Of a stretch of DNA of 64,000 nucleotides, positions 1-64,000 are shown in pieces. The position numbers and the translations under genes were made by a program. The notes under the pieces are model-generated. The model ran no database searches, was not told where the DNA came from, and saw only the letters and a program-made list of their open reading frames with translations. Within the stretch, counting starts at the first letter, position 1, and every line of letters begins with the position of its first letter. Origin of the DNA: an uncultured Spirochaetaceae bacterium (GTDB lineage: Bacteria > Spirochaetota > Spirochaetia > Treponematales > Treponemataceae); assembly GCA_902778325.1 (NCBI GenBank), contig CACYWZ010000005.1, forward strand, positions 4,347-68,346, given 5' to 3'.

Positions 1-2
1 AT

Positions 3-1010
3 TCTAGAATTCTTGTAATGGACGAGCCGACTTCATCAATCTCTGACAAAGAGGTCGAGTTTTTGTTCAAGATAATGCGAACGCTCAAAAAAAAAGGCGT
101 CGGCATTATTTATATTTCGCACAAGATGAGCGAACTGTGGCAGATTTGCGACAGGGTTACTGTTATGCGCGACGGTCAGTATGTCGGCGTCAATGTAATC
201 AAAGAGATTTCAAAGGACGACCTCATCGCTCAGATGGTCGGTCGCACTCTTGAGCAGTATTATGTTAGAGATTTTTTGCCTACGGGCGATACTGTGCTCA
301 AAGTTGAGCATTTGTCTGACGGCAACATGGTCAAAGATGTTTCGTTCGAGCTAAAAAAAGGCGAAATCTTGGGGTTCGCCGGCTTGGTCGGAGCGGGAAG
401 AAGCGAGGCAATGCAGGCGATTTTCGGGCTTACGAAAAAATATAGCGGCAAAATCGTTTTGAACGGCAAGGAAGTGCATTTCAAGAGCGCAGTTCAGGCG
501 CTCGAAAGCGGAATGGCGCTTGTGCCCGAAGACCGAAAGCTCGATGGTCTTTATCTTATTCAGAGCGTCAAATACAACTCCACGATTGAAGTCTTGGGCG
601 ATTTCATCAAGGGCGTTTATCTTGACGCAAAAAAGGAAAACGACATTGCGCAAAAGTATGTGCGCATGATGAATACAAAAACTCCGACGCTGGAGCAAAC
701 AATCGGAAATCTTTCGGGTGGCAATCAGCAAAAAGTCATGATTGGCAGATGGCTTGCAACGAACCCGTCGATTCTGATTTTGGACGAGCCAACGCGAGGC
801 GTCGATGTCGGCGCAAAGGCGGAGATTTACACAATAATGAACTATCTGGCAAAGCAGGGGCTTTCAATAATTATGATTTCCTCCGAGCTTCCTGAGATTA
901 TCAATATGAGCGACCGCGTTTATGTTATGGCAAATGGCAAAGTTTCCGGCTGTCTTAATCATGACGAGGTTTCGCAAGAAAAAATAATGAGCCTTGCCGC
1001 AGAAGAATAA
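3..1010 (+). CDS. Sugar (ribose/xylose-type) ABC transporter ATP-binding protein, 5'-truncated by the window edge
   Basis: Frame is open from position 3 (SRILVMDEPTS). Second ABC domain has GEILGFAGLVGAGRSE, LSGGNQQK and DEPTRGVDVGAK, typical of RbsA/MglA. Confidence 0.92.
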   Translation, partial: SRILVMDEPTSSISDKEVEFLFKIMRTLKKKGVGIIYISHKMSELWQICDRVTVMRDGQYVGVNVIKEISKDDLIAQMVGRTLEQYYVRDFLPTGDTVLKVEHLSDGNMVKDVSFELKKGEILGFAGLVGAGRSEAMQAIFGLTKKYSGKIVLNGKEVHFKSAVQALESGMALVPEDRKLDGLYLIQSVKYNSTIEVLGDFIKGVYLDAKKENDIAQKYVRMMNTKTPTLEQTIGNLSGGNQQKVMIGRWLATNPSILILDEPTRGVDVGAKAEIYTIMNYLAKQGLSIIMISSELPEIINMSDRVYVMANGKVSGCLNHDEVSQEKIMSLAAEE

Positions 1011-1037
1011 GGCAAAAATAGTAAAAGGAGTTATTTT

Positions 1038-2024
1038 ATGGAAAATAAATTGCTTGGCGCGTCAAAGTTCAGCCGAAACATCATCGCATATCTTAAAATG
1101 AATATGGGAATCTTGATTGCATTTGCAGTCCTCTATCTGTTTTTGGCGATAAATCCCGCCACATCTGAAGCGTTTTTGACGCGGCAGAATATGTTCAATG
1201 TTTTGAGACAGATTTCCACAAACCTTTATATCGCTTGCGGAATGACGATGGTCATTATCTTGGGCGGCATCGACCTTTCAGTCGGTTCAATCATCGCGCT
1301 TTCAGGCTGTGTTGCTGCGGCTTGCGTCGCGCGCCACGGAATGCCGATTCCAGTCGCGCTTTTGATTGGAACTCTTCTCGGAGCAGCTTTCGGAATGATT
1401 AACGGCGTTGTCATCAGCAAAACGACGATTCCGCCGTTCATCGTAACGCTCGCAACAATGAATGTTGCACGCGGTTTTGCCTATGTCTACACGGGCGGCT
1501 CTCCTGTCCGCGTCGTCACAAAAGAATGGCAGTTCATCGGCGCGGGCTACATCGGAATGATTCCTGTTCCTGTCATAATCATGCTGCTTGTTCTCATCAC
1601 AACAGCGCTTTTGATGAACAACACTCGATTCGGACGCCACATTTACGCAGTTGGCGGCAATATTCAGGCTGCGCGCTTCTCCGGCATCTCAGTCGGCAAA
1701 GTGAAGTTCTGGGTTTACTCATTCTCAGGACTTATGGCAGGTCTTGCAGGCGTTGTCCTGGCTTCCCGAATGTACTCAGGACAGCCAACAGCAGGAAACG
1801 GTGCGGAAATGGACGCAATTGCGGCTGTCGTCGTCGGCGGAACGTCAATGGCGGGTGGCGCTGGAAAAATCGGCGGCACGATTATCGGCGCGCTCATCAT
1901 CGGCTTTTTGAACAACGGCTTGAACCTTCTCAACGTCAACTCGTTCTGGCAGTACGTCGTGAAAGGCATCGTAATTTTGCTTGCAGTCTTCGTTGATTTC
2001 ATCAGAAACCGCAATAAAAAATAA
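1038..2024 (+). CDS. Sugar ABC transporter permease (RbsC-like)
   Basis: Hydrophobic; GGIDLSVGS, TRFGRHIYAVGGN and MDAIAAVVVGGTS motifs; SD aggag upstream. Confidence 0.92.
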   Translation: MENKLLGASKFSRNIIAYLKMNMGILIAFAVLYLFLAINPATSEAFLTRQNMFNVLRQISTNLYIACGMTMVIILGGIDLSVGSIIALSGCVAAACVARHGMPIPVALLIGTLLGAAFGMINGVVISKTTIPPFIVTLATMNVARGFAYVYTGGSPVRVVTKEWQFIGAGYIGMIPVPVIIMLLVLITTALLMNNTRFGRHIYAVGGNIQAARFSGISVGKVKFWVYSFSGLMAGLAGVVLASRMYSGQPTAGNGAEMDAIAAVVVGGTSMAGGAGKIGGTIIGALIIGFLNNGLNLLNVNSFWQYVVKGIVILLAVFVDFIRNRNKK

Positions 2025-2026
2025 GT

Positions 2027-3514
2027 ATGAGCTATCTTTTAGGAATTGATTTGGGAACATCGAGCGTAAAAGCGCTCATAATGAGCGAGGTCGGAAAAGT
2101 CCTCGCTGTGAAATCAGAAGAATACGACGTTCAAAAGCCTTCTTCTGATTTTGCAGAGCAAAGCCCGGAACTTTGGTGGCAGAAAACAGCAAGCGCAATC
2201 CGAAAAGCACTTGCCGCTTCCGCCATAAGCGCAGACGAAATTGCAGGCATAGGATTTTCGGGACAAATGCACGGGCTTGTAGCGCTCGACAAAGAAGGAA
2301 AGAGCGTATGCCCCGCAATCATTTGGCTTGACCAGCGCTCAGTTCAGGAAGTCCGTGAGGTCAATGAAATCGCAAAAGATTTTATTGACACACAACTTTT
2401 GAACAAACCAAGCGCGGGAATGCTTCTTTGCTCTCTTTTGTGGCTCAAAAAACACAAAAAAGATTTATACGACAAAATCAGCGTCGTAATGCTTCCAAAA
2501 GATTATATCCGCTACCGACTCACTCTTGAAATCGGCACGGAAGAATCAGACGCGAGCGCGACATTGGCGTTTTCGCTCAAAGAAAGGCGATGGTGCAACG
2601 AGATGATAGAGAGTCTTGGTTTGGACACACGGCTTTTCCCAAAAGTGAGCAAGAGCATTGACACGGCGGGTTTCGTCTGTGAGAGCGCCGCAAAAGAGAC
2701 AGGGCTTTCAACAAAGACACGCGTTGTTTTTGGCGCGGGAGATGCGGCTTGCCAGCTTATCGGAAACGGGATTGTGAAAGAAGGCTATGTGTCTTGCAAC
2801 ATCGGGACAAGCGCTCAAATCGCAGTATCGCTGAACTCGCTCGTTTTCGACAAAAACAAGCAGCTTCAGACTTGGGTTCACGCAATTCCTGAGCATTATT
2901 ATATGCAAGGAGGAGCGCTAAACGGCGGCTTTACGCTAAAGTGGCTGAAAAAGCAAATCCTTGGCGATGAAAGAAGCTATGAAGAGCTTTGTTCTGACGC
3001 AGAAAACGTTGCTTCTGGCTCGGAAGGGCTGATTTTTCTTCCGTATCTTTCTGGCGAGAGGACGCCCGTGATGGATCCGTTTGCGCGAGGGGTGTTTTTC
3101 GGACTCAGCGCCAAACACACAAAAGCGCACATTATCCGCGCAACGATGGAAGGCGTTATCCACAATCTTTTTGAGTGCGCTTTGATTTTCGAGCGTCTTG
3201 ACGTGAAAAAAGAAAAGATTATCGCCTCAGGAGGAGCTGCGAGAGGGCGACTTTGGAAGCAAATACAGGCGGACATCTTCCAAATGCCCGTCTACACGAC
3301 AAAAAGTGAGGAGCAGGCGGGACTTGGTTCTGCAATTCTTGCGGGAGTCGGAAGTGGGATTTTCAAAAGCGTTGAGGAGGCTTGCGAAATAATCGTTCGC
3401 GACGACACAGAAGCGATTTTCCCGATTGAAAAGAACTTTCGTGTTTACAGCGAGCACCAGCAAATATTCAGGAGGCTTTACGAGCAGACAAAAGATTTAT
3501 TCGAGAGGCTTTAA
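2027..3514 (+). CDS. xylB: Xylulokinase / FGGY-family carbohydrate kinase
   Basis: LGIDLGTSSVKA, GFSGQMHG, PAIIWLDQRS and PYLSGERTP motifs. Confidence 0.85.
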   Translation: MSYLLGIDLGTSSVKALIMSEVGKVLAVKSEEYDVQKPSSDFAEQSPELWWQKTASAIRKALAASAISADEIAGIGFSGQMHGLVALDKEGKSVCPAIIWLDQRSVQEVREVNEIAKDFIDTQLLNKPSAGMLLCSLLWLKKHKKDLYDKISVVMLPKDYIRYRLTLEIGTEESDASATLAFSLKERRWCNEMIESLGLDTRLFPKVSKSIDTAGFVCESAAKETGLSTKTRVVFGAGDAACQLIGNGIVKEGYVSCNIGTSAQIAVSLNSLVFDKNKQLQTWVHAIPEHYYMQGGALNGGFTLKWLKKQILGDERSYEELCSDAENVASGSEGLIFLPYLSGERTPVMDPFARGVFFGLSAKHTKAHIIRATMEGVIHNLFECALIFERLDVKKEKIIASGGAARGRLWKQIQADIFQMPVYTTKSEEQAGLGSAILAGVGSGIFKSVEEACEIIVRDDTEAIFPIEKNFRVYSEHQQIFRRLYEQTKDLFERL

Positions 3515-3619
3515 GGCAGAAAAGCCATAAAAAGAACATCAAAAAAGATGCCAAAACTTCATATAACCCTACAAAAAAGACCGATTCAACACTGTTTCGG
3601 TCTTTTTTCATCTGAAAAT

Positions 3620-3865
3620 TCCTCGACTCACTATTGTTTTTCGCTTTTTTCACATGAAAAAGCCTTCGCTCACTAATGAGTCAGCGTTTTTTCGCGTGAA
3701 AATTGCTTCACTCACTAATGAGTCGCGCTTTTTTCAATGCGCTTGGCATGACTCAACGTTGTTTTTGGCAAAACGTATGTACGGCGATGGCAAATCAGTG
3801 TTGTTTTTGGCTCACCGTACGCACGGCGCTCTCGACGCAATGGTGAAACGGCTCACCGTATAAAA
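3620..3865. repeat. Degenerate intergenic array with 41-42-bp period
   Basis: CTCACTA at 3627, 3669 and 3711; GTTGTTTTTGGC at 3758 and 3800; CGTA core at 3774, 3816 and 3857. Contains CTCA-CTAA-TGAG hairpins. Confidence 0.7.
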
Positions 3866-3957
3866 AAACGACACAAGAAACCGACGTTTTTTGTGTACAA
3901 GCACGCCCACTTCTTTTTATCAGATAGTCGTACTATAATGAGAGCAAGAGGCAGAAC

Positions 3958-4350
3958 ATGGGAATCTACTTAAATCCGAACAACGACAACTTTGCGGAAA
4001 TCACGAGCAATGAAACCGACATTGACAAAACCATGATGATAAGCGCGCTCAACAAAATCATGAAAGTGAACAACAAATATGTTTGCGTCTCTCGCCCTCG
4101 CCGATTCGGAAAGACGATTGCCAGCAACATGCTTTCGGCGTACTTTTCAAAAGGAGGTGATTCAAGAGAGCCTTTCGCTCCGTACAAAATCAGCCATGAC
4201 ACCAGCTTCGAGAGCAATTTGAACAAACTGAACGTCATCAAAATCGATGTTAACAGCGAATTCAAGAACGAGCGGGACAAAGAGAACCTTCTGAACAATT
4301 TTCAGAACAAAATTGTTTCTGAGTTCATCGAGCAGTTCATGAAGGATTAA
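3958..4350 (+). pseudogene. N-terminal fragment of an AAA-ATPase-like (PD-(D/E)XK-associated) protein
   Basis: MGIYLNP start and SRPRRFGKT motif, but only 130 aa (homologues are typically about 500 aa); stops 1 nt before the recombinase start. Confidence 0.75.
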
Positions 4351-4351
4351 A

Positions 4352-4993
4352 ATGACATACGGATACATTCGAGTCAGTACAAACAAACAGACCGTAGAAA
4401 ACCAGCGCTTTGAAATCCTTGAGTTTTGCAAAAAGCAACACCTCAGCGTTGACGCATGGATTGAAGAGACCGTCAGCGGCACTGTTGCACCAAAAAGGCG
4501 TGAACTCGGAAAACTCCTTTCGTGCGTGAAGAGCGGCGACATCATAATTTGCTCGGAGCTCTCGCGCCTTGGACGAAGCCTTTTTATGATTATGTCGGTT
4601 TTGAATATCTTAATGGAAAAAGGCGCGCGTGTTTGGACGATAAAAGACAATTTCAGGCTTGGCGACGACATTCAAAGCAAAGTCCTTGCGTTCGCGTTCG
4701 CCCTTAGCGCAGAAATCGAGCGAAATCTTATCAGCCAGCGCACAAAAGAAGCGCTTGAGCGAAAAAAGAGCGAAGGCAAAAAACTAGGGCGTCCGATTGG
4801 AACGCTTGCGAAAAAGAGCAAACTTGATGGCGCAGAATTGGCGATAAGTCTTATGCTTTTTTCGGGGACAAGCATAAATCAAATGTCGAAACTTTACGGA
4901 ATTCACAGGAAAACGATAAAACTTTTCATCTTCAAAAAGAAATTGGATTCTGACACGAACTTTCGAAAGATAAAAAAACTTTTGACGGAATAG
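4352..4993 (+). CDS. Serine recombinase (resolvase/invertase, Mpi-like)
   Basis: YGYIRVST catalytic motif, SELSRLGRS, AEIERNLISQRTKEAL...GKKLGRP, C-terminal HTH. Confidence 0.9.
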   Translation: MTYGYIRVSTNKQTVENQRFEILEFCKKQHLSVDAWIEETVSGTVAPKRRELGKLLSCVKSGDIIICSELSRLGRSLFMIMSVLNILMEKGARVWTIKDNFRLGDDIQSKVLAFAFALSAEIERNLISQRTKEALERKKSEGKKLGRPIGTLAKKSKLDGAELAISLMLFSGTSINQMSKLYGIHRKTIKLFIFKKKLDSDTNFRKIKKLLTE

Positions 4994-5060
4994 AAAAGAG
5001 CGCATATATGTATTATATTTGCATTATGCTATAATCTTTTTTTGAAAAAGGGTGGTAAAA

Positions 5061-6380
5061 ATGAAAACTATGAATAGCGACACAAAAAACGTCGGTTTAA
5101 AGGGTACAAGTAAAGAGACAACATCCACAAATGCTGAAAATTGTCACACGGATTCGAGATTCCTAACGGAATCTCAGGGAAAATTAAATTTCATTGACCT
5201 CTTTGCTGGTTGTGGTGGGTTAAGCGAAGGATTTTATAAAGAAGGATTTAATGCACTTCTTCATTTAGAAATTGATTCTGCTGCTTGTAAAACTTTACAA
5301 ACTCGGATGAAACATTATGGCTATTCAGATGAAAAAATCGAAAAGGCTGTTCTGTGCGATGACATAACTCGTAAGGAAATAATCAAAGAAATAGATTCAA
5401 GAATCTCTGACAAAGTTGATTTGATAATTGGAGGACCTCCTTGTCAAGCATTCTCAACACAAGGACGAGCTCAAGACCCAAATGGAATGCGAAATGATCC
5501 AAGAAATTTTCTCTTCGAAAACTATCTTCAGATTCTAAATCATTTTAAACCCAAATTTTTTATTTTTGAAAATGTCAAAGGTCTTCTCACTGCAAAACCT
5601 ACTGGCACAAAAATTTTTGACTCCATCATCTCAAAAATGCGTGTGACTTACAAAGTCAGTAGTGATCCCAAAACTATTTTATTGAATTCCGCAGATTATG
5701 GCGTTCCCCAAATTAGGCAAAGGGTAATTCTTGTTGGGGTTCGTAATGATTTACCTATTGAGCCAGAAGAAATCTATTCATTTATCACAAAAACTAACAG
5801 TGAAAAAAAATCTGAAAATTTACCACCTTATGTAACTGTTCGGGAAGCAATTTCTGATTTACCAAAAATTCAGGCTGGAGAAGGAGCTGATAAATTAAAT
5901 TTTCAAGAATCTGGAAGTTTAAGTGACTATATTTCAAAAATTCGAGATGACAATTTCGGATTTGTTTATAACCACAAAGCACGAGTTCATAACGAAAAAG
6001 ACAAAGAACGCTACAGAATTTTAAGTTCTCATGGAAATTGGCAATTAAAAGATTTACAGACCATCCGACCTGATTTAATAAATCACGATCCAAAACATTT
6101 TGGAAATCGCTACACAGTTCAAGAATGGGATAAACCCGCAAAAACAATTTGTGCTCATCTTTATAAAGATGGCAATCTTTTTATACATCCAGATCCAGAT
6201 CAAGCAAGAACTTTTACAGTGAGAGAGGCTGCAAGAGTTCAATCTTTTCCTGATGATTTTTATTTTGAAGGTTCTCGGACAGACCAATTTAAGCAGGTAG
6301 GAAATGCTGTACCTCCATTAATGGCACAGGCATTCGCGAAGGCATTAAAGCAAGCTTTCAAGGAAGTTGAAAATGTATAA
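5061..6380 (+). CDS. C5-cytosine DNA methyltransferase (M1 of an LlaJI-like system)
   Basis: DLFAGCGG, GGPPCQ, ENVKG, PQIRQR and QVGNAVPP motifs. Confidence 0.93.
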   Translation: MKTMNSDTKNVGLKGTSKETTSTNAENCHTDSRFLTESQGKLNFIDLFAGCGGLSEGFYKEGFNALLHLEIDSAACKTLQTRMKHYGYSDEKIEKAVLCDDITRKEIIKEIDSRISDKVDLIIGGPPCQAFSTQGRAQDPNGMRNDPRNFLFENYLQILNHFKPKFFIFENVKGLLTAKPTGTKIFDSIISKMRVTYKVSSDPKTILLNSADYGVPQIRQRVILVGVRNDLPIEPEEIYSFITKTNSEKKSENLPPYVTVREAISDLPKIQAGEGADKLNFQESGSLSDYISKIRDDNFGFVYNHKARVHNEKDKERYRILSSHGNWQLKDLQTIRPDLINHDPKHFGNRYTVQEWDKPAKTICAHLYKDGNLFIHPDPDQARTFTVREAARVQSFPDDFYFEGSRTDQFKQVGNAVPPLMAQAFAKALKQAFKEVENV

Positions 6381-7548
6381 CTTCATTGATTTGTTTTGCG
6401 GTGCTGGAGGTTTTTCAACAGGTCTTGAATTGGCAGGATTTAATTGCATTGGTGGAATTGATAATGTGGATGTGATTGTAAAAACTCATGCCTTGAATCA
6501 TAAAAACTCAAAATCAATTTGCGGTGACATTCGACAAATTCCACCTGCAAGATTTGCAGAAATACTCGGAAATCAAAAAGTTGATGTAATCATCGGTGGA
6601 CCACCGTGTCCAACATTTTCAACAATTGGCGATGCAAAAATTCGCTCTGTAACAGGAAAACCAACAGAAGAAGATCCTCGAAATCAACTGTTTTTGGAAT
6701 ATCTCAAATACGTTGATTATTTCCGACCTGAAATTTTTGTAATAGAAAATGTTCCAAATTTCATTACAAAATACAAAGGGAAAATTTTCAACACTGCCGT
6801 AGAGATTATCGAATCGATAGGGAAAGACGAGAATAACGGAATCGGGATATACGAAGTTATAAAACCTGTTCAAGTTCTTAATGCAGTTTACTATGGTGTT
6901 CCCCAGACAAGAAAGAGGATGCTTCTCGTTGCTCACAAACGGAATTCAAAAAAATTTGAATATCCAAAACCTACGCATTTTTTTGACCAAGAAGATAAAA
7001 CGGGGTTAACACATTTTGTAACTGTAGGAGATGCAATTGGTGATTTACCAACTATTACAGACAATTGGCGAATTTCTGATTGTGAGTATTCGAAAAAATC
7101 AAATCTTTCTGAATACCAAAAAATAATGCGAGCAAATAACAATTCGAACATCGTCTCTAACAATATTTGCCGTATGTCAAATGAAAGAGCAAAAAAGGTT
7201 TTTACTCACATGAAGCAAGGAAGTATTTATATGGATTTACCAAAAGAGATTCGACAAATACTTCCGTTTAGAGAAGATATTTTCAAAGACAGATTAAAAC
7301 GACTTATAAGTGACCAACCATCTTGGACAGTTTTAGCTCATATTGGAATGGATGGCTATATGTATATTCATCCCACAGAAAATAGAACTTTGTCGGTTCG
7401 TGAAGCTGCAAGGATACAGTCTTTTCCTGATGATTTTAAATTTGTAGGAAATCAACAGGAAACTTATGTGCAAGTTGGTAATGCTGTTCCACCACTTTTA
7501 GGAAAAGCAATAGGCGAAAGTTTAATGAAATATTTGAGAGAGGAATAA
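6373..7548 (+). CDS. C5-cytosine DNA methyltransferase (M2 of an LlaJI-like system)
   Basis: DLFCGAGG, GGPPCP, ENVP, PQTRKR and QVGNAVPP motifs; overlaps the end of M1. Confidence 0.93.
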   Translation: MYNFIDLFCGAGGFSTGLELAGFNCIGGIDNVDVIVKTHALNHKNSKSICGDIRQIPPARFAEILGNQKVDVIIGGPPCPTFSTIGDAKIRSVTGKPTEEDPRNQLFLEYLKYVDYFRPEIFVIENVPNFITKYKGKIFNTAVEIIESIGKDENNGIGIYEVIKPVQVLNAVYYGVPQTRKRMLLVAHKRNSKKFEYPKPTHFFDQEDKTGLTHFVTVGDAIGDLPTITDNWRISDCEYSKKSNLSEYQKIMRANNNSNIVSNNICRMSNERAKKVFTHMKQGSIYMDLPKEIRQILPFREDIFKDRLKRLISDQPSWTVLAHIGMDGYMYIHPTENRTLSVREAARIQSFPDDFKFVGNQQETYVQVGNAVPPLLGKAIGESLMKYLREE

Positions 7549-7553
7549 ATTTT

Positions 7554-9068
7554 ATGGAAATGATGGTTTTAAAGTTCAGAGCAAATGACTTGAATCCGAG
7601 TCTTGGAAAGCAGATAGAATTTAATCCTAATGTTATTAATACTTTCTTTAAATTTACAAATGATGTTGAAAATATTGTTTTTATTTATAAATCAATTTTT
7701 GATAATGATACAAATGATGAAACAAGAATAAATCTATCATTAAAAAAAAGTCCTGCAAGAGGAGATTACAAAATATACCAGAATGAAGATGGAGGGTTAT
7801 TTTTCAAGAACTTCCTTTTAGAAAACTTAAAACTCTCAGACAGAAATATTAATGACTATATTTCTATTAAAAAAATTGATAAAAATTCATTTTATTTTTC
7901 TTATATACCAGAAAGTTCAGAAATTGGTAAGTTTTTTAAGATGAATAACCTTGGATTACATGGCGGGAGTATAATCCAAAAAGAAGAAAACGAACAAAAT
8001 CAAAGCACTTCTTATGTCTTAAATTTCTCACAAATCATCTACTACGGAGTTCCTGGCTCTGGCAAATCACACAAAATCGACGAGGCAACAAAAGATTTGC
8101 CAGAAGACCAGAAAATGCGTGTCGTATTCCACCCAGAATACACGAACGCGGATTTCGTAGGGCAAATTTTGCCGAGCAACACAAGCGGAACAATTTCCTA
8201 CCAGTTCAAGCCGGGACCGTTCACAAAAATACTTCGCAGGGCGTATCTGAATCCATCAAAAAAATATTATCTCATCATTGAAGAAATAAACCGAGGGAAT
8301 GCCGCAGCTATATTTGGAGATGTATTTCAGCTGTTAGACAGAATAACGGATGGTAAGTCAGAAATAATTGGCGGATATTCTTATGGCAATGGCTGGAGCC
8401 GTTATTCAATAGAAAACGACTTTATGAACTGGTATATCCGTGAAAACCTTTATGCAAATCACAAACTGCAAAATGAAAATGACGGAATTGCAGAAAAATC
8501 AGACGAATCGCAAAAATCCATCGAAATTGGCAATCTTCATTTTTCTGCGCTTACAGGAATCCGCCTTCCGCCGAATCTTTCACTTTTTGCAACGATGAAC
8601 ACGAGCGACCAGAACGTGTTCACACTGGACAACGCGTTTCAGCGAAGATGGGACATGAAACTTGTGGAGAACAAGTTTGAAGGAGAAGACGCGGACGCAC
8701 AGCGCAACGCAAAAATTGGCGGAACAGAAGTTACTTGGGAAATTTTCCAGACGTTCATAAACAAAAAAATCGGAGAGAGTTCGTCTTCGGAGGGAATGAG
8801 CAGTATGGAAGATAAGAGGCTTGGATGTTGGTTTGTGAAAGCTGAAGATAATGGAGAGGAAAGCATAATCCCAAAAGAAAAGTTTGCGGAAAAAGTCCTA
8901 AAATATCTTTGGGACGACGCATTCAAATTTAATCACGACAACGTTTTTAACATTCAGGAAAACACTTCTTTTGAAAGCATTGTTGAAAGGTTCAAAGGAA
9001 AAGATGATGGCTCTTGCGACTGGAGCATATTCAAAGACACAAGTTTCATTCAATCAGCAAATGAGTAA
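7554..9068 (+). CDS. McrB-like AAA+ GTPase (LlaJI.R1-like)
   Basis: YYGVPGSGKS Walker A, EEINRGN Walker B and the McrB signature MNTSD. Confidence 0.88.
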   Translation: MEMMVLKFRANDLNPSLGKQIEFNPNVINTFFKFTNDVENIVFIYKSIFDNDTNDETRINLSLKKSPARGDYKIYQNEDGGLFFKNFLLENLKLSDRNINDYISIKKIDKNSFYFSYIPESSEIGKFFKMNNLGLHGGSIIQKEENEQNQSTSYVLNFSQIIYYGVPGSGKSHKIDEATKDLPEDQKMRVVFHPEYTNADFVGQILPSNTSGTISYQFKPGPFTKILRRAYLNPSKKYYLIIEEINRGNAAAIFGDVFQLLDRITDGKSEIIGGYSYGNGWSRYSIENDFMNWYIRENLYANHKLQNENDGIAEKSDESQKSIEIGNLHFSALTGIRLPPNLSLFATMNTSDQNVFTLDNAFQRRWDMKLVENKFEGEDADAQRNAKIGGTEVTWEIFQTFINKKIGESSSSEGMSSMEDKRLGCWFVKAEDNGEESIIPKEKFAEKVLKYLWDDAFKFNHDNVFNIQENTSFESIVERFKGKDDGSCDWSIFKDTSFIQSANE

Positions 9069-9077
9069 TAGGCAAAT

Positions 9078-10367
9078 ATGAACACCACTAAAGATTTTTC
9101 ATTCTCAAATATTTCTCTCAAGGACATTTGCGTTTACGACGCAAAACTCAAGGGCGATGAGTTCGTCGGAATCAAACATGAAAACGGGCATTTCCGCGTC
9201 CAGTTTCCACTCGGCTACCGCGCAGCAATTAATGAGAATGAAATCCGCAAGGACATTCTGAATCTTATTTCAGTGCTTTCCACTTTTTCGGACAATGAGG
9301 ACTCCTATATTCTGAACGACGCACAAAAAGCGCAGTCGAAAGCATTTCCGATTCATGCCTACATGTTTCTCATAAAAGATTTCCTTCAAAATGGCTATTA
9401 TTCAGAACGCGAGACAGTTTACAGCCACGTTCCATCAGGAAAAATAAACTGGAGCAGGACGATAAAGCAGGTAAAGCCGCAGTTGGTGGAAGGTTCTTCC
9501 GTGTATCTTGAATTTGTCACGAGAAAGACGAACCACAACGAAAATGCATTGATAAGCCAAATCCACAAAACACTTGTTTTCGAGAGTTTCTTAAAAATCG
9601 GGTGGCTTTTCTCTTCGTTCGTACCTCAAAAAGGCACGCTAAAATTCAACGCGAATATGTTCAGTTCCGTAATAAAGTCGAAAATATCACAGACTTTTGA
9701 GGAAAAGAAACTTATTCTATTCAAGAACATGCTTGCCATAATCGACTACATGAACTCTTCTTCCGAGGAAAAGTCATTTTATTATGGAACAGAGCATTTT
9801 GAAGGCGTTTGGGAGAGACTTGTCGATACAGTTTTCGGAGAAAGCGACAAGGAAAAGTTCTACCCGAAATGCCACTGGATTATTGAAGGCAAGGACGAAG
9901 CAAATTTCGGAAACGACATCTACAAAAAGTACTCCCTTCGTCCTGACACGATTATGATTATGGACAGAGGCAAAGACAGCCAAAAGATTTTCGTCCTTGA
10001 TTCAAAATACTACAAATACGGCATTTCAAAGCGCGACTTCGATTTGCCAGGCACAGGCTCAATCGTAAAGCAGATTGCTTACGCGGAATTCATCGAAGGA
10101 AAGCCCGATTCTCTTCCTGGCGACATGAAAAATGTCTTGAACGAAAAAGAGATATACAACGCGTTCATTCTTCCCGGAAGGCTTGAAGACAGTGGCAAAA
10201 AACTCGACTATTTTGGCTATTCGTGCGCAGATTTTAAAAATAAAACAGAAAAGGCTTATCATAAGATTTATGGATTCATTATCGATATGAAATTACTGAT
10301 GTATCAGCATCAGCCAAAAGACAAAAAATTAATTGCAGATTTAGCATATAAAATTTGCAGTATTTGA
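9078..10367 (+). CDS. LlaJI-family (McrC-like) restriction endonuclease subunit
   Basis: PD-(D/E)XK-type RPDTIM...VLDSKYY motif, FEGVWE; lies after an McrB-like gene and two C5 methyltransferases. Confidence 0.82.
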   Translation: MNTTKDFSFSNISLKDICVYDAKLKGDEFVGIKHENGHFRVQFPLGYRAAINENEIRKDILNLISVLSTFSDNEDSYILNDAQKAQSKAFPIHAYMFLIKDFLQNGYYSERETVYSHVPSGKINWSRTIKQVKPQLVEGSSVYLEFVTRKTNHNENALISQIHKTLVFESFLKIGWLFSSFVPQKGTLKFNANMFSSVIKSKISQTFEEKKLILFKNMLAIIDYMNSSSEEKSFYYGTEHFEGVWERLVDTVFGESDKEKFYPKCHWIIEGKDEANFGNDIYKKYSLRPDTIMIMDRGKDSQKIFVLDSKYYKYGISKRDFDLPGTGSIVKQIAYAEFIEGKPDSLPGDMKNVLNEKEIYNAFILPGRLEDSGKKLDYFGYSCADFKNKTEKAYHKIYGFIIDMKLLMYQHQPKDKKLIADLAYKICSI

Positions 10368-10575
10368 AACAACCAAAATAGTATATTTATAAAAAATATC
10401 GTCATACACTAGCACTCAATCAAAAAGTTTGTTTCCAATTCTTATTTATACAATCTTTTATATTTCAAGTTTTTGCAAAAAATTATCTAAAATCACAGTT
10501 AAAAACGGCTTTGATACTAGATTTTTTGCTTTATCGGTTGTAAGATTTGCATAAACATACATTGCGAGGTTAGCT

Positions 10576-11922
10576 ATGTCTGAATTTGATTTTACCGTGG
10601 AAGATTTGGGACCGTGCAAAGTTCAGTCCCCAATCAAACTTTCTCGCGAGCACGGCGATTTCCGTGCAAACTACGTCAAGGACGACTCATATGTCCGCAA
10701 TCACGTCAGTGTTTATGGCGATGCTGAACCTGACAAGGACGATTCAAGCAATTTGATGCAGAAAGCAGGTCCGCGGGAATTTATATATTTCAATCCTTCC
10801 CACGTTACAGCGGGTATCTGCACTTGTGGCGGTCTCTGCCCAGGTTTGAATGACGTTATCCGCGCTGTTGTCCGCTGTTTGTGGAATCGCTACGGCGTTC
10901 ACAGAATCAAGGGCTTCCAGTTCGGATATAAGGGATTTTTTGCTGATTCAAACTTCGACACAATCGACTTGAACCCAACAAACGTTGACACAATCCACAA
11001 AATCGGAGGTTCTTTCCTTGGAACTTCTCGCGGAGGCGGAAATCGCGTTGCAGAAATCGTTGACTGCATCGAGTCACTCAACATCAACATGATGTTTATC
11101 ATCGGTGGCGACGGCACTCAGCGTGGTTCGTTGGACATTGCAAACGAAATTGAGCGCAGAGGCTTGAAAGTTGCTGTTGTTGGTATTCCAAAAACTGTTG
11201 ATAACGACCTTGAGTTCATTGACCGCTCATTCGGTTTTGAAACTGCTGTTCAGAAAGCGACAGAGGCTGTTGCTTCTATCCACATGGAAGCTATTTCTCA
11301 GATTAACGGTATCGGTTTGGTTAAACTGATGGGTCGTGAGTCTGGTTTTATTGCTACAGCTACAGCTTTGGCTAGCCACGAAGCAAACTTCTGCTTGATT
11401 CCAGAAGTTCCATTCGACCTTGACGGACCAAACGGCTTCTTGGCAAATCTTGAAAAGCGCCTTGAGAACCGCGGACACGCTGTTATCATCGTTGCTGAGG
11501 GTGCAGGACAGGACTTGCTCGTTACAACAGACCAGACAGACGCTTCTGGAAACAAGAAACTCGGCGATATTGGAGTTTATATCCGCGACAAGATTACAGA
11601 ATACTTTGCGGCAAAGAATATTCACATTAACTTGAAGTACATCGACCCAGGCTATCAGGTTCGCGCTGCTGTTACAACAGCAAACGACTCACTCTATTGC
11701 GAGCGTTTGGGCAACAACGCTGTTCACGCAGCAATGGCTGGAAAAACAAAGATTGTTATCGGCTTGGTACACGGAAAATATGTCCATATCCCAATCAAGA
11801 TGGCAACAATCCGCAGAAAGAAGGTCGACCCAGAGGGTTCTCTCTGGAGAGACGCACTCGATGCTACAGGACAGCCGATTGCAATGGTTAACAACAAAGA
11901 GCGCCTTGGTGCAACAAAATAA
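10576..11922 (+). CDS. 6-phosphofructokinase (long form, predicted ATP-dependent)
   Basis: [25 protein letters not shown] and PKTVDND motifs. Confidence 0.9.
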
Positions 11923-11958
11923 AACTAATTTCGGTTTTATAAAAGCATAACGTTAAAG

Positions 11959-11988
11959 AAAGGGACTTCAAAACGGAGTCCCTTTTTT
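11959..11988 (+). terminator. Intrinsic terminator after pfk
   Basis: AGGGACTTC-aaaac-GGAGTCCCT followed by a T-run. Confidence 0.85.
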
Positions 11989-12137
11989 GTTTGACTGTCA
12001 AAAATATTTTTGCAACTGTCAGAGAGAATGATTTTTAAGGGAAATGAGGCTTATATATAAAATATTATGAAATCAGTTTAGCGGTCATTGAGGATTTTTG
12101 AGTAAAACGTGCTAGAATATTTTTCGGGAGGCATTTT

Positions 12138-12437
12138 ATGATTGAAGTTTATGGTTCTTCGATGTGTCCTGATTGCATCGAGATGAAAAAAGCATTCGAC
12201 ATTGAAGGCATTGAATACGTTTATCACGATATTACGGCAGACTTAAAAGAATTAAAGGCATTTTTGGCTTTGCGCGATTCCTCCGACAAGTTCCGAGTCG
12301 CTCGTGAGCGCGGTCTTATCGGAATTCCGATTGTGAAAGAAGACGATGGCGAATGGACGTTCCACTGGCAAGATTTTGTTAAGAGCGCAGGAGCAGAAAG
12401 CGTTTGCGAAGACGGTGTTTGCGGGATTCACAAATAG
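12138..12437 (+). CDS. Glutaredoxin-like protein
   Basis: CPDC motif near the N-terminus and a GIP cis-Pro motif; SD ggagg. Confidence 0.8.
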   Translation: MIEVYGSSMCPDCIEMKKAFDIEGIEYVYHDITADLKELKAFLALRDSSDKFRVARERGLIGIPIVKEDDGEWTFHWQDFVKSAGAESVCEDGVCGIHK

Positions 12438-12442
12438 TGCTC

Positions 12443-12838
12443 TCAATCAAGTTTTGCAAGAAGCGCAAGGATTTTTTCTTGGCGGTAGGCGGGCAGTGCG
12501 CTGATTAGTTTTCGATACTTGGCGCAATGCTGCTCGCTGTTAAGAATGCGGCGATTTAGGAGTTTTGCCCATTCCTCTGCGCCTTGCATTTCTGGTGTTA
12601 AAAGCGCAATTTTTTGAAGACTCTCGTCGCTGTCAAGGCTTTCAACAAGATGAAGCAGTGAAAACATAATTTCGTCTTGCTCGGTGTCATCAGAGAATGC
12701 TTTTAATAAATCATCAATGTCATCAACTTCTACGTTGTTCCACAAAGCACAAAGCGCGCTGTCAAACATCGAACATTCTTCGGCAGTACTAAGTTTTTGA
12801 GATTTTATCAAGTTCTGAATTTGAGTCTTTTTGTCCAT
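12443..12838 (-). CDS. Imm30-like immunity protein (orphan)
   Basis: All-alpha pattern FSDDTEQDEIMFSLLHLVES...EWAKLLNRRILNS recalls the Imm30 family; recognised from memory only. Confidence 0.55.
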   Translation of the reverse strand: MDKKTQIQNLIKSQKLSTAEECSMFDSALCALWNNVEVDDIDDLLKAFSDDTEQDEIMFSLLHLVESLDSDESLQKIALLTPEMQGAEEWAKLLNRRILNSEQHCAKYRKLISALPAYRQEKILALLAKLD

Positions 12839-12847
12839 TTTCCAAAA

Positions 12848-13054
12848 TTATTTTTCTGCAACAAGCTGTGCAAGAATTTTGTAATCAAGATATTGAATAC
12901 CGTATTCACCTTGGGCAATTTTGTCAGCAAAACGGCTGTTATAATAAAAATCGATTGCTTTGGATAAATCAATATTTTTAATCTGTGCCAAATAAGATAT
13001 AATGCGTTCTTCAAGCCGTTCTTTGTATGCCCTTTCCAAAACTTCGCCATTCAT
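12848..13054 (-). CDS. Small hypothetical protein (DUF3791-like), third gene of the DUF3990 module
   Basis: SD gagga overlapping the DUF3990 stop; 68-aa helical protein (AIDFYYNS). Confidence 0.6.
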   Translation of the reverse strand: MNGEVLERAYKERLEERIISYLAQIKNIDLSKAIDFYYNSRFADKIAQGEYGIQYLDYKILAQLVAEK

Positions 13055-13055
13055 A

Positions 13056-13535
13056 TCAAAACTCCTCAAAAGAAACAAACGTCAAAATTTGGTCAATCGC
13101 TTTTTGCGTGATAAAAGCGATTTGGTCATAATTAGGGTATGCGCGGATTTCTTTTATCGCCCTGTCTTTGTCCCAAATGCCAGAATGATACATATCAACA
13201 ACGCGGAAAACTTTGTCGTTTGCAACTTTTCCAGAAATCAAATCATATTGCTCAAAATCAGTTTTTCCGTCACGACAAGCACAAACAAAATCAATCCATT
13301 CAGACAAATCAGAGCCAAAATCTTTGCAATTCAGCCCCGAAAAATCCTCTTTCATTTCATAAACACTGACAAAAGCATTTTCTTCGCCTTCAATTACACT
13401 TTTGCGCTTTGCCCAAACAGAAGCTTGAGCTTTGTTTGTTGTGACATAAAAGCCTTTTCCAAAATCAAGCGGGCGAAACGAATGGCAAACATCTGGGCTT
13501 TTTATGATTTTTGTTGAGCCGTGAAAAACAGTCAT
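13056..13535 (-). CDS. DUF3990 family protein (possible ADP-ribosyltransferase-like fold)
   Basis: FHGS...DFGKGFYVT...AQASVWA...YDLISGKVAND...QIAF pattern. Confidence 0.75.
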   Translation of the reverse strand: MTVFHGSTKIIKSPDVCHSFRPLDFGKGFYVTTNKAQASVWAKRKSVIEGEENAFVSVYEMKEDFSGLNCKDFGSDLSEWIDFVCACRDGKTDFEQYDLISGKVANDKVFRVVDMYHSGIWDKDRAIKEIRAYPNYDQIAFITQKAIDQILTFVSFEEF

Positions 13536-13747
13536 ACACTAAAGCCTCGCGCACTCAAAAAATCTTCAATGTCACAAACAATAAATGCCGTGCCTTGCGT
13601 GTGCAGAATATCGTAATACGGAATCAAAAGCTTTGAAATGCAGCCCGAATCTTTGAGTTTTTTGTAAACAGCCGACGGCAAAATCGACCATTTTTCTGCG
13701 CAAGCGTGAAAAATATAGATTAAAAATTCAAAAGTTTCCTTTTTCAT
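13532..13747 (-). CDS. DUF3791 family protein
   Basis: LIPYYDILHTQG motif; 4-nt overlap with DUF3990; SD and TATACT -10 upstream. Confidence 0.72.
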   Translation of the reverse strand: MKKETFEFLIYIFHACAEKWSILPSAVYKKLKDSGCISKLLIPYYDILHTQGTAFIVCDIEDFLSARGFSV

Positions 13748-13784
13748 TCAAATCCCCGTGCACAGTATAACACAAACCCAGCGC

Positions 13785-13817
13785 AAAAAAACAGCACCAC
13801 TTGGGAAAAGAGTGCTG
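13785..13817 (-). terminator. Repeated terminator hairpin, copy A
   Basis: A7-CAGCAC-cacttgggaaaaga-GTGCTG (+ strand); same stem as the copies at 15966 and 16823. Confidence 0.75.
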
Positions 13818-13876
13818 TTAATGATGCTACCTTGTAAAAATATTTGACAAATCTAATTGCATTTTTTTGTTTGATA

Positions 13877-13909
13877 TACCTTGACAGATGAGGTATTATG
13901 TTTTAATAT
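13877..13909 (+). promoter_or_regulatory. sigma70 promoter of the padR operon with overlapping inverted repeat (candidate PadR operator)
   Basis: TTGACA (13881)-N17-TAATAT (13904); TACCT-N9-AGGTA straddles the -35 box. Confidence 0.6.
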
Positions 13910-13936
13910 GTACTTGACAAGATTAAGGAGGTGGCA

Positions 13937-14260
13937 ATGCTGAACTTTTCTGAGATTTTGAGAGGTTTGACAGATACCATCATTCTTGCCGAGCTTATTG
14001 AGGGCGACAGTTACGGCTATCAAATCAATAAGGCAATAAGCGAATTGAGCGAGGGAAGCTTTGAGCTAAAAGAAGCGACACTTTATACATCGTTTCGCAG
14101 GCTTGAAGAAAAGAAACTCATTTCGTCTTATTGGGGAGATGAGAACTCTGGGGCAAGAAGGCGATATTATTCGATTACTGATGAGGGCAGACGCTTTTAT
14201 CAGGAGAACAAAGAAGATTGGGAGCGAATAGAAGCTCTGGTTCGAAAATTGCTGAAATAA
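13937..14260 (+). CDS. PadR-family transcriptional regulator
   Basis: DSYGYQI...KEATLYTSFRRLE...RRRYYSITDEG winged-helix pattern; SD aggagg. Confidence 0.9.
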   Translation: MLNFSEILRGLTDTIILAELIEGDSYGYQINKAISELSEGSFELKEATLYTSFRRLEEKKLISSYWGDENSGARRRYYSITDEGRRFYQENKEDWERIEALVRKLLK

Positions 14261-14291
14261 AGGCTGCTGCAAGATAAGAAGGAGGAAGAAA

Positions 14292-14972
14292 ATGAACTCA
14301 AAGATTAAGAATTATGTTGATGTGCTGTTTAACGATGTGCCAAAAACTCGCAAGGCTGTTGAGTTGAAAGAGGAAATCTTGGCTGATTTGAACGAGCATT
14401 TTGAAGCCCACATCGCTCAAGGAAAGAGCGAAAATCAAGCCTACACCGAAGCTCTTGCCGATTTGGGCGACATTGATGAATTGCTTTCTTCTCTTGCGCC
14501 AGAGCGTGAGCTCAAGCCCAAAATCGACAAATATCGCGTGAAGAAAGCGCGGAACACGGCGATTGCAGTTATGCTGATTTTGCTCGGAGTTATTTTGCTG
14601 TGCGCTCTGCCCTCTGTCAGTGCAGTGTTCGGCATTGGCAATCCTGCAAAGGCGGGAATTTTGGGCTTTGTGTTAATGATGACTTGCATTGCGATTGGCA
14701 TAGGCTTGCTTATTTATACAAAGATGAGCGTGCCTCAAGACGTAGAGCCATTTTTGACTCATCACACAAAAGAAGAGTTTTCTGGTGACAGCAATAGCAA
14801 ATTTTGGGCTTCGTTCTTCAAGTTGTATTGGCTGATTGTTACAATCATCTATTTGTTTGTGAGCTTTGAAACTGGTGATTGGTACATCACTTGGATTATC
14901 TGGCTTATTGGTTCTGCGGTAAAGCATGCGATTATTCTTTTTGGTGGGCTTAATGCTGATGAATGTAAATAG
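14292..14972 (+). CDS. Membrane protein with N-terminal 'permease prefix' domain
   Basis: N-terminal KIKNYVDVLF...ELKEEILADL...G.SE..AY..AL..LGDI pattern followed by several TM segments. Confidence 0.7.
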   Translation: MNSKIKNYVDVLFNDVPKTRKAVELKEEILADLNEHFEAHIAQGKSENQAYTEALADLGDIDELLSSLAPERELKPKIDKYRVKKARNTAIAVMLILLGVILLCALPSVSAVFGIGNPAKAGILGFVLMMTCIAIGIGLLIYTKMSVPQDVEPFLTHHTKEEFSGDSNSKFWASFFKLYWLIVTIIYLFVSFETGDWYITWIIWLIGSAVKHAIILFGGLNADECK

Positions 14973-14996
14973 CCGTTTGAAAGGGAGAGCATTTTT

Positions 14997-15947
14997 ATGA
15001 AAAGACGATATTTGCTAGGTTCGCTTTGGCTTTGCATTGCTGTTTTGCTTTGTGGAATTTTGATTGGTCACTTGGGGTACAGTAAAATGAGTTGGGATAG
15101 CATTTTTGAAAGACTTGCTGAAAAGATTGAAAAGAGCAAACATTTTAACAAGTCGTATTCATATTCAAAGTCTTGGAACTCGGAGGATAATACTACGACA
15201 ACTAGCGAAAAATTTTCTTTTGATTACAATCTTTCTCTAGGTTCTGACTCTGATAGAGCTTCTTTGGAAAACGGCTATTTTGTGCAGAATATAGAAAGCG
15301 TTAAGGTGGAGCTACATTCCATTCCTTTAGAAGTTGTGCAAGCTGAAGACACAATGATTCACGCTGATGCTTTTGGAGAGGCTGAAAAGTTTTGCACTTT
15401 CACAAAGTACGGCGACAAGCTTGTGATAAAAGAAAAGAAAGGCTTTGGTTGGGGTGAAAAGAAGAAAAAAGCTCGCATAAAGTTAGCTCTTCCAAAGGAC
15501 TTTGACGGAAAGACAGATATTGAGAGCGTGTCTGGCTCAATTCGGGTGTCTGGGCTTGAGTTTGATAAATTGGATATTGAAAGTGTATCTGGTTCGATTG
15601 TGCTTAGTGATTGCAAAATCGGCGAATTGAAAACAGAAAGTGTATCTGGCTCTCAAAAAATCGATGGCAGTTTTGACAAAATTAATGCCGAATCTGTTTC
15701 TGGAAGCGTAGATTTCACCACTTCAAAGCCACTTTCAAAAGATAGCGACTTTTCTGCAATATCTGGCTCTGTAAAACTTGATTTACCCAAATCCAGCGAT
15801 TACGAAGCGGAGTTCCAAACGATTTCCGGCTCTTTCCGCGATGACATTACGGGCGTGTCCAGAAAAAAGAACGGCGTTTCAAGAAACGGCAGAGGCGGTG
15901 TCAAAATCGATATTTCCACGATAAGCGGGTCTATCAAGATTCAATGA
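14997..15947 (+). CDS. DUF4097 (toastrack) beta-repeat protein
   Basis: N-terminal TM segment and repeated ESVSGS/ISGS units; usual partner of PadR operons. Confidence 0.8.
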   Translation: MKRRYLLGSLWLCIAVLLCGILIGHLGYSKMSWDSIFERLAEKIEKSKHFNKSYSYSKSWNSEDNTTTTSEKFSFDYNLSLGSDSDRASLENGYFVQNIESVKVELHSIPLEVVQAEDTMIHADAFGEAEKFCTFTKYGDKLVIKEKKGFGWGEKKKKARIKLALPKDFDGKTDIESVSGSIRVSGLEFDKLDIESVSGSIVLSDCKIGELKTESVSGSQKIDGSFDKINAESVSGSVDFTTSKPLSKDSDFSAISGSVKLDLPKSSDYEAEFQTISGSFRDDITGVSRKKNGVSRNGRGGVKIDISTISGSIKIQ

Positions 15948-15965
15948 AACATTTTTTTCACACGC

Positions 15966-15996
15966 AAAAAAAACAGCACCCTGAAAAAGAGTGCTG
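15966..15996 (-). terminator. Repeated terminator hairpin, copy B
   Basis: A8-CAGCAC-cctgaaaaaga-GTGCTG, between convergent genes. Confidence 0.8.
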
Positions 15997-16140
15997 CTTT
16001 GTATCCGTCCATTTTCTAAAAAACTGCAAAAGCAAACCAACATCTATTGCTATTGCTTTACACAGCGCTCTACAGCTTGGTCGTTGATATTCCAAACAAG
16101 ATATTCATTGATGAATGTCTGCTCAAACTTTTTTGTAAAA

Positions 16141-16557
16141 TCATTTTTGATAAATCTTCAAAAATTCTGTCGGAGTAATCAAACGATTTGCAGACAATAA
16201 AAAATCAGATGTGTTTCGTGTTACGATATAATCCGCTCTGATTTGCAGAGCAACTTGATTTTGAACGCTGTCCTCAAAATCTACCCACTCAGATTCAAGG
16301 GCTTTTAAAATGCACTGTTCATCAACACCCGCCACAGACACAATTTTCAAAATCTTCTTGATTAGTTCTTTTGCTCTGTCATTATCACGCAGGTGCTTTC
16401 TCAAAACATAAAAAATATCGGTTACAGACGCCGCAGAAACATACATCTCAAAGCCATTTTCGCTAGCGACCAAAATAACACGTTTCGATTCATCGCACAA
16501 ATCGGGATTTTGCAAAAGCACGTCGAGAACAATATTGCTATCTAAGAATATCACCAT
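16141..16557 (-). CDS. PIN-domain toxin (VapC-like)
   Basis: FLDSNIVLD...DFEDSVQ...ADYIVTRN PIN motifs. Confidence 0.88.
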   Translation of the reverse strand: MVIFLDSNIVLDVLLQNPDLCDESKRVILVASENGFEMYVSAASVTDIFYVLRKHLRDNDRAKELIKKILKIVSVAGVDEQCILKALESEWVDFEDSVQNQVALQIRADYIVTRNTSDFLLSANRLITPTEFLKIYQK

Positions 16558-16786
16558 ATTTCTCTTCCAGACGCTCAGTGTGAATTTCTTTTATTGACAT
16601 CGGCTTTTCACAATGAACCACACCTGTCAGTTCATCAAGGATTTTTGCAACTGATTCTTTCTTCAGTGTTTTCTGAGGCACAAACTCATCAAGAGCCGTG
16701 ATTATAACACGCTGATTAGGCTTGAAAATCCGAGTATCAAGCGGAACGCAAGTATTACCATCAAAATATCCTGCAACTGCCAACAT
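16538..16786 (-). CDS. Putative antitoxin of the PIN toxin
   Basis: Small ORF (MLAVAGYFDG...VIIT) overlapping the PIN start; SD ggaggt and TATAAT at 16803-16808. Confidence 0.72.
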   Translation of the reverse strand: MLAVAGYFDGNTCVPLDTRIFKPNQRVIITALDEFVPQKTLKKESVAKILDELTGVVHCEKPMSIKEIHTERLEEKYGDILR

Positions 16787-16822
16787 AAGCACCTCCGTTT
16801 TGATTATAGCACGAACAAGCAC

Positions 16823-16854
16823 AAAAAAAAACAGCACCCTGAAAAAGAGTGCTG
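16823..16854 (-). terminator. Repeated terminator hairpin, copy C
   Basis: A9-CAGCAC-cctgaaaaaga-GTGCTG; the 23-bp core is identical to copy B. Confidence 0.8.
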
Positions 16855-16876
16855 TCTTATGTTTAGCCCTTATGCC

Positions 16877-17251
16877 TTATTTCTTGGTATAAGTAGCAGG
16901 CTCTTCACTACCCCAATCCACAGACAACGTGTTTCCAGAAACAGAGAAAGATACAGTCATGGAATCTGTTCCATCAGACAATGTCATTGTTCCAGCACTT
17001 GAAAGGCTTCCTGTCCATGTTCCGTAAACGTCACCTTCATCATCAGTCATCTTCACAGTGTTGTTATCATAGAACGTAAATGATTCTTCTTTTGGTGAAG
17101 CAGCAGTACCAGTTGTTCTTGCAAACTCAGCCACAACATTTGCGCTAGAAGAGCTGTCATCGTCATCGCTGTCGCTCGAACAAGAAACAAATGCTGTTGT
17201 CGCCAAAGCAAAAGCCAAAAGAACCATAAAAATGTTAAATAATTTCTTCAT
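16877..17251 (-). CDS. Predicted surface lipoprotein
   Basis: Signal peptide with FVS-C lipobox followed by an S/D-rich tether. Confidence 0.75.
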   Translation of the reverse strand: MKKLFNIFMVLLAFALATTAFVSCSSDSDDDDSSSSANVVAEFARTTGTAASPKEESFTFYDNNTVKMTDDEGDVYGTWTGSLSSAGTMTLSDGTDSMTVSFSVSGNTLSVDWGSEEPATYTKK

Positions 17252-17279
17252 CAGAAACCCCTTAAAGATTGATTAAACA

Positions 17280-17309
17280 ATCTTACCACCCCCCCCGACA
17301 TTTTTGCAA
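17280..17309 (-). promoter_or_regulatory. Lipoprotein promoter with a G8 homopolymer in the spacer
   Basis: On the - strand: TTGCAA-aaatgtcGGGGGGGGtgg-TAAGAT, 18-nt spacer. Confidence 0.6.
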
Positions 17310-17368
17310 TACTTTTTATGTCATATCTGTTATTTTTCTGCTCTTTTTTTTTATTTTACAAAGGTCGC

Positions 17369-17560
17369 CAGTGAGTCGGAACGGGCTTTGTAAAGTTTTA
17401 TAAACGCCGTCAGTGACTCGGAACGGGCTTTGTAAAGTCTTATAAACGTCGTCGGGAACTCGGAACGGGCTTTGTAAGGTTTTATAAACGCCGTCGGGAA
17501 CTCGGAACGGGCTTTGTAAGGTCTTATAAACGCTGTCGGGAAGTCGGAACGGGGTTTCCA
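17369..17560. repeat. 42-bp tandem repeat, about 4.5 copies
   Basis: Unit C(AGTG/GGGA)ACTCGGAACGGGCTTTGTAA(A/G)GT(C/T)TTATAAACG(C/T)CGT at 17369, 17411, 17453, 17495 and 17537. Confidence 0.95.
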
Positions 17561-17610
17561 TGAACGTGGAAAATAATGATTGATTACGCGACGCGAGAAT
17601 ACAAGCCTTT

Positions 17611-18739
17611 AAGGTATCCGTCTTCAATGCCCTGCTTAAGAGAATACTGATAAACAGGCTCTCCAAAGTATTTGTATGTGTCACCGTTTATTTTTCTTCG
17701 GGGTGTTGCTGTAAGTCCAAGTTGATAAGCGGGAGCAAAATATTCCATTCGCCATTCGCTTTCATCGTTAGCACCTCCACGGTGACATTCGTCGATGATT
17801 ATAAAATCAAAGAAATCATGCGGATATTGTTTGTAGTATTCAATCGATTCGGTTCGACTATGCTCACCGACCTCTCCATTGTTGTTGAGCGTAGTTGAAG
17901 CATCGTCTTCTCCATCCGTTCCGCAAAGCATTGTCTGGAAGATTGTGAAATAAATGCTTTGTCCCATTGGAACTTTTCCGCCATTCTTTCGTATTTCCTT
18001 TGGTGTGATTCGTGCAAGTGCATTTTGGTCAAATACTCCAAAAAGAATTGTATGCTTGGTCGGCTAAGATATTTCTGTCAGCAAGGAAAAGGATTCGAGG
18101 GAGTTTTCCGTTTTGCAGATTATTCCATCGTGTTTTCATAAGTTTCCAACAGATTTGAAAAGCGATATAAGTTTTTCCTGTTCCTGTTGCAAGCGTCAAA
18201 AGAATACGGTCTATCTTTTTGCTCACAGCTTCAAGAACAGCATTTACAGCATTTTCCTGATAATATCGCGGACTTTTCCCGCCGTCTCGGTTGAATGGCT
18301 CAAGATTGAATTTATCACGCCAGTCGTTTTTCTCAGGGAATGTCATTGCCCAAAGTTCGGCTGGAGTCGGGAAGCGCTCTACAAAGCCTTCAGTAAAATC
18401 TCCTGGCTTTGCATCCATATCAATAGCCAGATTTTGTCTCCGTTTGTGGAATATGTGTAGCGAATATTCATTGCTGAGGCGTATTTCTTTGCCTGCTCAA
18501 CTCCTGCGCTTACATCTTTTTCATCGCTTTTTGCTTCAATGATTCCGAGTTTTACGCCTTTATACGTAAGAAAGATAATCAATCTTGTCTGGATTACGTT
18601 TTGCTTTTGTAACGATGCGACCAGGCGTTACGATATAGGCTCTTTGTTCTGTAAAGATGTCACTGCCTTCAACAACACCCCAGCCTGCAGCATGAAGCGC
18701 TGGGTCTATTTTCTTCAGCCTTGTGTCGCTTTCGTTCAT
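17611..18739 (-). pseudogene. hsdR: Type I restriction subunit HsdR (EcoAI-like), frameshifted and 3'-truncated
   Basis: MNESDTRLKKIDPAL..., IIEAK, STNG, LATGTGKT, DECHRG and GLTATP spread over several frames (breaks near 18575, 18430 and 18040). Homology ends at GIEDGYL. Confidence 0.88.
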
Positions 18740-18757
18740 AGCATTTCTCCGTTTAAT

Positions 18758-18797
18758 TAAGGGAAATTTTCCTCTAATTTCCTTTAATTTCCTCTAA
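18758..18797. repeat. 40-bp imperfect direct repeat at the Fic 3' end (partner at 20111-20150)
   Basis: TAAGGGAAATTTTCCTCTAATTTCCTTTAATTTCCTCTAA; 34 of 40 positions match the upstream copy. Confidence 0.8.
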
Positions 18798-20069
18798 GCG
18801 TAATTCAAAGTTTTTACTTCGTGTATATCCTGTAAGTCTTTTATTCAAAGAAACTGTTTCCATTAAACCTACAGAAACTAAACCTTCCAAATCTGAACGG
18901 ATTGTTTTTACAGAAACATTGAATCTTGTTTCTAAATCTTTACTTGTAAACATTGAAGCAGGTTTTTCTGCACAAATCTTTATTATCTGAATCTGGCGTT
19001 CATTTAAGCCTGGAATTCTATATTCCAATATAGCGGCATTTTCTTGAGTTTTTCGTTCAAGATAGATTTTTAATTCCTTAAACGCCTCACTAAAAACCTT
19101 AAGGTTATAATTTACAAAATACCCCAAATCAAAATCATCATGTTCGGTATACAAAAAGGCTTTTTCATATTGCCCCTTTGATTTGTAAATAATACGTGAA
19201 ATAGAAAGATATTCCGTAAGCCAATAACCCTTTTTGAGCATATACCAGTAAAAAAGCGAACGGGCTGTTCTTCCATTACCATCTACAAAAGGATGTAAAT
19301 AAGAAATCATAAAATGAAGGATAATAGCTTTTATAATTGGATGTATAAAAGTCTTATCTTCATTTATAAATATACAAAGTTGAATAATAGAATCTTCTAT
19401 TTGCTTATAAGAAGGTGGATCATGGGCAACTTCACCAGTAATACCATTTACAACAAATATGTTATCGTCTGTTCTGAATCGACCTTCATCTTCCGGATTA
19501 TCTAATGTATTTTCCGTTATCTGTTTGTGAATATTAAGAAGTAATTCAGGTGTCAAACCTTGGTCTTTATGCGCAGAAAGATATCTGATTGTGTTGTAAT
19601 TATTCAGAATCATCTGCTGACTTTTATCTTTTGGTTTTGCCTGCTTGCGCAGCATTTCTTTTGCAACCTTTCTTGTTGTAGAAGCTCCTTCCATCTGACT
19701 GGAAGCAATTGCTTCTTCCATAATAGAACTTAAAAGATAATATTGTTTATTTTTATCAGGTATTATCGAAGATGAAGCTAAAACACCTCCAAAATTCATA
19801 TCTATATTATGAAGGATTTCCTGCATTTTGTTAGTTTCAAAAAATGAAAGTTCACATGTATAAAAAGAATATAATTTGTAATTTGTCCGACGTAAATACT
19901 TTACAGCAGCCCAAAAATCCTCTGGAGCAATTCCTTTAGGAGTGTGATATTTTACTTTATCCCAATAATAATATTCATCATTTATTTTTGAGATAATAGA
20001 TGCATAATCCCTGCCCAAGAGAATTTCTTTATAAGGAATTTCAGGTGTTTTCGGGCATTCTTCAATCAT
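18774..20069 (-). CDS. Fic-family protein with C-terminal HTH
   Basis: Canonical HPFVDGNGRTAR motif; ATG 6 nt after an extended -10 (TGtTATCAT). Confidence 0.9.
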   Translation of the reverse strand: MIEECPKTPEIPYKEILLGRDYASIISKINDEYYYWDKVKYHTPKGIAPEDFWAAVKYLRRTNYKLYSFYTCELSFFETNKMQEILHNIDMNFGGVLASSSIIPDKNKQYYLLSSIMEEAIASSQMEGASTTRKVAKEMLRKQAKPKDKSQQMILNNYNTIRYLSAHKDQGLTPELLLNIHKQITENTLDNPEDEGRFRTDDNIFVVNGITGEVAHDPPSYKQIEDSIIQLCIFINEDKTFIHPIIKAIILHFMISYLHPFVDGNGRTARSLFYWYMLKKGYWLTEYLSISRIIYKSKGQYEKAFLYTEHDDFDLGYFVNYNLKVFSEAFKELKIYLERKTQENAAILEYRIPGLNERQIQIIKICAEKPASMFTSKDLETRFNVSVKTIRSDLEGLVSVGLMETVSLNKRLTGYTRSKNFELRLEEIKGN

Positions 20070-20110
20070 ATACAAATGATAACATGGGATATATTTTAAA
20101 GCAATAAAAA

Positions 20111-20150
20111 TAAGGGAAATTTCCCTCTAATTTCCCTTATTTTCCCTTAT
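20111..20150. repeat. 40-bp imperfect direct repeat upstream of Fic (partner at 18758-18797)
   Basis: TAAGGGAAATTTCCCTCTAATTTCCCTTATTTTCCCTTAT; contains the perfect palindrome GGGAAATTTCCC. Confidence 0.8.
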
Positions 20151-20151
20151 A

Positions 20152-20685
20152 TCACATCTCCCCTTCGAACGCTTTTTTCAAGAACGACTGCTTCAACTCG
20201 TCGCAGTCTGCGATTTGCTTCGTATATATCGCTTCAAGCTGGCGGACTTTTTCGCTGAGGGTGTCGAGTTCTTCTACTATGCGTTTTTGCTCGGGGAGAG
20301 GGGGAACGGGGATTTCTAATTCTTTTAATAAACGGTAATGACGTGCATATCCCAAACTTTTTATATTGGCATTTTTAAGAAAGTACATAAAATATTTGGC
20401 ATTAAGAAAGTCTTTAGGTTGTAAAATCTTTACGCCGTCTGCACCTAATACAAAATCAAAATCTATAAACTTTACAACTCTTGTATGGTCGCCAAAGATG
20501 ACTACAGGTTTTTCAACTTTAAAAAGGTCGTCTTCATTATCCCAAAATCCAGAAATTAACTCTTCTTCTTGGGATATAATTGGAAATCTTCCTGAATCTT
20601 TGTAATCCTTACTTGGAATTTTTCTCGTATACTTAACAGTTTCTATACAATCTTCAAAATGTTTTATTTCCCAATCTTTTTTCAT
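20152..20685 (-). CDS. hsdS: Half-size type I specificity subunit (one TRD plus one conserved helix)
   Basis: 177 aa; TRD followed by IPVPPLPEQKRIV...LKQSFLKKAFEGE; TAATG overlap with hsdM. Confidence 0.85.
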   Translation of the reverse strand: MKKDWEIKHFEDCIETVKYTRKIPSKDYKDSGRFPIISQEEELISGFWDNEDDLFKVEKPVVIFGDHTRVVKFIDFDFVLGADGVKILQPKDFLNAKYFMYFLKNANIKSLGYARHYRLLKELEIPVPPLPEQKRIVEELDTLSEKVRQLEAIYTKQIADCDELKQSFLKKAFEGEM

Positions 20686-22130
20686 TAGAGTAAATCCTTC
20701 AAAACTGCTTCGGCTTGTCTGTTCAGCTCTTGCATTTCTTTGATAATCTCAGAAGGTTCGCGCAGCTTCTTTTCTTCCTTCTTGTTCGGGTTCTTGACGC
20801 TAAGGTCGAGTGTGTCAGCGTTCAAATCTTTTGCGCCAACGCTCCAGCTGTTCTCGCTGGCGCTGAAGGTTTTTTGAAGAGCGACAAAATCAGCCAAATC
20901 CTCTTCGCTCAGCGGGTTTGTTTTTCCGAGATTGCGCGAAAGGTTGAGCTGATAATACCAGATTTTTTCTGTTGGTCTTCCCTTTTCAAAAAACAAAACG
21001 ACAGTTTTCACGCCCGCACCTGTGAAAACACCTCCGGGCAAATCAAGGATTGTGTGAAGGTTGCAGTTTTCCAGAAGCTCTTTGCGAAGCGCTATGCTTG
21101 CGTTGTCCGTGTTGCTCAAAAATGTGTTTTTTATGACGATGCCAGCCTTTCCGCCTGCTTTGAGCATTTTTATAAAATGCTCCATAAAAAGATATGCGGT
21201 CTCGCCTGTTTTTATCGGGAAGTTCTGCTGGATTTCGCTTCTTTCTTTTCCGCCAAAAGGAGGATTTGCCAGAATTATGTTTTTTCGCTCTCGTTCTTGG
21301 ATTTGGCTCAAATCTTGAGCAAGTGTGTTGGCGTGAATTATGTTCGGAGCTTCAACACCATGGAAAATCATATTCATAATGCCGATTATGTAAGCCAGAC
21401 CCTTCTTTTCTTTTCCGTAGAAGGTAGATTTTTGAAGAATTTTTTTCTGCTCGACAGTATTTGCTTTCTCATCAAGATAATTGAACGCCTCGCACAAAAA
21501 TCCAGCACTTCCACAAGCGCCGTCATAAATTGTATCTCCGATTTTTGGCGCAACCACTTTCACGATTGTGCGGATGAGCGGACGAGGCGTGTAATATTCT
21601 CCGCCGTTGCGACCAGCGTTTCCCATTTTGTGAATCTTGCTCTCGTAGAGATGACTCATTTCGTGCTTGTCGCGGCTAGCCTGAAAATGCAGTCCGTCTG
21701 CGTAGTTGAGGATTTCCCGCATATTGTAGCCCGAAACTATTTTGTTTTTCAGTTCGCTGAAAATCTCGCCTATCTTGTATTCAAGCGTATCCGGCGTTGC
21801 TGCGTTCTTTTTGAAATCCTTGAGATACGGAAAAAGCTTTGTGTTCACAAAATCTGCAAGGTCATCGCCAGTGAGAGCGTTTTTGTGGTCTATTTCACCG
21901 TCTGGAAGTTTTGGACACGCCCAAGAATTCCACCTGAACTCTTCCTTTATAATCCGCTTGTATTCTTTTCCTTGAAGTTCCATTTCCTCACTTCGCTCGT
22001 CCTCAAGGTCATCAAGATATTTCAAAAAAAGAATCCAGCTTGTCTGCTCCACATAATCCAATTCATTTGAACAGCCTGCTTCCTTCCAAAGAATGTCGTC
22101 TATATTTTTGAAGATTTGCTCAAAGCTCAT
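20685..22130 (-). CDS. hsdM: Type I N6-adenine methyltransferase HsdM
   Basis: GEYYTPR, DGACGSAGF and NPPF motifs; intact 481 aa; SD aggag. Confidence 0.93.
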   Translation of the reverse strand: MSFEQIFKNIDDILWKEAGCSNELDYVEQTSWILFLKYLDDLEDERSEEMELQGKEYKRIIKEEFRWNSWACPKLPDGEIDHKNALTGDDLADFVNTKLFPYLKDFKKNAATPDTLEYKIGEIFSELKNKIVSGYNMREILNYADGLHFQASRDKHEMSHLYESKIHKMGNAGRNGGEYYTPRPLIRTIVKVVAPKIGDTIYDGACGSAGFLCEAFNYLDEKANTVEQKKILQKSTFYGKEKKGLAYIIGIMNMIFHGVEAPNIIHANTLAQDLSQIQERERKNIILANPPFGGKERSEIQQNFPIKTGETAYLFMEHFIKMLKAGGKAGIVIKNTFLSNTDNASIALRKELLENCNLHTILDLPGGVFTGAGVKTVVLFFEKGRPTEKIWYYQLNLSRNLGKTNPLSEEDLADFVALQKTFSASENSWSVGAKDLNADTLDLSVKNPNKKEEKKLREPSEIIKEMQELNRQAEAVLKDLL

Positions 22131-22200
22131 CAGTTTTCTCCTCGTAAGTTTTCAGAAGTTTATCCTACCCTATTTTTCACAATTTTTACACCCATTTTCT

Positions 22201-22322
22201 TTATAAACGCCGTCGGGGAGTCGGAATGTGCTTTGTAAAGTCTTATAAACGTCGTCGGCAACTCGGAACGGGCTTTGTAATGTCTTATAAACGCCGTCAG
22301 TGACTCGGAACGGGCTTTATAA
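22201..22322. repeat. Second array of the same 42-bp repeat (about 3 copies; terminal unit again at 22497-22530)
   Basis: Units at 22214, 22256 and 22298 match the 17369 array in the same orientation. Confidence 0.93.
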
Positions 22323-22458
22323 TGTCATTCTGAGCGGAAAACGGCGCAAGACGGTTGGAGTCGAAGAATCTGATTTCTCTTTTTCACAAGCGCCTTTTGT
22401 TTTGTGTGGGTAGATTCTTCGACTTCGTTCACTTTCGTTCACTTCGCTCAGAATGACA
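22323..22458. repeat. Composite palindromic REP-like element (TGTCA...TGACA)
   Basis: TGTCATTCTGAGCG/CGCTCAGAATGACA outer stem and GTCGAAGAATCT/AGATTCTTCGAC inner stem; sister copy at 62121. Confidence 0.88.
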
Positions 22459-22599
22459 CACTCCCCCTCTTTTTTTTCTCCTTCAAAAAATTTGGTAAAT
22501 GCCGTCGGGAAGTCGGAATGGGGTTTACAGCAAAAAAAATTGTTAACTCGGTTTTCGCGTGCTATAATCATAAGCAAAATACTCTGGAGGCTTTTTAAG

Positions 22600-24759
22600 T
22601 TGAACAAATACAAATACAGCGATACTGAGTTTGATTTGATGGAAAAAAGCTGTATTCCTTTTGCTATATACCAGTTCATCGATAAGAGAGTTGTAACGAT
22701 TGTTCTTTCCGACGGCTTTAGAGAACTTTTCAATTTGACTGACAAAAAAGAAGCATATGAGTTGATGGACAACAATATGTATCGCGATTGTCACCCTGAC
22801 GATGCGGCGCGCATTGCAGACCTCGCTGTTCAGTTTGCGACGAAGGGCGGAGATTATGACGCGGTTTACAGAAGCAAAATCAACGGAAAATACAGGATTA
22901 TTCACGCATGCGCAAAGCACATCTACAGGGAAGGTGTGAGGCTCGCAGTTGTCTGGTATTTTGACGAGGGGGAATACAATGACGAGCGCGGAACTGATTT
23001 TGCGAGCGAGCTGAGAAAGTCTTACAGCACTGTTTTGTATGAGAGTTCGCTTTATCGAAAGATGCAATACGATTATCTTACGGGTCTTCCTACGATGTCG
23101 TATTTTTTTGAGCTTGCAGAAGCTGGTCGCGACCGTATGCTTTCAAAGGGCGAAATTCCTGTGATGCTTTTCTTCGACCTCAACGGTATGAAGTATTTTA
23201 ACTTGAAATATGGGTTTGCTGAGGGCGATTATCTTATTCGCGACACTGCCCAGCTTCTTGTGAAGTATTTTACTAATGAAAATTGCAGCCGATTCGGGCA
23301 AGACCATTTTTGTGTGTTCACAAAAAAGGAAGGGCTTGAGAAGCGTCTGGGCGAAATCTTTGAGCAAGCCAAGCACATCAACAATGGGCGCACTCTTCCG
23401 CTCAGGGTCGGCATTTATTCAAGCGAAAAGGGTTTAAGCACAATCAGCACTGTCTGCGACAGGGCAAAGATGGCGTGTGACCAAAATCGCAATTCGTATA
23501 TTTCGCATTTCACATATTTTGACGACTCGATGATGAAGAAAAGCGAGAGGCGGCAATACATTATCGACAATCTTGACAAGGCGCTTTCTGAGGGCTGGAT
23601 TAAGGTTTATTATCAGCCGATTGTGCGCGCTTCAACAGGGCGTGTTTGCGATGAGGAAGCGCTTTCTCGCTGGGTTGACGACGAAAAAGGCTTTTTATCT
23701 CCTGCGGATTTTATCCCGATTCTTGAAGATTCAAATCTTATTTACAAGCTCGATTTGTATGTTACAGATCGCATTCTTGAAAAGATGAAAGCGCAAGCTG
23801 CGGCTGGTCTTTATGTTGTTCCAATCAGCGTGAACCTTTCGAGAAGCGATTTTGACACTTGCGATATTGTCAGCGAAATCCAGCAGCGTGTTGATGCGGC
23901 GGGAATCGCGCGCGACAAACTCACGATTGAGATTACAGAAAGCGTTATCGGAAGCGACACGGATTATATGCGGGCGCAAGTCGAAAGATTCCAATCTCTT
24001 GGCTTTAAGGTCTGGATGGACGATTTTGGCTCTGGTTACTCTTCGCTGGACGTTCTTCAAAGTTTCCATTTCAACCTCATCAAGTTGGATATGAAGTTTA
24101 TGCAACAGTTTTATGAGGGCGAAAAGAGCAAGATTATTCTCACAGAACTTATAAAGATGGCGCTTAGTTTGGGAATCGAAACTGTCGCCGAAGGTGTTGA
24201 AACGGAAGAGCAAGTCGAGTTTCTCAAGGAAATTGGCTGCACAAAGTTGCAAGGCTTTTATTATTGTCGCCCAATTCCGCTTGAGCAGATTATCGAGCGA
24301 TACGAGAAGGGCATTCAAATCGGATTTGAAAACCCTGCGGAAACTGATTATTATGCGTCGCTCGGAAAGATAAATCTTTATGATTTGTCGGTCATCAATA
24401 ACGATGGCGGCGAGGTGGTCGGTAATTATTTCAACACGCTTCCGATGGTAATCTTTGAGTCAAACGGCGAAGAGCTTTCTGTTATTCGCGGAAACAAGTC
24501 GTATCGCGATTTTATTCGCAAATTTTTCAGGAACTTGCAAAAAGAAAAGAAAGCGCGAATGAGAAAAGACGGTGCGGGAGGGCTTTTTGTGAAAACAATT
24601 TCGCAATGCAGCGGCGAAAACAAAACCGCAATCTTTGATGAAGAACTTATTGACGGAACGAAATTCCATATTTACATTCGCAGAATTGCTGAAAATACGA
24701 TATCCCAGACGCTCGCGTTTGTTATGGTAATTCTGGATATTACGGAAAAAGGCAGGTAG
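22600..24759 (+). CDS. c-di-GMP phosphodiesterase (PAS-like + degenerate GGDEF + EAL)
   Basis: EEALSRW, DDFGSGYSSL and EGVET motifs; GGDEF replaced by GQDHF; TTG start after SD ggagg. Confidence 0.88.
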   Translation: MNKYKYSDTEFDLMEKSCIPFAIYQFIDKRVVTIVLSDGFRELFNLTDKKEAYELMDNNMYRDCHPDDAARIADLAVQFATKGGDYDAVYRSKINGKYRIIHACAKHIYREGVRLAVVWYFDEGEYNDERGTDFASELRKSYSTVLYESSLYRKMQYDYLTGLPTMSYFFELAEAGRDRMLSKGEIPVMLFFDLNGMKYFNLKYGFAEGDYLIRDTAQLLVKYFTNENCSRFGQDHFCVFTKKEGLEKRLGEIFEQAKHINNGRTLPLRVGIYSSEKGLSTISTVCDRAKMACDQNRNSYISHFTYFDDSMMKKSERRQYIIDNLDKALSEGWIKVYYQPIVRASTGRVCDEEALSRWVDDEKGFLSPADFIPILEDSNLIYKLDLYVTDRILEKMKAQAAAGLYVVPISVNLSRSDFDTCDIVSEIQQRVDAAGIARDKLTIEITESVIGSDTDYMRAQVERFQSLGFKVWMDDFGSGYSSLDVLQSFHFNLIKLDMKFMQQFYEGEKSKIILTELIKMALSLGIETVAEGVETEEQVEFLKEIGCTKLQGFYYCRPIPLEQIIERYEKGIQIGFENPAETDYYASLGKINLYDLSVINNDGGEVVGNYFNTLPMVIFESNGEELSVIRGNKSYRDFIRKFFRNLQKEKKARMRKDGAGGLFVKTISQCSGENKTAIFDEELIDGTKFHIYIRRIAENTISQTLAFVMVILDITEKGR

Positions 24760-24762
24760 TCT

Positions 24763-26193
24763 ATGGACTTGCAAAGACTTGTTGATTCGATTGACGCAAT
24801 GACTTGCGTTATCTCTGTTGAGAAAAAAGAAAACGGAGAGGCTGGCGAAATCCGCATTGTTACGGGAAACGCGGCTTATATCGCTTCTACCGAGCGACCA
24901 ATCGGAAATAACGAAGAGATATTCAGCAAGAAGTTCACAAAGAACCAGCTTTACACGGAATATCTTGAACGCGATTTGAACTTTGAGATGGTGCTTTATG
25001 AATCAGCGATTAACAAAAAGTGCCTTCATTCCTATGTGAAGCCAGAGCGTTTTCCTGTTTGGATGAACTTGACATTTTTGCCTGTCGCTTATGAGGCAGA
25101 CGAAAACGGAAAGCATCTTTGCTACTGTCTTTATGTTATGGAAATGGACGAGAAGCCCGACAGCAAGCGAATGTCCAATATTTCTGGCGATATTGCCTCT
25201 GCGGTTCTTGAAACGTGCATAAAGCTCTCAAGCGCGCGCGACATTCGCGACACGGCAAGCGAAGTCATCGAAGATATTCGAAATCTGTGCAAAGCGGACA
25301 ACTGCTGCATTATGACGATAGACAACATCGAGAAAAAATGTGAGCTTTTCTGCGAATCGACAAGAGAAGGCTCTGGCTTGCGCCCATTGACATATTATCT
25401 CAAGAACTTCGATTTTTACGGCATCGCGACAACATGGGAAGCCACAATCGCGGGAAGCAACTGCGTTATCGCGAAAAATGAGGCTGAGATGCAGGTCATA
25501 AAAGAGCGGAATCCCCTTTGGTACGAGTCGCTGATGGGCGCAAACGTGAAGACAATCACGCTTTTTCCGCTGAAGAGCCACGAACAGCTTTTGGGCTACA
25601 TTTGGGCAATCAACTTCAAAGCCGAAGACGCAATAATGATAAAAGAAACGCTTGAACTCACGACATTCGTTTTGGGCGCGGAGCTTGGAAATCATCTCTT
25701 GCTCGATAGATTAAAGATTTTGAGTTCAAAAGATATGCTCACAGGCGTAATGAACAGAAACGAGATGAACAACGTTGTTGAGCGCTTTGCAAACGAGGGC
25801 AACACAAAAAAAAGCGTCGGCGTTATCTTTGCGGATTTGAACGGACTGAAGACAGTGAACGATGAGAAAGGACACACAGCAGGCGATAATATTTTGAAAA
25901 GCGCAGCTTCCGTGCTTCTTGAAGTTTTTTCAGCAAGCGAAATCTTCCGTGCAGGCGGAGATGAGTTCACGATTATTGTCGAAAGCGCGTCCGATGAGGA
26001 CATAAAGCGCAATATCGAAAAAATCAGAGCGGCTTCGGACAAATTCGGCGTGTCGTTTGCGCTCGGAGGCTGCGTCGCAGAAAACAGCCGCGATATAAGA
26101 ATGGCGCTCCGAAAAGCAGATGAGGCGATGTATGCCGACAAGCGTCTTTTTTATGAAACGCATGGGCAAACATCAAGGCGCTATCCTCGCTAA
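24763..26193 (+). CDS. Diguanylate cyclase (PAS-like/GAF + GGDEF)
   Basis: DMLTGVMNR, DLNGLKTVND and RAGGDEF motifs. Confidence 0.9.
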   Translation: MDLQRLVDSIDAMTCVISVEKKENGEAGEIRIVTGNAAYIASTERPIGNNEEIFSKKFTKNQLYTEYLERDLNFEMVLYESAINKKCLHSYVKPERFPVWMNLTFLPVAYEADENGKHLCYCLYVMEMDEKPDSKRMSNISGDIASAVLETCIKLSSARDIRDTASEVIEDIRNLCKADNCCIMTIDNIEKKCELFCESTREGSGLRPLTYYLKNFDFYGIATTWEATIAGSNCVIAKNEAEMQVIKERNPLWYESLMGANVKTITLFPLKSHEQLLGYIWAINFKAEDAIMIKETLELTTFVLGAELGNHLLLDRLKILSSKDMLTGVMNRNEMNNVVERFANEGNTKKSVGVIFADLNGLKTVNDEKGHTAGDNILKSAASVLLEVFSASEIFRAGGDEFTIIVESASDEDIKRNIEKIRAASDKFGVSFALGGCVAENSRDIRMALRKADEAMYADKRLFYETHGQTSRRYPR

Positions 26194-26975
26194 AACGATT
26201 CTCTTGTCAGCGGCGAGCCAATGAAGACGCCCTCGCTTCCGAGGTAGTCGCATTTTTCGCCGTTTATCAGAATCTGAACGCTGCTCACCGTCGGGAACGC
26301 TGTCGCCGTGTAAACGATTTGCTTGAGCTGATAGAGCGTTCCCTGAAAGCCAAAATTGTTATATTCAAACGATTCGTTAAAGTCCAAAAGCGCAACACCG
26401 TCCGAAACCGTCGCGCCAAGAAGCTCAGAGCCTTCCGGGACGAGCGACATCAGCCCGCGATTTGATTCTTCTTCATTAACGCCCTTTATCACGGCGTTTA
26501 TCGCAGACATCATCGGAGAATCTGATTTTTCAATCTTTCTTGTTGAAAGCACAATCGAGCCGTTTCCGTCATCATCGAGGCGCACAAAAAAAAGAGAGGC
26601 ATCAACGCTGTTTTCCGCTGTCAGCTCAATGCTTTCGCTCTCGGCGACTGGCTCTTCTTGAGCGCTGTCGTCTTGGGCAATTTCGCTTTCAGGAGAAAAT
26701 GCCTCAAAATTGTTTTCAAAGCCCAGCTCATCGTCTTTCGTTGTCGCAATGACAGGCGCGCTTGTTTCGCCTTCGAGCAGCGTCGGATTTTTGTCGAAAA
26801 GCCGCTCTTTTACTCTGGCTTCTTCCAGATTCTGCTTTACAATGTCCTTTTTTGCCAAGAACAAAGCAATCAAAAGCATCATCGACAAAAGCCACAACAA
26901 AAACGCAACAACCGTTCTGCGCTTCTTCAAAAATGAAAGTCTCGCCTTTTTTTCTTCAGAATCCAGTATTTCCAT
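26190..26975 (-). CDS. GerMN-domain membrane protein
   Basis: N-terminal TM segment; LVPEGSELLG...LLDFNESF...QIVYTATAFPTVSSVQILING pattern. Confidence 0.82.
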   Translation of the reverse strand: MEILDSEEKKARLSFLKKRRTVVAFLLWLLSMMLLIALFLAKKDIVKQNLEEARVKERLFDKNPTLLEGETSAPVIATTKDDELGFENNFEAFSPESEIAQDDSAQEEPVAESESIELTAENSVDASLFFVRLDDDGNGSIVLSTRKIEKSDSPMMSAINAVIKGVNEEESNRGLMSLVPEGSELLGATVSDGVALLDFNESFEYNNFGFQGTLYQLKQIVYTATAFPTVSSVQILINGEKCDYLGSEGVFIGSPLTRESF

Positions 26976-27053
26976 ATCGCGATTATACGCTATATCTTTT
27001 TTTTTGGGAATTAGCGATTTTCTTGAGGAACGACTGCATTGACGTTTCGAGCC

Positions 27054-27290
27054 AGAAATTGCTTACTTCACTTTGAAGAAGTCAATTTCTAATCCGAAAT
27101 TGATTGGCGCAACACTGCGGGAGTCAATTTTTGATTAGAAATTGCTTTCTTCACTTTGAAGAAGCCAATTTTTGCTTAGAAATTGATTGGCGCAACGCTG
27201 CGGGAGTCAATTTTTGATTAGAAATTGCTTTCTTCACTTTGAAGAAGACAGTTTTTGCTCCGAAATTGATTGGCGCAGTTTTTGAGCGCT
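27054..27290. repeat. 83-bp tandem repeat made of alternating 41- and 42-bp palindromic subunits
   Basis: Units at 27054, 27137 and 27220; shared AGAAATTG...CAATTTTTG flanks around two alternating hairpin cores. Confidence 0.92.
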
Positions 27291-27312
27291 AAAAACGCAA
27301 AATTGTTCGCCC

Positions 27313-27341
27313 TTGCACGCACGCGCGGCGTCTGTTATAAT
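27313..27341 (+). promoter_or_regulatory. sigma70 promoter directly abutting the pfkA start (leaderless)
   Basis: TTGCAC-N17-TATAAT with extended TG; ATG 7 nt downstream; no SD. Confidence 0.7.
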
Positions 27342-27348
27342 CAAAAGT

Positions 27349-28434
27349 ATGAAGGGAAGTGCAGTAAAAACATTCGGAGTATTGACCTCTGGCGGAGACG
27401 CGCCTGGACTTAATGCGGCAATCCGCGCTGTTTGCAGGACCGCGATTTCGCAATACGGAATGAAGGCTATCGGCATTCACAACGGCTACCGCGGGCTTGT
27501 CAATCTTGACGCATCAGAGCTGACGAAAGAGGACTTGAGAGGGCTTTTGACTCAAGGCGGCACGATTCTTGGAACGTCGAGGGAAAAGCCGTTCAAAAAC
27601 ACTGAAATTAACGAAGAAACAGGGCTTACTCAAGTTGAAGCCATAAAGAAAAACTACGCGGCATTGGGGCTCGACGCTCTTGTCGTGCTGGGCGGAAACG
27701 GAACGAACACAACGGCTGGGCAACTTGCCCGAGAGGGCTTGAACGTGATTGCGCTGCCGAAAACAATCGACAACGACATCGTGAAAACTGATATGACGTT
27801 CGGCTTTCACACGGCGCTCACGGTTGCAACAGAGGCGATTGACCGCATTCACACGACGGCGCATTCTCATTCTCGCATCATGGTGATTGAGACGATGGGA
27901 CACAAAGCGGGCTGGCTAGGTCTTTATTCGGGCATTGCGGGAGGCGGGGACGTCATTCTTGTTCCCGAAATCCCGTACGATATAAACTCGATTGCGCGAA
28001 AGGTCATTCACCGAAGAGATGAGGGCTGCAAGTTTTCGATTGTTGTTGTCGCGGAGGGCGCAAAGAGCATTGAGGAAGCAAAACTCGACCGCAAAGCGTT
28101 CAAAAAAGCGCGCAAAGAAATGCACAACTCTATCGGCTACCGCGTGGCGCATGAACTTGAAGAGGCGACAGGGCTTGAAAGTCGTGTCACGGTTTTGGGC
28201 TATTTGCAACGCGGCGGGACTCCTGTGCCGTATGACCGCATTCTTGCAACGCAGTTCGGCGTTGAGGCGGCGCATTACTTGGCAGAGGGCAAATTTGGCT
28301 ATTTGACGGCATTGCAAAATAACCGCATTGTGCCGGTACCACTTTTTGATATTGCAGGTCAGACAAAAACAATTCCGCAGGATAATGAAATGCTTTTGTC
28401 TGGTCGTGAACTGGGGATTTGTTTTGGCGACTGA
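27349..28434 (+). CDS. pfkA: 6-phosphofructokinase (predicted ATP-dependent)
   Basis: TSGGDAPGLN, GGTILGTSR, GGNGT, PKTIDND and ETMGHKAGW motifs. Confidence 0.92.
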   Translation: MKGSAVKTFGVLTSGGDAPGLNAAIRAVCRTAISQYGMKAIGIHNGYRGLVNLDASELTKEDLRGLLTQGGTILGTSREKPFKNTEINEETGLTQVEAIKKNYAALGLDALVVLGGNGTNTTAGQLAREGLNVIALPKTIDNDIVKTDMTFGFHTALTVATEAIDRIHTTAHSHSRIMVIETMGHKAGWLGLYSGIAGGGDVILVPEIPYDINSIARKVIHRRDEGCKFSIVVVAEGAKSIEEAKLDRKAFKKARKEMHNSIGYRVAHELEEATGLESRVTVLGYLQRGGTPVPYDRILATQFGVEAAHYLAEGKFGYLTALQNNRIVPVPLFDIAGQTKTIPQDNEMLLSGRELGICFGD

Positions 28435-29350
28435 TAATTTTAAGTGTCATAATTGTGCTGTTTGTAACGGCAAGGGATGTCTTGGGGAACTGCCAGGAAT
28501 GGGCGGCGTCAGGGAAGGCGAAAACTTCATTCTGAACGTCGAGGGCTGGAAAACAACAAGGGAAATGCTTTCTGAGATTCCAGATTTCCCGCACGACGAG
28601 AAAATGCTCAAAGGCGGAAAAATCCCTGACGGCATTTTGCGCTTGGCGCCAATCACGGGCGCTGTCGAAAATATTGGCTTTGGCGAGGAAGTGCCGTACT
28701 ACAAGAAGATGATTGAGGCATGCTGGAAAGCGGGCTTCAAGTTGTCGATTGGAGACGGTTGTCCTGACGAAAAGCTCTTGAGCGGCATTGAGGCTGTCCG
28801 CTCTTTGCAAGAAGAAAGTCCGAACGCAAAGGCGGCTGTCTTTATCAAGCCGTATCCTGACGACAAGTTCTATGAGCGAATGGATTGGGCTGACGGTGTT
28901 GCCGAGGTCATTGGTGTTGATATTGATTCATACAATATCATCACTATGCGAAATCTTGTGCAGCTCGAAAAAAAGAGCGCTGAGCAGCTCAAAGCGATTA
29001 GAGCGCGCACAAAGCTGCCGTTCGCAATCAAGGGCATTTTCACGCAGGAAGATGTTCAGCTCGTTCGCGATGTCAAGCCAGATATCGCATATATTTCAAA
29101 CCACGGCGGACGCGTCGACACAAGGAGAGGCTCAACGGCGGAGTTTTTGCTGCAATACGAAAAGGTGCTGAAGCAAAATTGCGGCGAGCTTTGGATTGAT
29201 GGCGGAATTAGAACGATTGAAGACATAAGAACTGCGCTTTCTCTTGGTGCGTCGCAGGTTCTTATGGGACGCCCTCTAATCACGGCGCTTTGCTATAACG
29301 GTGAGGAAGGCGTGGCGAAAAAATTCAAAGAGTTCTCTGACACAAATTAA
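28424..29350 (+). CDS. FMN-dependent alpha-hydroxy-acid dehydrogenase family protein
   Basis: Cys-rich N-terminus (CHNCAVCNGKGC), KG, SNHGGR and DGGIR motifs; TTG start inferred. Confidence 0.75.
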   Translation: MATDNFKCHNCAVCNGKGCLGELPGMGGVREGENFILNVEGWKTTREMLSEIPDFPHDEKMLKGGKIPDGILRLAPITGAVENIGFGEEVPYYKKMIEACWKAGFKLSIGDGCPDEKLLSGIEAVRSLQEESPNAKAAVFIKPYPDDKFYERMDWADGVAEVIGVDIDSYNIITMRNLVQLEKKSAEQLKAIRARTKLPFAIKGIFTQEDVQLVRDVKPDIAYISNHGGRVDTRRGSTAEFLLQYEKVLKQNCGELWIDGGIRTIEDIRTALSLGASQVLMGRPLITALCYNGEEGVAKKFKEFSDTN

Positions 29351-29358
29351 AAACAAAT

Positions 29359-30636
29359 ATGAACATTGGCGAAATAATTGAAATAATTCTCCCAATAATC
29401 GCTATCGCCTGTCTTGTGGCGATAGTCGGTTTTTTTGCGTCCTCAGAGACGGCGTTTTTGTCGATTCAGCGCGTAACGGTGCGACAGCTCCTGAAAGAAA
29501 GGTCAGCCAGTCGCTCGGCAATCAAAATCGCATGGCTCAAAGACAATATGGACCGCCTTCTCACCCTCGTTTTAATCGGGATAAACTTCACGACGACGCT
29601 TGCTTCATCGATTGCGACAGCGTTCGCCACACGGCTTTCGCCAAGCGCGGGCGCAACTTATGCGACGATTATCATGTCTTTCGTGCTTATTATCGCAGGC
29701 GAGATTATCCCGAAGACGATTGCGACGAAAAAAACGGTTGCGGTTGCAAAGTGGGAAGCGCCTATTTTGATTTTTCTTGAAAAGGCACTCTTTCCTGCCG
29801 TTTGGTTTTTCTCGAAAATCTCAAGCGCAATCACGACGCTTTTTTCATCAATCCTCAAAGACAAGCGCAAAATCATAAGCGAGGAAGAGCTCAAAACGCT
29901 CATCGACGTCGGCTCTCGCGAAGGCACAATCGAGCAAAACGAGCGCTCTATGCTTCATCGCATTTTCTCGTTCTCGGACTTGCACGTTCACGATGTTTTG
30001 CGACACCGCTCATTCGTAAAATCGATAAGCGAAGATGCTTCTTACGCCGAGCTTGTGCGACTGTTTTCCGAAACGGGATACTCTTATATCCCTGTCTTCC
30101 GCGATGACAAGGAGCATATAACGGGCGTTGTGCGCTACAAATGGATTTTGTACTCGAAGCCAAAGCCAAAATCGACAGTCAAAGATTACATGCGCTCAGT
30201 CCTTTTCGTTCCCGAAAGCCTGACTGCGATAGAACTTTTGCAAAAGTTCAAGCAGGAGCGCCGAAGTTTTGCCGTCGCGCTCACGGAACACGGCTCGCTT
30301 GCAGGCGTCATCACGCTTGACGACGTAATGAGGGTCGTCATGGGTCGCGTTAACAGCGATTACGCCTCCCCATTTCTGAAGCCAGAGGAGCGCATTCAGA
30401 TTTTGTCGCAAAACGAGTTCATCGTGCCGGGCGACATGAGAATCGAAGACGTGAACGCATCTCTCAATCTGTCAATCTCCTCCGAAAACTACGACACGCT
30501 CGCGGGCTGGCTTTTGGAACGATTTGACGTTTTGCCGTCAATCGGCGAGATGCTGAAATGGAACGGCACGCTTTTCATCATTGAAGACCAAGCGCAACGG
30601 CGTATTCAGAGCGTGAGAATCCGTCTCGGAATGTGA
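29359..30636 (+). CDS. Hemolysin-family CNNM/CBS/CorC protein
   Basis: FFASSETAF, GEIIPKT, a CBS pair and a C-terminal YDTLAGW CorC domain. Confidence 0.9.
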   Translation: MNIGEIIEIILPIIAIACLVAIVGFFASSETAFLSIQRVTVRQLLKERSASRSAIKIAWLKDNMDRLLTLVLIGINFTTTLASSIATAFATRLSPSAGATYATIIMSFVLIIAGEIIPKTIATKKTVAVAKWEAPILIFLEKALFPAVWFFSKISSAITTLFSSILKDKRKIISEEELKTLIDVGSREGTIEQNERSMLHRIFSFSDLHVHDVLRHRSFVKSISEDASYAELVRLFSETGYSYIPVFRDDKEHITGVVRYKWILYSKPKPKSTVKDYMRSVLFVPESLTAIELLQKFKQERRSFAVALTEHGSLAGVITLDDVMRVVMGRVNSDYASPFLKPEERIQILSQNEFIVPGDMRIEDVNASLNLSISSENYDTLAGWLLERFDVLPSIGEMLKWNGTLFIIEDQAQRRIQSVRIRLGM

Positions 30637-30881
30637 TTAGAAACCTGTTCGGAAAAAAACAAAAGACTTATGTTGAATTAGACGATAAGTATGTAATTAT
30701 AATAAATACTCTTTCAAAAAATGGTATGCCTGTAGACGAAAATACTTGGATAAAAATTGCAGTGCGTCCTGTTGAAGTCGTGAACGGAATATCAAGTGCA
30801 TTTATAAGGTCTGTAGGTTATTTATCAGATGAAGCTGTAAAAAATGATATAAACGGAAAGTTTTTGAAAGAGATAAAATAG
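30633..30881 (+). CDS. Small AT-rich hypothetical protein (possible BECR/RelE-like RNase fold)
   Basis: GTGA overlap with the upstream stop, abrupt shift to AT-rich sequence, three beta-strand-like segments. The fold is inference only. Confidence 0.5.
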   Translation: MIRNLFGKKQKTYVELDDKYVIIINTLSKNGMPVDENTWIKIAVRPVEVVNGISSAFIRSVGYLSDEAVKNDINGKFLKEIK

Positions 30882-30953
30882 AACCATGCCAAGCAGAGGA
30901 AGCTCGCCTGAGTCCAACGGATGGTATCTTCCGACTTTGAAACATGGTTCTTG
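30876..30953 (-). ncRNA. Candidate ~75-nt hairpin small RNA convergent on the ORF at 30633
   Basis: AGAACCATG/CATGGTTCT closing stem (30880-30888, 30943-30951) and GGAAG/CTTCC inner stem, directly downstream of a - strand promoter. Confidence 0.45.
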
Positions 30954-30959
30954 AAGTCA

Positions 30960-30987
30960 AATATAGCATATTCTCGCAGAAAGTCAA
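30960..30987 (-). promoter_or_regulatory. Antisense sigma70 promoter
   Basis: TTGACT (30987-30982)-N16-TATATT (30965-30960) with extended TG. Confidence 0.6.
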
Positions 30988-31039
30988 GTCAAGAGCAACT
31001 TATAACCGCTGTTAAACCACAACAGCGGTTTTCTTTTTC

Positions 31040-31225
31040 TCCTCATGGGAGCGCTCCCAAGCACAGCTTTTTTCTTTTTCTCCTCATGGGAGCACTCCCA
31101 AGACGCGCTTTTGTTATTTTTTGCTCGTGGGAGCACTCCCACGCTCTCCTTTTTCGTTAGGGAACGCTTTTCCATTCTCCCAATAGAATCTTTTTCATTA
31201 GGGAAGGCTTTTCCGCTCTCCCATG
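31040..31225. repeat. 41-bp-period palindrome array
   Basis: TGGGAGC(G/A)CTCCCA at 31046, 31087 and 31128; a second unit type TAGGGAA...TTTTCC at 31158 and 31199. Confidence 0.85.
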
Positions 31226-31230
31226 CCCCG

Positions 31231-31282
31231 AAAACAAAAAATTCGCTCATTGAACTTCTACAACGAGCGAATTTTTTGTTTT
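31231..31282. terminator. Long bidirectional hairpin downstream of nrdG
   Basis: Perfect 18-bp arms AAAACAAAAAATTCGCTC / GAGCGAATTTTTTGTTTT. Confidence 0.75.
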
Positions 31283-31323
31283 GCGGTTTCTTTTTTGTGT
31301 GTTTGTGAAAAACAGAATGATTT

Positions 31324-31848
31324 TCAGCCGACCCAGCGCTTTTGAGTGCAAAGGATTGGCTCTGTTGTGCCGTCAAAGTCGAATCGCGCCATGCTCTTTG
31401 CGCTTTCGATAATGCGCTGATTGGAACTTCCGCGAAAACGCAAATCGAGTGTGCGTTTTTCAAGAACGAAAAGCCCGTCGACAACAATGTCGACATTTCG
31501 CAAAAGTTCAAGGCGATATGGATTTTTCTCGCTCAAGAGTTCTTCCCACGAAAAGCCTGTGTAAAGCGCGACTTCATATCCTTCGCTTTTCAAGACTTTT
31601 GCAAGGCAAGAAGCCTCTTCTGCCTGATAAACAGGGTCGCCACCAGAAAGTGTGACACCGCGACAAAGAGGACTCTTTTTTATTTTGGAAATGATTTCAT
31701 CCGCGCTCATCTCTGTTCCAGTACCGAACGCGTGGGTTTCAGGGTTATGGCAACCAGGGCATTTGTGAGCGCAGCCTTGAAAGAAGACGGTCGAGCGAAG
31801 CCCCGGACCGTCTACGATTGAATCACCTACAATTCCCGCGATATTCAT
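31324..31848 (-). CDS. nrdG: Anaerobic RNR-activating radical SAM protein
   Basis: SIVDGPGLR, CxxxCxxC (CAHKCPGC) and LRFRGSSNQR motifs; TAATG overlap with the upstream small gene. Confidence 0.93.
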   Translation of the reverse strand: MNIAGIVGDSIVDGPGLRSTVFFQGCAHKCPGCHNPETHAFGTGTEMSADEIISKIKKSPLCRGVTLSGGDPVYQAEEASCLAKVLKSEGYEVALYTGFSWEELLSEKNPYRLELLRNVDIVVDGLFVLEKRTLDLRFRGSSNQRIIESAKSMARFDFDGTTEPILCTQKRWVG

Positions 31849-32039
31849 TATGCAATGCAATGCTTTACGCGGTCTTTTTCTTCTGAACGCTTTGCGTCGT
31901 TAAATCTTTCGAGCGTTCCGACAAGATAGCCTGTAATGCGTCTTATCCTCTCAAATCCGACTCCTGCACCAAAAGATGCCACTGCCAAGCCGTCTTCCTC
32001 CTCTATTGGATAAACCTCGTGTTGCAAAAGTGCTGTCAT
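31848..32039 (-). CDS. Stand-alone glycyl-radical C-terminal segment of NrdD (63 aa)
   Basis: FERIRRITGYLVGTLERFNDAKRSEEKDRVKH is the NrdD glycyl-radical tail; own SD (gagg) and ATG. Confidence 0.85.
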   Translation of the reverse strand: MTALLQHEVYPIEEEDGLAVASFGAGVGFERIRRITGYLVGTLERFNDAKRSEEKDRVKHCIA

Positions 32040-32072
32040 AATTTGCCTCGCTTACATTTATTTTTTACTTCG

Positions 32073-34424
32073 TCAGAAGTATCTAGCCATGTTTATAGGG
32101 AACTTCTTTCTCAATTCAGAAAGTTTTGCGGCAGAAATCGCCTCTCCCTCTCGTCTTCCGCATCTCGGACACACATCGCCGATAACGCCCACATAACCAC
32201 AAACAGGATCGCGGTCAACAGGGTGATTCACGCTTCCGTAACCGATTCCTGCATCGTGCATGCAACGGATTACGCTCTCGAACGCCTCAACGTTGTTCGC
32301 TGTGTCGCCGTCAAGCTCCACATAAGTGATATGCCCGCCATTCGTCAATTCGTGATAAGGCGCTTCCTTTCGGATTTTATCATAAGCGCTAATCGGGAAA
32401 TAAACAGGGATATGAAACGAGTTCGTGTAATAATCCCTGTCCGTAACGCCTTTGATAATCCCAAAACGCTTTTTGTCCAACCGCACAAATCGTCCGCTCA
32501 AGCCCTCAGCAGGAGTTGCGATAAGCGCAAAGTTGAGCCGTCTTTTCTGGCTTTCAGCATCGAGATATTTTCGCATATGCGAAATAATCGCCAAGCCTTT
32601 TTGCTGCATCTCATCGCTCTCGCCGTGGTGATGACCGTAAAGCGAAACCAGCGTTTCCGCCAAGCCAATAAAACCAACGCTGAGGCTTCCATGCTTCAAG
32701 ACCTCACCAACAGTGTCATTAGGTCCCAAGTTCTCGCTTCCAAGCCACACGCCCTGTCCCATAAGGAAAGGATAATTGTAAACGTGCTTTGCGCTCTGAA
32801 TCTTGAAGCGGTCAAGAAGCTGGCGAACCACAAGATTAAGCATATCGTCAAGCTTCTTGTAGAACAGCGCCTCATCTCCGTTGCTTTCTATCGCCAATCT
32901 CGGCAAGTTTATCGACGTGAACGACAAATTTCCGCGTCGTGGAGCTGTTTCGTGCATTGGATCGTAAACGTTACCCATAACGCGAGTGCGACACCCCATA
33001 TACGCGATTTCTGTTTCAGGATGCCCTGCCTTGTAATACTTCAAGTTGAAAGGCGCGTCGATAAAACTAAAGTTCGGGAAAAGCCTCTTTGCGCTGACCT
33101 CACACGCACGAATGAACAAATCGTAATTCGGGTCGCCCTCGTTATAGTTCACGCCGTCTTTCACGCGGAAAATCTGAATCGGGAAAATCGGAGTCTCCCC
33201 CATTCCAAGCCCTGCGTCAGTCGCGTTGAGCATATTGCGAATGACCATTCTTCCCTCAGGACTCGTGTCCGTTCCGTAGTTCACAGAGCTGAACGGCGTT
33301 TGAGCGCCAGCGCGGGAGTGCATCGTGTTCAAGTTATGAATCAAAGCCTCCATCGCCTGATACGTTGCTCGCTCTGTTTCGCGCAATGCTTCTTTCACAG
33401 CGAACTTCTGAGCGTCCTCGATTGTCCGCTCTTCAAATCCTGCTTCCATCAACGCCTTTTTTTCGAGTGCCAAAAAGCGCTTGTCAGTCGCAATCTGTCG
33501 CTTCACACCGTTTTCCCACTCGATAAAGCGGTCTGTTTCCTTGAGAGCGTCAAGTTGCGCCGCCGAAGCATATTTTGCGCTCTTTCCGCGCCCAAGATTC
33601 TCGAACGCCGTTCTGTCAGCATCGCTTCCCATGCAAGAGCGAAGCTCAAGCGCACGGAAAAGATTTGTTGTGTAATAAGTCTTATATGATTTGGCAACAC
33701 CAGGCGCAAGCCCGCGGTCAAAATCCACAATCGCCTGTCCACCGTGCTGGTCGTTCTGGTTCGACTGAATCGCGATACAAGTCAAAGCCGCGTAACTCTG
33801 GATTGAGTTCGGCTCTCGCAAAAAGCCGTGTCCAGTCGAAAAGCCGTCTTTGAACAATGATTCAATCTCAATCTGGCAACACGTTGTCGTCAGCGCATAA
33901 AAATCAAAGTCGTGAATATGAATGTAGCCTGAGTGATACGCCTCAGCCATATCGCGAGGAAGCATATACTTCTCGTAGTAGTCCTTCGCCGCCTCGCTTC
34001 CGTACTGGAGCATTGTGCCCATCGCAGTATCGCCGTTGATATTGGCGTTATCGCGCTTCAAGTTGCTTTCGCTGCTGTCCGCTTTGGTGAGCTCATCGAA
34101 CGTGTGCATAAGCGAAGAATCCATCTCTCGAGTGTTCGTTCGCTCAAAGCGGAAAGACACATATTTTTCAAGCGCGTCGATAAAGTGCAAGTCCTTAAGC
34201 GCGTCCTTCACTGCCTGCTCAATCTGAATAACCGAAATCTCTTCGCCGCTGAAAGAGGAATCAAGACTTTCCTGAACCTTATCCGCTATCAGTTTTGAAG
34301 ACGTTGCAATCTTTGCAGGAGACAGATTTGCATCTCCCATAGCAAGAGCAACTGATTGTGCAATTTTGTCCCAACTATAAGGTGTAATTCTGCCGTCCCG
34401 TTTTTTTACTGACTTGATATTCAT
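32073..34424 (-). CDS. nrdD: Anaerobic ribonucleoside-triphosphate reductase (class III) lacking its glycyl-radical tail
   Basis: ATP cone (VKKRDGR), TTTCCQ, YMGCRT finger loop and CxxC...CxxC zinc site; no RxxGY motif before the stop. Confidence 0.93.
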   Translation of the reverse strand: MNIKSVKKRDGRITPYSWDKIAQSVALAMGDANLSPAKIATSSKLIADKVQESLDSSFSGEEISVIQIEQAVKDALKDLHFIDALEKYVSFRFERTNTREMDSSLMHTFDELTKADSSESNLKRDNANINGDTAMGTMLQYGSEAAKDYYEKYMLPRDMAEAYHSGYIHIHDFDFYALTTTCCQIEIESLFKDGFSTGHGFLREPNSIQSYAALTCIAIQSNQNDQHGGQAIVDFDRGLAPGVAKSYKTYYTTNLFRALELRSCMGSDADRTAFENLGRGKSAKYASAAQLDALKETDRFIEWENGVKRQIATDKRFLALEKKALMEAGFEERTIEDAQKFAVKEALRETERATYQAMEALIHNLNTMHSRAGAQTPFSSVNYGTDTSPEGRMVIRNMLNATDAGLGMGETPIFPIQIFRVKDGVNYNEGDPNYDLFIRACEVSAKRLFPNFSFIDAPFNLKYYKAGHPETEIAYMGCRTRVMGNVYDPMHETAPRRGNLSFTSINLPRLAIESNGDEALFYKKLDDMLNLVVRQLLDRFKIQSAKHVYNYPFLMGQGVWLGSENLGPNDTVGEVLKHGSLSVGFIGLAETLVSLYGHHHGESDEMQQKGLAIISHMRKYLDAESQKRRLNFALIATPAEGLSGRFVRLDKKRFGIIKGVTDRDYYTNSFHIPVYFPISAYDKIRKEAPYHELTNGGHITYVELDGDTANNVEAFESVIRCMHDAGIGYGSVNHPVDRDPVCGYVGVIGDVCPRCGRREGEAISAAKLSELRKKFPINMARYF

Positions 34425-34434
34425 ATCGACTTAA

Positions 34435-34489
34435 AGTATATCACGCTATATCTATGGTATGTCAAGCCAAACTACACCATTAGTATGGT
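34435..34489 (-). promoter_or_regulatory. nrdD promoter with tandem NrdR-like boxes
   Basis: TTGACA (34465-34460) and TGaTATACT; NrdR-like 16-mers ACGCTATATCTATGGT (34443) and ACACCATTAGTATGGT (34474), 31 bp apart, which is the usual NrdR spacing. Confidence 0.6.
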
Positions 34490-34682
34490 TCCTCGATAGT
34501 TATCAACATACTACACCGCGCTTTTACCGCGCTTTAGCCCTCCTTTTTTTTTTTTTATCCACACCTTTTCCCAAGAATACACAGCGCCGCAAAATCGTGA
34601 AAAACATGAAAAGAGAAAAAAGATGTGTTAGCCTAATATTAAAGCGAATGCTGCACATTCTTTTTTTTCAAGGAGGTCAACA

Positions 34683-35456
34683 ATGGAAAAGTATTTTGAT
34701 TTGACAGGTCAAGTTGCTGTCGTTACTGGTTGCTCAACGGGCTTGGGCGTGCAGATGGCGAAGGCTCTTGCAAATCAGGGCGCAAAGATTGTCGCGATTG
34801 CCCGCCGCAAAGAGAAAATCGACGCAGTTGCAAAAGAGATTAGCGACACTTACGGCGTGGAAACGCTTGCCGTTCAGTGCGACATCACAGACACAGAGCG
34901 TGTTAATGCGGCTGTTGACGAGATTGTGGCAAAGTTCGGCAGAATTGACATTCTCATAAATAATGCGGGAACTGGCGCGGTTGCTCCAGCCGAGGACATC
35001 ACAGACGAGCAGTTCAACGGAGAGCTAAACGTAGACCTTGGCGGCACGTTCAAGATGGCAAGAGCGTGCGCAAAGAAAGCGATGATTGCGGCGAAATACG
35101 GGCGCATTATCAATATCGCTTCGATGTATGGACTTGTGGGAAACAAAGTCGCGCCTTGCTCTCCTTATCACGCAGCAAAGGGCGGTGTCGTGAACCTGAC
35201 GCGCGGGCTTGCATCTGAATGGGGAAAGTACAACATCACGGTAAACGCGATTTGCCCAGGATATTTTTATTCACCGCTAACCAAAGAAACGCTAGATTCT
35301 GACTTCTTCCAGCAGAACGCAAAGACGATGATTCCGCTTTCCCGATACGGCAACGAGGGCGAGCTAGACACGGCGGCAATCTTTTTGGCAAGCAAAGCCT
35401 CAAGCTATGTTACGGGCGTAATCCTCCCAGTTGACGGCGGTTACACGAGCATGTAG
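34683..35456 (+). CDS. Short-chain dehydrogenase/reductase (gluconate 5-dehydrogenase-like)
   Basis: TGCSTGLG, NNAG and YHAAK (YxxxK) motifs. Confidence 0.88.
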   Translation: MEKYFDLTGQVAVVTGCSTGLGVQMAKALANQGAKIVAIARRKEKIDAVAKEISDTYGVETLAVQCDITDTERVNAAVDEIVAKFGRIDILINNAGTGAVAPAEDITDEQFNGELNVDLGGTFKMARACAKKAMIAAKYGRIINIASMYGLVGNKVAPCSPYHAAKGGVVNLTRGLASEWGKYNITVNAICPGYFYSPLTKETLDSDFFQQNAKTMIPLSRYGNEGELDTAAIFLASKASSYVTGVILPVDGGYTSM

Positions 35457-35564
35457 ACCTCACCACTAACCCCTCTCCTAGAAGGCGAGGGGTGCATTTT
35501 CTCCTATATTGCAAGAGATTGAAAAAACCTTGTATTATAAACTTGTGAATAAGGAGAATCAGGA

Positions 35565-35936
35565 ATGTATAAAACAAAATCTTTAGAGCCGTGCATTTTC
35601 TTTTTAATTCTCACAATATTCTTTTTTGCGGGAAGCGTGTTTTTGTTTATCGAGCCGATTATCACACATTCTGTTAATGCAGATAGCGTGGGAAACGTTA
35701 TGGGGTCGATGCTCGCTTTTATTGTGATGCTGAGTCTTTGCCTTTCTTGCGCTTTTCGAAGCGACGTTGAGATAAAAAACGATATTCTCACTTGCACAAA
35801 TCCCGTCGGCGCAGAAACTTTCACTCTGGCGTTCACCCCGGAAAACCGTGCCTTGATTGTGGACATTCTCAAAAGATGCAAATTCACAGAAACCGATGTC
35901 AGCGAGATTGAGTCGCAAGTAACTATGTGGGGATAA
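35565..35936 (+). CDS. Hypothetical membrane protein
   Basis: SD aggaga; two TM segments. Confidence 0.6.
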   Translation: MYKTKSLEPCIFFLILTIFFFAGSVFLFIEPIITHSVNADSVGNVMGSMLAFIVMLSLCLSCAFRSDVEIKNDILTCTNPVGAETFTLAFTPENRALIVDILKRCKFTETDVSEIESQVTMWG

Positions 35937-35945
35937 TTTGAGGCT

Positions 35946-36215
35946 ATGAGCGAACGACAAATCTTTGTGGCAAAAAATCGCTTCGGAAATAAAATCAGGC
36001 TTCTCATCACCTGCATTCTCATTTTTTTGTACGGACTCTTTTTTATGGCTCTTTGCATAAGAAACGAGGCATTCAGGGCGTTTTCAAAAAGATTTATCGA
36101 GATGCTCAAAAACAGGGAACTCGGCGAGGCTCTTTTTATTGTTTTGTTTTTTATGCTGCCGACTTATCTGATAATTTGGGGTTTTGGCAAAATCGCAGAA
36201 AAGCTAAAGCTATAA
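35946..36215 (+). CDS. Hypothetical small membrane protein
   Basis: SD gagg; two TM segments. Confidence 0.55.
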   Translation: MSERQIFVAKNRFGNKIRLLITCILIFLYGLFFMALCIRNEAFRAFSKRFIEMLKNRELGEALFIVLFFMLPTYLIIWGFGKIAEKLKL

Positions 36216-36383
36216 TTTTCGCGCTCGGAAAAAAGACCACGAGAGCAAAACAAGTAAATCCAAAGAAAGCACAAATTGACACAAAGCGAAAATGAGCGAA
36301 GAGCAAAAAAGTCAAAATGTCCAAAGCAAAAAATTGCTTGATTTGTTTGAAAATAAGAACTACAATTCGGTCAACTCAACTCT

Positions 36384-36497
36384 TTTCTTAAAAAATCAAA
36401 ACTGATTTTTTAAGAAATCGTCTGAAGTGATACCGTGGAAGTTTTGACACGGTAAAAAACAAGCTAAGTCGTTTACGGCAGTTTTGACTCGCCGTAA
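36384..36497 (+). other. Three-hairpin structured leader upstream of the DUF6261-like gene
   Basis: A perfect 15-bp stem and two 7-bp stems; each loop region carries AGTTTTGA or its reverse complement. Confidence 0.6.
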
Positions 36498-36513
36498 CAG
36501 CGGAGGTTTTTCT

Positions 36514-37209
36514 ATGGTAAAAATTAAACCGCACTGTCGCGTAACAGAAATCAACGACGCGGCAAGAACGATTTTAAGCGACTTCGACGCCAATTCAGAT
36601 TTGGCGAAAATGCCACTTTTACCTTCAATTATCACGGATTTGCGAAGTTCAAATGAGAGACTGACTTTTGCAATCAACAAGGACAAGTTTTTCAGCGAGA
36701 CGGACAAGGCTGACTCATGGCGAGACAGCGCAGTCAGGGACTTGGGAACGTTTATCGCAGGACAAGCCGTCTTGAAAAACGAGGAAAAGCGCAATGCGGC
36801 GCTTTCGCTAAAAGCAATTTTCGACAAATACGGAAAGAGAATCACGCTTTCTAGCAATGAGCAAGAAACATCGCTCATTGTGTCCATGCTCGAAGATTTT
36901 GAAGCGCAAAAAGACTCGTTCGCTCTTCTTGACGGGCTTGAGGACTTAATCAAGGATTTGACCGACGCGCAGAAAGCCTTTGACGATGCGTCAAAGAACT
37001 ATCGCGACTCAAAGGCAAACAAGGGCGAAAGTGCAACAAGCGCAAAAAAAGACGTTTTGAGCATCATAAACTTGCGTCTTGTTCCGTTTCTGAACTCTGT
37101 CTCACAAGATGAGAATTTCAAAGATTTTTCGTCAAAGGTTGAAATCGTCATCGAAAAAGTGAACAGCCTTGTTTCAGCACATAGCACTTCAAATAAAAAA
37201 AAGATTTAG
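36514..37209 (+). CDS. DUF6261-like helical protein
   Basis: Pattern ..DKADSWRDSA...AALSLKAIFDKYG..IT..S..QETS.I.S.L.D recalls DUF6261; SD ggagg. Confidence 0.65.
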   Translation: MVKIKPHCRVTEINDAARTILSDFDANSDLAKMPLLPSIITDLRSSNERLTFAINKDKFFSETDKADSWRDSAVRDLGTFIAGQAVLKNEEKRNAALSLKAIFDKYGKRITLSSNEQETSLIVSMLEDFEAQKDSFALLDGLEDLIKDLTDAQKAFDDASKNYRDSKANKGESATSAKKDVLSIINLRLVPFLNSVSQDENFKDFSSKVEIVIEKVNSLVSAHSTSNKKKI

Positions 37210-37243
37210 TTTTCCTTAATGCGAAAACTTTGACACAACAAAT

Positions 37244-37277
37244 AAAGCCTTGCCGTTTTTCGGCGGGCTTTTTTTTC
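37244..37277 (+). terminator. Intrinsic terminator
   Basis: AAAGCCttGCCG-tttt-CGGCgGGCTTT followed by a T-run. Confidence 0.7.
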
Positions 37278-37378
37278 TAGAAGTACACTTTTTCTCAAAT
37301 ACCTCAAAAAAAGAATGCGAAATCTTAATTGTGCGTGTATACTTTATGCAGAAGCCATATCTATAAAGGAGATATCAC

Positions 37379-38512
37379 ATGAAAAAGGTTCTTGTCTGCA
37401 AGGAAAAAGACGAGCGCGAAACTCGCGTGGCTCTTGTTCCGGACGATGTGAAGAAACTTAGCGCGCTTGGCTTTGAAATCAAGGTCGTTAAGAGCGCGGG
37501 AGTTAAGAGCGGTTTTGGCGATGAGGCGTACACAAAAGCGGGTGCGCTTCTCGTTGAAAAGGAAGAAGATGCTTATGCGGACAGTGAAATCATTGTGCGC
37601 ATTATGAAGCCTGAGAGCATTGAGGGTATCAAAAGCGGCACGCTGCACTTGAGCTATATGGACCCTTTCAACAACAAGGAGCTTTTGGACAAATTCGCTT
37701 CTTCAGGCATTCAGGCGGTCTCTCTTGAGATGATTCCGCGTAGCACTTTGGCGCAAAAGATGGACGTGCAGTCTTCTCAGACTTCGCTTGCGGGCTATGT
37801 TGCGGTTTTGAACGCAGCGGCGAGATTGCCGAAGATTTTGCCGATGATGGTTACTCCTGCGGGAACGATTAACCCAGCGCGTGTGTTTATCATCGGCGTC
37901 GGTGTGGCGGGCTTGCAGGCGATTGCTACGGCGAAACGCTTGGGCGCGCGCGTTGACGCATTCGACACCCGCCCTGTCGTTGAGGAGCAAGTAAAGTCGC
38001 TCGGCGCTTCATTCGTGAAAATCGACCTCGGCGAGATGGGACAGACTGCGCAGGGATATGCAAAGGAGCTCACGCCAGAGCAGATTGCAAAGCAAAAAGA
38101 AGCGCAGGCAAAGGTGTGCGAAAAGGCGAACATCGTTATCACGACAGCGAAAGTCTTTGGACGAAAAGCGCCGCGCCTTATTGAAAAGAACGTGCTTGAC
38201 CGAATGCAGCCAGGTTCTATTGTTGTGGATATGGCTTGCTCGACGGGCGGAAACGTTGAAGGCTCAAAGCTCTTCGAGAACGTTGTTACAGAAAACGGCG
38301 TTACGATTATGTCGGGCGATTTATTGGAGCGACAAGTGCCTTACGACGCAAGCAAGATGTTCTCAGGCAACATCACGGCTTTCCTCACGCACGCAGGCTT
38401 TTACGACAAGGAAGCCAAAGAGTTCAAGGTCAATCTTGAAGACGAGATTATGAAAGGCTGCTTGCTCACCAAAGACGGCGCAATAATCCACGAGAGATTC
38501 AAGCAAGCATAA
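37379..38512 (+). CDS. pntA: NAD(P) transhydrogenase alpha subunit, part 1 (dI)
   Basis: ETRVALVP, SSQTSLAGY and GVGVAGLQAIATAKRLGA motifs. Confidence 0.92.
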   Translation: MKKVLVCKEKDERETRVALVPDDVKKLSALGFEIKVVKSAGVKSGFGDEAYTKAGALLVEKEEDAYADSEIIVRIMKPESIEGIKSGTLHLSYMDPFNNKELLDKFASSGIQAVSLEMIPRSTLAQKMDVQSSQTSLAGYVAVLNAAARLPKILPMMVTPAGTINPARVFIIGVGVAGLQAIATAKRLGARVDAFDTRPVVEEQVKSLGASFVKIDLGEMGQTAQGYAKELTPEQIAKQKEAQAKVCEKANIVITTAKVFGRKAPRLIEKNVLDRMQPGSIVVDMACSTGGNVEGSKLFENVVTENGVTIMSGDLLERQVPYDASKMFSGNITAFLTHAGFYDKEAKEFKVNLEDEIMKGCLLTKDGAIIHERFKQA

Positions 38513-38517
38513 AAGAT

Positions 38518-38580
38518 TGTCATTCCGAATTTATTTCGGAATCTCTTGCTAACAGACCCTGAAACAAGTTCAGGGTGACA
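38518..38580. repeat. 63-bp double-hairpin REP-like element (TGTCA...TGACA)
   Basis: TGTCATTCCGAATTTATTTCGGAATCT-cttgctaac-AGACCCTGAAACAAGTTCAGGGTGACA. Confidence 0.85.
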
Positions 38581-38595
38581 ATTTGGAGAAAAAGA

Positions 38596-39084
38596 ATGGG
38601 AATGTGTGGAAACTATATTTCGGTTACGAATGAGGAGCTCAAGGCTGTTCAAGACGGCAAGGCTGATATTTTTGAGCTTTGCAAGACGGAAGGCAGGTCT
38701 GTGACCGATATCGACAAGGCTTGGGATATGATGAGTTTCACGTTCACGGGGGAACATTTCGGAATGGGAAACTCAGCGGAATATCTTGTTGTTCCAATGA
38801 TTATAGACCAAATGCTTGATGAGTATTCCGAAGAGGGAATCAATGCGTATTGGCTCACTCAAGCGCAGGTCAAAGAAGCATCTGCTTTTTTGGCTGACAT
38901 CGATGAAGTCAAGCTCAAGGCGAACTTTGACCACGATGAACTTGTGGCAAACGAAGTCTACGGCGCTGGTGACGGATACGCGGAAGAAGACTTTTCGTAT
39001 ATGAAAGAATATGTTTTCACGCTAAGGGATTTCTACAAGAAAGCGGCAGAGGAAAACAAAGCCGTTATCTTTTGGATTTGTTAA
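38596..39084 (+). CDS. YfbM/DUF1877-like protein inside the pnt operon
   Basis: MGMCGNY...DIDKAWD...L.DFYKKAAEENKAVIFWI pattern; SD ggag. Confidence 0.72.
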   Translation: MGMCGNYISVTNEELKAVQDGKADIFELCKTEGRSVTDIDKAWDMMSFTFTGEHFGMGNSAEYLVVPMIIDQMLDEYSEEGINAYWLTQAQVKEASAFLADIDEVKLKANFDHDELVANEVYGAGDGYAEEDFSYMKEYVFTLRDFYKKAAEENKAVIFWIC

Positions 39085-39118
39085 ATATTGATACCGTCTT
39101 GTACGGTTGGAGAAAAAT

Positions 39119-39418
39119 ATGGATATAATGCTTATTTTCGTATTTGTTATTGCGGCGTTCTTGGGATTGGAGCTTATCGCTAAAGTTCCGAGTCAGCTTC
39201 ACACGCCGCTTATGAGCGGAACAAACGCGATTTCTGGTATCACGGTTGTCGGTGCAATCTCGATTACGGCTCTCGCGGTGAAAATCGGGGGAACGGTCGG
39301 CTCTGTTTTGGGCTTTTTGGCTATCGTGTTTGCGACAATCAACGTTATCGGCGGCTATATGGTTACTGACCGTATGCTCGGTATGTTCAAGAAAAAGGAC
39401 ACAAAGGCAGGTAAATAA
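39119..39418 (+). CDS. pntA: NAD(P) transhydrogenase alpha subunit, part 2 (membrane)
   Basis: LHTPLMSGTNAISG and GGYMVTDRMLGMF motifs. Confidence 0.92.
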   Translation: MDIMLIFVFVIAAFLGLELIAKVPSQLHTPLMSGTNAISGITVVGAISITALAVKIGGTVGSVLGFLAIVFATINVIGGYMVTDRMLGMFKKKDTKAGK

Positions 39419-40849
39419 ATGAGTGATACAGCAATTAAAATTCTTTACATGGTGTCTTGTATCTTCTTTATCCGCGGCATTAAGTTGCTCGGAAAGACGG
39501 ACACAGCGCGAAAGGGAAACGCGTATTCTGCGGTCGGTATGCTCATCGCTGTCATTACGGTTTTGTGCGAGCAGGGCGTAATCGGCTCTTGGAACTCAAA
39601 TCCATTGCAGAACGGCTACTGCTGGATTATCGCGGCGGTTCTTGTGGGAACGGTCATCGGCGCGATTTGGTCAAAGAAAGTCAAGATGACTGGAATGCCT
39701 GAGCTTGTTGCGCTTTTCAACGGCTTCGGAGGTCTTTCTTCGCTCCTTGTGGCTATCACGCAGTATGTGGCGTATGTTTCAGACTCAAGCGCACAGCCAA
39801 AGGGAGATGCTTTCACATCGATTTCGCTCGGTCTTACGATTGCTATCGGCGCGGTGGCGTTCACGGGTTCTGTTGTGGCTTGGGGAAAGCTTTCGGGCAA
39901 GGCGTTCAAGAAGAACGTGGCAATTCCTGCAAAGAACGCGATTAACGGCATTTTGTGCGTGGCGGGACTTGTGGCTATCGTTGCTTATGCGATTTTGGGC
40001 GACGCTGAAATCGAAAAGTGCGCGATTATCGCAACAACGGCGATTTTCTTGCTCTTGGGCTTCACGATGGTTTTGCCAATCGGCGGCGGCGATATGCCTG
40101 TTATCATTTCGTTCTTGAATGCGCTTTCTGGCTTGGCGGCGGCTTTTGCGGGCTTCGCTATCAACAACACAGTTCTCGTTGTTTCGGGCTGTCTTGTTGG
40201 CGCGTCTGGCTTGATTTTGACATTGATTATGTGCAAGGCTATGAACCGCACTTTTGCAAGCCTTTTGTTCAAGAGCTTCGGCGGACAGAAGAAGAAGGGC
40301 GCGACAGGTCCTGCAAAAGAGCCGAAAGCGATGAGCGTGGAAGACGCTTATATGATTTTGGAAGCAGCAAAGAACGTCGTCTTTGTTCCAGGCTACGGTA
40401 TGGCGGTTGCTCAGGCTCAGCACGCGGTCAAGGAGCTTTGCGACAAGCTCGAAGCGAACGGCGCGGAGGTCAACTTTGCGATTCACCCTGTAGCTGGTCG
40501 TATGCCTGGACACATGAACGTTCTTCTTGCCGAGGCTAATGTTCCGTATGAGCAGCTCAAGACAGCCGACGAGATGAACCCGCAGATGAGCAATGTCGAT
40601 GTTGCGATTGTTATCGGTGCAAACGATGTTGTAAACCCTGACGCAATCAATGATGAAAGCTCTCCATTGTACGGTATGCCAATCGTGAACGCGCACGAGG
40701 CTCGCACGGTCTTTGTCTTGAAGCGCGGTAAGGGAACGGGCTTCTCTGGCGTGGAAAATCCGCTTTTCACGAATGACAACACGGTAATGATTTACGGAGA
40801 TGCAAAAGCGACAGTAAGCGCATTGGTGTCTGAGTTCAACAACGAATAG
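39419..40849 (+). CDS. pntB: NAD(P) transhydrogenase beta subunit
   Basis: MPELVALFNGFGG, VPGYGMAVAQAQ, HPVAGRMPGHMNVLLAEA and GANDVVNP motifs. Confidence 0.95.
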   Translation: MSDTAIKILYMVSCIFFIRGIKLLGKTDTARKGNAYSAVGMLIAVITVLCEQGVIGSWNSNPLQNGYCWIIAAVLVGTVIGAIWSKKVKMTGMPELVALFNGFGGLSSLLVAITQYVAYVSDSSAQPKGDAFTSISLGLTIAIGAVAFTGSVVAWGKLSGKAFKKNVAIPAKNAINGILCVAGLVAIVAYAILGDAEIEKCAIIATTAIFLLLGFTMVLPIGGGDMPVIISFLNALSGLAAAFAGFAINNTVLVVSGCLVGASGLILTLIMCKAMNRTFASLLFKSFGGQKKKGATGPAKEPKAMSVEDAYMILEAAKNVVFVPGYGMAVAQAQHAVKELCDKLEANGAEVNFAIHPVAGRMPGHMNVLLAEANVPYEQLKTADEMNPQMSNVDVAIVIGANDVVNPDAINDESSPLYGMPIVNAHEARTVFVLKRGKGTGFSGVENPLFTNDNTVMIYGDAKATVSALVSEFNNE

Positions 40850-40894
40850 TACAGGCATAGCCTGATTTTGCTAACGTAAAATCTTTCTGTAGTT

Positions 40895-40932
40895 ATACCA
40901 GTTCTTATATTATTGTAAGGACTGGTATTTTT
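40895..40932 (+). terminator. Intrinsic terminator after pntB
   Basis: ATACCAGT...ACTGGTAT stem followed by a T-run. Confidence 0.65.
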
Positions 40933-41027
40933 CAGTTAGCGATACAAGATTTTTTCTGAAAAAAAAGATTTTTTTGTGCCCAATTCGTTTATATTATGTA
41001 TGCTGACAAAATAAGGAGAAAACAAAT

Positions 41028-41876
41028 ATGAGTGCGGGTTATGGTTATTTTAGAATCGAATTTTACACAGGGGACGGTTCTGAGGACACAGGCGCGGCAA
41101 AAAATGCATACGACTGGTGCAAGGCGAACTACGACTGGTTCAACGGAGAAAACGGCGACGGCTCTGACATTCCGTTTTTGCTGTCGGGCAACTCGTTTGT
41201 TCCGAACGACAGCTGGTATGCGGACGGCTTGGACATAAAAAACACCTCTATTCCAAGCGATGTAGACTGGCTTGAGGACGCAGCAAAAGAAGCAAATGCC
41301 GCACGGCTTGTGGCAAGCGTACAAGAAGATTATAGCGAGTCAAGCGACTGGTCGAACTCTTATACCGAAAAAGTCTGGATTGACGGAAAGGTAAAGGACA
41401 AATACAAAGTCTACGAGTTCAACAACTCGACATTCCCGCCTTATGAGCGCGACAGCGGCTCAGCCGTTTTTCATCTGGACGACGGAACATACAGGCATCT
41501 TTGCGGAATGTTCAAAAACGCAAAGACCGGAGAAATAGTTTTGTGCGGTCAGCTGATTTCTCATCTTTCTGATGATGATGAGTCTATTGAAGATACTAAT
41601 CTTGTCTTCTATGAGTCCGGAGAAGAAGTTTCTGTCAACATCGATGACCTGGATTTCATCGACAAGGAAGAATGCGTCAGGGCGTTCATTTCAGAGGTGA
41701 AACAATTTATGTCCGAGGAATGCGAGATTGACGAAAGCGACTGGACATTTGAGGGATTTAAGGGAGACAGATGCTCATTCTTTGAGATTTACGGCTCGAA
41801 GGAACAGACTGTGTCTTTTATGGATTGCGAGGATTACGCAAGAAAACTTGATGATGAAATCGAATCCAGGGAATAA
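41028..41876 (+). CDS. Acidic hypothetical protein
   Basis: SD aggaga; 282 aa, D/E-rich, no recognised motif. Confidence 0.7.
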   Translation: MSAGYGYFRIEFYTGDGSEDTGAAKNAYDWCKANYDWFNGENGDGSDIPFLLSGNSFVPNDSWYADGLDIKNTSIPSDVDWLEDAAKEANAARLVASVQEDYSESSDWSNSYTEKVWIDGKVKDKYKVYEFNNSTFPPYERDSGSAVFHLDDGTYRHLCGMFKNAKTGEIVLCGQLISHLSDDDESIEDTNLVFYESGEEVSVNIDDLDFIDKEECVRAFISEVKQFMSEECEIDESDWTFEGFKGDRCSFFEIYGSKEQTVSFMDCEDYARKLDDEIESRE

Positions 41877-41882
41877 GTCGTT

Positions 41883-42137
41883 TTGTATCGGCTCGTAACC
41901 CCAGAATTGGCTCTTCTCTATCTTTCCAAGAACGATGGAAACCGCCCGATTGATGAAAGGCGTGTTCGCGATTTTGAGGAAGATATGCGCGCGGGAAGAT
42001 GGCGCGAGAAAGGCAGCGTTCCGATTATAATCACACCGACAGGCGAGCTTCTAAACGGACAGCATAGGCTCACCGCCCTCGTGCGCGCAGGTCTTTCGAT
42101 GACGATGAGGGTGTGCGTCCGCGAGGATAAACAATGA
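41883..42137 (+). CDS. Stand-alone ParB-like N-terminal domain
   Basis: NRPID..RV..F..DM..GRW...PIII...GELLNGQHRL.A pattern; TTG start. Confidence 0.6.
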   Translation: MYRLVTPELALLYLSKNDGNRPIDERRVRDFEEDMRAGRWREKGSVPIIITPTGELLNGQHRLTALVRAGLSMTMRVCVREDKQ

Positions 42138-42145
42138 AATTGCAA

Positions 42146-42208
42146 GCACCAGGCTATCTTGCGTCAAGGCAAGTCAACCGCGATTGAGCGGAGCTTGGTG
42201 TTTTTTTT
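42146..42208 (+). terminator. Branched hairpin with U-tract
   Basis: 10-bp outer stem GCACCAGGCT/AGCTTGGTGT enclosing CTTGC/GCAAG and CCGC/GCGG hairpins, then a T8 run. Confidence 0.6.
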
Positions 42209-42239
42209 GTATATTTGTATAAAGGAATACATTGACAAT

Positions 42240-42560
42240 ATGGATTTTCAAAGCGTATTGAAAACAGCAAAAAGCACGTTTTTTAGCGAAACGCAAAAAT
42301 ATCAGAGTGTTTGTCAAAAAGAAGTTTTGATTGACAATGAAGAGTGCTTCAGAGCGATTGTCGAATGGAAAAAATGCACAGGAGAACTACTTGTTGAGCG
42401 CTCAGACTTTGCTCCGTACAGATATGTGAGTTTTAACATATTGTCGATTGAAAAAGATGAAAGTGTTTTTTGCTATTATGACAGTGATGAGTCTTTGGAA
42501 GAGATTGCGGACAAAATAAAAGAAGGATTTTGCTCTGCAAGTCAAATGTTGCAACAGTAG
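42240..42560 (+). CDS. Hypothetical protein, possibly an immunity-family protein
   Basis: SD aagga; RAIVEW...GEL.V..SDFAPYRYVSF.IL...FCYYD pattern recalls small immunity proteins; unverified. Confidence 0.5.
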   Translation: MDFQSVLKTAKSTFFSETQKYQSVCQKEVLIDNEECFRAIVEWKKCTGELLVERSDFAPYRYVSFNILSIEKDESVFCYYDSDESLEEIADKIKEGFCSASQMLQQ

Positions 42561-42639
42561 CAATTGCAAGTTTCTTTTACTTTTGAAGTCGTTTTTTGTC
42601 GCATTGTTTCTTGCGGCGTCCCAAAAAACAAAAACAGCG

Positions 42640-42920
42640 AAAAAAGATTTCTTTTTTTCTTTACCAAAATCAGTTCAATCACAAAAGATTTATTTTTTCT
42701 TTGGATACATTCATGCAGAAGAAAATATTTTTCTTTTTTTTGTGGCAAAACACTGGTCAAAGAAAAAAGAATTAAATTTTATGTGACTAGAATCGTGTCA
42801 ATGACAAAAGATTTCTTTTTTTTTGTGATTCAAATTGAGATTTTGACAAAAGATTTCTTTTTTTCCCGAAAAGAAAAAGGACAGGAAAAAAGAAAAAAAT
42901 TTCTCACAAAAGATTCTTTT
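42640..42920. repeat. Degenerate AT-rich array with ~41-42-bp period
   Basis: AAAAGATTTCTTTTTTT-like cores at about 42645, 42686, 42768, 42809 and 42851. Confidence 0.65.
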
Positions 42921-43034
42921 CTCTGCAATAAAAAGGAGAATGTGTGCTAGAATGCCTGTCTGAACGCAACACATCGTTTTCTGTGAAAGTCAGTTATTAG
43001 AGTAATACGTCGTATGATTTTGAAAGAGAGAAGT

Positions 43035-43460
43035 TCAGTTTGTGCTTTGTGAGTCTAAATGCACAACGCTGTCCCGCAACACTTGAAGCACGTTCGGCTC
43101 GGCTTCAAGCGTTTTTATCAAAGCAGACATTTCTTCATCGCTCAAATCTTTTTTTGCACTCAACGCGCACATATTGAAATTCGAATAGAAATAAAGAAGC
43201 TCCAGATTCATCTTTTCAGCGAGTTTCTTTGCGTCTTCTTCGCTTGACTTTTCAGAAAAACTCAAAATCACAGTGCGCTTTGAATATTCGCTGTGCATTT
43301 TCGGAGTTCTTAGCGAAAATGCAGGGTCTATGCCTGAATTATCTGAAAGAGAATCAACGCTGACTGTTATGGTCTCTTCGCTTTTTGGTTCTAGCGTCTT
43401 GCAGGAAAAAAGCAAGAAAATCAGTGCAAATGGAAAAATCATTTTTTTTAGAATCATCAT
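43035..43460 (-). CDS. Small lipoprotein with a protease-prodomain-like C-terminus
   Basis: LLFS-C lipobox; VILSF...LYFYSNFNMCALS...LE.EPNVLQV.RDSVVHLD pattern. Confidence 0.6.
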   Translation of the reverse strand: MMILKKMIFPFALIFLLFSCKTLEPKSEETITVSVDSLSDNSGIDPAFSLRTPKMHSEYSKRTVILSFSEKSSEEDAKKLAEKMNLELLYFYSNFNMCALSAKKDLSDEEMSALIKTLEAEPNVLQVLRDSVVHLDSQSTN

Positions 43461-43647
43461 AACCAATATTGAACGCTATTTCCAAAAAAATAACAATGGC
43501 TTGTTCAAAAAATAGCTTGCATAGAATTTTCATGCGCAAAAACGAAGAATCTTTTTCAAGTCTTGGATAATCTGAGTCCCAAGATGCGCGCTGGGATGGC
43601 GTTTGGAGATATTCAAAAGAAAAAGTGAATCTTTTGAACGAATTTTG

Positions 43648-43674
43648 TAAAGTCTTTTTTTGGTACTCCGAATA
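43648..43674 (+). promoter_or_regulatory. sigma28 (FliA)-like promoter of flaB
   Basis: TAAA-N15-TCCGAATA, compared with the consensus TAAA-N15-GCCGATAA. Confidence 0.65.
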
Positions 43675-43756
43675 TAAAAGTATAGGGTGGTGGTATTCTT
43701 TCCTTGGGGATAAGGCTAGAGAAACTTCTGCTAAGAAAATTTGATAGGAGATTGTT

Positions 43757-44617
43757 ATGGTTATCAATCACAACATGAGCGCAATGTTTGCCCAGCGCGT
43801 TAACGGAATTAACGAAGCAAATCAGGCTGGCAATATGTCAAAGCTTTCTTCAGGAATGAAGATTAACAGGGCTGGAGATGATGCTTCAGGACTCGCAGTT
43901 TCAGAGAAAATGAGAAGCCAGGTTCGCGGTTTGAATCAGGCTTCTGAGAACGCTCAGAACGGCATTTCTTTCATTCAGACAACAGAGGGCTACCTCGAAG
44001 AGACAACTGACATCGTTCAGAGAATCCGTGAGCTTGCTGTACAGTCATCTAACGGTATCTACACAGACGAGGATCGCATGCAGATTCAGGTTGAGGTTTC
44101 TCAGCTCGTAGCAGAAGTTGACCGCATTGCATCACAGGCACAGTTCAACGGTATGAACATGCTCACAGGACGCTTCGCACAGTCAACTGGCGAGAACTCT
44201 GTAACAGCTTCAATGTGGCTCCACATTGGTGCAAACATGGATCAGAGAACACAGGTTTTCATTGGCACAATGACAGCTTCAGCTCTCGGACTCCGCGCAC
44301 AGGGAACAGAGCAGATTCTCTCACTCGAGGATCCAGACAGCGCAAACCGCGCAATCGGAACTCTCGACGAGGCTTTGAAGAAGGTCAACAAGCAGAGAGC
44401 AGACCTCGGTGCATACCAGAACCGCCTCGAGGAAGCAACAAAGGGTATCAACGTTGCTGCTGAGAACCTCCAGGCTTCTGAGAGCCGCATCCGCGACACA
44501 GACATGGCATCTGAGATGGTTGACTTCACAAAGAACCAGATTCTCACACAGGCTGCAACTGCTATGCTCGCACAGGCTAACCAGTCAAGCCAGAACGTCA
44601 TGAGCTTGATTCGCTAG
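43757..44617 (+). CDS. flaB: Periplasmic flagellar core protein FlaB
   Basis: [30 protein letters not shown] and [10 protein letters not shown]; 286 aa, typical of spirochaete FlaB. Confidence 0.97.
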
Positions 44618-44647
44618 TTTTAATCGCTGAACAAAATATAGTATATC

Positions 44648-44690
44648 AAAAAAAATCCCTGCTGGTTTTCTGGCAGGGATTTTTCTTTTT
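44648..44690. terminator. Bidirectional terminator between flaB and pepF
   Basis: AAAAATCCCTGC...GCAGGGATTTTT. Confidence 0.85.
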
Positions 44691-44699
44691 TACACAAAA

Positions 44700-53713: not shown

Positions 53714-55801
53714 TTATTTTGCCTCCGTTTCAATTTTGTCGCCCTCGCGGCTGTCCGACGGGTCAAAGACTGCGCGGATTGCCTTTCTGTGAGCGCTTCT
53801 TCTTGACCAAGCCGCCAAGCCGAAGACTGCCACGATTATAACGAGCAAATACTGGTTAAAGATTTTGGCAAGAGCAACTGCAGCGCCGTTTCTCGCGTTG
53901 AGTGAGTTGAGCGCTGACAAGCCTTTTGTTCTCATCTGGCAGAAATCAGCGTTTCCTGAAAGATAATCGATTGCGTTTCGCACGAAGATTGCAATCGGCT
54001 GAGAGCCATCATCATCGATAAGCTGAGGGCCTGTGATTGTTGATGTCGCAGCGACAAAGATTTTGCCTTTGCGGGCGCTCTTTTTGAGGTGCGACTCTGC
54101 TTTAAGCGTGATTTCGCCTTCCTCTTCGTTTTCGCTCTCGCTTTCAACTGCGCTGTCGAAAGCGCTTTCAAAGCTGCCCTCAATCATAACCGCAAGGTTG
54201 TACGACTGCATATCTTTTTCCTCAGGTGCAATTATCATATTCGGGTTCAGGAAAATGCCTTCGCTCTTCAGCCAGGACTGCTCAGATGAATGCGCGAGGA
54301 CTGTAGCTTTCACGTCGCTCATCTCTTTTGCGCCCGAAATATCGACAGCGCCTGTCTGTAAGAAAAGAACGTATCCCAAGTTCGCGCTTATCGGGTTTTT
54401 CTGGTTCAAGCCTTTTCTCTGGAGCATTGGAACCCATGATAAATCCAAAAATCCCATTCCTTGCTGCTGAGCGCGATAGCAGTTCTTGTCAAAGACGTAT
54501 CCCTTTTCGATTTTTGCGCCATATTTTTCAAGAAGGCGCGAAAGTCCTGTCTCAATCGGCTCATAAGATGGCTGAGCGCCTCCAAAATAACTTTGCTGAG
54601 CGCCGTCCATGACTTCAAGGAACGGGTCAACAAAGAGAGCGAGGTTTCCGCCCTTGAGAACGAACTGGTCGATTTTGTAGAGCTCTGCGTCTGTAAACTC
54701 TTCTTTTGCGCCATTTATGATGAGGGTTGAAATGCTTGCTCCAATTTCGTCTTTCTTCAAGTCGATTTCTTTTAGCGTGTACATATCGCCAAGGAGGGAT
54801 TTGAACTTGCCCGCTCCCGCTTGAGAGTCGTTCAAGTCAGCTTCTCCGTGCCCTGTGACGTAGCCGATTTCCTGAGATTTTGACACGAGCGCTTTTAGTG
54901 TGTCCTGAATTGAAGACTCAAGGTCGTCCAAGCCCGCAACATCATAGCCGAAAAGGCTTCTCTGGAGCGCAAGCGGAACTGCCTTTGCACCGTCTTTGCC
55001 CTCAAGAACAAGTCCCAAAACAGCACGATATTTTTCTCCGCTTCTTGTCTGCCAAGAAAGCCCTTGAACACCGTAGGTGCTCACAAGATAATCGATTTCA
55101 TCGCTCGAAGGCTTCTCGCTTTCAAAGTCGATTCTGTTCATATTGCGTGCATTCACACTGCCATAGCTCTCGCGAACGATTTTCTCGAGTTCCGCTGTAT
55201 CGATTCCGAGGGCGCTGAGGCTGTCGCTTGCATAAAGCGTCAACTTGACTTTGCCGTTCATTCCGGCGAGGGCTGCTGTTGTCGAAACCATGTTGGCGAT
55301 TTTCGTCGTCAATTTGTATTCCAGACCGTCAGTCGAAGAAATCTGGTCAACTGTTTCGATTCTGTCTGCATAAAGAAGCACAAGACCCATCCAAGCCTGC
55401 TTGAAGCCGACTTCATTGTTCTTGACTTCCTGAATCTGAATCTGTCGCAAGTTATATTTTTGAGCCATTTCCTGATTTTCAGGATTTTCCATATCATAAA
55501 ACTCAAACGAGAACTTGCCGTCGCTTGCGCCCTTGTATTCAACGAGCAAGTCACGAACATACTGCTCAACGCTGTTGTATGGAGCCGGCAGATTTTGCGT
55601 GAAGAACACTTTCGCCGACAAGTTTTCTTCGAGGGTGCGAACGCTCTCACGGCTCGCAGGCGACAGTGAATATGTTTTGTTTTGTGTAAGGTCGATTCTC
55701 AAAAACGCGCGCGAAGAAACGAGATTGGCAAGAACAAGCACAATCACAAAAAGAGCGAAATCGCTTGCGGGATTTTTGAGCCATCTGATGATTTTTTTCA
55801 T
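53714..55801 (-). CDS. GldG-like ABC-type uncharacterised transport auxiliary protein
   Basis: RIDLTQNKTYSLS, IGYVTGHGE and IDQFVLKGG motifs. Confidence 0.85.
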   Translation of the reverse strand: MKKIIRWLKNPASDFALFVIVLVLANLVSSRAFLRIDLTQNKTYSLSPASRESVRTLEENLSAKVFFTQNLPAPYNSVEQYVRDLLVEYKGASDGKFSFEFYDMENPENQEMAQKYNLRQIQIQEVKNNEVGFKQAWMGLVLLYADRIETVDQISSTDGLEYKLTTKIANMVSTTAALAGMNGKVKLTLYASDSLSALGIDTAELEKIVRESYGSVNARNMNRIDFESEKPSSDEIDYLVSTYGVQGLSWQTRSGEKYRAVLGLVLEGKDGAKAVPLALQRSLFGYDVAGLDDLESSIQDTLKALVSKSQEIGYVTGHGEADLNDSQAGAGKFKSLLGDMYTLKEIDLKKDEIGASISTLIINGAKEEFTDAELYKIDQFVLKGGNLALFVDPFLEVMDGAQQSYFGGAQPSYEPIETGLSRLLEKYGAKIEKGYVFDKNCYRAQQQGMGFLDLSWVPMLQRKGLNQKNPISANLGYVLFLQTGAVDISGAKEMSDVKATVLAHSSEQSWLKSEGIFLNPNMIIAPEEKDMQSYNLAVMIEGSFESAFDSAVESESENEEEGEITLKAESHLKKSARKGKIFVAATSTITGPQLIDDDGSQPIAIFVRNAIDYLSGNADFCQMRTKGLSALNSLNARNGAAVALAKIFNQYLLVIIVAVFGLAAWSRRSAHRKAIRAVFDPSDSREGDKIETEAK

Positions 55802-55804
55802 TTT

Positions 55805-56518
55805 TTAGCCTCTCATTCCGTTTTGAATTGATTTGACAGTAAGACCGAAAAACACCGCCGTTACCGAAAGGAAGTACAGCAAATCTCTCGTGTCGATAAT
55901 TCCACGCGAAATTGAATCAAAGTGAGCCGTCGCCGAGAAGAACGAAAGCACGCTTACAACAGGAGATGGGAAAAGAACGAGGAAAGCCGACACAAAAGAC
56001 AAAAGCGCGCACACTGCAAAAGCAATAAAGAACGCGATAATCTGGTTTTTCGTGAGCGAAGAAGCAAAAAGCCCGATAGAAGTGAAGGCGGCTGTCAAGA
56101 AAAGCGCTCCAAGATAGCCGCCGATAACAGGGCCTGCATCAATTTTTCCAAAAGATGCCGCAGTCACAACATAGAAAAGCGTCGGAACAAAAAGACTTGC
56201 TGAAGACAAAAAGCCCGCCGCAAACTTTGCCGTCACGATTTCAAGCGGAGTCACGGGAAGAGTCAAAAGCGTCTCGAAGCTGCCGATGCGCTTTTCTTCG
56301 GCGAAAAGCCTCATCGTGATTGCGGGAACAAAAAACGAAAGCAAAACCGGCAGTATTGAAAAGAAGTTTCTCAGTTCTGCGCGATTCGCCAAAAAGAATG
56401 TTGAGAAGAACAAAAGCCCCGAACAAATCAAAAACAAACAAAGCGTGATATACGCAATCGGACTTGAGAAAAAAGCGCAAAGTTCGCGCTTTGCCATAAC
56501 TTTTGCCGATTTTGTCAT
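55805..56518 (-). CDS. ABC-2 permease (GldF-like)
   Basis: RELCAFFSSPIAY, MRLFAEEKRIGSFETLLTLP and HFDSISRGIID motifs. Confidence 0.88.
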   Translation of the reverse strand: MTKSAKVMAKRELCAFFSSPIAYITLCLFLICSGLLFFSTFFLANRAELRNFFSILPVLLSFFVPAITMRLFAEEKRIGSFETLLTLPVTPLEIVTAKFAAGFLSSASLFVPTLFYVVTAASFGKIDAGPVIGGYLGALFLTAAFTSIGLFASSLTKNQIIAFFIAFAVCALLSFVSAFLVLFPSPVVSVLSFFSATAHFDSISRGIIDTRDLLYFLSVTAVFFGLTVKSIQNGMRG

Positions 56519-57462
56519 TTGTCGCCTCCCGCTGTAATTTCGTGAAAGATATCCTCAAGGCTGTTTTTCTTCATTGAAAGTTCATAGAGTTTCCAGCCCT
56601 TTTCAGTAACAATCTTTGCAATCTCAGGTCTGATTTCAACATCTCCCTCGATGCTTGCCATCACAGAAACAGCGCTTTCATCACTATCGATTTTCTCGGC
56701 GTCGCTTGAAAGAATGACGCTTGCGACACCGTTTGCCTCACAAAGAGCGCCAGTGATTTCATCAATCGAAGCGCCTCCGATTGTCGCAAGAACAGCCGCT
56801 TTGTGACCATAGCGCTCTTTTAGAGCCGCAGTAGAACTGTCCGCTGCGATTTTTCCGCGCGAAATAATGATAACGCGGGAGCACATCATCTCGACTTCGC
56901 TCAAAATATGCGTTGAGATAATGACAGTGCGGGTTTTTCCGATTTCCTTGATTAACTCGCGGACCTCAACCGCCTGATTCGGGTCAAGACCGCCCGTAGG
57001 CTCGTCAAGAATTAAAATCTCAGGGTCGCTCATAAGAGCATGCGCAAGACCTACTCTCTGACGGTTTCCGCGAGACAAGTCGCCGATATTCTTGTGCATG
57101 ACCTCTTTCAAGCCGCACTCTTTTGCAAGAAGAGCAACTTTCTTTTCGTCCTGTCCCTGCATTTTTGCAACATAAAGAAGATAGTCATAAACAATCATAT
57201 CAGGATAAAGAGGAGCGCTTTCGCTCATATAACCGATTTTTGACTTGGCAAGCACACTGTTTTCAAGAATGTTTTTGCCGTCGATTTTGATTTCACCAGC
57301 GCTTGGCTCAAAGTAGCCTGCAATCATACGCATCGTCGTGGTTTTGCCCGCGCCGTTTGGCCCCAAAAGACCGACAATTTCGCCAGTCTTTATAGAAAAA
57401 CTAATGTCGTCCACAGCACGGAATTCCCCGAAGAAGCGGGAAACGTGCGATACATCAATCAT
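56515..57462 (-). CDS. ABC transporter ATP-binding protein (GldA-like)
   Basis: GPNGAGKTT, LSRGNRQR and DEPTGGLDP motifs. Confidence 0.92.
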   Translation of the reverse strand: MIDVSHVSRFFGEFRAVDDISFSIKTGEIVGLLGPNGAGKTTTMRMIAGYFEPSAGEIKIDGKNILENSVLAKSKIGYMSESAPLYPDMIVYDYLLYVAKMQGQDEKKVALLAKECGLKEVMHKNIGDLSRGNRQRVGLAHALMSDPEILILDEPTGGLDPNQAVEVRELIKEIGKTRTVIISTHILSEVEMMCSRVIIISRGKIAADSSTAALKERYGHKAAVLATIGGASIDEITGALCEANGVASVILSSDAEKIDSDESAVSVMASIEGDVEIRPEIAKIVTEKGWKLYELSMKKNSLEDIFHEITAGGDK

Positions 57463-57694
57463 TAAAATTCCTCCATAATTTTGTACTCTTTGATTGGATT
57501 TTCATCGTAGCGATAACGCAAAAAAGCGTCAATATACGCGTTTTTTCTATCCTAAAAAACATATAAATATTGATTATGTAACTACCTCTCTTTTGAAAAA
57601 ACAACGTTCGGGTAAAAAACTATTAACAGTATTTGCAAGAGTCTGTCTTTTCGGATAATATGAGACAAGTAATACCAATAAAGAGGTTTGAGAT

Positions 57695-59056
57695 ATGATT
57701 TTCTCTCCGACAGAAATACAGGAAACTGTGAATATGTTTATGCGGCAGAAACTTGATGTTCGCTGCATCACGATGGGCATTTCGCTTCTTGACTGCGCGG
57801 ACGCGGACGCAAAGGTCGCCTGCCGCAAGATTTATGACAAGATTATGCGCTACGCAGGAAATCTTGTGCGCGTTGGTCAGGACATCGAAAAAGAGTTCGG
57901 CGTTCCGATTATTAACAAGCGTATTTCAGTTACCCCGATTGCGCTTGTCGCAGGCTCTTCTGGTGAAAAGAGTTATGTTGAATACTGCCGCACCCTCGAC
58001 AAGTGCGCCAAGGAACTCGGAGTGAACTTCATCGGAGGCTTTTCGGCTCTCGTTCAAAAGGGTATTACAAAAGCAGACCGCATTTTGATTGAGTCTATCC
58101 CTGAAGCTCTCGCTGTCACGGACAATGTTTGCTCAAGTGTCAACGTTGGCTCTACAAAGTCTGGCATCAACATGGACGCTGTAAAGCTCATGGGCGAAAT
58201 CATCAAAAGAACAGCAGAAGCGACAAAGAACTGCGAGGTGAACGGCTGCTCAAAGCTCGTCGTCTTCACAAACGCTCCAGAGGACAATCCGTTTATGGCA
58301 GGCGCTTTCCACGGGCCTGGAGAAGGAGACGCTGTTATCAATGTTGGCGTTTCAGGTCCTGGCGTCATTTTGGCAGCGGCGCGTGAGTTCAAAGGAAGAC
58401 CGATTAACGAGCTTGCTGACGGTATCAAGAAGATGGCGTTCAAGATTACAAGAATGGGACAACTCGTCGGCTCTGAGGCTGCAAAGCGTCTTGGCGTTGA
58501 CTTTGGTATTCTTGACCTTTCTCTTGCGCCAACGCCTGCCGTCGGCGACAGTGTTGCGCGTATTCTCGAAGAAATCGGTCTTGAGGGCTGTGGCGCTCCT
58601 GGAACGACAGCGGCGCTTGCTATGCTCACGGATATGGTGAAAAAGGGTGGCGTTATGGCTTCAACAAACGTCGGAGGTCTTTCTGGCGCGTTCATTCCAG
58701 TGAGCGAAGATGAGGGCATGATTAACGCTGTAAAGCAAGGCTCTATCTCAATCGAAAAGCTCGAAGCTATGACGACGGTTTGCTCTGTCGGCTTGGATAT
58801 GATAGCGATTCCGGGAGACACAAGCGCAACAACAATCTCTGGCATTATGGCAGATGAGATGGCTATCGGTATGGTCAACAACAAGACAACAGCTGTCCGC
58901 CTTATTCCAGCACCGGGAAAGAAGGTGGGCGACTGGGTCGAGTTCGGTGGCCTGCTCGGAGGCTGTCCTGTTATCGATGTCAATCGCTTCAGTTGCGCTG
59001 ACTTCATCAACCGCGGTGGAAGAATCCCTGCTCCAATCCACTCATTCAGAAACTAG
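57695..59056 (+). CDS. UPF0210 (DUF711, PFL-like family) protein
   Basis: [34 protein letters not shown] and [12 protein letters not shown] motifs. Confidence 0.88.
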
Positions 59057-59077
59057 TTTTCTTGCATAAAAAACATT

Positions 59078-59115
59078 CAGGCTCATTAAGCGAACTTAAT
59101 GAGCCTGTTTTTTTT
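59078..59115. terminator. Bidirectional terminator
   Basis: Perfect 13-bp stem CAGGCTCATTAAG-cgaa-CTTAATGAGCCTG followed by a T-run. Confidence 0.88.
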
Positions 59116-59152
59116 CTATAAAGCCATCAATTACACTCAATGGCTCCTTTTT

Positions 59153-59977
59153 TTAAGCGAATCTCTCTTGAAGTTTGTGCTGAGTGCGCTCGCAAACAAG
59201 ACGCACACCTTCACGCGAAAGCCCTGTCATTGCCCCTATTTTTGAAAAAGAAGCACCATACATTGCATGAAGCAAAAAACATTTTCTATCACGCTCAGAA
59301 AACGAAGTCATAGCGCTTCTGATTTCGCGCACCGCTTCATTATTAACAGCCACTTCTTCCACAAAAGAAGAGCTTTCATCACAAATAGTTTCCCCGAACT
59401 CAAGCGTTTTTCCGTCGCTTGAGCTAACAGGCTCTTCAAAACTCGTGCAAGAAGCGCCAGAGCGCAAAAGCATGCGAGCCTTCTTCACGTTCATATTTGC
59501 AATACGAGCCGCTTTTTCCGAAAGGATTTCAAAAGAACTCTCTTTCTCCGATTCCTCTGCGACTGTAACAAGCGCCTTTTTTATGCGGGAAAGGTCAGCA
59601 GCAGCATCACAAGAGAACGAAAGCGGATGAGAAGCAGAAAGAAATTTGCGGATTTCTGTTCGAATATAAGGGTCTGCAAACGTAATAAATCGAAATCCCT
59701 TTTCAGGCTCAAAGCGATTTGTCTTAACAGCGCGAGCAAGACCAGCAAGGGCTTCCTGAATAATGTCGTTGTTGTCAATATCGGCTTTGAAGTAAGAGCG
59801 TGCAACCTTCAAGGCATAGCGCATATTTGACTTTACGAGAAGCTCACGCGCCTTTTGGTCGCCTTTCTTTGCGGCAATAGCGGTTTTTCGCTCTTCCTCG
59901 CGAGAAAGAATAGCGATTGAATCAAGGCTTTTTACGAATGCTGAAAATTGTGAAGAGGATTTGTCAGAATGTTTCAT
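59153..59977 (-). CDS. Diverged sigma70-family RNA polymerase sigma factor
   Basis: Region 1.2 (LSREEE...GDQKARELLVKSNMR), 2.2 (DIIQE), 2.3 (FEPEKGFRF) and a region 4 HTH; no region 1.1. Confidence 0.85.
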   Translation of the reverse strand: MKHSDKSSSQFSAFVKSLDSIAILSREEERKTAIAAKKGDQKARELLVKSNMRYALKVARSYFKADIDNNDIIQEALAGLARAVKTNRFEPEKGFRFITFADPYIRTEIRKFLSASHPLSFSCDAAADLSRIKKALVTVAEESEKESSFEILSEKAARIANMNVKKARMLLRSGASCTSFEEPVSSSDGKTLEFGETICDESSSFVEEVAVNNEAVREIRSAMTSFSERDRKCFLLHAMYGASFSKIGAMTGLSREGVRLVCERTQHKLQERFA

Positions 59978-60115
59978 ACATCAAACTCTGGGGATTCAAA
60001 AAACAGAAACGTAACACTTTTTTCTAACCTTTTTTTGACAATAGGCATAAAACAGAGTTTGAAAGAAAAAACACCTGACAAAATTAGCGAAACAATGCCT
60101 AAAACACTATTGTTT

Positions 60116-60970
60116 TCAGCATACGCCCAAAATGTGCCTTTCCATACTATCGCGCACAACACAATTGTTGTCGATATGCGACAAATATGATATCATCAAC
60201 TCATTCTCTGGAAGAATGTAGCATTTTTGTCCCCACTTGCCGTTTATGCTTACTCCATCGCGATATTTCCACAAAAAATAGCCATAGCCGCCCTCTCGGT
60301 TCATCTGCTGTATCGAAGTCGCTCTTTTTATATAATCCGCTGACACAATCCGCTTTCCGCCGTAAGTGCCACCAGAATAAATCACAAGAGCGATTTTGCT
60401 CAAAGACGAAACAGACAACTCCATTTTTGACGCGCCATAAAAATATCCCTCAGGACTTTTCTTGTAGCTAAAATCCGTAATTCCAAGCACCTTGAAAATG
60501 TTTTCTTCTATAAAAGTCCCGACATCACAGTCAAGCGCGCCCGCCAACGCCACTCCAGCAAGATATGCGCTGTTGTTCGAGTAGTTGAAAGCCTTTTTTG
60601 CAACAACAGGAAAAGAGAGCGCATAGTCAAGATAGTTTTCGCTTTCAACTTGAAACGGCAAGGCAGAAACAGACATACACATCAAATCGTGAAGCCTGAT
60701 TTTTTTGTACGCTTCAAGGCTTTCCCCGCTCATCTTTGAAACATTAACTCTCGGAAGATAATCCAAAACACAATTATTCACGTCAATCAGTCCCCTGTCG
60801 ACAGCAATCCCTATTGCCAACGACAACACAGTCTTTGTCGCAGAATAAATATTGTGCTTTTCTTTTGTGTCGCCATACGAGTGCGCCAATTTTCCTGCTT
60901 TGTACACCTCGACACCGTAGACATTCCACTCATTCTTTTCAATATCCGAAACAAAAGCCTCAAAATCCAT
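60116..60970 (-). CDS. Serine hydrolase (beta-lactamase class C-like)
   Basis: SATK (SxxK), YSN (YxN) and GKWGQ motifs; SD ggagg before the ATG at 60970. Confidence 0.85.
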   Translation of the reverse strand: MDFEAFVSDIEKNEWNVYGVEVYKAGKLAHSYGDTKEKHNIYSATKTVLSLAIGIAVDRGLIDVNNCVLDYLPRVNVSKMSGESLEAYKKIRLHDLMCMSVSALPFQVESENYLDYALSFPVVAKKAFNYSNNSAYLAGVALAGALDCDVGTFIEENIFKVLGITDFSYKKSPEGYFYGASKMELSVSSLSKIALVIYSGGTYGGKRIVSADYIKRATSIQQMNREGGYGYFLWKYRDGVSINGKWGQKCYILPENELMISYLSHIDNNCVVRDSMERHILGVC

Positions 60971-61062
60971 ATTTTCCTCCTTTTTTCTTGTACAAAAAAT
61001 TATATCAAAACGACTCTTAATTCGCAAAGAAAAACAAAGCCCTTCCCGCACAGGAATTTTTC

Positions 61063-61164
61063 CGTAGAAGAGACCCTTCGGTAACGCGTAGAACACACCC
61101 TTCGGTAACGCGTAGAATAACACCTTCGGTAACGCGTAGAAGAGACCTTTATTCTACGCGTTGC
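61063..61164. repeat. 24-bp tandem repeat x3.5 plus one inverted copy
   Basis: CGTAGAA-nnnn-CCTTCGGTAACG at 61063, 61087, 61111 and 61135; inverted TTCTACGCGTT at 61152. Confidence 0.92.
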
Positions 61165-61317
61165 GCAAAACTCGCGCTAAGCAAAGAAAGAGAAAAAGGC
61201 AAAAAAATAAAAAAAAATAGGGATTTTTGTTTTTTTTCGCACTAGTAATTATGTACGGTTTTTCGTGAAACGAAAGACGTGCAAAATCTAGAAAGCCTTT
61301 TTGGAGGAAAAGCGAAA

Positions 61318-62073
61318 ATGGCAAAAAATGAATTGACTCTCACAGGAGAAGAAATCGAGTCAGCGGTTAGTGCGATGTTCAAGAAGAACTATCTTCCTGG
61401 TCGGGATTTTTATGTCCAGATTGACAAGCGGTTCGTGTCATACAAAGGCGAATTGCAGTCAATACAAGATGACCAAAAGGGTGTCGACATCGGCAACTTG
61501 AACTATAACCTTGGCATTTATCAAGACAAGTTGCTAACCCTTTTGAGTCAAGGATATTCGGTGAAGATACTTGATTTATTGATTATCTCCCCTGTTGTGC
61601 GAGGGTCTGTGAAGTCCATTTCCGAAGCAAAATCGCAACGAGTGTTCACAGTGAAAATCACACCTCTCCCGCTTTTGCTTGATAGTGTGAAAAACCTTTC
61701 GATAAGCGACATAAAAGTCGCAGAGAAAAAGGTTTTAATCTCTCAAATTCTAGGACTTGAAGACCTTGAAGGCGCTCTTGTCGCAGGGAAAGCGGCAAGT
61801 GTGAGAGGCGATAATCTCAAACTTGGAGCAGAGGGAAGCGGAGTGTATTTTGCACCAGTGGGCGACGACGGAAAAGAGAGCGAAGACAGAGAAAAATGGA
61901 TAAAAGTCGAAAAGGTTCTTAGAAACGTTAACTCTGAACTTCTTGTGATTTTGCCAAACACGTTGAAAGAAGGAAAATATATCGTTATCATCGAAACTCT
62001 TTATTCATCGAAGGGAGTTCGCAAAATCCCTCTAATCGGAAAGAGCGAAATTGTGGAAGTCAAAGGCGAATAA
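61318..62073 (+). CDS. HU-like/DUF4469-type DNA-binding protein
   Basis: HU-like N-terminus; C-terminal GVYF...RN.NSELLVILP..L.EG.Y.V.IET.YS immunoglobulin-like pattern. Confidence 0.68.
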   Translation: MAKNELTLTGEEIESAVSAMFKKNYLPGRDFYVQIDKRFVSYKGELQSIQDDQKGVDIGNLNYNLGIYQDKLLTLLSQGYSVKILDLLIISPVVRGSVKSISEAKSQRVFTVKITPLPLLLDSVKNLSISDIKVAEKKVLISQILGLEDLEGALVAGKAASVRGDNLKLGAEGSGVYFAPVGDDGKESEDREKWIKVEKVLRNVNSELLVILPNTLKEGKYIVIIETLYSSKGVRKIPLIGKSEIVEVKGE

Positions 62074-62301
62074 ACAAAGAAAAAAAAAGGCGTTAGAAAA
62101 AGTATACTGAAATAAGATACTGTCATTTTGAGCGGAAAACGGCGATTAGCCGTTTGGAGTCGAAAAATCTACAACAACATTGTTTTCATCGTTTTCTTTG
62201 AAACGCAGATTCTTCGACTACATTCGCTTACGCTCATTTCGCTCAGAATGACAATAATTGTGGAAGTCAAAGGCGAATAAACAAAGAAAAAGAAAAGCGT
62301 T
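62049..62301. repeat. 46-bp direct repeats (62049-62094, 62256-62301) bracketing a REP-like element
   Basis: AATTGTGGAAGTCAAAGGCGAATAAACAAAGAAAAA...GCGTT; 2 mismatches. Confidence 0.9.
62121..62253. repeat. Composite palindromic REP-like element, sister of 22323-22458
   Basis: Same TGTCATT.TGAGCGGAAAACGGCG...GGAGTCGAA.AATCT left arm and AGATTCTTCGAC...TTCGCTCAGAATGACA right arm; unrelated central spacer. Confidence 0.88.
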
Positions 62302-62337
62302 TCGTGTATAATATGAAAAACGATACAGGAGTTTTTT

Positions 62338-62850
62338 ATGGCAATGAAAGAAATCCAGCCAGAAAACATCAAGGATAACGTGTTTTCGCTTATTGGAAAA
62401 GATTATTTTGCAGTTACGGTGCAGGGAGAATCGCGTGTCAACGCAATGACAGCGAGTTGGGGAGGACTTGGAGTCCTTTGGAACAAGAACGTTGCGACAA
62501 TTTATCTTCGCCCTTCACGCTACACAAAAGAATTGCTTGATGCAGGCGAGGAATTCAGCCTTTGCGTTCTGAACAGCAAGGCAAAGAACCGCTACGATTA
62601 TCTTGGAAGCCACAGCGGACGAGATGAGGACAAACTTCTCATTTCAAAGCTCAAAGTGAACTATATGAATGATGTTCCGTGGATTGACGAGAGTCGCCTT
62701 GTTCTTTTTTGCCGAAAGCTCTACTCGCAGGAACTCGGCGCGTACAACTTCACAGACGAGAAAGTGTTGAAGCAGAATTACCGCAAGGACGATTTCCACA
62801 CGATGTATATCGCTGAAATCACGAAGGTTCTTGTTGACACAAAAGCCTAA
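62338..62850 (+). CDS. Flavin reductase-like (FMN-binding split barrel) protein
   Basis: NAMTASWGGLG.LWNK...RP.RYT..., GSHSGRDEDK and FHTMYIAEI motifs. Confidence 0.85.
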   Translation: MAMKEIQPENIKDNVFSLIGKDYFAVTVQGESRVNAMTASWGGLGVLWNKNVATIYLRPSRYTKELLDAGEEFSLCVLNSKAKNRYDYLGSHSGRDEDKLLISKLKVNYMNDVPWIDESRLVLFCRKLYSQELGAYNFTDEKVLKQNYRKDDFHTMYIAEITKVLVDTKA

Positions 62851-62856
62851 AGACAC

Positions 62857-62891
62857 AAAAAAACGCTGCTGTTACGGCAGCGTTTCTTTTT
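62857..62891. terminator. Bidirectional terminator
   Basis: A7-CGCTGC...GCAGCG followed by a T-rich run. Confidence 0.75.
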
Positions 62892-62916
62892 TGTCATTCA
62901 AAATCTATCGAAAATA

Positions 62917-63957
62917 TCACTCAGGGAGTTTCAAATCGCCCTCTTTAATCCAACCGATTTTCTTGAGATACTTGCAAAGTGCAAGCGAAATGACGGCAGG
63001 AAGCACGAAACTGATAAGGATTAAACCAACCCAGTCAAAAACGCCAGGCTTGAAGAACGGGTCAGCATACCAGCCAGTGATGACTCCAATCTGTCCGACA
63101 AAGCCGCACGTTCCCATTCCGCTAGAAACAGCAGCGCCGTTCATCTTCAGCGCAAAAAGGCATGTCGAGAGAGGTCCTGTAATAACAGAAGCGAGAATCG
63201 GCGGTATCCAGATTTTCGGGTTTTTAACGATGTTCGGCATCTGGAGCATAGATGTTCCAAGCCCTTGCGACAAGAGTCCGCTCCAACCGTTTTCTGAAAA
63301 ACTCATAACAGCAAATCCAATCATCTGCGCGCTACAGCCTGCAACAGCAGCACCACCAGCAAGCCCTGTCAGTCCAAGAGCCGCGCAAATTGCAGCCGAG
63401 CTAATCGGAAGTGTGAGCGCAATGCCGACAACAGCGCTTATAATCATTCCCATTATAAATGGGCGCTGATTTGTTGCCCACATAATAAGATTGCCGACGG
63501 AACTTGCTGCAATGCCGATGTATTTTGCTGTCAGCACTGTCAGAAGAATGCCTGAAAGTATCGTTACGATTGGAGTTACAAGAATATCGACTTTTGTCTT
63601 TTTGCTCACAAGATTGCCACACTCTGCCGCAACTATCGCTATAACAAGAACAGCCAACGGGCCACCAGCGCCGCCAGTTTCGTTTGCAGCCGCACCAACG
63701 GCAACGAGCGAGAAGAGAACGAGAGCGCTTGACTTCATCGCGTATCCGATTCCGACAGCCATTGCCGCACCAAAAACCTTTTTGTCGCTTGCAAACTGTC
63801 CAGCCTTTACCAAATACCGAAAGAATGCGTTGTCATCAATCTTCAACAACTGCTGTCCGAGCGTGAGAATGATTGTGCCAACCAAAAGAGAGGCAAATAG
63901 TCCCTGAGCCATTCCGCTCAAGGCATCTACGAAATATCGTTTTGCATATTTATTCAT
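62917..63957 (-). CDS. PTS EIIC-like membrane protein (EIIC_2 family)
   Basis: ALSGMAQGLFASLLVG, LPISSAAI and GLGTSMLQMPNI.KNP motifs; SD ggagg. Confidence 0.85.
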   Translation of the reverse strand: MNKYAKRYFVDALSGMAQGLFASLLVGTIILTLGQQLLKIDDNAFFRYLVKAGQFASDKKVFGAAMAVGIGYAMKSSALVLFSLVAVGAAANETGGAGGPLAVLVIAIVAAECGNLVSKKTKVDILVTPIVTILSGILLTVLTAKYIGIAASSVGNLIMWATNQRPFIMGMIISAVVGIALTLPISSAAICAALGLTGLAGGAAVAGCSAQMIGFAVMSFSENGWSGLLSQGLGTSMLQMPNIVKNPKIWIPPILASVITGPLSTCLFALKMNGAAVSSGMGTCGFVGQIGVITGWYADPFFKPGVFDWVGLILISFVLPAVISLALCKYLKKIGWIKEGDLKLPE

Positions 63958-64000
63958 CTTTTCCTCCAAAGGATTTCTTAATAGTATAATTTTGATTGCA

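What the first reader, a model, noticed from the sequence alone, without database searches (positions are those of the whole stretch)
31848..34424. Naturally split class III RNR: the glycyl-radical tail is a separate 63-aa gene
Seen: NrdD ends after its zinc site with no RxxGY motif. 33 nt later a gene with its own SD encodes RIRRITGYL...DRVKH and is coupled (TAATG) to nrdG. The two ORFs are in frame but separated by three stops (TGA, TAA, TAA), so a single sequencing error cannot explain it. Known: the glycyl radical of NrdD lies in this C-terminal loop, and oxygen cleaves the chain there; GrcA/YfiD is a spare radical domain for PFL. Inference: a replaceable radical module that could allow cheap repair after oxygen damage. 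Similar short genes may exist in other anaerobes, so novelty is not established.
Basis: partly seen in the sequence, partly recalled or inferred. Interest (0 to 1): 0.65.

Follow-up and report, generated by a model that had tools for sequence, protein, structure and literature searches.

The report
Two-piece anaerobic ribonucleotide reductase
This Treponema encodes its oxygen-sensitive DNA-precursor enzyme (class III ribonucleotide reductase) as a large catalytic protein plus a separate 63-residue peptide that carries the essential radical glycine; the layout is conserved in many gut anaerobes and their phages, and I found no paper describing it.

Summary
On the minus strand lie nrdD (783 aa, ends after the CPRCG zinc-ribbon motif, no RxxGY), a 33-nt gap with in-frame TGA, TAA and TAA, a 63-aa ORF with its own GAGG Shine-Dalgarno sequence that carries RRITG37Y, and nrdG joined by TAATG.

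It is not an error. Eight independent assemblies give the same three ORFs, and dN/dS against a sister species is 0.10.

It is not a local oddity. Of the 80 species-representative loci that best match the small protein, 58 are split in this way, in all three relative frames; 16 are fused and 10 are orphan small genes. In one sampled Clostridia family, all 29 genomes with a tail-less NrdD also have a free tail gene, against 8 of 43 genomes that have only fused NrdD (p = 3.5e-13). 78 of the 80 best viral loci carry only the small gene.

Split cores share a conserved C-terminal extension that looks like a decayed duplicate of the radical segment.

The best reading is an obligate two-polypeptide NrdD whose radical loop is made, activated by NrdG and replaced as a free peptide. 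The repair advantage is inferred.

This genome also has a conventional nrdDG pair. Reviews from 2021 and 2026 know spare parts only for pyruvate formate-lyase.

The parts
34435..34465 (-). Candidate promoter of the operon: TTGACA, a 19-nt spacer, then an extended -10 (TGaTATACT). A 15-nt box ACGCTATATCTATGG (34443-34457) lies in the spacer.
   Evidence: Read from the sequence. The box pattern occurs only twice in the 3.35-Mb genome, upstream of each of the two nrdD genes. The pattern was derived from those two sites, so this is weak evidence. An NrdR gene is present in the genome. The consensus scan did not list this promoter because of the 19-nt spacer.
32073..34424 (-). nrdD core subunit, 783 aa. 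It contains an ATP-cone, the alpha/beta barrel with thiyl-radical Cys478 (MGCRTRV) and Cys182, and the CPRCG zinc-ribbon motif. It has no glycyl-radical loop.
   Evidence: Pfam NRDD positions 1-531 of 562 (E 1e-183) plus ATP-cone. NF005497 scores 1026 bits. The best solved relative is Prevotella copri NrdD 8p23. The AF2 core has pLDDT around 90. Invariant residues are listed.
32076..32153 (-). C-terminal extension of the core (residues 758-783, REGEAISAAKLSELRKKFPINMARYF). It is conserved among split NrdDs and absent from fused ones. It is probably a vestige of a duplicated radical segment in which the glycine was lost.
   Evidence: Comparison of C-termini. MAFFT aligns the fused GFERIRRI with this extension. 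hhalign gives P = 0.018 over 12 columns. Extension versus own radical segment gives p < 0.05 in 27 of 57 loci, best in L066 where GY and D.V.H are retained. For the window itself the similarity is not significant (p = 0.33). AF2 models a helix at residues 765-774.
32040..32072 (-). 33-nt intergenic gap that is in frame with both ORFs. Together with the nrdD stop it holds three stops (TGA, TAA, TAA), and it holds the GAGG Shine-Dalgarno sequence of the small gene.
   Evidence: The gap is identical in 8 independent assemblies. In the sister species L017 the gap has a different length and sequence, but the two ORFs are preserved.
31848..32039 (-). Radical subunit, 63 aa. It has a variable acidic N-terminal part (residues 1-25) and a conserved core GAGVGFERIRRITG37YLVGTLERFNDAKRSEEKDRVKH, which corresponds to the NrdD glycyl-radical loop plus the C-terminal helix.
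   Evidence: Pfam NRDD positions 533-562. It aligns to the P. copri residues around Gly711. About 8000 or more clusters of 46-71-aa homologues were found; all 39 fetched start with Met. dN/dS is 0.10 against L017.
31324..31848 (-). nrdG activase, 174 aa, a radical-SAM enzyme with CxxxCxxC. It is translationally coupled to the small gene through TAATG.
   Evidence: TIGR02491 NrdG scores 149 bits, above the cut-off of 126. Pfam Fer4_12 and Radical_SAM also match. In the 84 loci tabulated, nrdG was found downstream of the tail segment in 59 of the 74 split or fused loci, usually at -4 to +130 nt.

Best explanation
The locus is a three-gene class III ribonucleotide reductase operon: nrdD core, radical peptide and nrdG. 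The chain is divided between the zinc-ribbon and the glycyl-radical loop.

**Shown**
- The two ORFs are real and separate.
- They are conserved and under purifying selection.
- In a sampled family, every tail-less core is accompanied by a free tail gene.

**Inferred mechanism**
- NrdG abstracts hydrogen from Gly37 of the free 63-aa peptide. Because the peptide is free, it does not first have to swing out of the barrel.
- The charged peptide then inserts its loop into the NrdD barrel next to Cys478 and stores the radical there between turnovers.
- The Met-Gly-Cys478 motif suggests, from my memory of the formate-dependent subtype, that the enzyme otherwise uses formate as reductant. This was not tested.
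- Because oxygen cleaves the chain at the radical glycine, the damage would fall on a 7-kDa exchangeable peptide rather than on an 88-kDa enzyme. This makes replacement cheap.

**Probable origin**
The split most likely arose by tandem duplication of the 3' end of a fused nrdD. The upstream copy then decayed into the conserved C-terminal extension. In Treponema the operon looks horizontally acquired from Clostridia-type gut anaerobes.
For: **Anatomy.**

**Reproducibility.** Eight independent assemblies carry the identical gap.

**Selection.** dN/dS is 0.10 against the sister species. The conserved radical segment there carries many synonymous and few replacement changes (pS 0.54, pN 0.085).

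**Conserved catalytic residues.** Cys478, Cys182 and the CPxCG motif are invariant in 62 homologues.

**Distribution.**
- There are about 8000 or more clusters of 46-71-aa homologues.
- In 84 tabulated loci, 58 are split, 16 fused and 10 orphan. All three relative frames occur, and the distance from the nrdD stop to the tail match ranges from -10 to 326 nt.
- The same layout occurs in Butyricicoccus and in cultured Ruthenibacterium lactatiformans.

**Co-occurrence.** 29 of 29 genomes with a tail-less core have a free tail gene, against 8 of 43 genomes with only fused NrdD (p = 3.5e-13). 26 of those 29 have no fused NrdD.

**Action in trans.** Orphan copies sit beside full-length NrdD. 78 of the 80 best viral loci carry the small gene alone.

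**Origin.**

**Nearest relatives and horizontal-transfer pattern.**
Against:
- The AF2 model of a read-through fusion left the glycine loop below pLDDT 50, so docking is not modelled.
- This genome has a second, complete and conventional nrdD-nrdG pair, so the split enzyme need not be essential here.
- The similarity between the extension and the radical segment is not significant for the window's own sequence (p = 0.33). The loci used for that test are not phylogenetically independent.
- Split and fused forms are intermixed on the tree (8 changes by parsimony, at least 4 forced by well-supported branches), so the direction of change is unresolved.
- The repair advantage is an argument from the known oxygen chemistry, not a result.
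Confidence: 0.8

Rival explanations
1. The split operon is a decaying copy. The break inactivated this nrdD, and the cell lives on the conventional nrdDG pair on contig C25.
For: A full-length NF006732-type NrdD (720 aa, RRTCGYIG) with its own nrdG exists in the genome. Only 3 of the 25 sampled genomes of the genus (this one included) carry the type A operon.
Against: - dN/dS is 0.10 for the small ORF.
- The catalytic residues are intact.
- The Shine-Dalgarno sequence and the TAATG coupling are kept.
- The same layout is conserved across phyla, and 26 of 29 genomes with a split NrdD in one family have no fused NrdD.
- Split cores share a conserved extension of their own.
Confidence: 0.04
2. 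One chain is made after all, by stop-codon read-through, frameshifting or ribosomal bypassing of the 33-nt gap.
For: In this window the two ORFs are in the same frame and the gap is short. Bypassing of a coding gap is known from T4 gene 60 (bioRxiv 10.1101/2022.08.31.505936).
Against: - Three stops of two kinds would have to be passed.
- There are no matching take-off and landing codons: TTC precedes the stop and there is no TTC in the gap.
- The small ORF has its own GAGG-ATG.
- In relatives the relative frame is 0, 1 or 2, and the spacing varies from overlapping the nrdD end to 326 nt. In 8 of 29 genomes the tail gene is on another contig or far away.
Confidence: 0.02
3. The small protein is a true GrcA-like spare part or radical reservoir. 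It would serve the other, full-length NrdD or oxygen-cleaved enzymes in general, and would not be the dedicated subunit of the adjacent core.
For: Orphan copies coexist with full-length NrdD in some genomes (G042-G044; 8 of 43). Phages carry the gene alone. This genome has a full-length NrdD.
Against: - The adjacent core has no radical loop of its own and would be dead without a supplied one.
- The tail sequence belongs to the NF005497 subtype of the adjacent core, not to the RRTCGYIGTQFWNQGR type of the paralogue.
- The gene is translationally coupled to the NrdG of its own operon, which is only 35% identical to the paralogue's NrdG.
Confidence: 0.07
4. The split was created by a mobile element, namely a homing endonuclease gene that was later lost. 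It would have left a C-terminal and an N-terminal extension that now hold the pieces together, as in the phage Aeh1 nrdA 'genes in pieces'. This rival concerns the origin only, not the function.
For: There is precedent for mobile-element splits that leave such extensions, and for MobC lying between T4 nrdD and nrdG. The split cores have a conserved basic extension, and the window's peptide has an acidic N-terminus.
Against: - No endonuclease gene lies between the pieces in any adjacent locus I examined; the spacings are at most 326 nt.
- The extension resembles the radical segment itself. L066 and L080 still keep GY...EEADKVAH, which fits duplication better.
Confidence: 0.15

Closest known systems
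Single-chain class III RNR NrdD with activase NrdG (Prevotella copri 8p23, phage T4 1h78, E. coli)
   Same: The ATP-cone, the barrel, the thiyl Cys in MGCRTRV, the CPxCG zinc-ribbon motif, the RITGY radical loop sequence and an adjacent NrdG are all present. Foldseek gives a TM-score of 0.85-0.89 to 8p23 and its sister entries.
   Different: The radical loop and C-terminal helix are a separate translation product. The large chain ends in a conserved 26-aa extension that fused enzymes lack.
GrcA/YfiD of E. coli and Y06I of phage T4 (autonomous glycyl radical cofactors for pyruvate formate-lyase)
   Same: Both are small stand-alone proteins that carry only a glycyl-radical segment. The concept of a part supplied in trans is the same, and phage-borne versions exist in both cases (PMC8683613).
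   Different: The homology is to NrdD, not to PFL: Pfam reports NRDD and no Gly_radical match. In this locus the partner enzyme has no radical loop of its own, so the peptide is an obligate subunit rather than a back-up. It is also shorter (63 aa against 127 aa).
Split RNRs of other classes: NrdJa/NrdJb (class II, Pseudomonas) and the Aeh1 phage NrdA-a/NrdA-b (class I)
   Same: In each case an RNR catalytic chain is encoded as two adjacent genes that must assemble, and the pieces carry extra terminal extensions (PMC9669993).
   Different: The class is different and so is the break point. Here the piece that is split off is the radical cofactor itself, and no endonuclease gene lies between the pieces.
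Spirochaete two-piece NrdD whose radical loop is fused to a thioredoxin-like domain (seen in sister Treponema genomes)
   Same: The core ends after the zinc-ribbon, the radical loop lies on the next ORF, and nrdG follows.
   Different: It belongs to a different NrdD lineage. The small subunit has about 190 aa and a CPxCP redoxin domain, and the radical motif is RIVGYY. It is not present in this genome.

Membership tests
Class III RNR catalytic subunit NrdD (PF13597 / NF005497) | Barrel core with the thiyl-radical cysteine and overall sequence membership | tested here: met
   PF13597 gives E 1e-183. NF005497 scores 1026 bits against a cut-off of 764. Cys478 in MGCRTRV is invariant in 62 homologues. 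The fold matches 8p23.
Class III RNR catalytic subunit NrdD (PF13597 / NF005497) | C-terminal glycyl-radical loop (RxxGY) on the same polypeptide | tested here: not met
   The large ORF covers profile positions 1-531 only. Positions 533-562 lie on the 63-aa ORF behind three stops.
Class III RNR catalytic subunit NrdD (PF13597 / NF005497) | Dedicated radical-SAM activase NrdG in the operon | tested here: met
   TIGR02491 scores 149 bits against a cut-off of 126. The gene is TAATG-coupled.
Class III RNR catalytic subunit NrdD (PF13597 / NF005497) | Glycyl radical formed, and NTP reduction activity | not testable with these tools
   This needs EPR and enzyme assays.
GrcA/YfiD autonomous glycyl radical cofactor | Small free-standing protein that consists essentially of a glycyl-radical segment | tested here: met
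   The 63-aa ORF has its own Shine-Dalgarno sequence. Thousands of 46-71-aa homologues exist, and all those fetched start with Met.
GrcA/YfiD autonomous glycyl radical cofactor | Sequence homology to the PFL C-terminus (Pfam Gly_radical) | tested here: not met
   Only PF13597 NRDD is reported at E <= 0.01. NCBIfam gives only NrdD models.
GrcA/YfiD autonomous glycyl radical cofactor | Acts as a back-up for a full-length cognate enzyme that has its own radical domain | tested here: not met
   The adjacent cognate core lacks the loop. The pattern is met only by orphan relatives in other genomes.
Mobile-element 'genes in pieces' RNR (Aeh1 nrdA type) | Homing endonuclease gene, or its remnant, between the two halves | tested here: not met
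   The gap is 33 nt here, and at most 326 nt separate the nrdD stop from the tail match in the 58 split loci.

The most novel reading that the evidence does not exclude
The free radical peptide is an exchangeable 'cartridge' shared by a large part of the anaerobic gut microbiota.

- NrdG charges it off the enzyme.
- It plugs into tail-less NrdD cores, and possibly also into oxygen-cleaved full-length ones.
- The decayed duplicate at the end of the core serves as a placeholder or docking element.
- Temperate phages carry only the cartridge gene, to keep host deoxynucleotide synthesis running during infection or oxygen stress.

This would be a second, independently evolved spare-part system for glycyl radical enzymes.
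Probability: 0.3. Interest if true: 0.85.

Novelty: new variant of a known kind. Interest (0 to 1): 0.7.

Why it matters
All glycyl radical enzymes must expose a buried loop to their activase, and all are destroyed by oxygen at that loop. A natural class III RNR whose loop is a free peptide gives a ready-made system for three studies: activation off the enzyme, radical hand-over between polypeptides, and repair by replacement.

Two reviews (PMC8683613, 2021; PMC13450708, 2026) state that spare-part proteins are known only for pyruvate formate-lyase. One of them speculates that they might exist for other enzymes of this kind.

The layout occurs in abundant, cultured human gut bacteria (Ruthenibacterium, Butyricicoccus) and in their phages. 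It therefore also bears on oxygen tolerance and phage-host metabolism in the gut.

For annotation, tail-less nrdD genes should not be called pseudogenes, and the genes of about 50-70 codons next to them should not be dropped as fragments.

Tried and rejected
- **Sequencing reads and RNA evidence.** I used independent assemblies instead.
- **Model of the complex.** I ran AF2 on a read-through fusion with a 62-row alignment. The core is confident, but the linker and the glycine loop fall below pLDDT 50, so it says nothing about docking. Foldseek only re-confirms the NrdD fold.
- **hhalign of the extension against the radical segment.** The result is only P = 0.018 over 12 columns, which is suggestive at most.
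- **GenBank phage collection.** There were 13 hits, mostly unannotated fragments or full-length phage nrdD. IMG/VR was far more informative.
- **Consensus promoter and terminator scan.** It gave nothing useful for the operon.
- **Recoding and pseudogene readings.** I considered and rejected both; see the rival explanations.
- **Literature.** Five full-text searches and eight papers checked found no description of a split class III RNR or of an NrdD-type autonomous radical protein. Absence from this library is not proof of absence.
Full report
**Observation**

The genes lie on the minus strand.
- nrdD (34424..32073, 783 aa) ends ...CPRCGRREGEAISAAKLSELRKKFPINMARYF and then TGA.
- The next 33 nt read in frame as CGA AGT AAA AAA TAA ATG TAA GCG AGG CAA ATT. 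Together with the nrdD stop, three stops therefore separate the two ORFs. GAGG lies 6 nt before the next ATG.
- The 63-aa ORF (32039..31848) encodes MTALLQHEVYPIEEEDGLAVASFGAGVGFERIRRITGYLVGTLERFNDAKRSEEKDRVKHCIA.
- Its TAA overlaps the ATG of nrdG (31848..31324).
- Pfam NRDD matches profile positions 1-531 of 562 in the large ORF and 533-562 in the small one, and an ATP-cone sits at the N-terminus.
- NCBIfam places the large ORF in NF005497 (1026 bits) and nrdG in TIGR02491.

**Not an artefact**

- The identical 63-aa protein is indexed in 74 blocks of the public collection. Eight places from different samples were fetched. All show nrdD 783 aa, the small gene 63 aa and nrdG 174 aa at the same relative positions.
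- Their gap is identical to the window's. The few differences in the compared stretch were third-codon-position or non-coding changes.
- In a sister species (L017) the gap differs in length and sequence, but both ORFs are kept. The small ORF has pS 0.52 and pN 0.08, giving dN/dS of about 0.10. The conserved core is rich in synonymous changes.

**What the pieces are**

- The nearest solved enzyme is the fused Prevotella copri NrdD (8p23). Its DKLQRITGYLVGTTDRWNSGKLAELHDRVTH aligns with the small ORF.
- In an alignment of 62 homologues, Cys478 (MGCRTRV, the thiyl-radical site), Cys182 and C742/C752/C755 of the zinc-ribbon are invariant.
- An AF2 model of a read-through fusion is confident for the core (mean pLDDT 86, pTM 0.83) and matches 8p23 with TM-scores up to 0.89. 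The linker and the glycine loop are below pLDDT 50, so docking is not resolved.
- In that paper's definition, the break in this window lies inside the domain, between the zinc site and the glycine loop.

**Genome context**

- The genome has no class I or class II RNR.
- It has a second, conventional class III pair on contig C25: a 720-aa NrdD of type NF006732 ending RRTCGYIGTQFWNQGRTQEIKERVLHL, followed by its own nrdG.
- NrdR is present. Both nrdD genes are preceded by a similar 15-nt box that lies in the promoter spacer. This is weak evidence, because the pattern was derived from the two sites themselves.
- In the genus, most genomes have the conventional type. Many have a different two-piece type, described below. 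Only three (this one, G004 and G008) have the type found here.
- On a tree of 65 cores, the window's nearest relatives are a Treponemataceae split form (70% identity), a fused spirochaete form, and then Clostridia. This pattern fits horizontal acquisition.

**Distribution**

- A search with the 63-aa protein returned 7989 small proteins among the 8000 candidates that were scored. All 39 that I fetched start with Met. They have a variable N-terminus of 10-30 residues and a nearly invariant core, G.GVGFERIRRITGYLVGTLDRFNDAKRAEE.DRVKH.
- Among one-genome-per-species records, at least 568 stretches match. I scripted a classification of the best 80 plus four further loci, the window among them. The result was 58 split, 16 fused and 10 orphan.
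- Among the split loci, all three relative frames occur. The distance from the nrdD stop to the tail match ranges from -10 to 326 nt. nrdG usually follows within -4 to +130 nt.
- Taxa include Oscillospiraceae, Lachnospiraceae, Bacilli, Muribaculaceae, Fibrobacter, Mailhella/Desulfovibrio, Eggerthellaceae and Treponemataceae.
- Butyricicoccus pullicaecorum and cultured Ruthenibacterium lactatiformans (759-aa core) have the same layout.
- I sampled 81 genomes evenly from one Clostridia family. 29 have a core whose match to the profile stops at position 530-547, and all 29 also have a free tail gene. The tail gene is adjacent in 21 and distal in 8. 26 of the 29 have no fused NrdD.
- Of the 43 genomes in that sample with only fused NrdD, 8 carry an extra orphan tail. 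Fisher's exact test gives p = 3.5e-13.

**Anatomy of split versus fused**

- Fused relatives join the zinc-ribbon to the loop through 6-8 residues (CPxCGR.E..G.GFERIRRITGY...).
- Most split cores instead end in a conserved extension, CPRCGRREGEA(I/V)S.EKL.ELRKK(Y/F)P.MP.F.G.E (40 of 58). Eighteen have a shorter or longer end; some of the longer ones keep a radical-loop-like remnant.
- MAFFT aligns the fused GFERIRRI to this extension. hhalign gives P = 0.018.
- Extension against own radical segment reaches p < 0.05 in 27 of 57 loci. In L066 and L080 the extension still reads ...NGYKKD...EEADKVAHPV.
- I read this as tandem duplication of the 3' end followed by decay of the first copy. In the window the signal is eroded (p = 0.33) and Gly-Tyr has become Lys-Phe.
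- Split and fused states are intermixed on the tree. Parsimony needs 8 changes, and at least 4 are forced by well-supported branches. Re-fusion or module exchange must therefore also have occurred.
- A lost homing endonuclease is an alternative origin with precedent, but no endonuclease gene was seen.

**Free copies**

- Some genomes with full-length NrdD also carry an orphan tail protein of 97-127 aa with an N-terminal extension (G042-G044). Others have tail-less cores with distal tails (G041, G046).
- One 62-aa homologue sits alone among Mu-like phage genes.
- In IMG/VR, 217 viral stretches match. 78 of the best 80 are small ORFs with no nrdD or nrdG within 3.5 kb.
- These copies show that the peptide is selected as a module that acts in trans.

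**Mechanism**

Shown: two conserved ORFs, obligate co-occurrence, and coupling to nrdG.

Inferred from the established chemistry of NrdD/NrdG and of GrcA:
- NrdG charges Gly37 on the free peptide.
- The loop inserts next to Cys478.
- Oxygen damage is confined to a cheap, replaceable peptide.

The role of the conserved extension is unknown.

**Comparison with what is known**

- Reviews state that spare-part proteins are validated only for pyruvate formate-lyase (PMC8683613; PMC13450708).
- Surveys of RNR extensions describe split class II enzymes but no split class III (PMC9669993).
- I found no paper on this layout.
- Earlier notes of this scan on other genomes reached the same reading, for both two-piece types and for phage copies. 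I saw them after my own analysis. They are not independent evidence.

**Limits**

There are no reads, no expression data and no docking model. Several counts rest on my own scripts over fetched loci and on a reading of the table.

Noticed in passing
L011-L016 and L018 (sister Treponema and other genomes of the order; e.g. L011:2212-2811): This is a second, unrelated two-piece NrdD. The core ends after the zinc-ribbon. The next ORF (about 180-200 aa) carries TEVYSRIVGYYRSVRNWNKGKR, a linker and a CPxCP thioredoxin/glutaredoxin-like domain, and nrdG follows. Pfam gives NRDD positions 532-562 and weak Glutaredoxin/Thioredoxin matches.
   Followed up: partly
G000:C25:25949-27757 (L001:1153-3315, nrdG from about 3324): The genome has a second, conventional class III RNR: a 720-aa NF006732-type NrdD with its own radical loop and its own nrdG (35% identical to the window's NrdG). 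It has no class I or class II RNR.
   Followed up: yes
window 34443-34457 and G000:C25:25526-25540: A 15-nt box, ACGCTATAT.TA..G, lies in or next to the promoter of both nrdD operons and occurs nowhere else in the genome. It is a candidate NrdR operator, and an nrdR gene lies on C24. The pattern was derived from the two sites themselves.
   Followed up: partly
L063:3848-4150, L064:3836-4216, L038:2727-3017, L186 (viral): These orphan NrdD-type radical proteins of about 90-127 aa have an extra N-terminal part. Examples are ...EEIDAYVARAQKKFP...IDI...VDI.Y in a bacterium and ...DEINNYVKYL...VDLTYE in a viral contig. Some coexist with full-length NrdD.
   Followed up: partly
L020:1719-3965: In one Oscillospiraceae genome the split-type nrdD core has an internal stop codon. 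This could be a pseudogene or an assembly error.
   Followed up: no
G045:C19:14808-17681: A Selenomonadales nrdD core matches the profile in two pieces (1-265 and 259-534) inside an open frame of 1127 aa, which suggests a large insertion such as an intein. Its tail gene lies on another contig.
   Followed up: no
window 32153-32230 (NrdD residues 734-757): In this NrdD subtype the first cysteine pair of the zinc-ribbon appears to be only one cysteine (DRDPVC742GY). His734, Asp737 and Asp739 are invariant nearby. P. copri has CLDCGY at this place.
   Followed up: no
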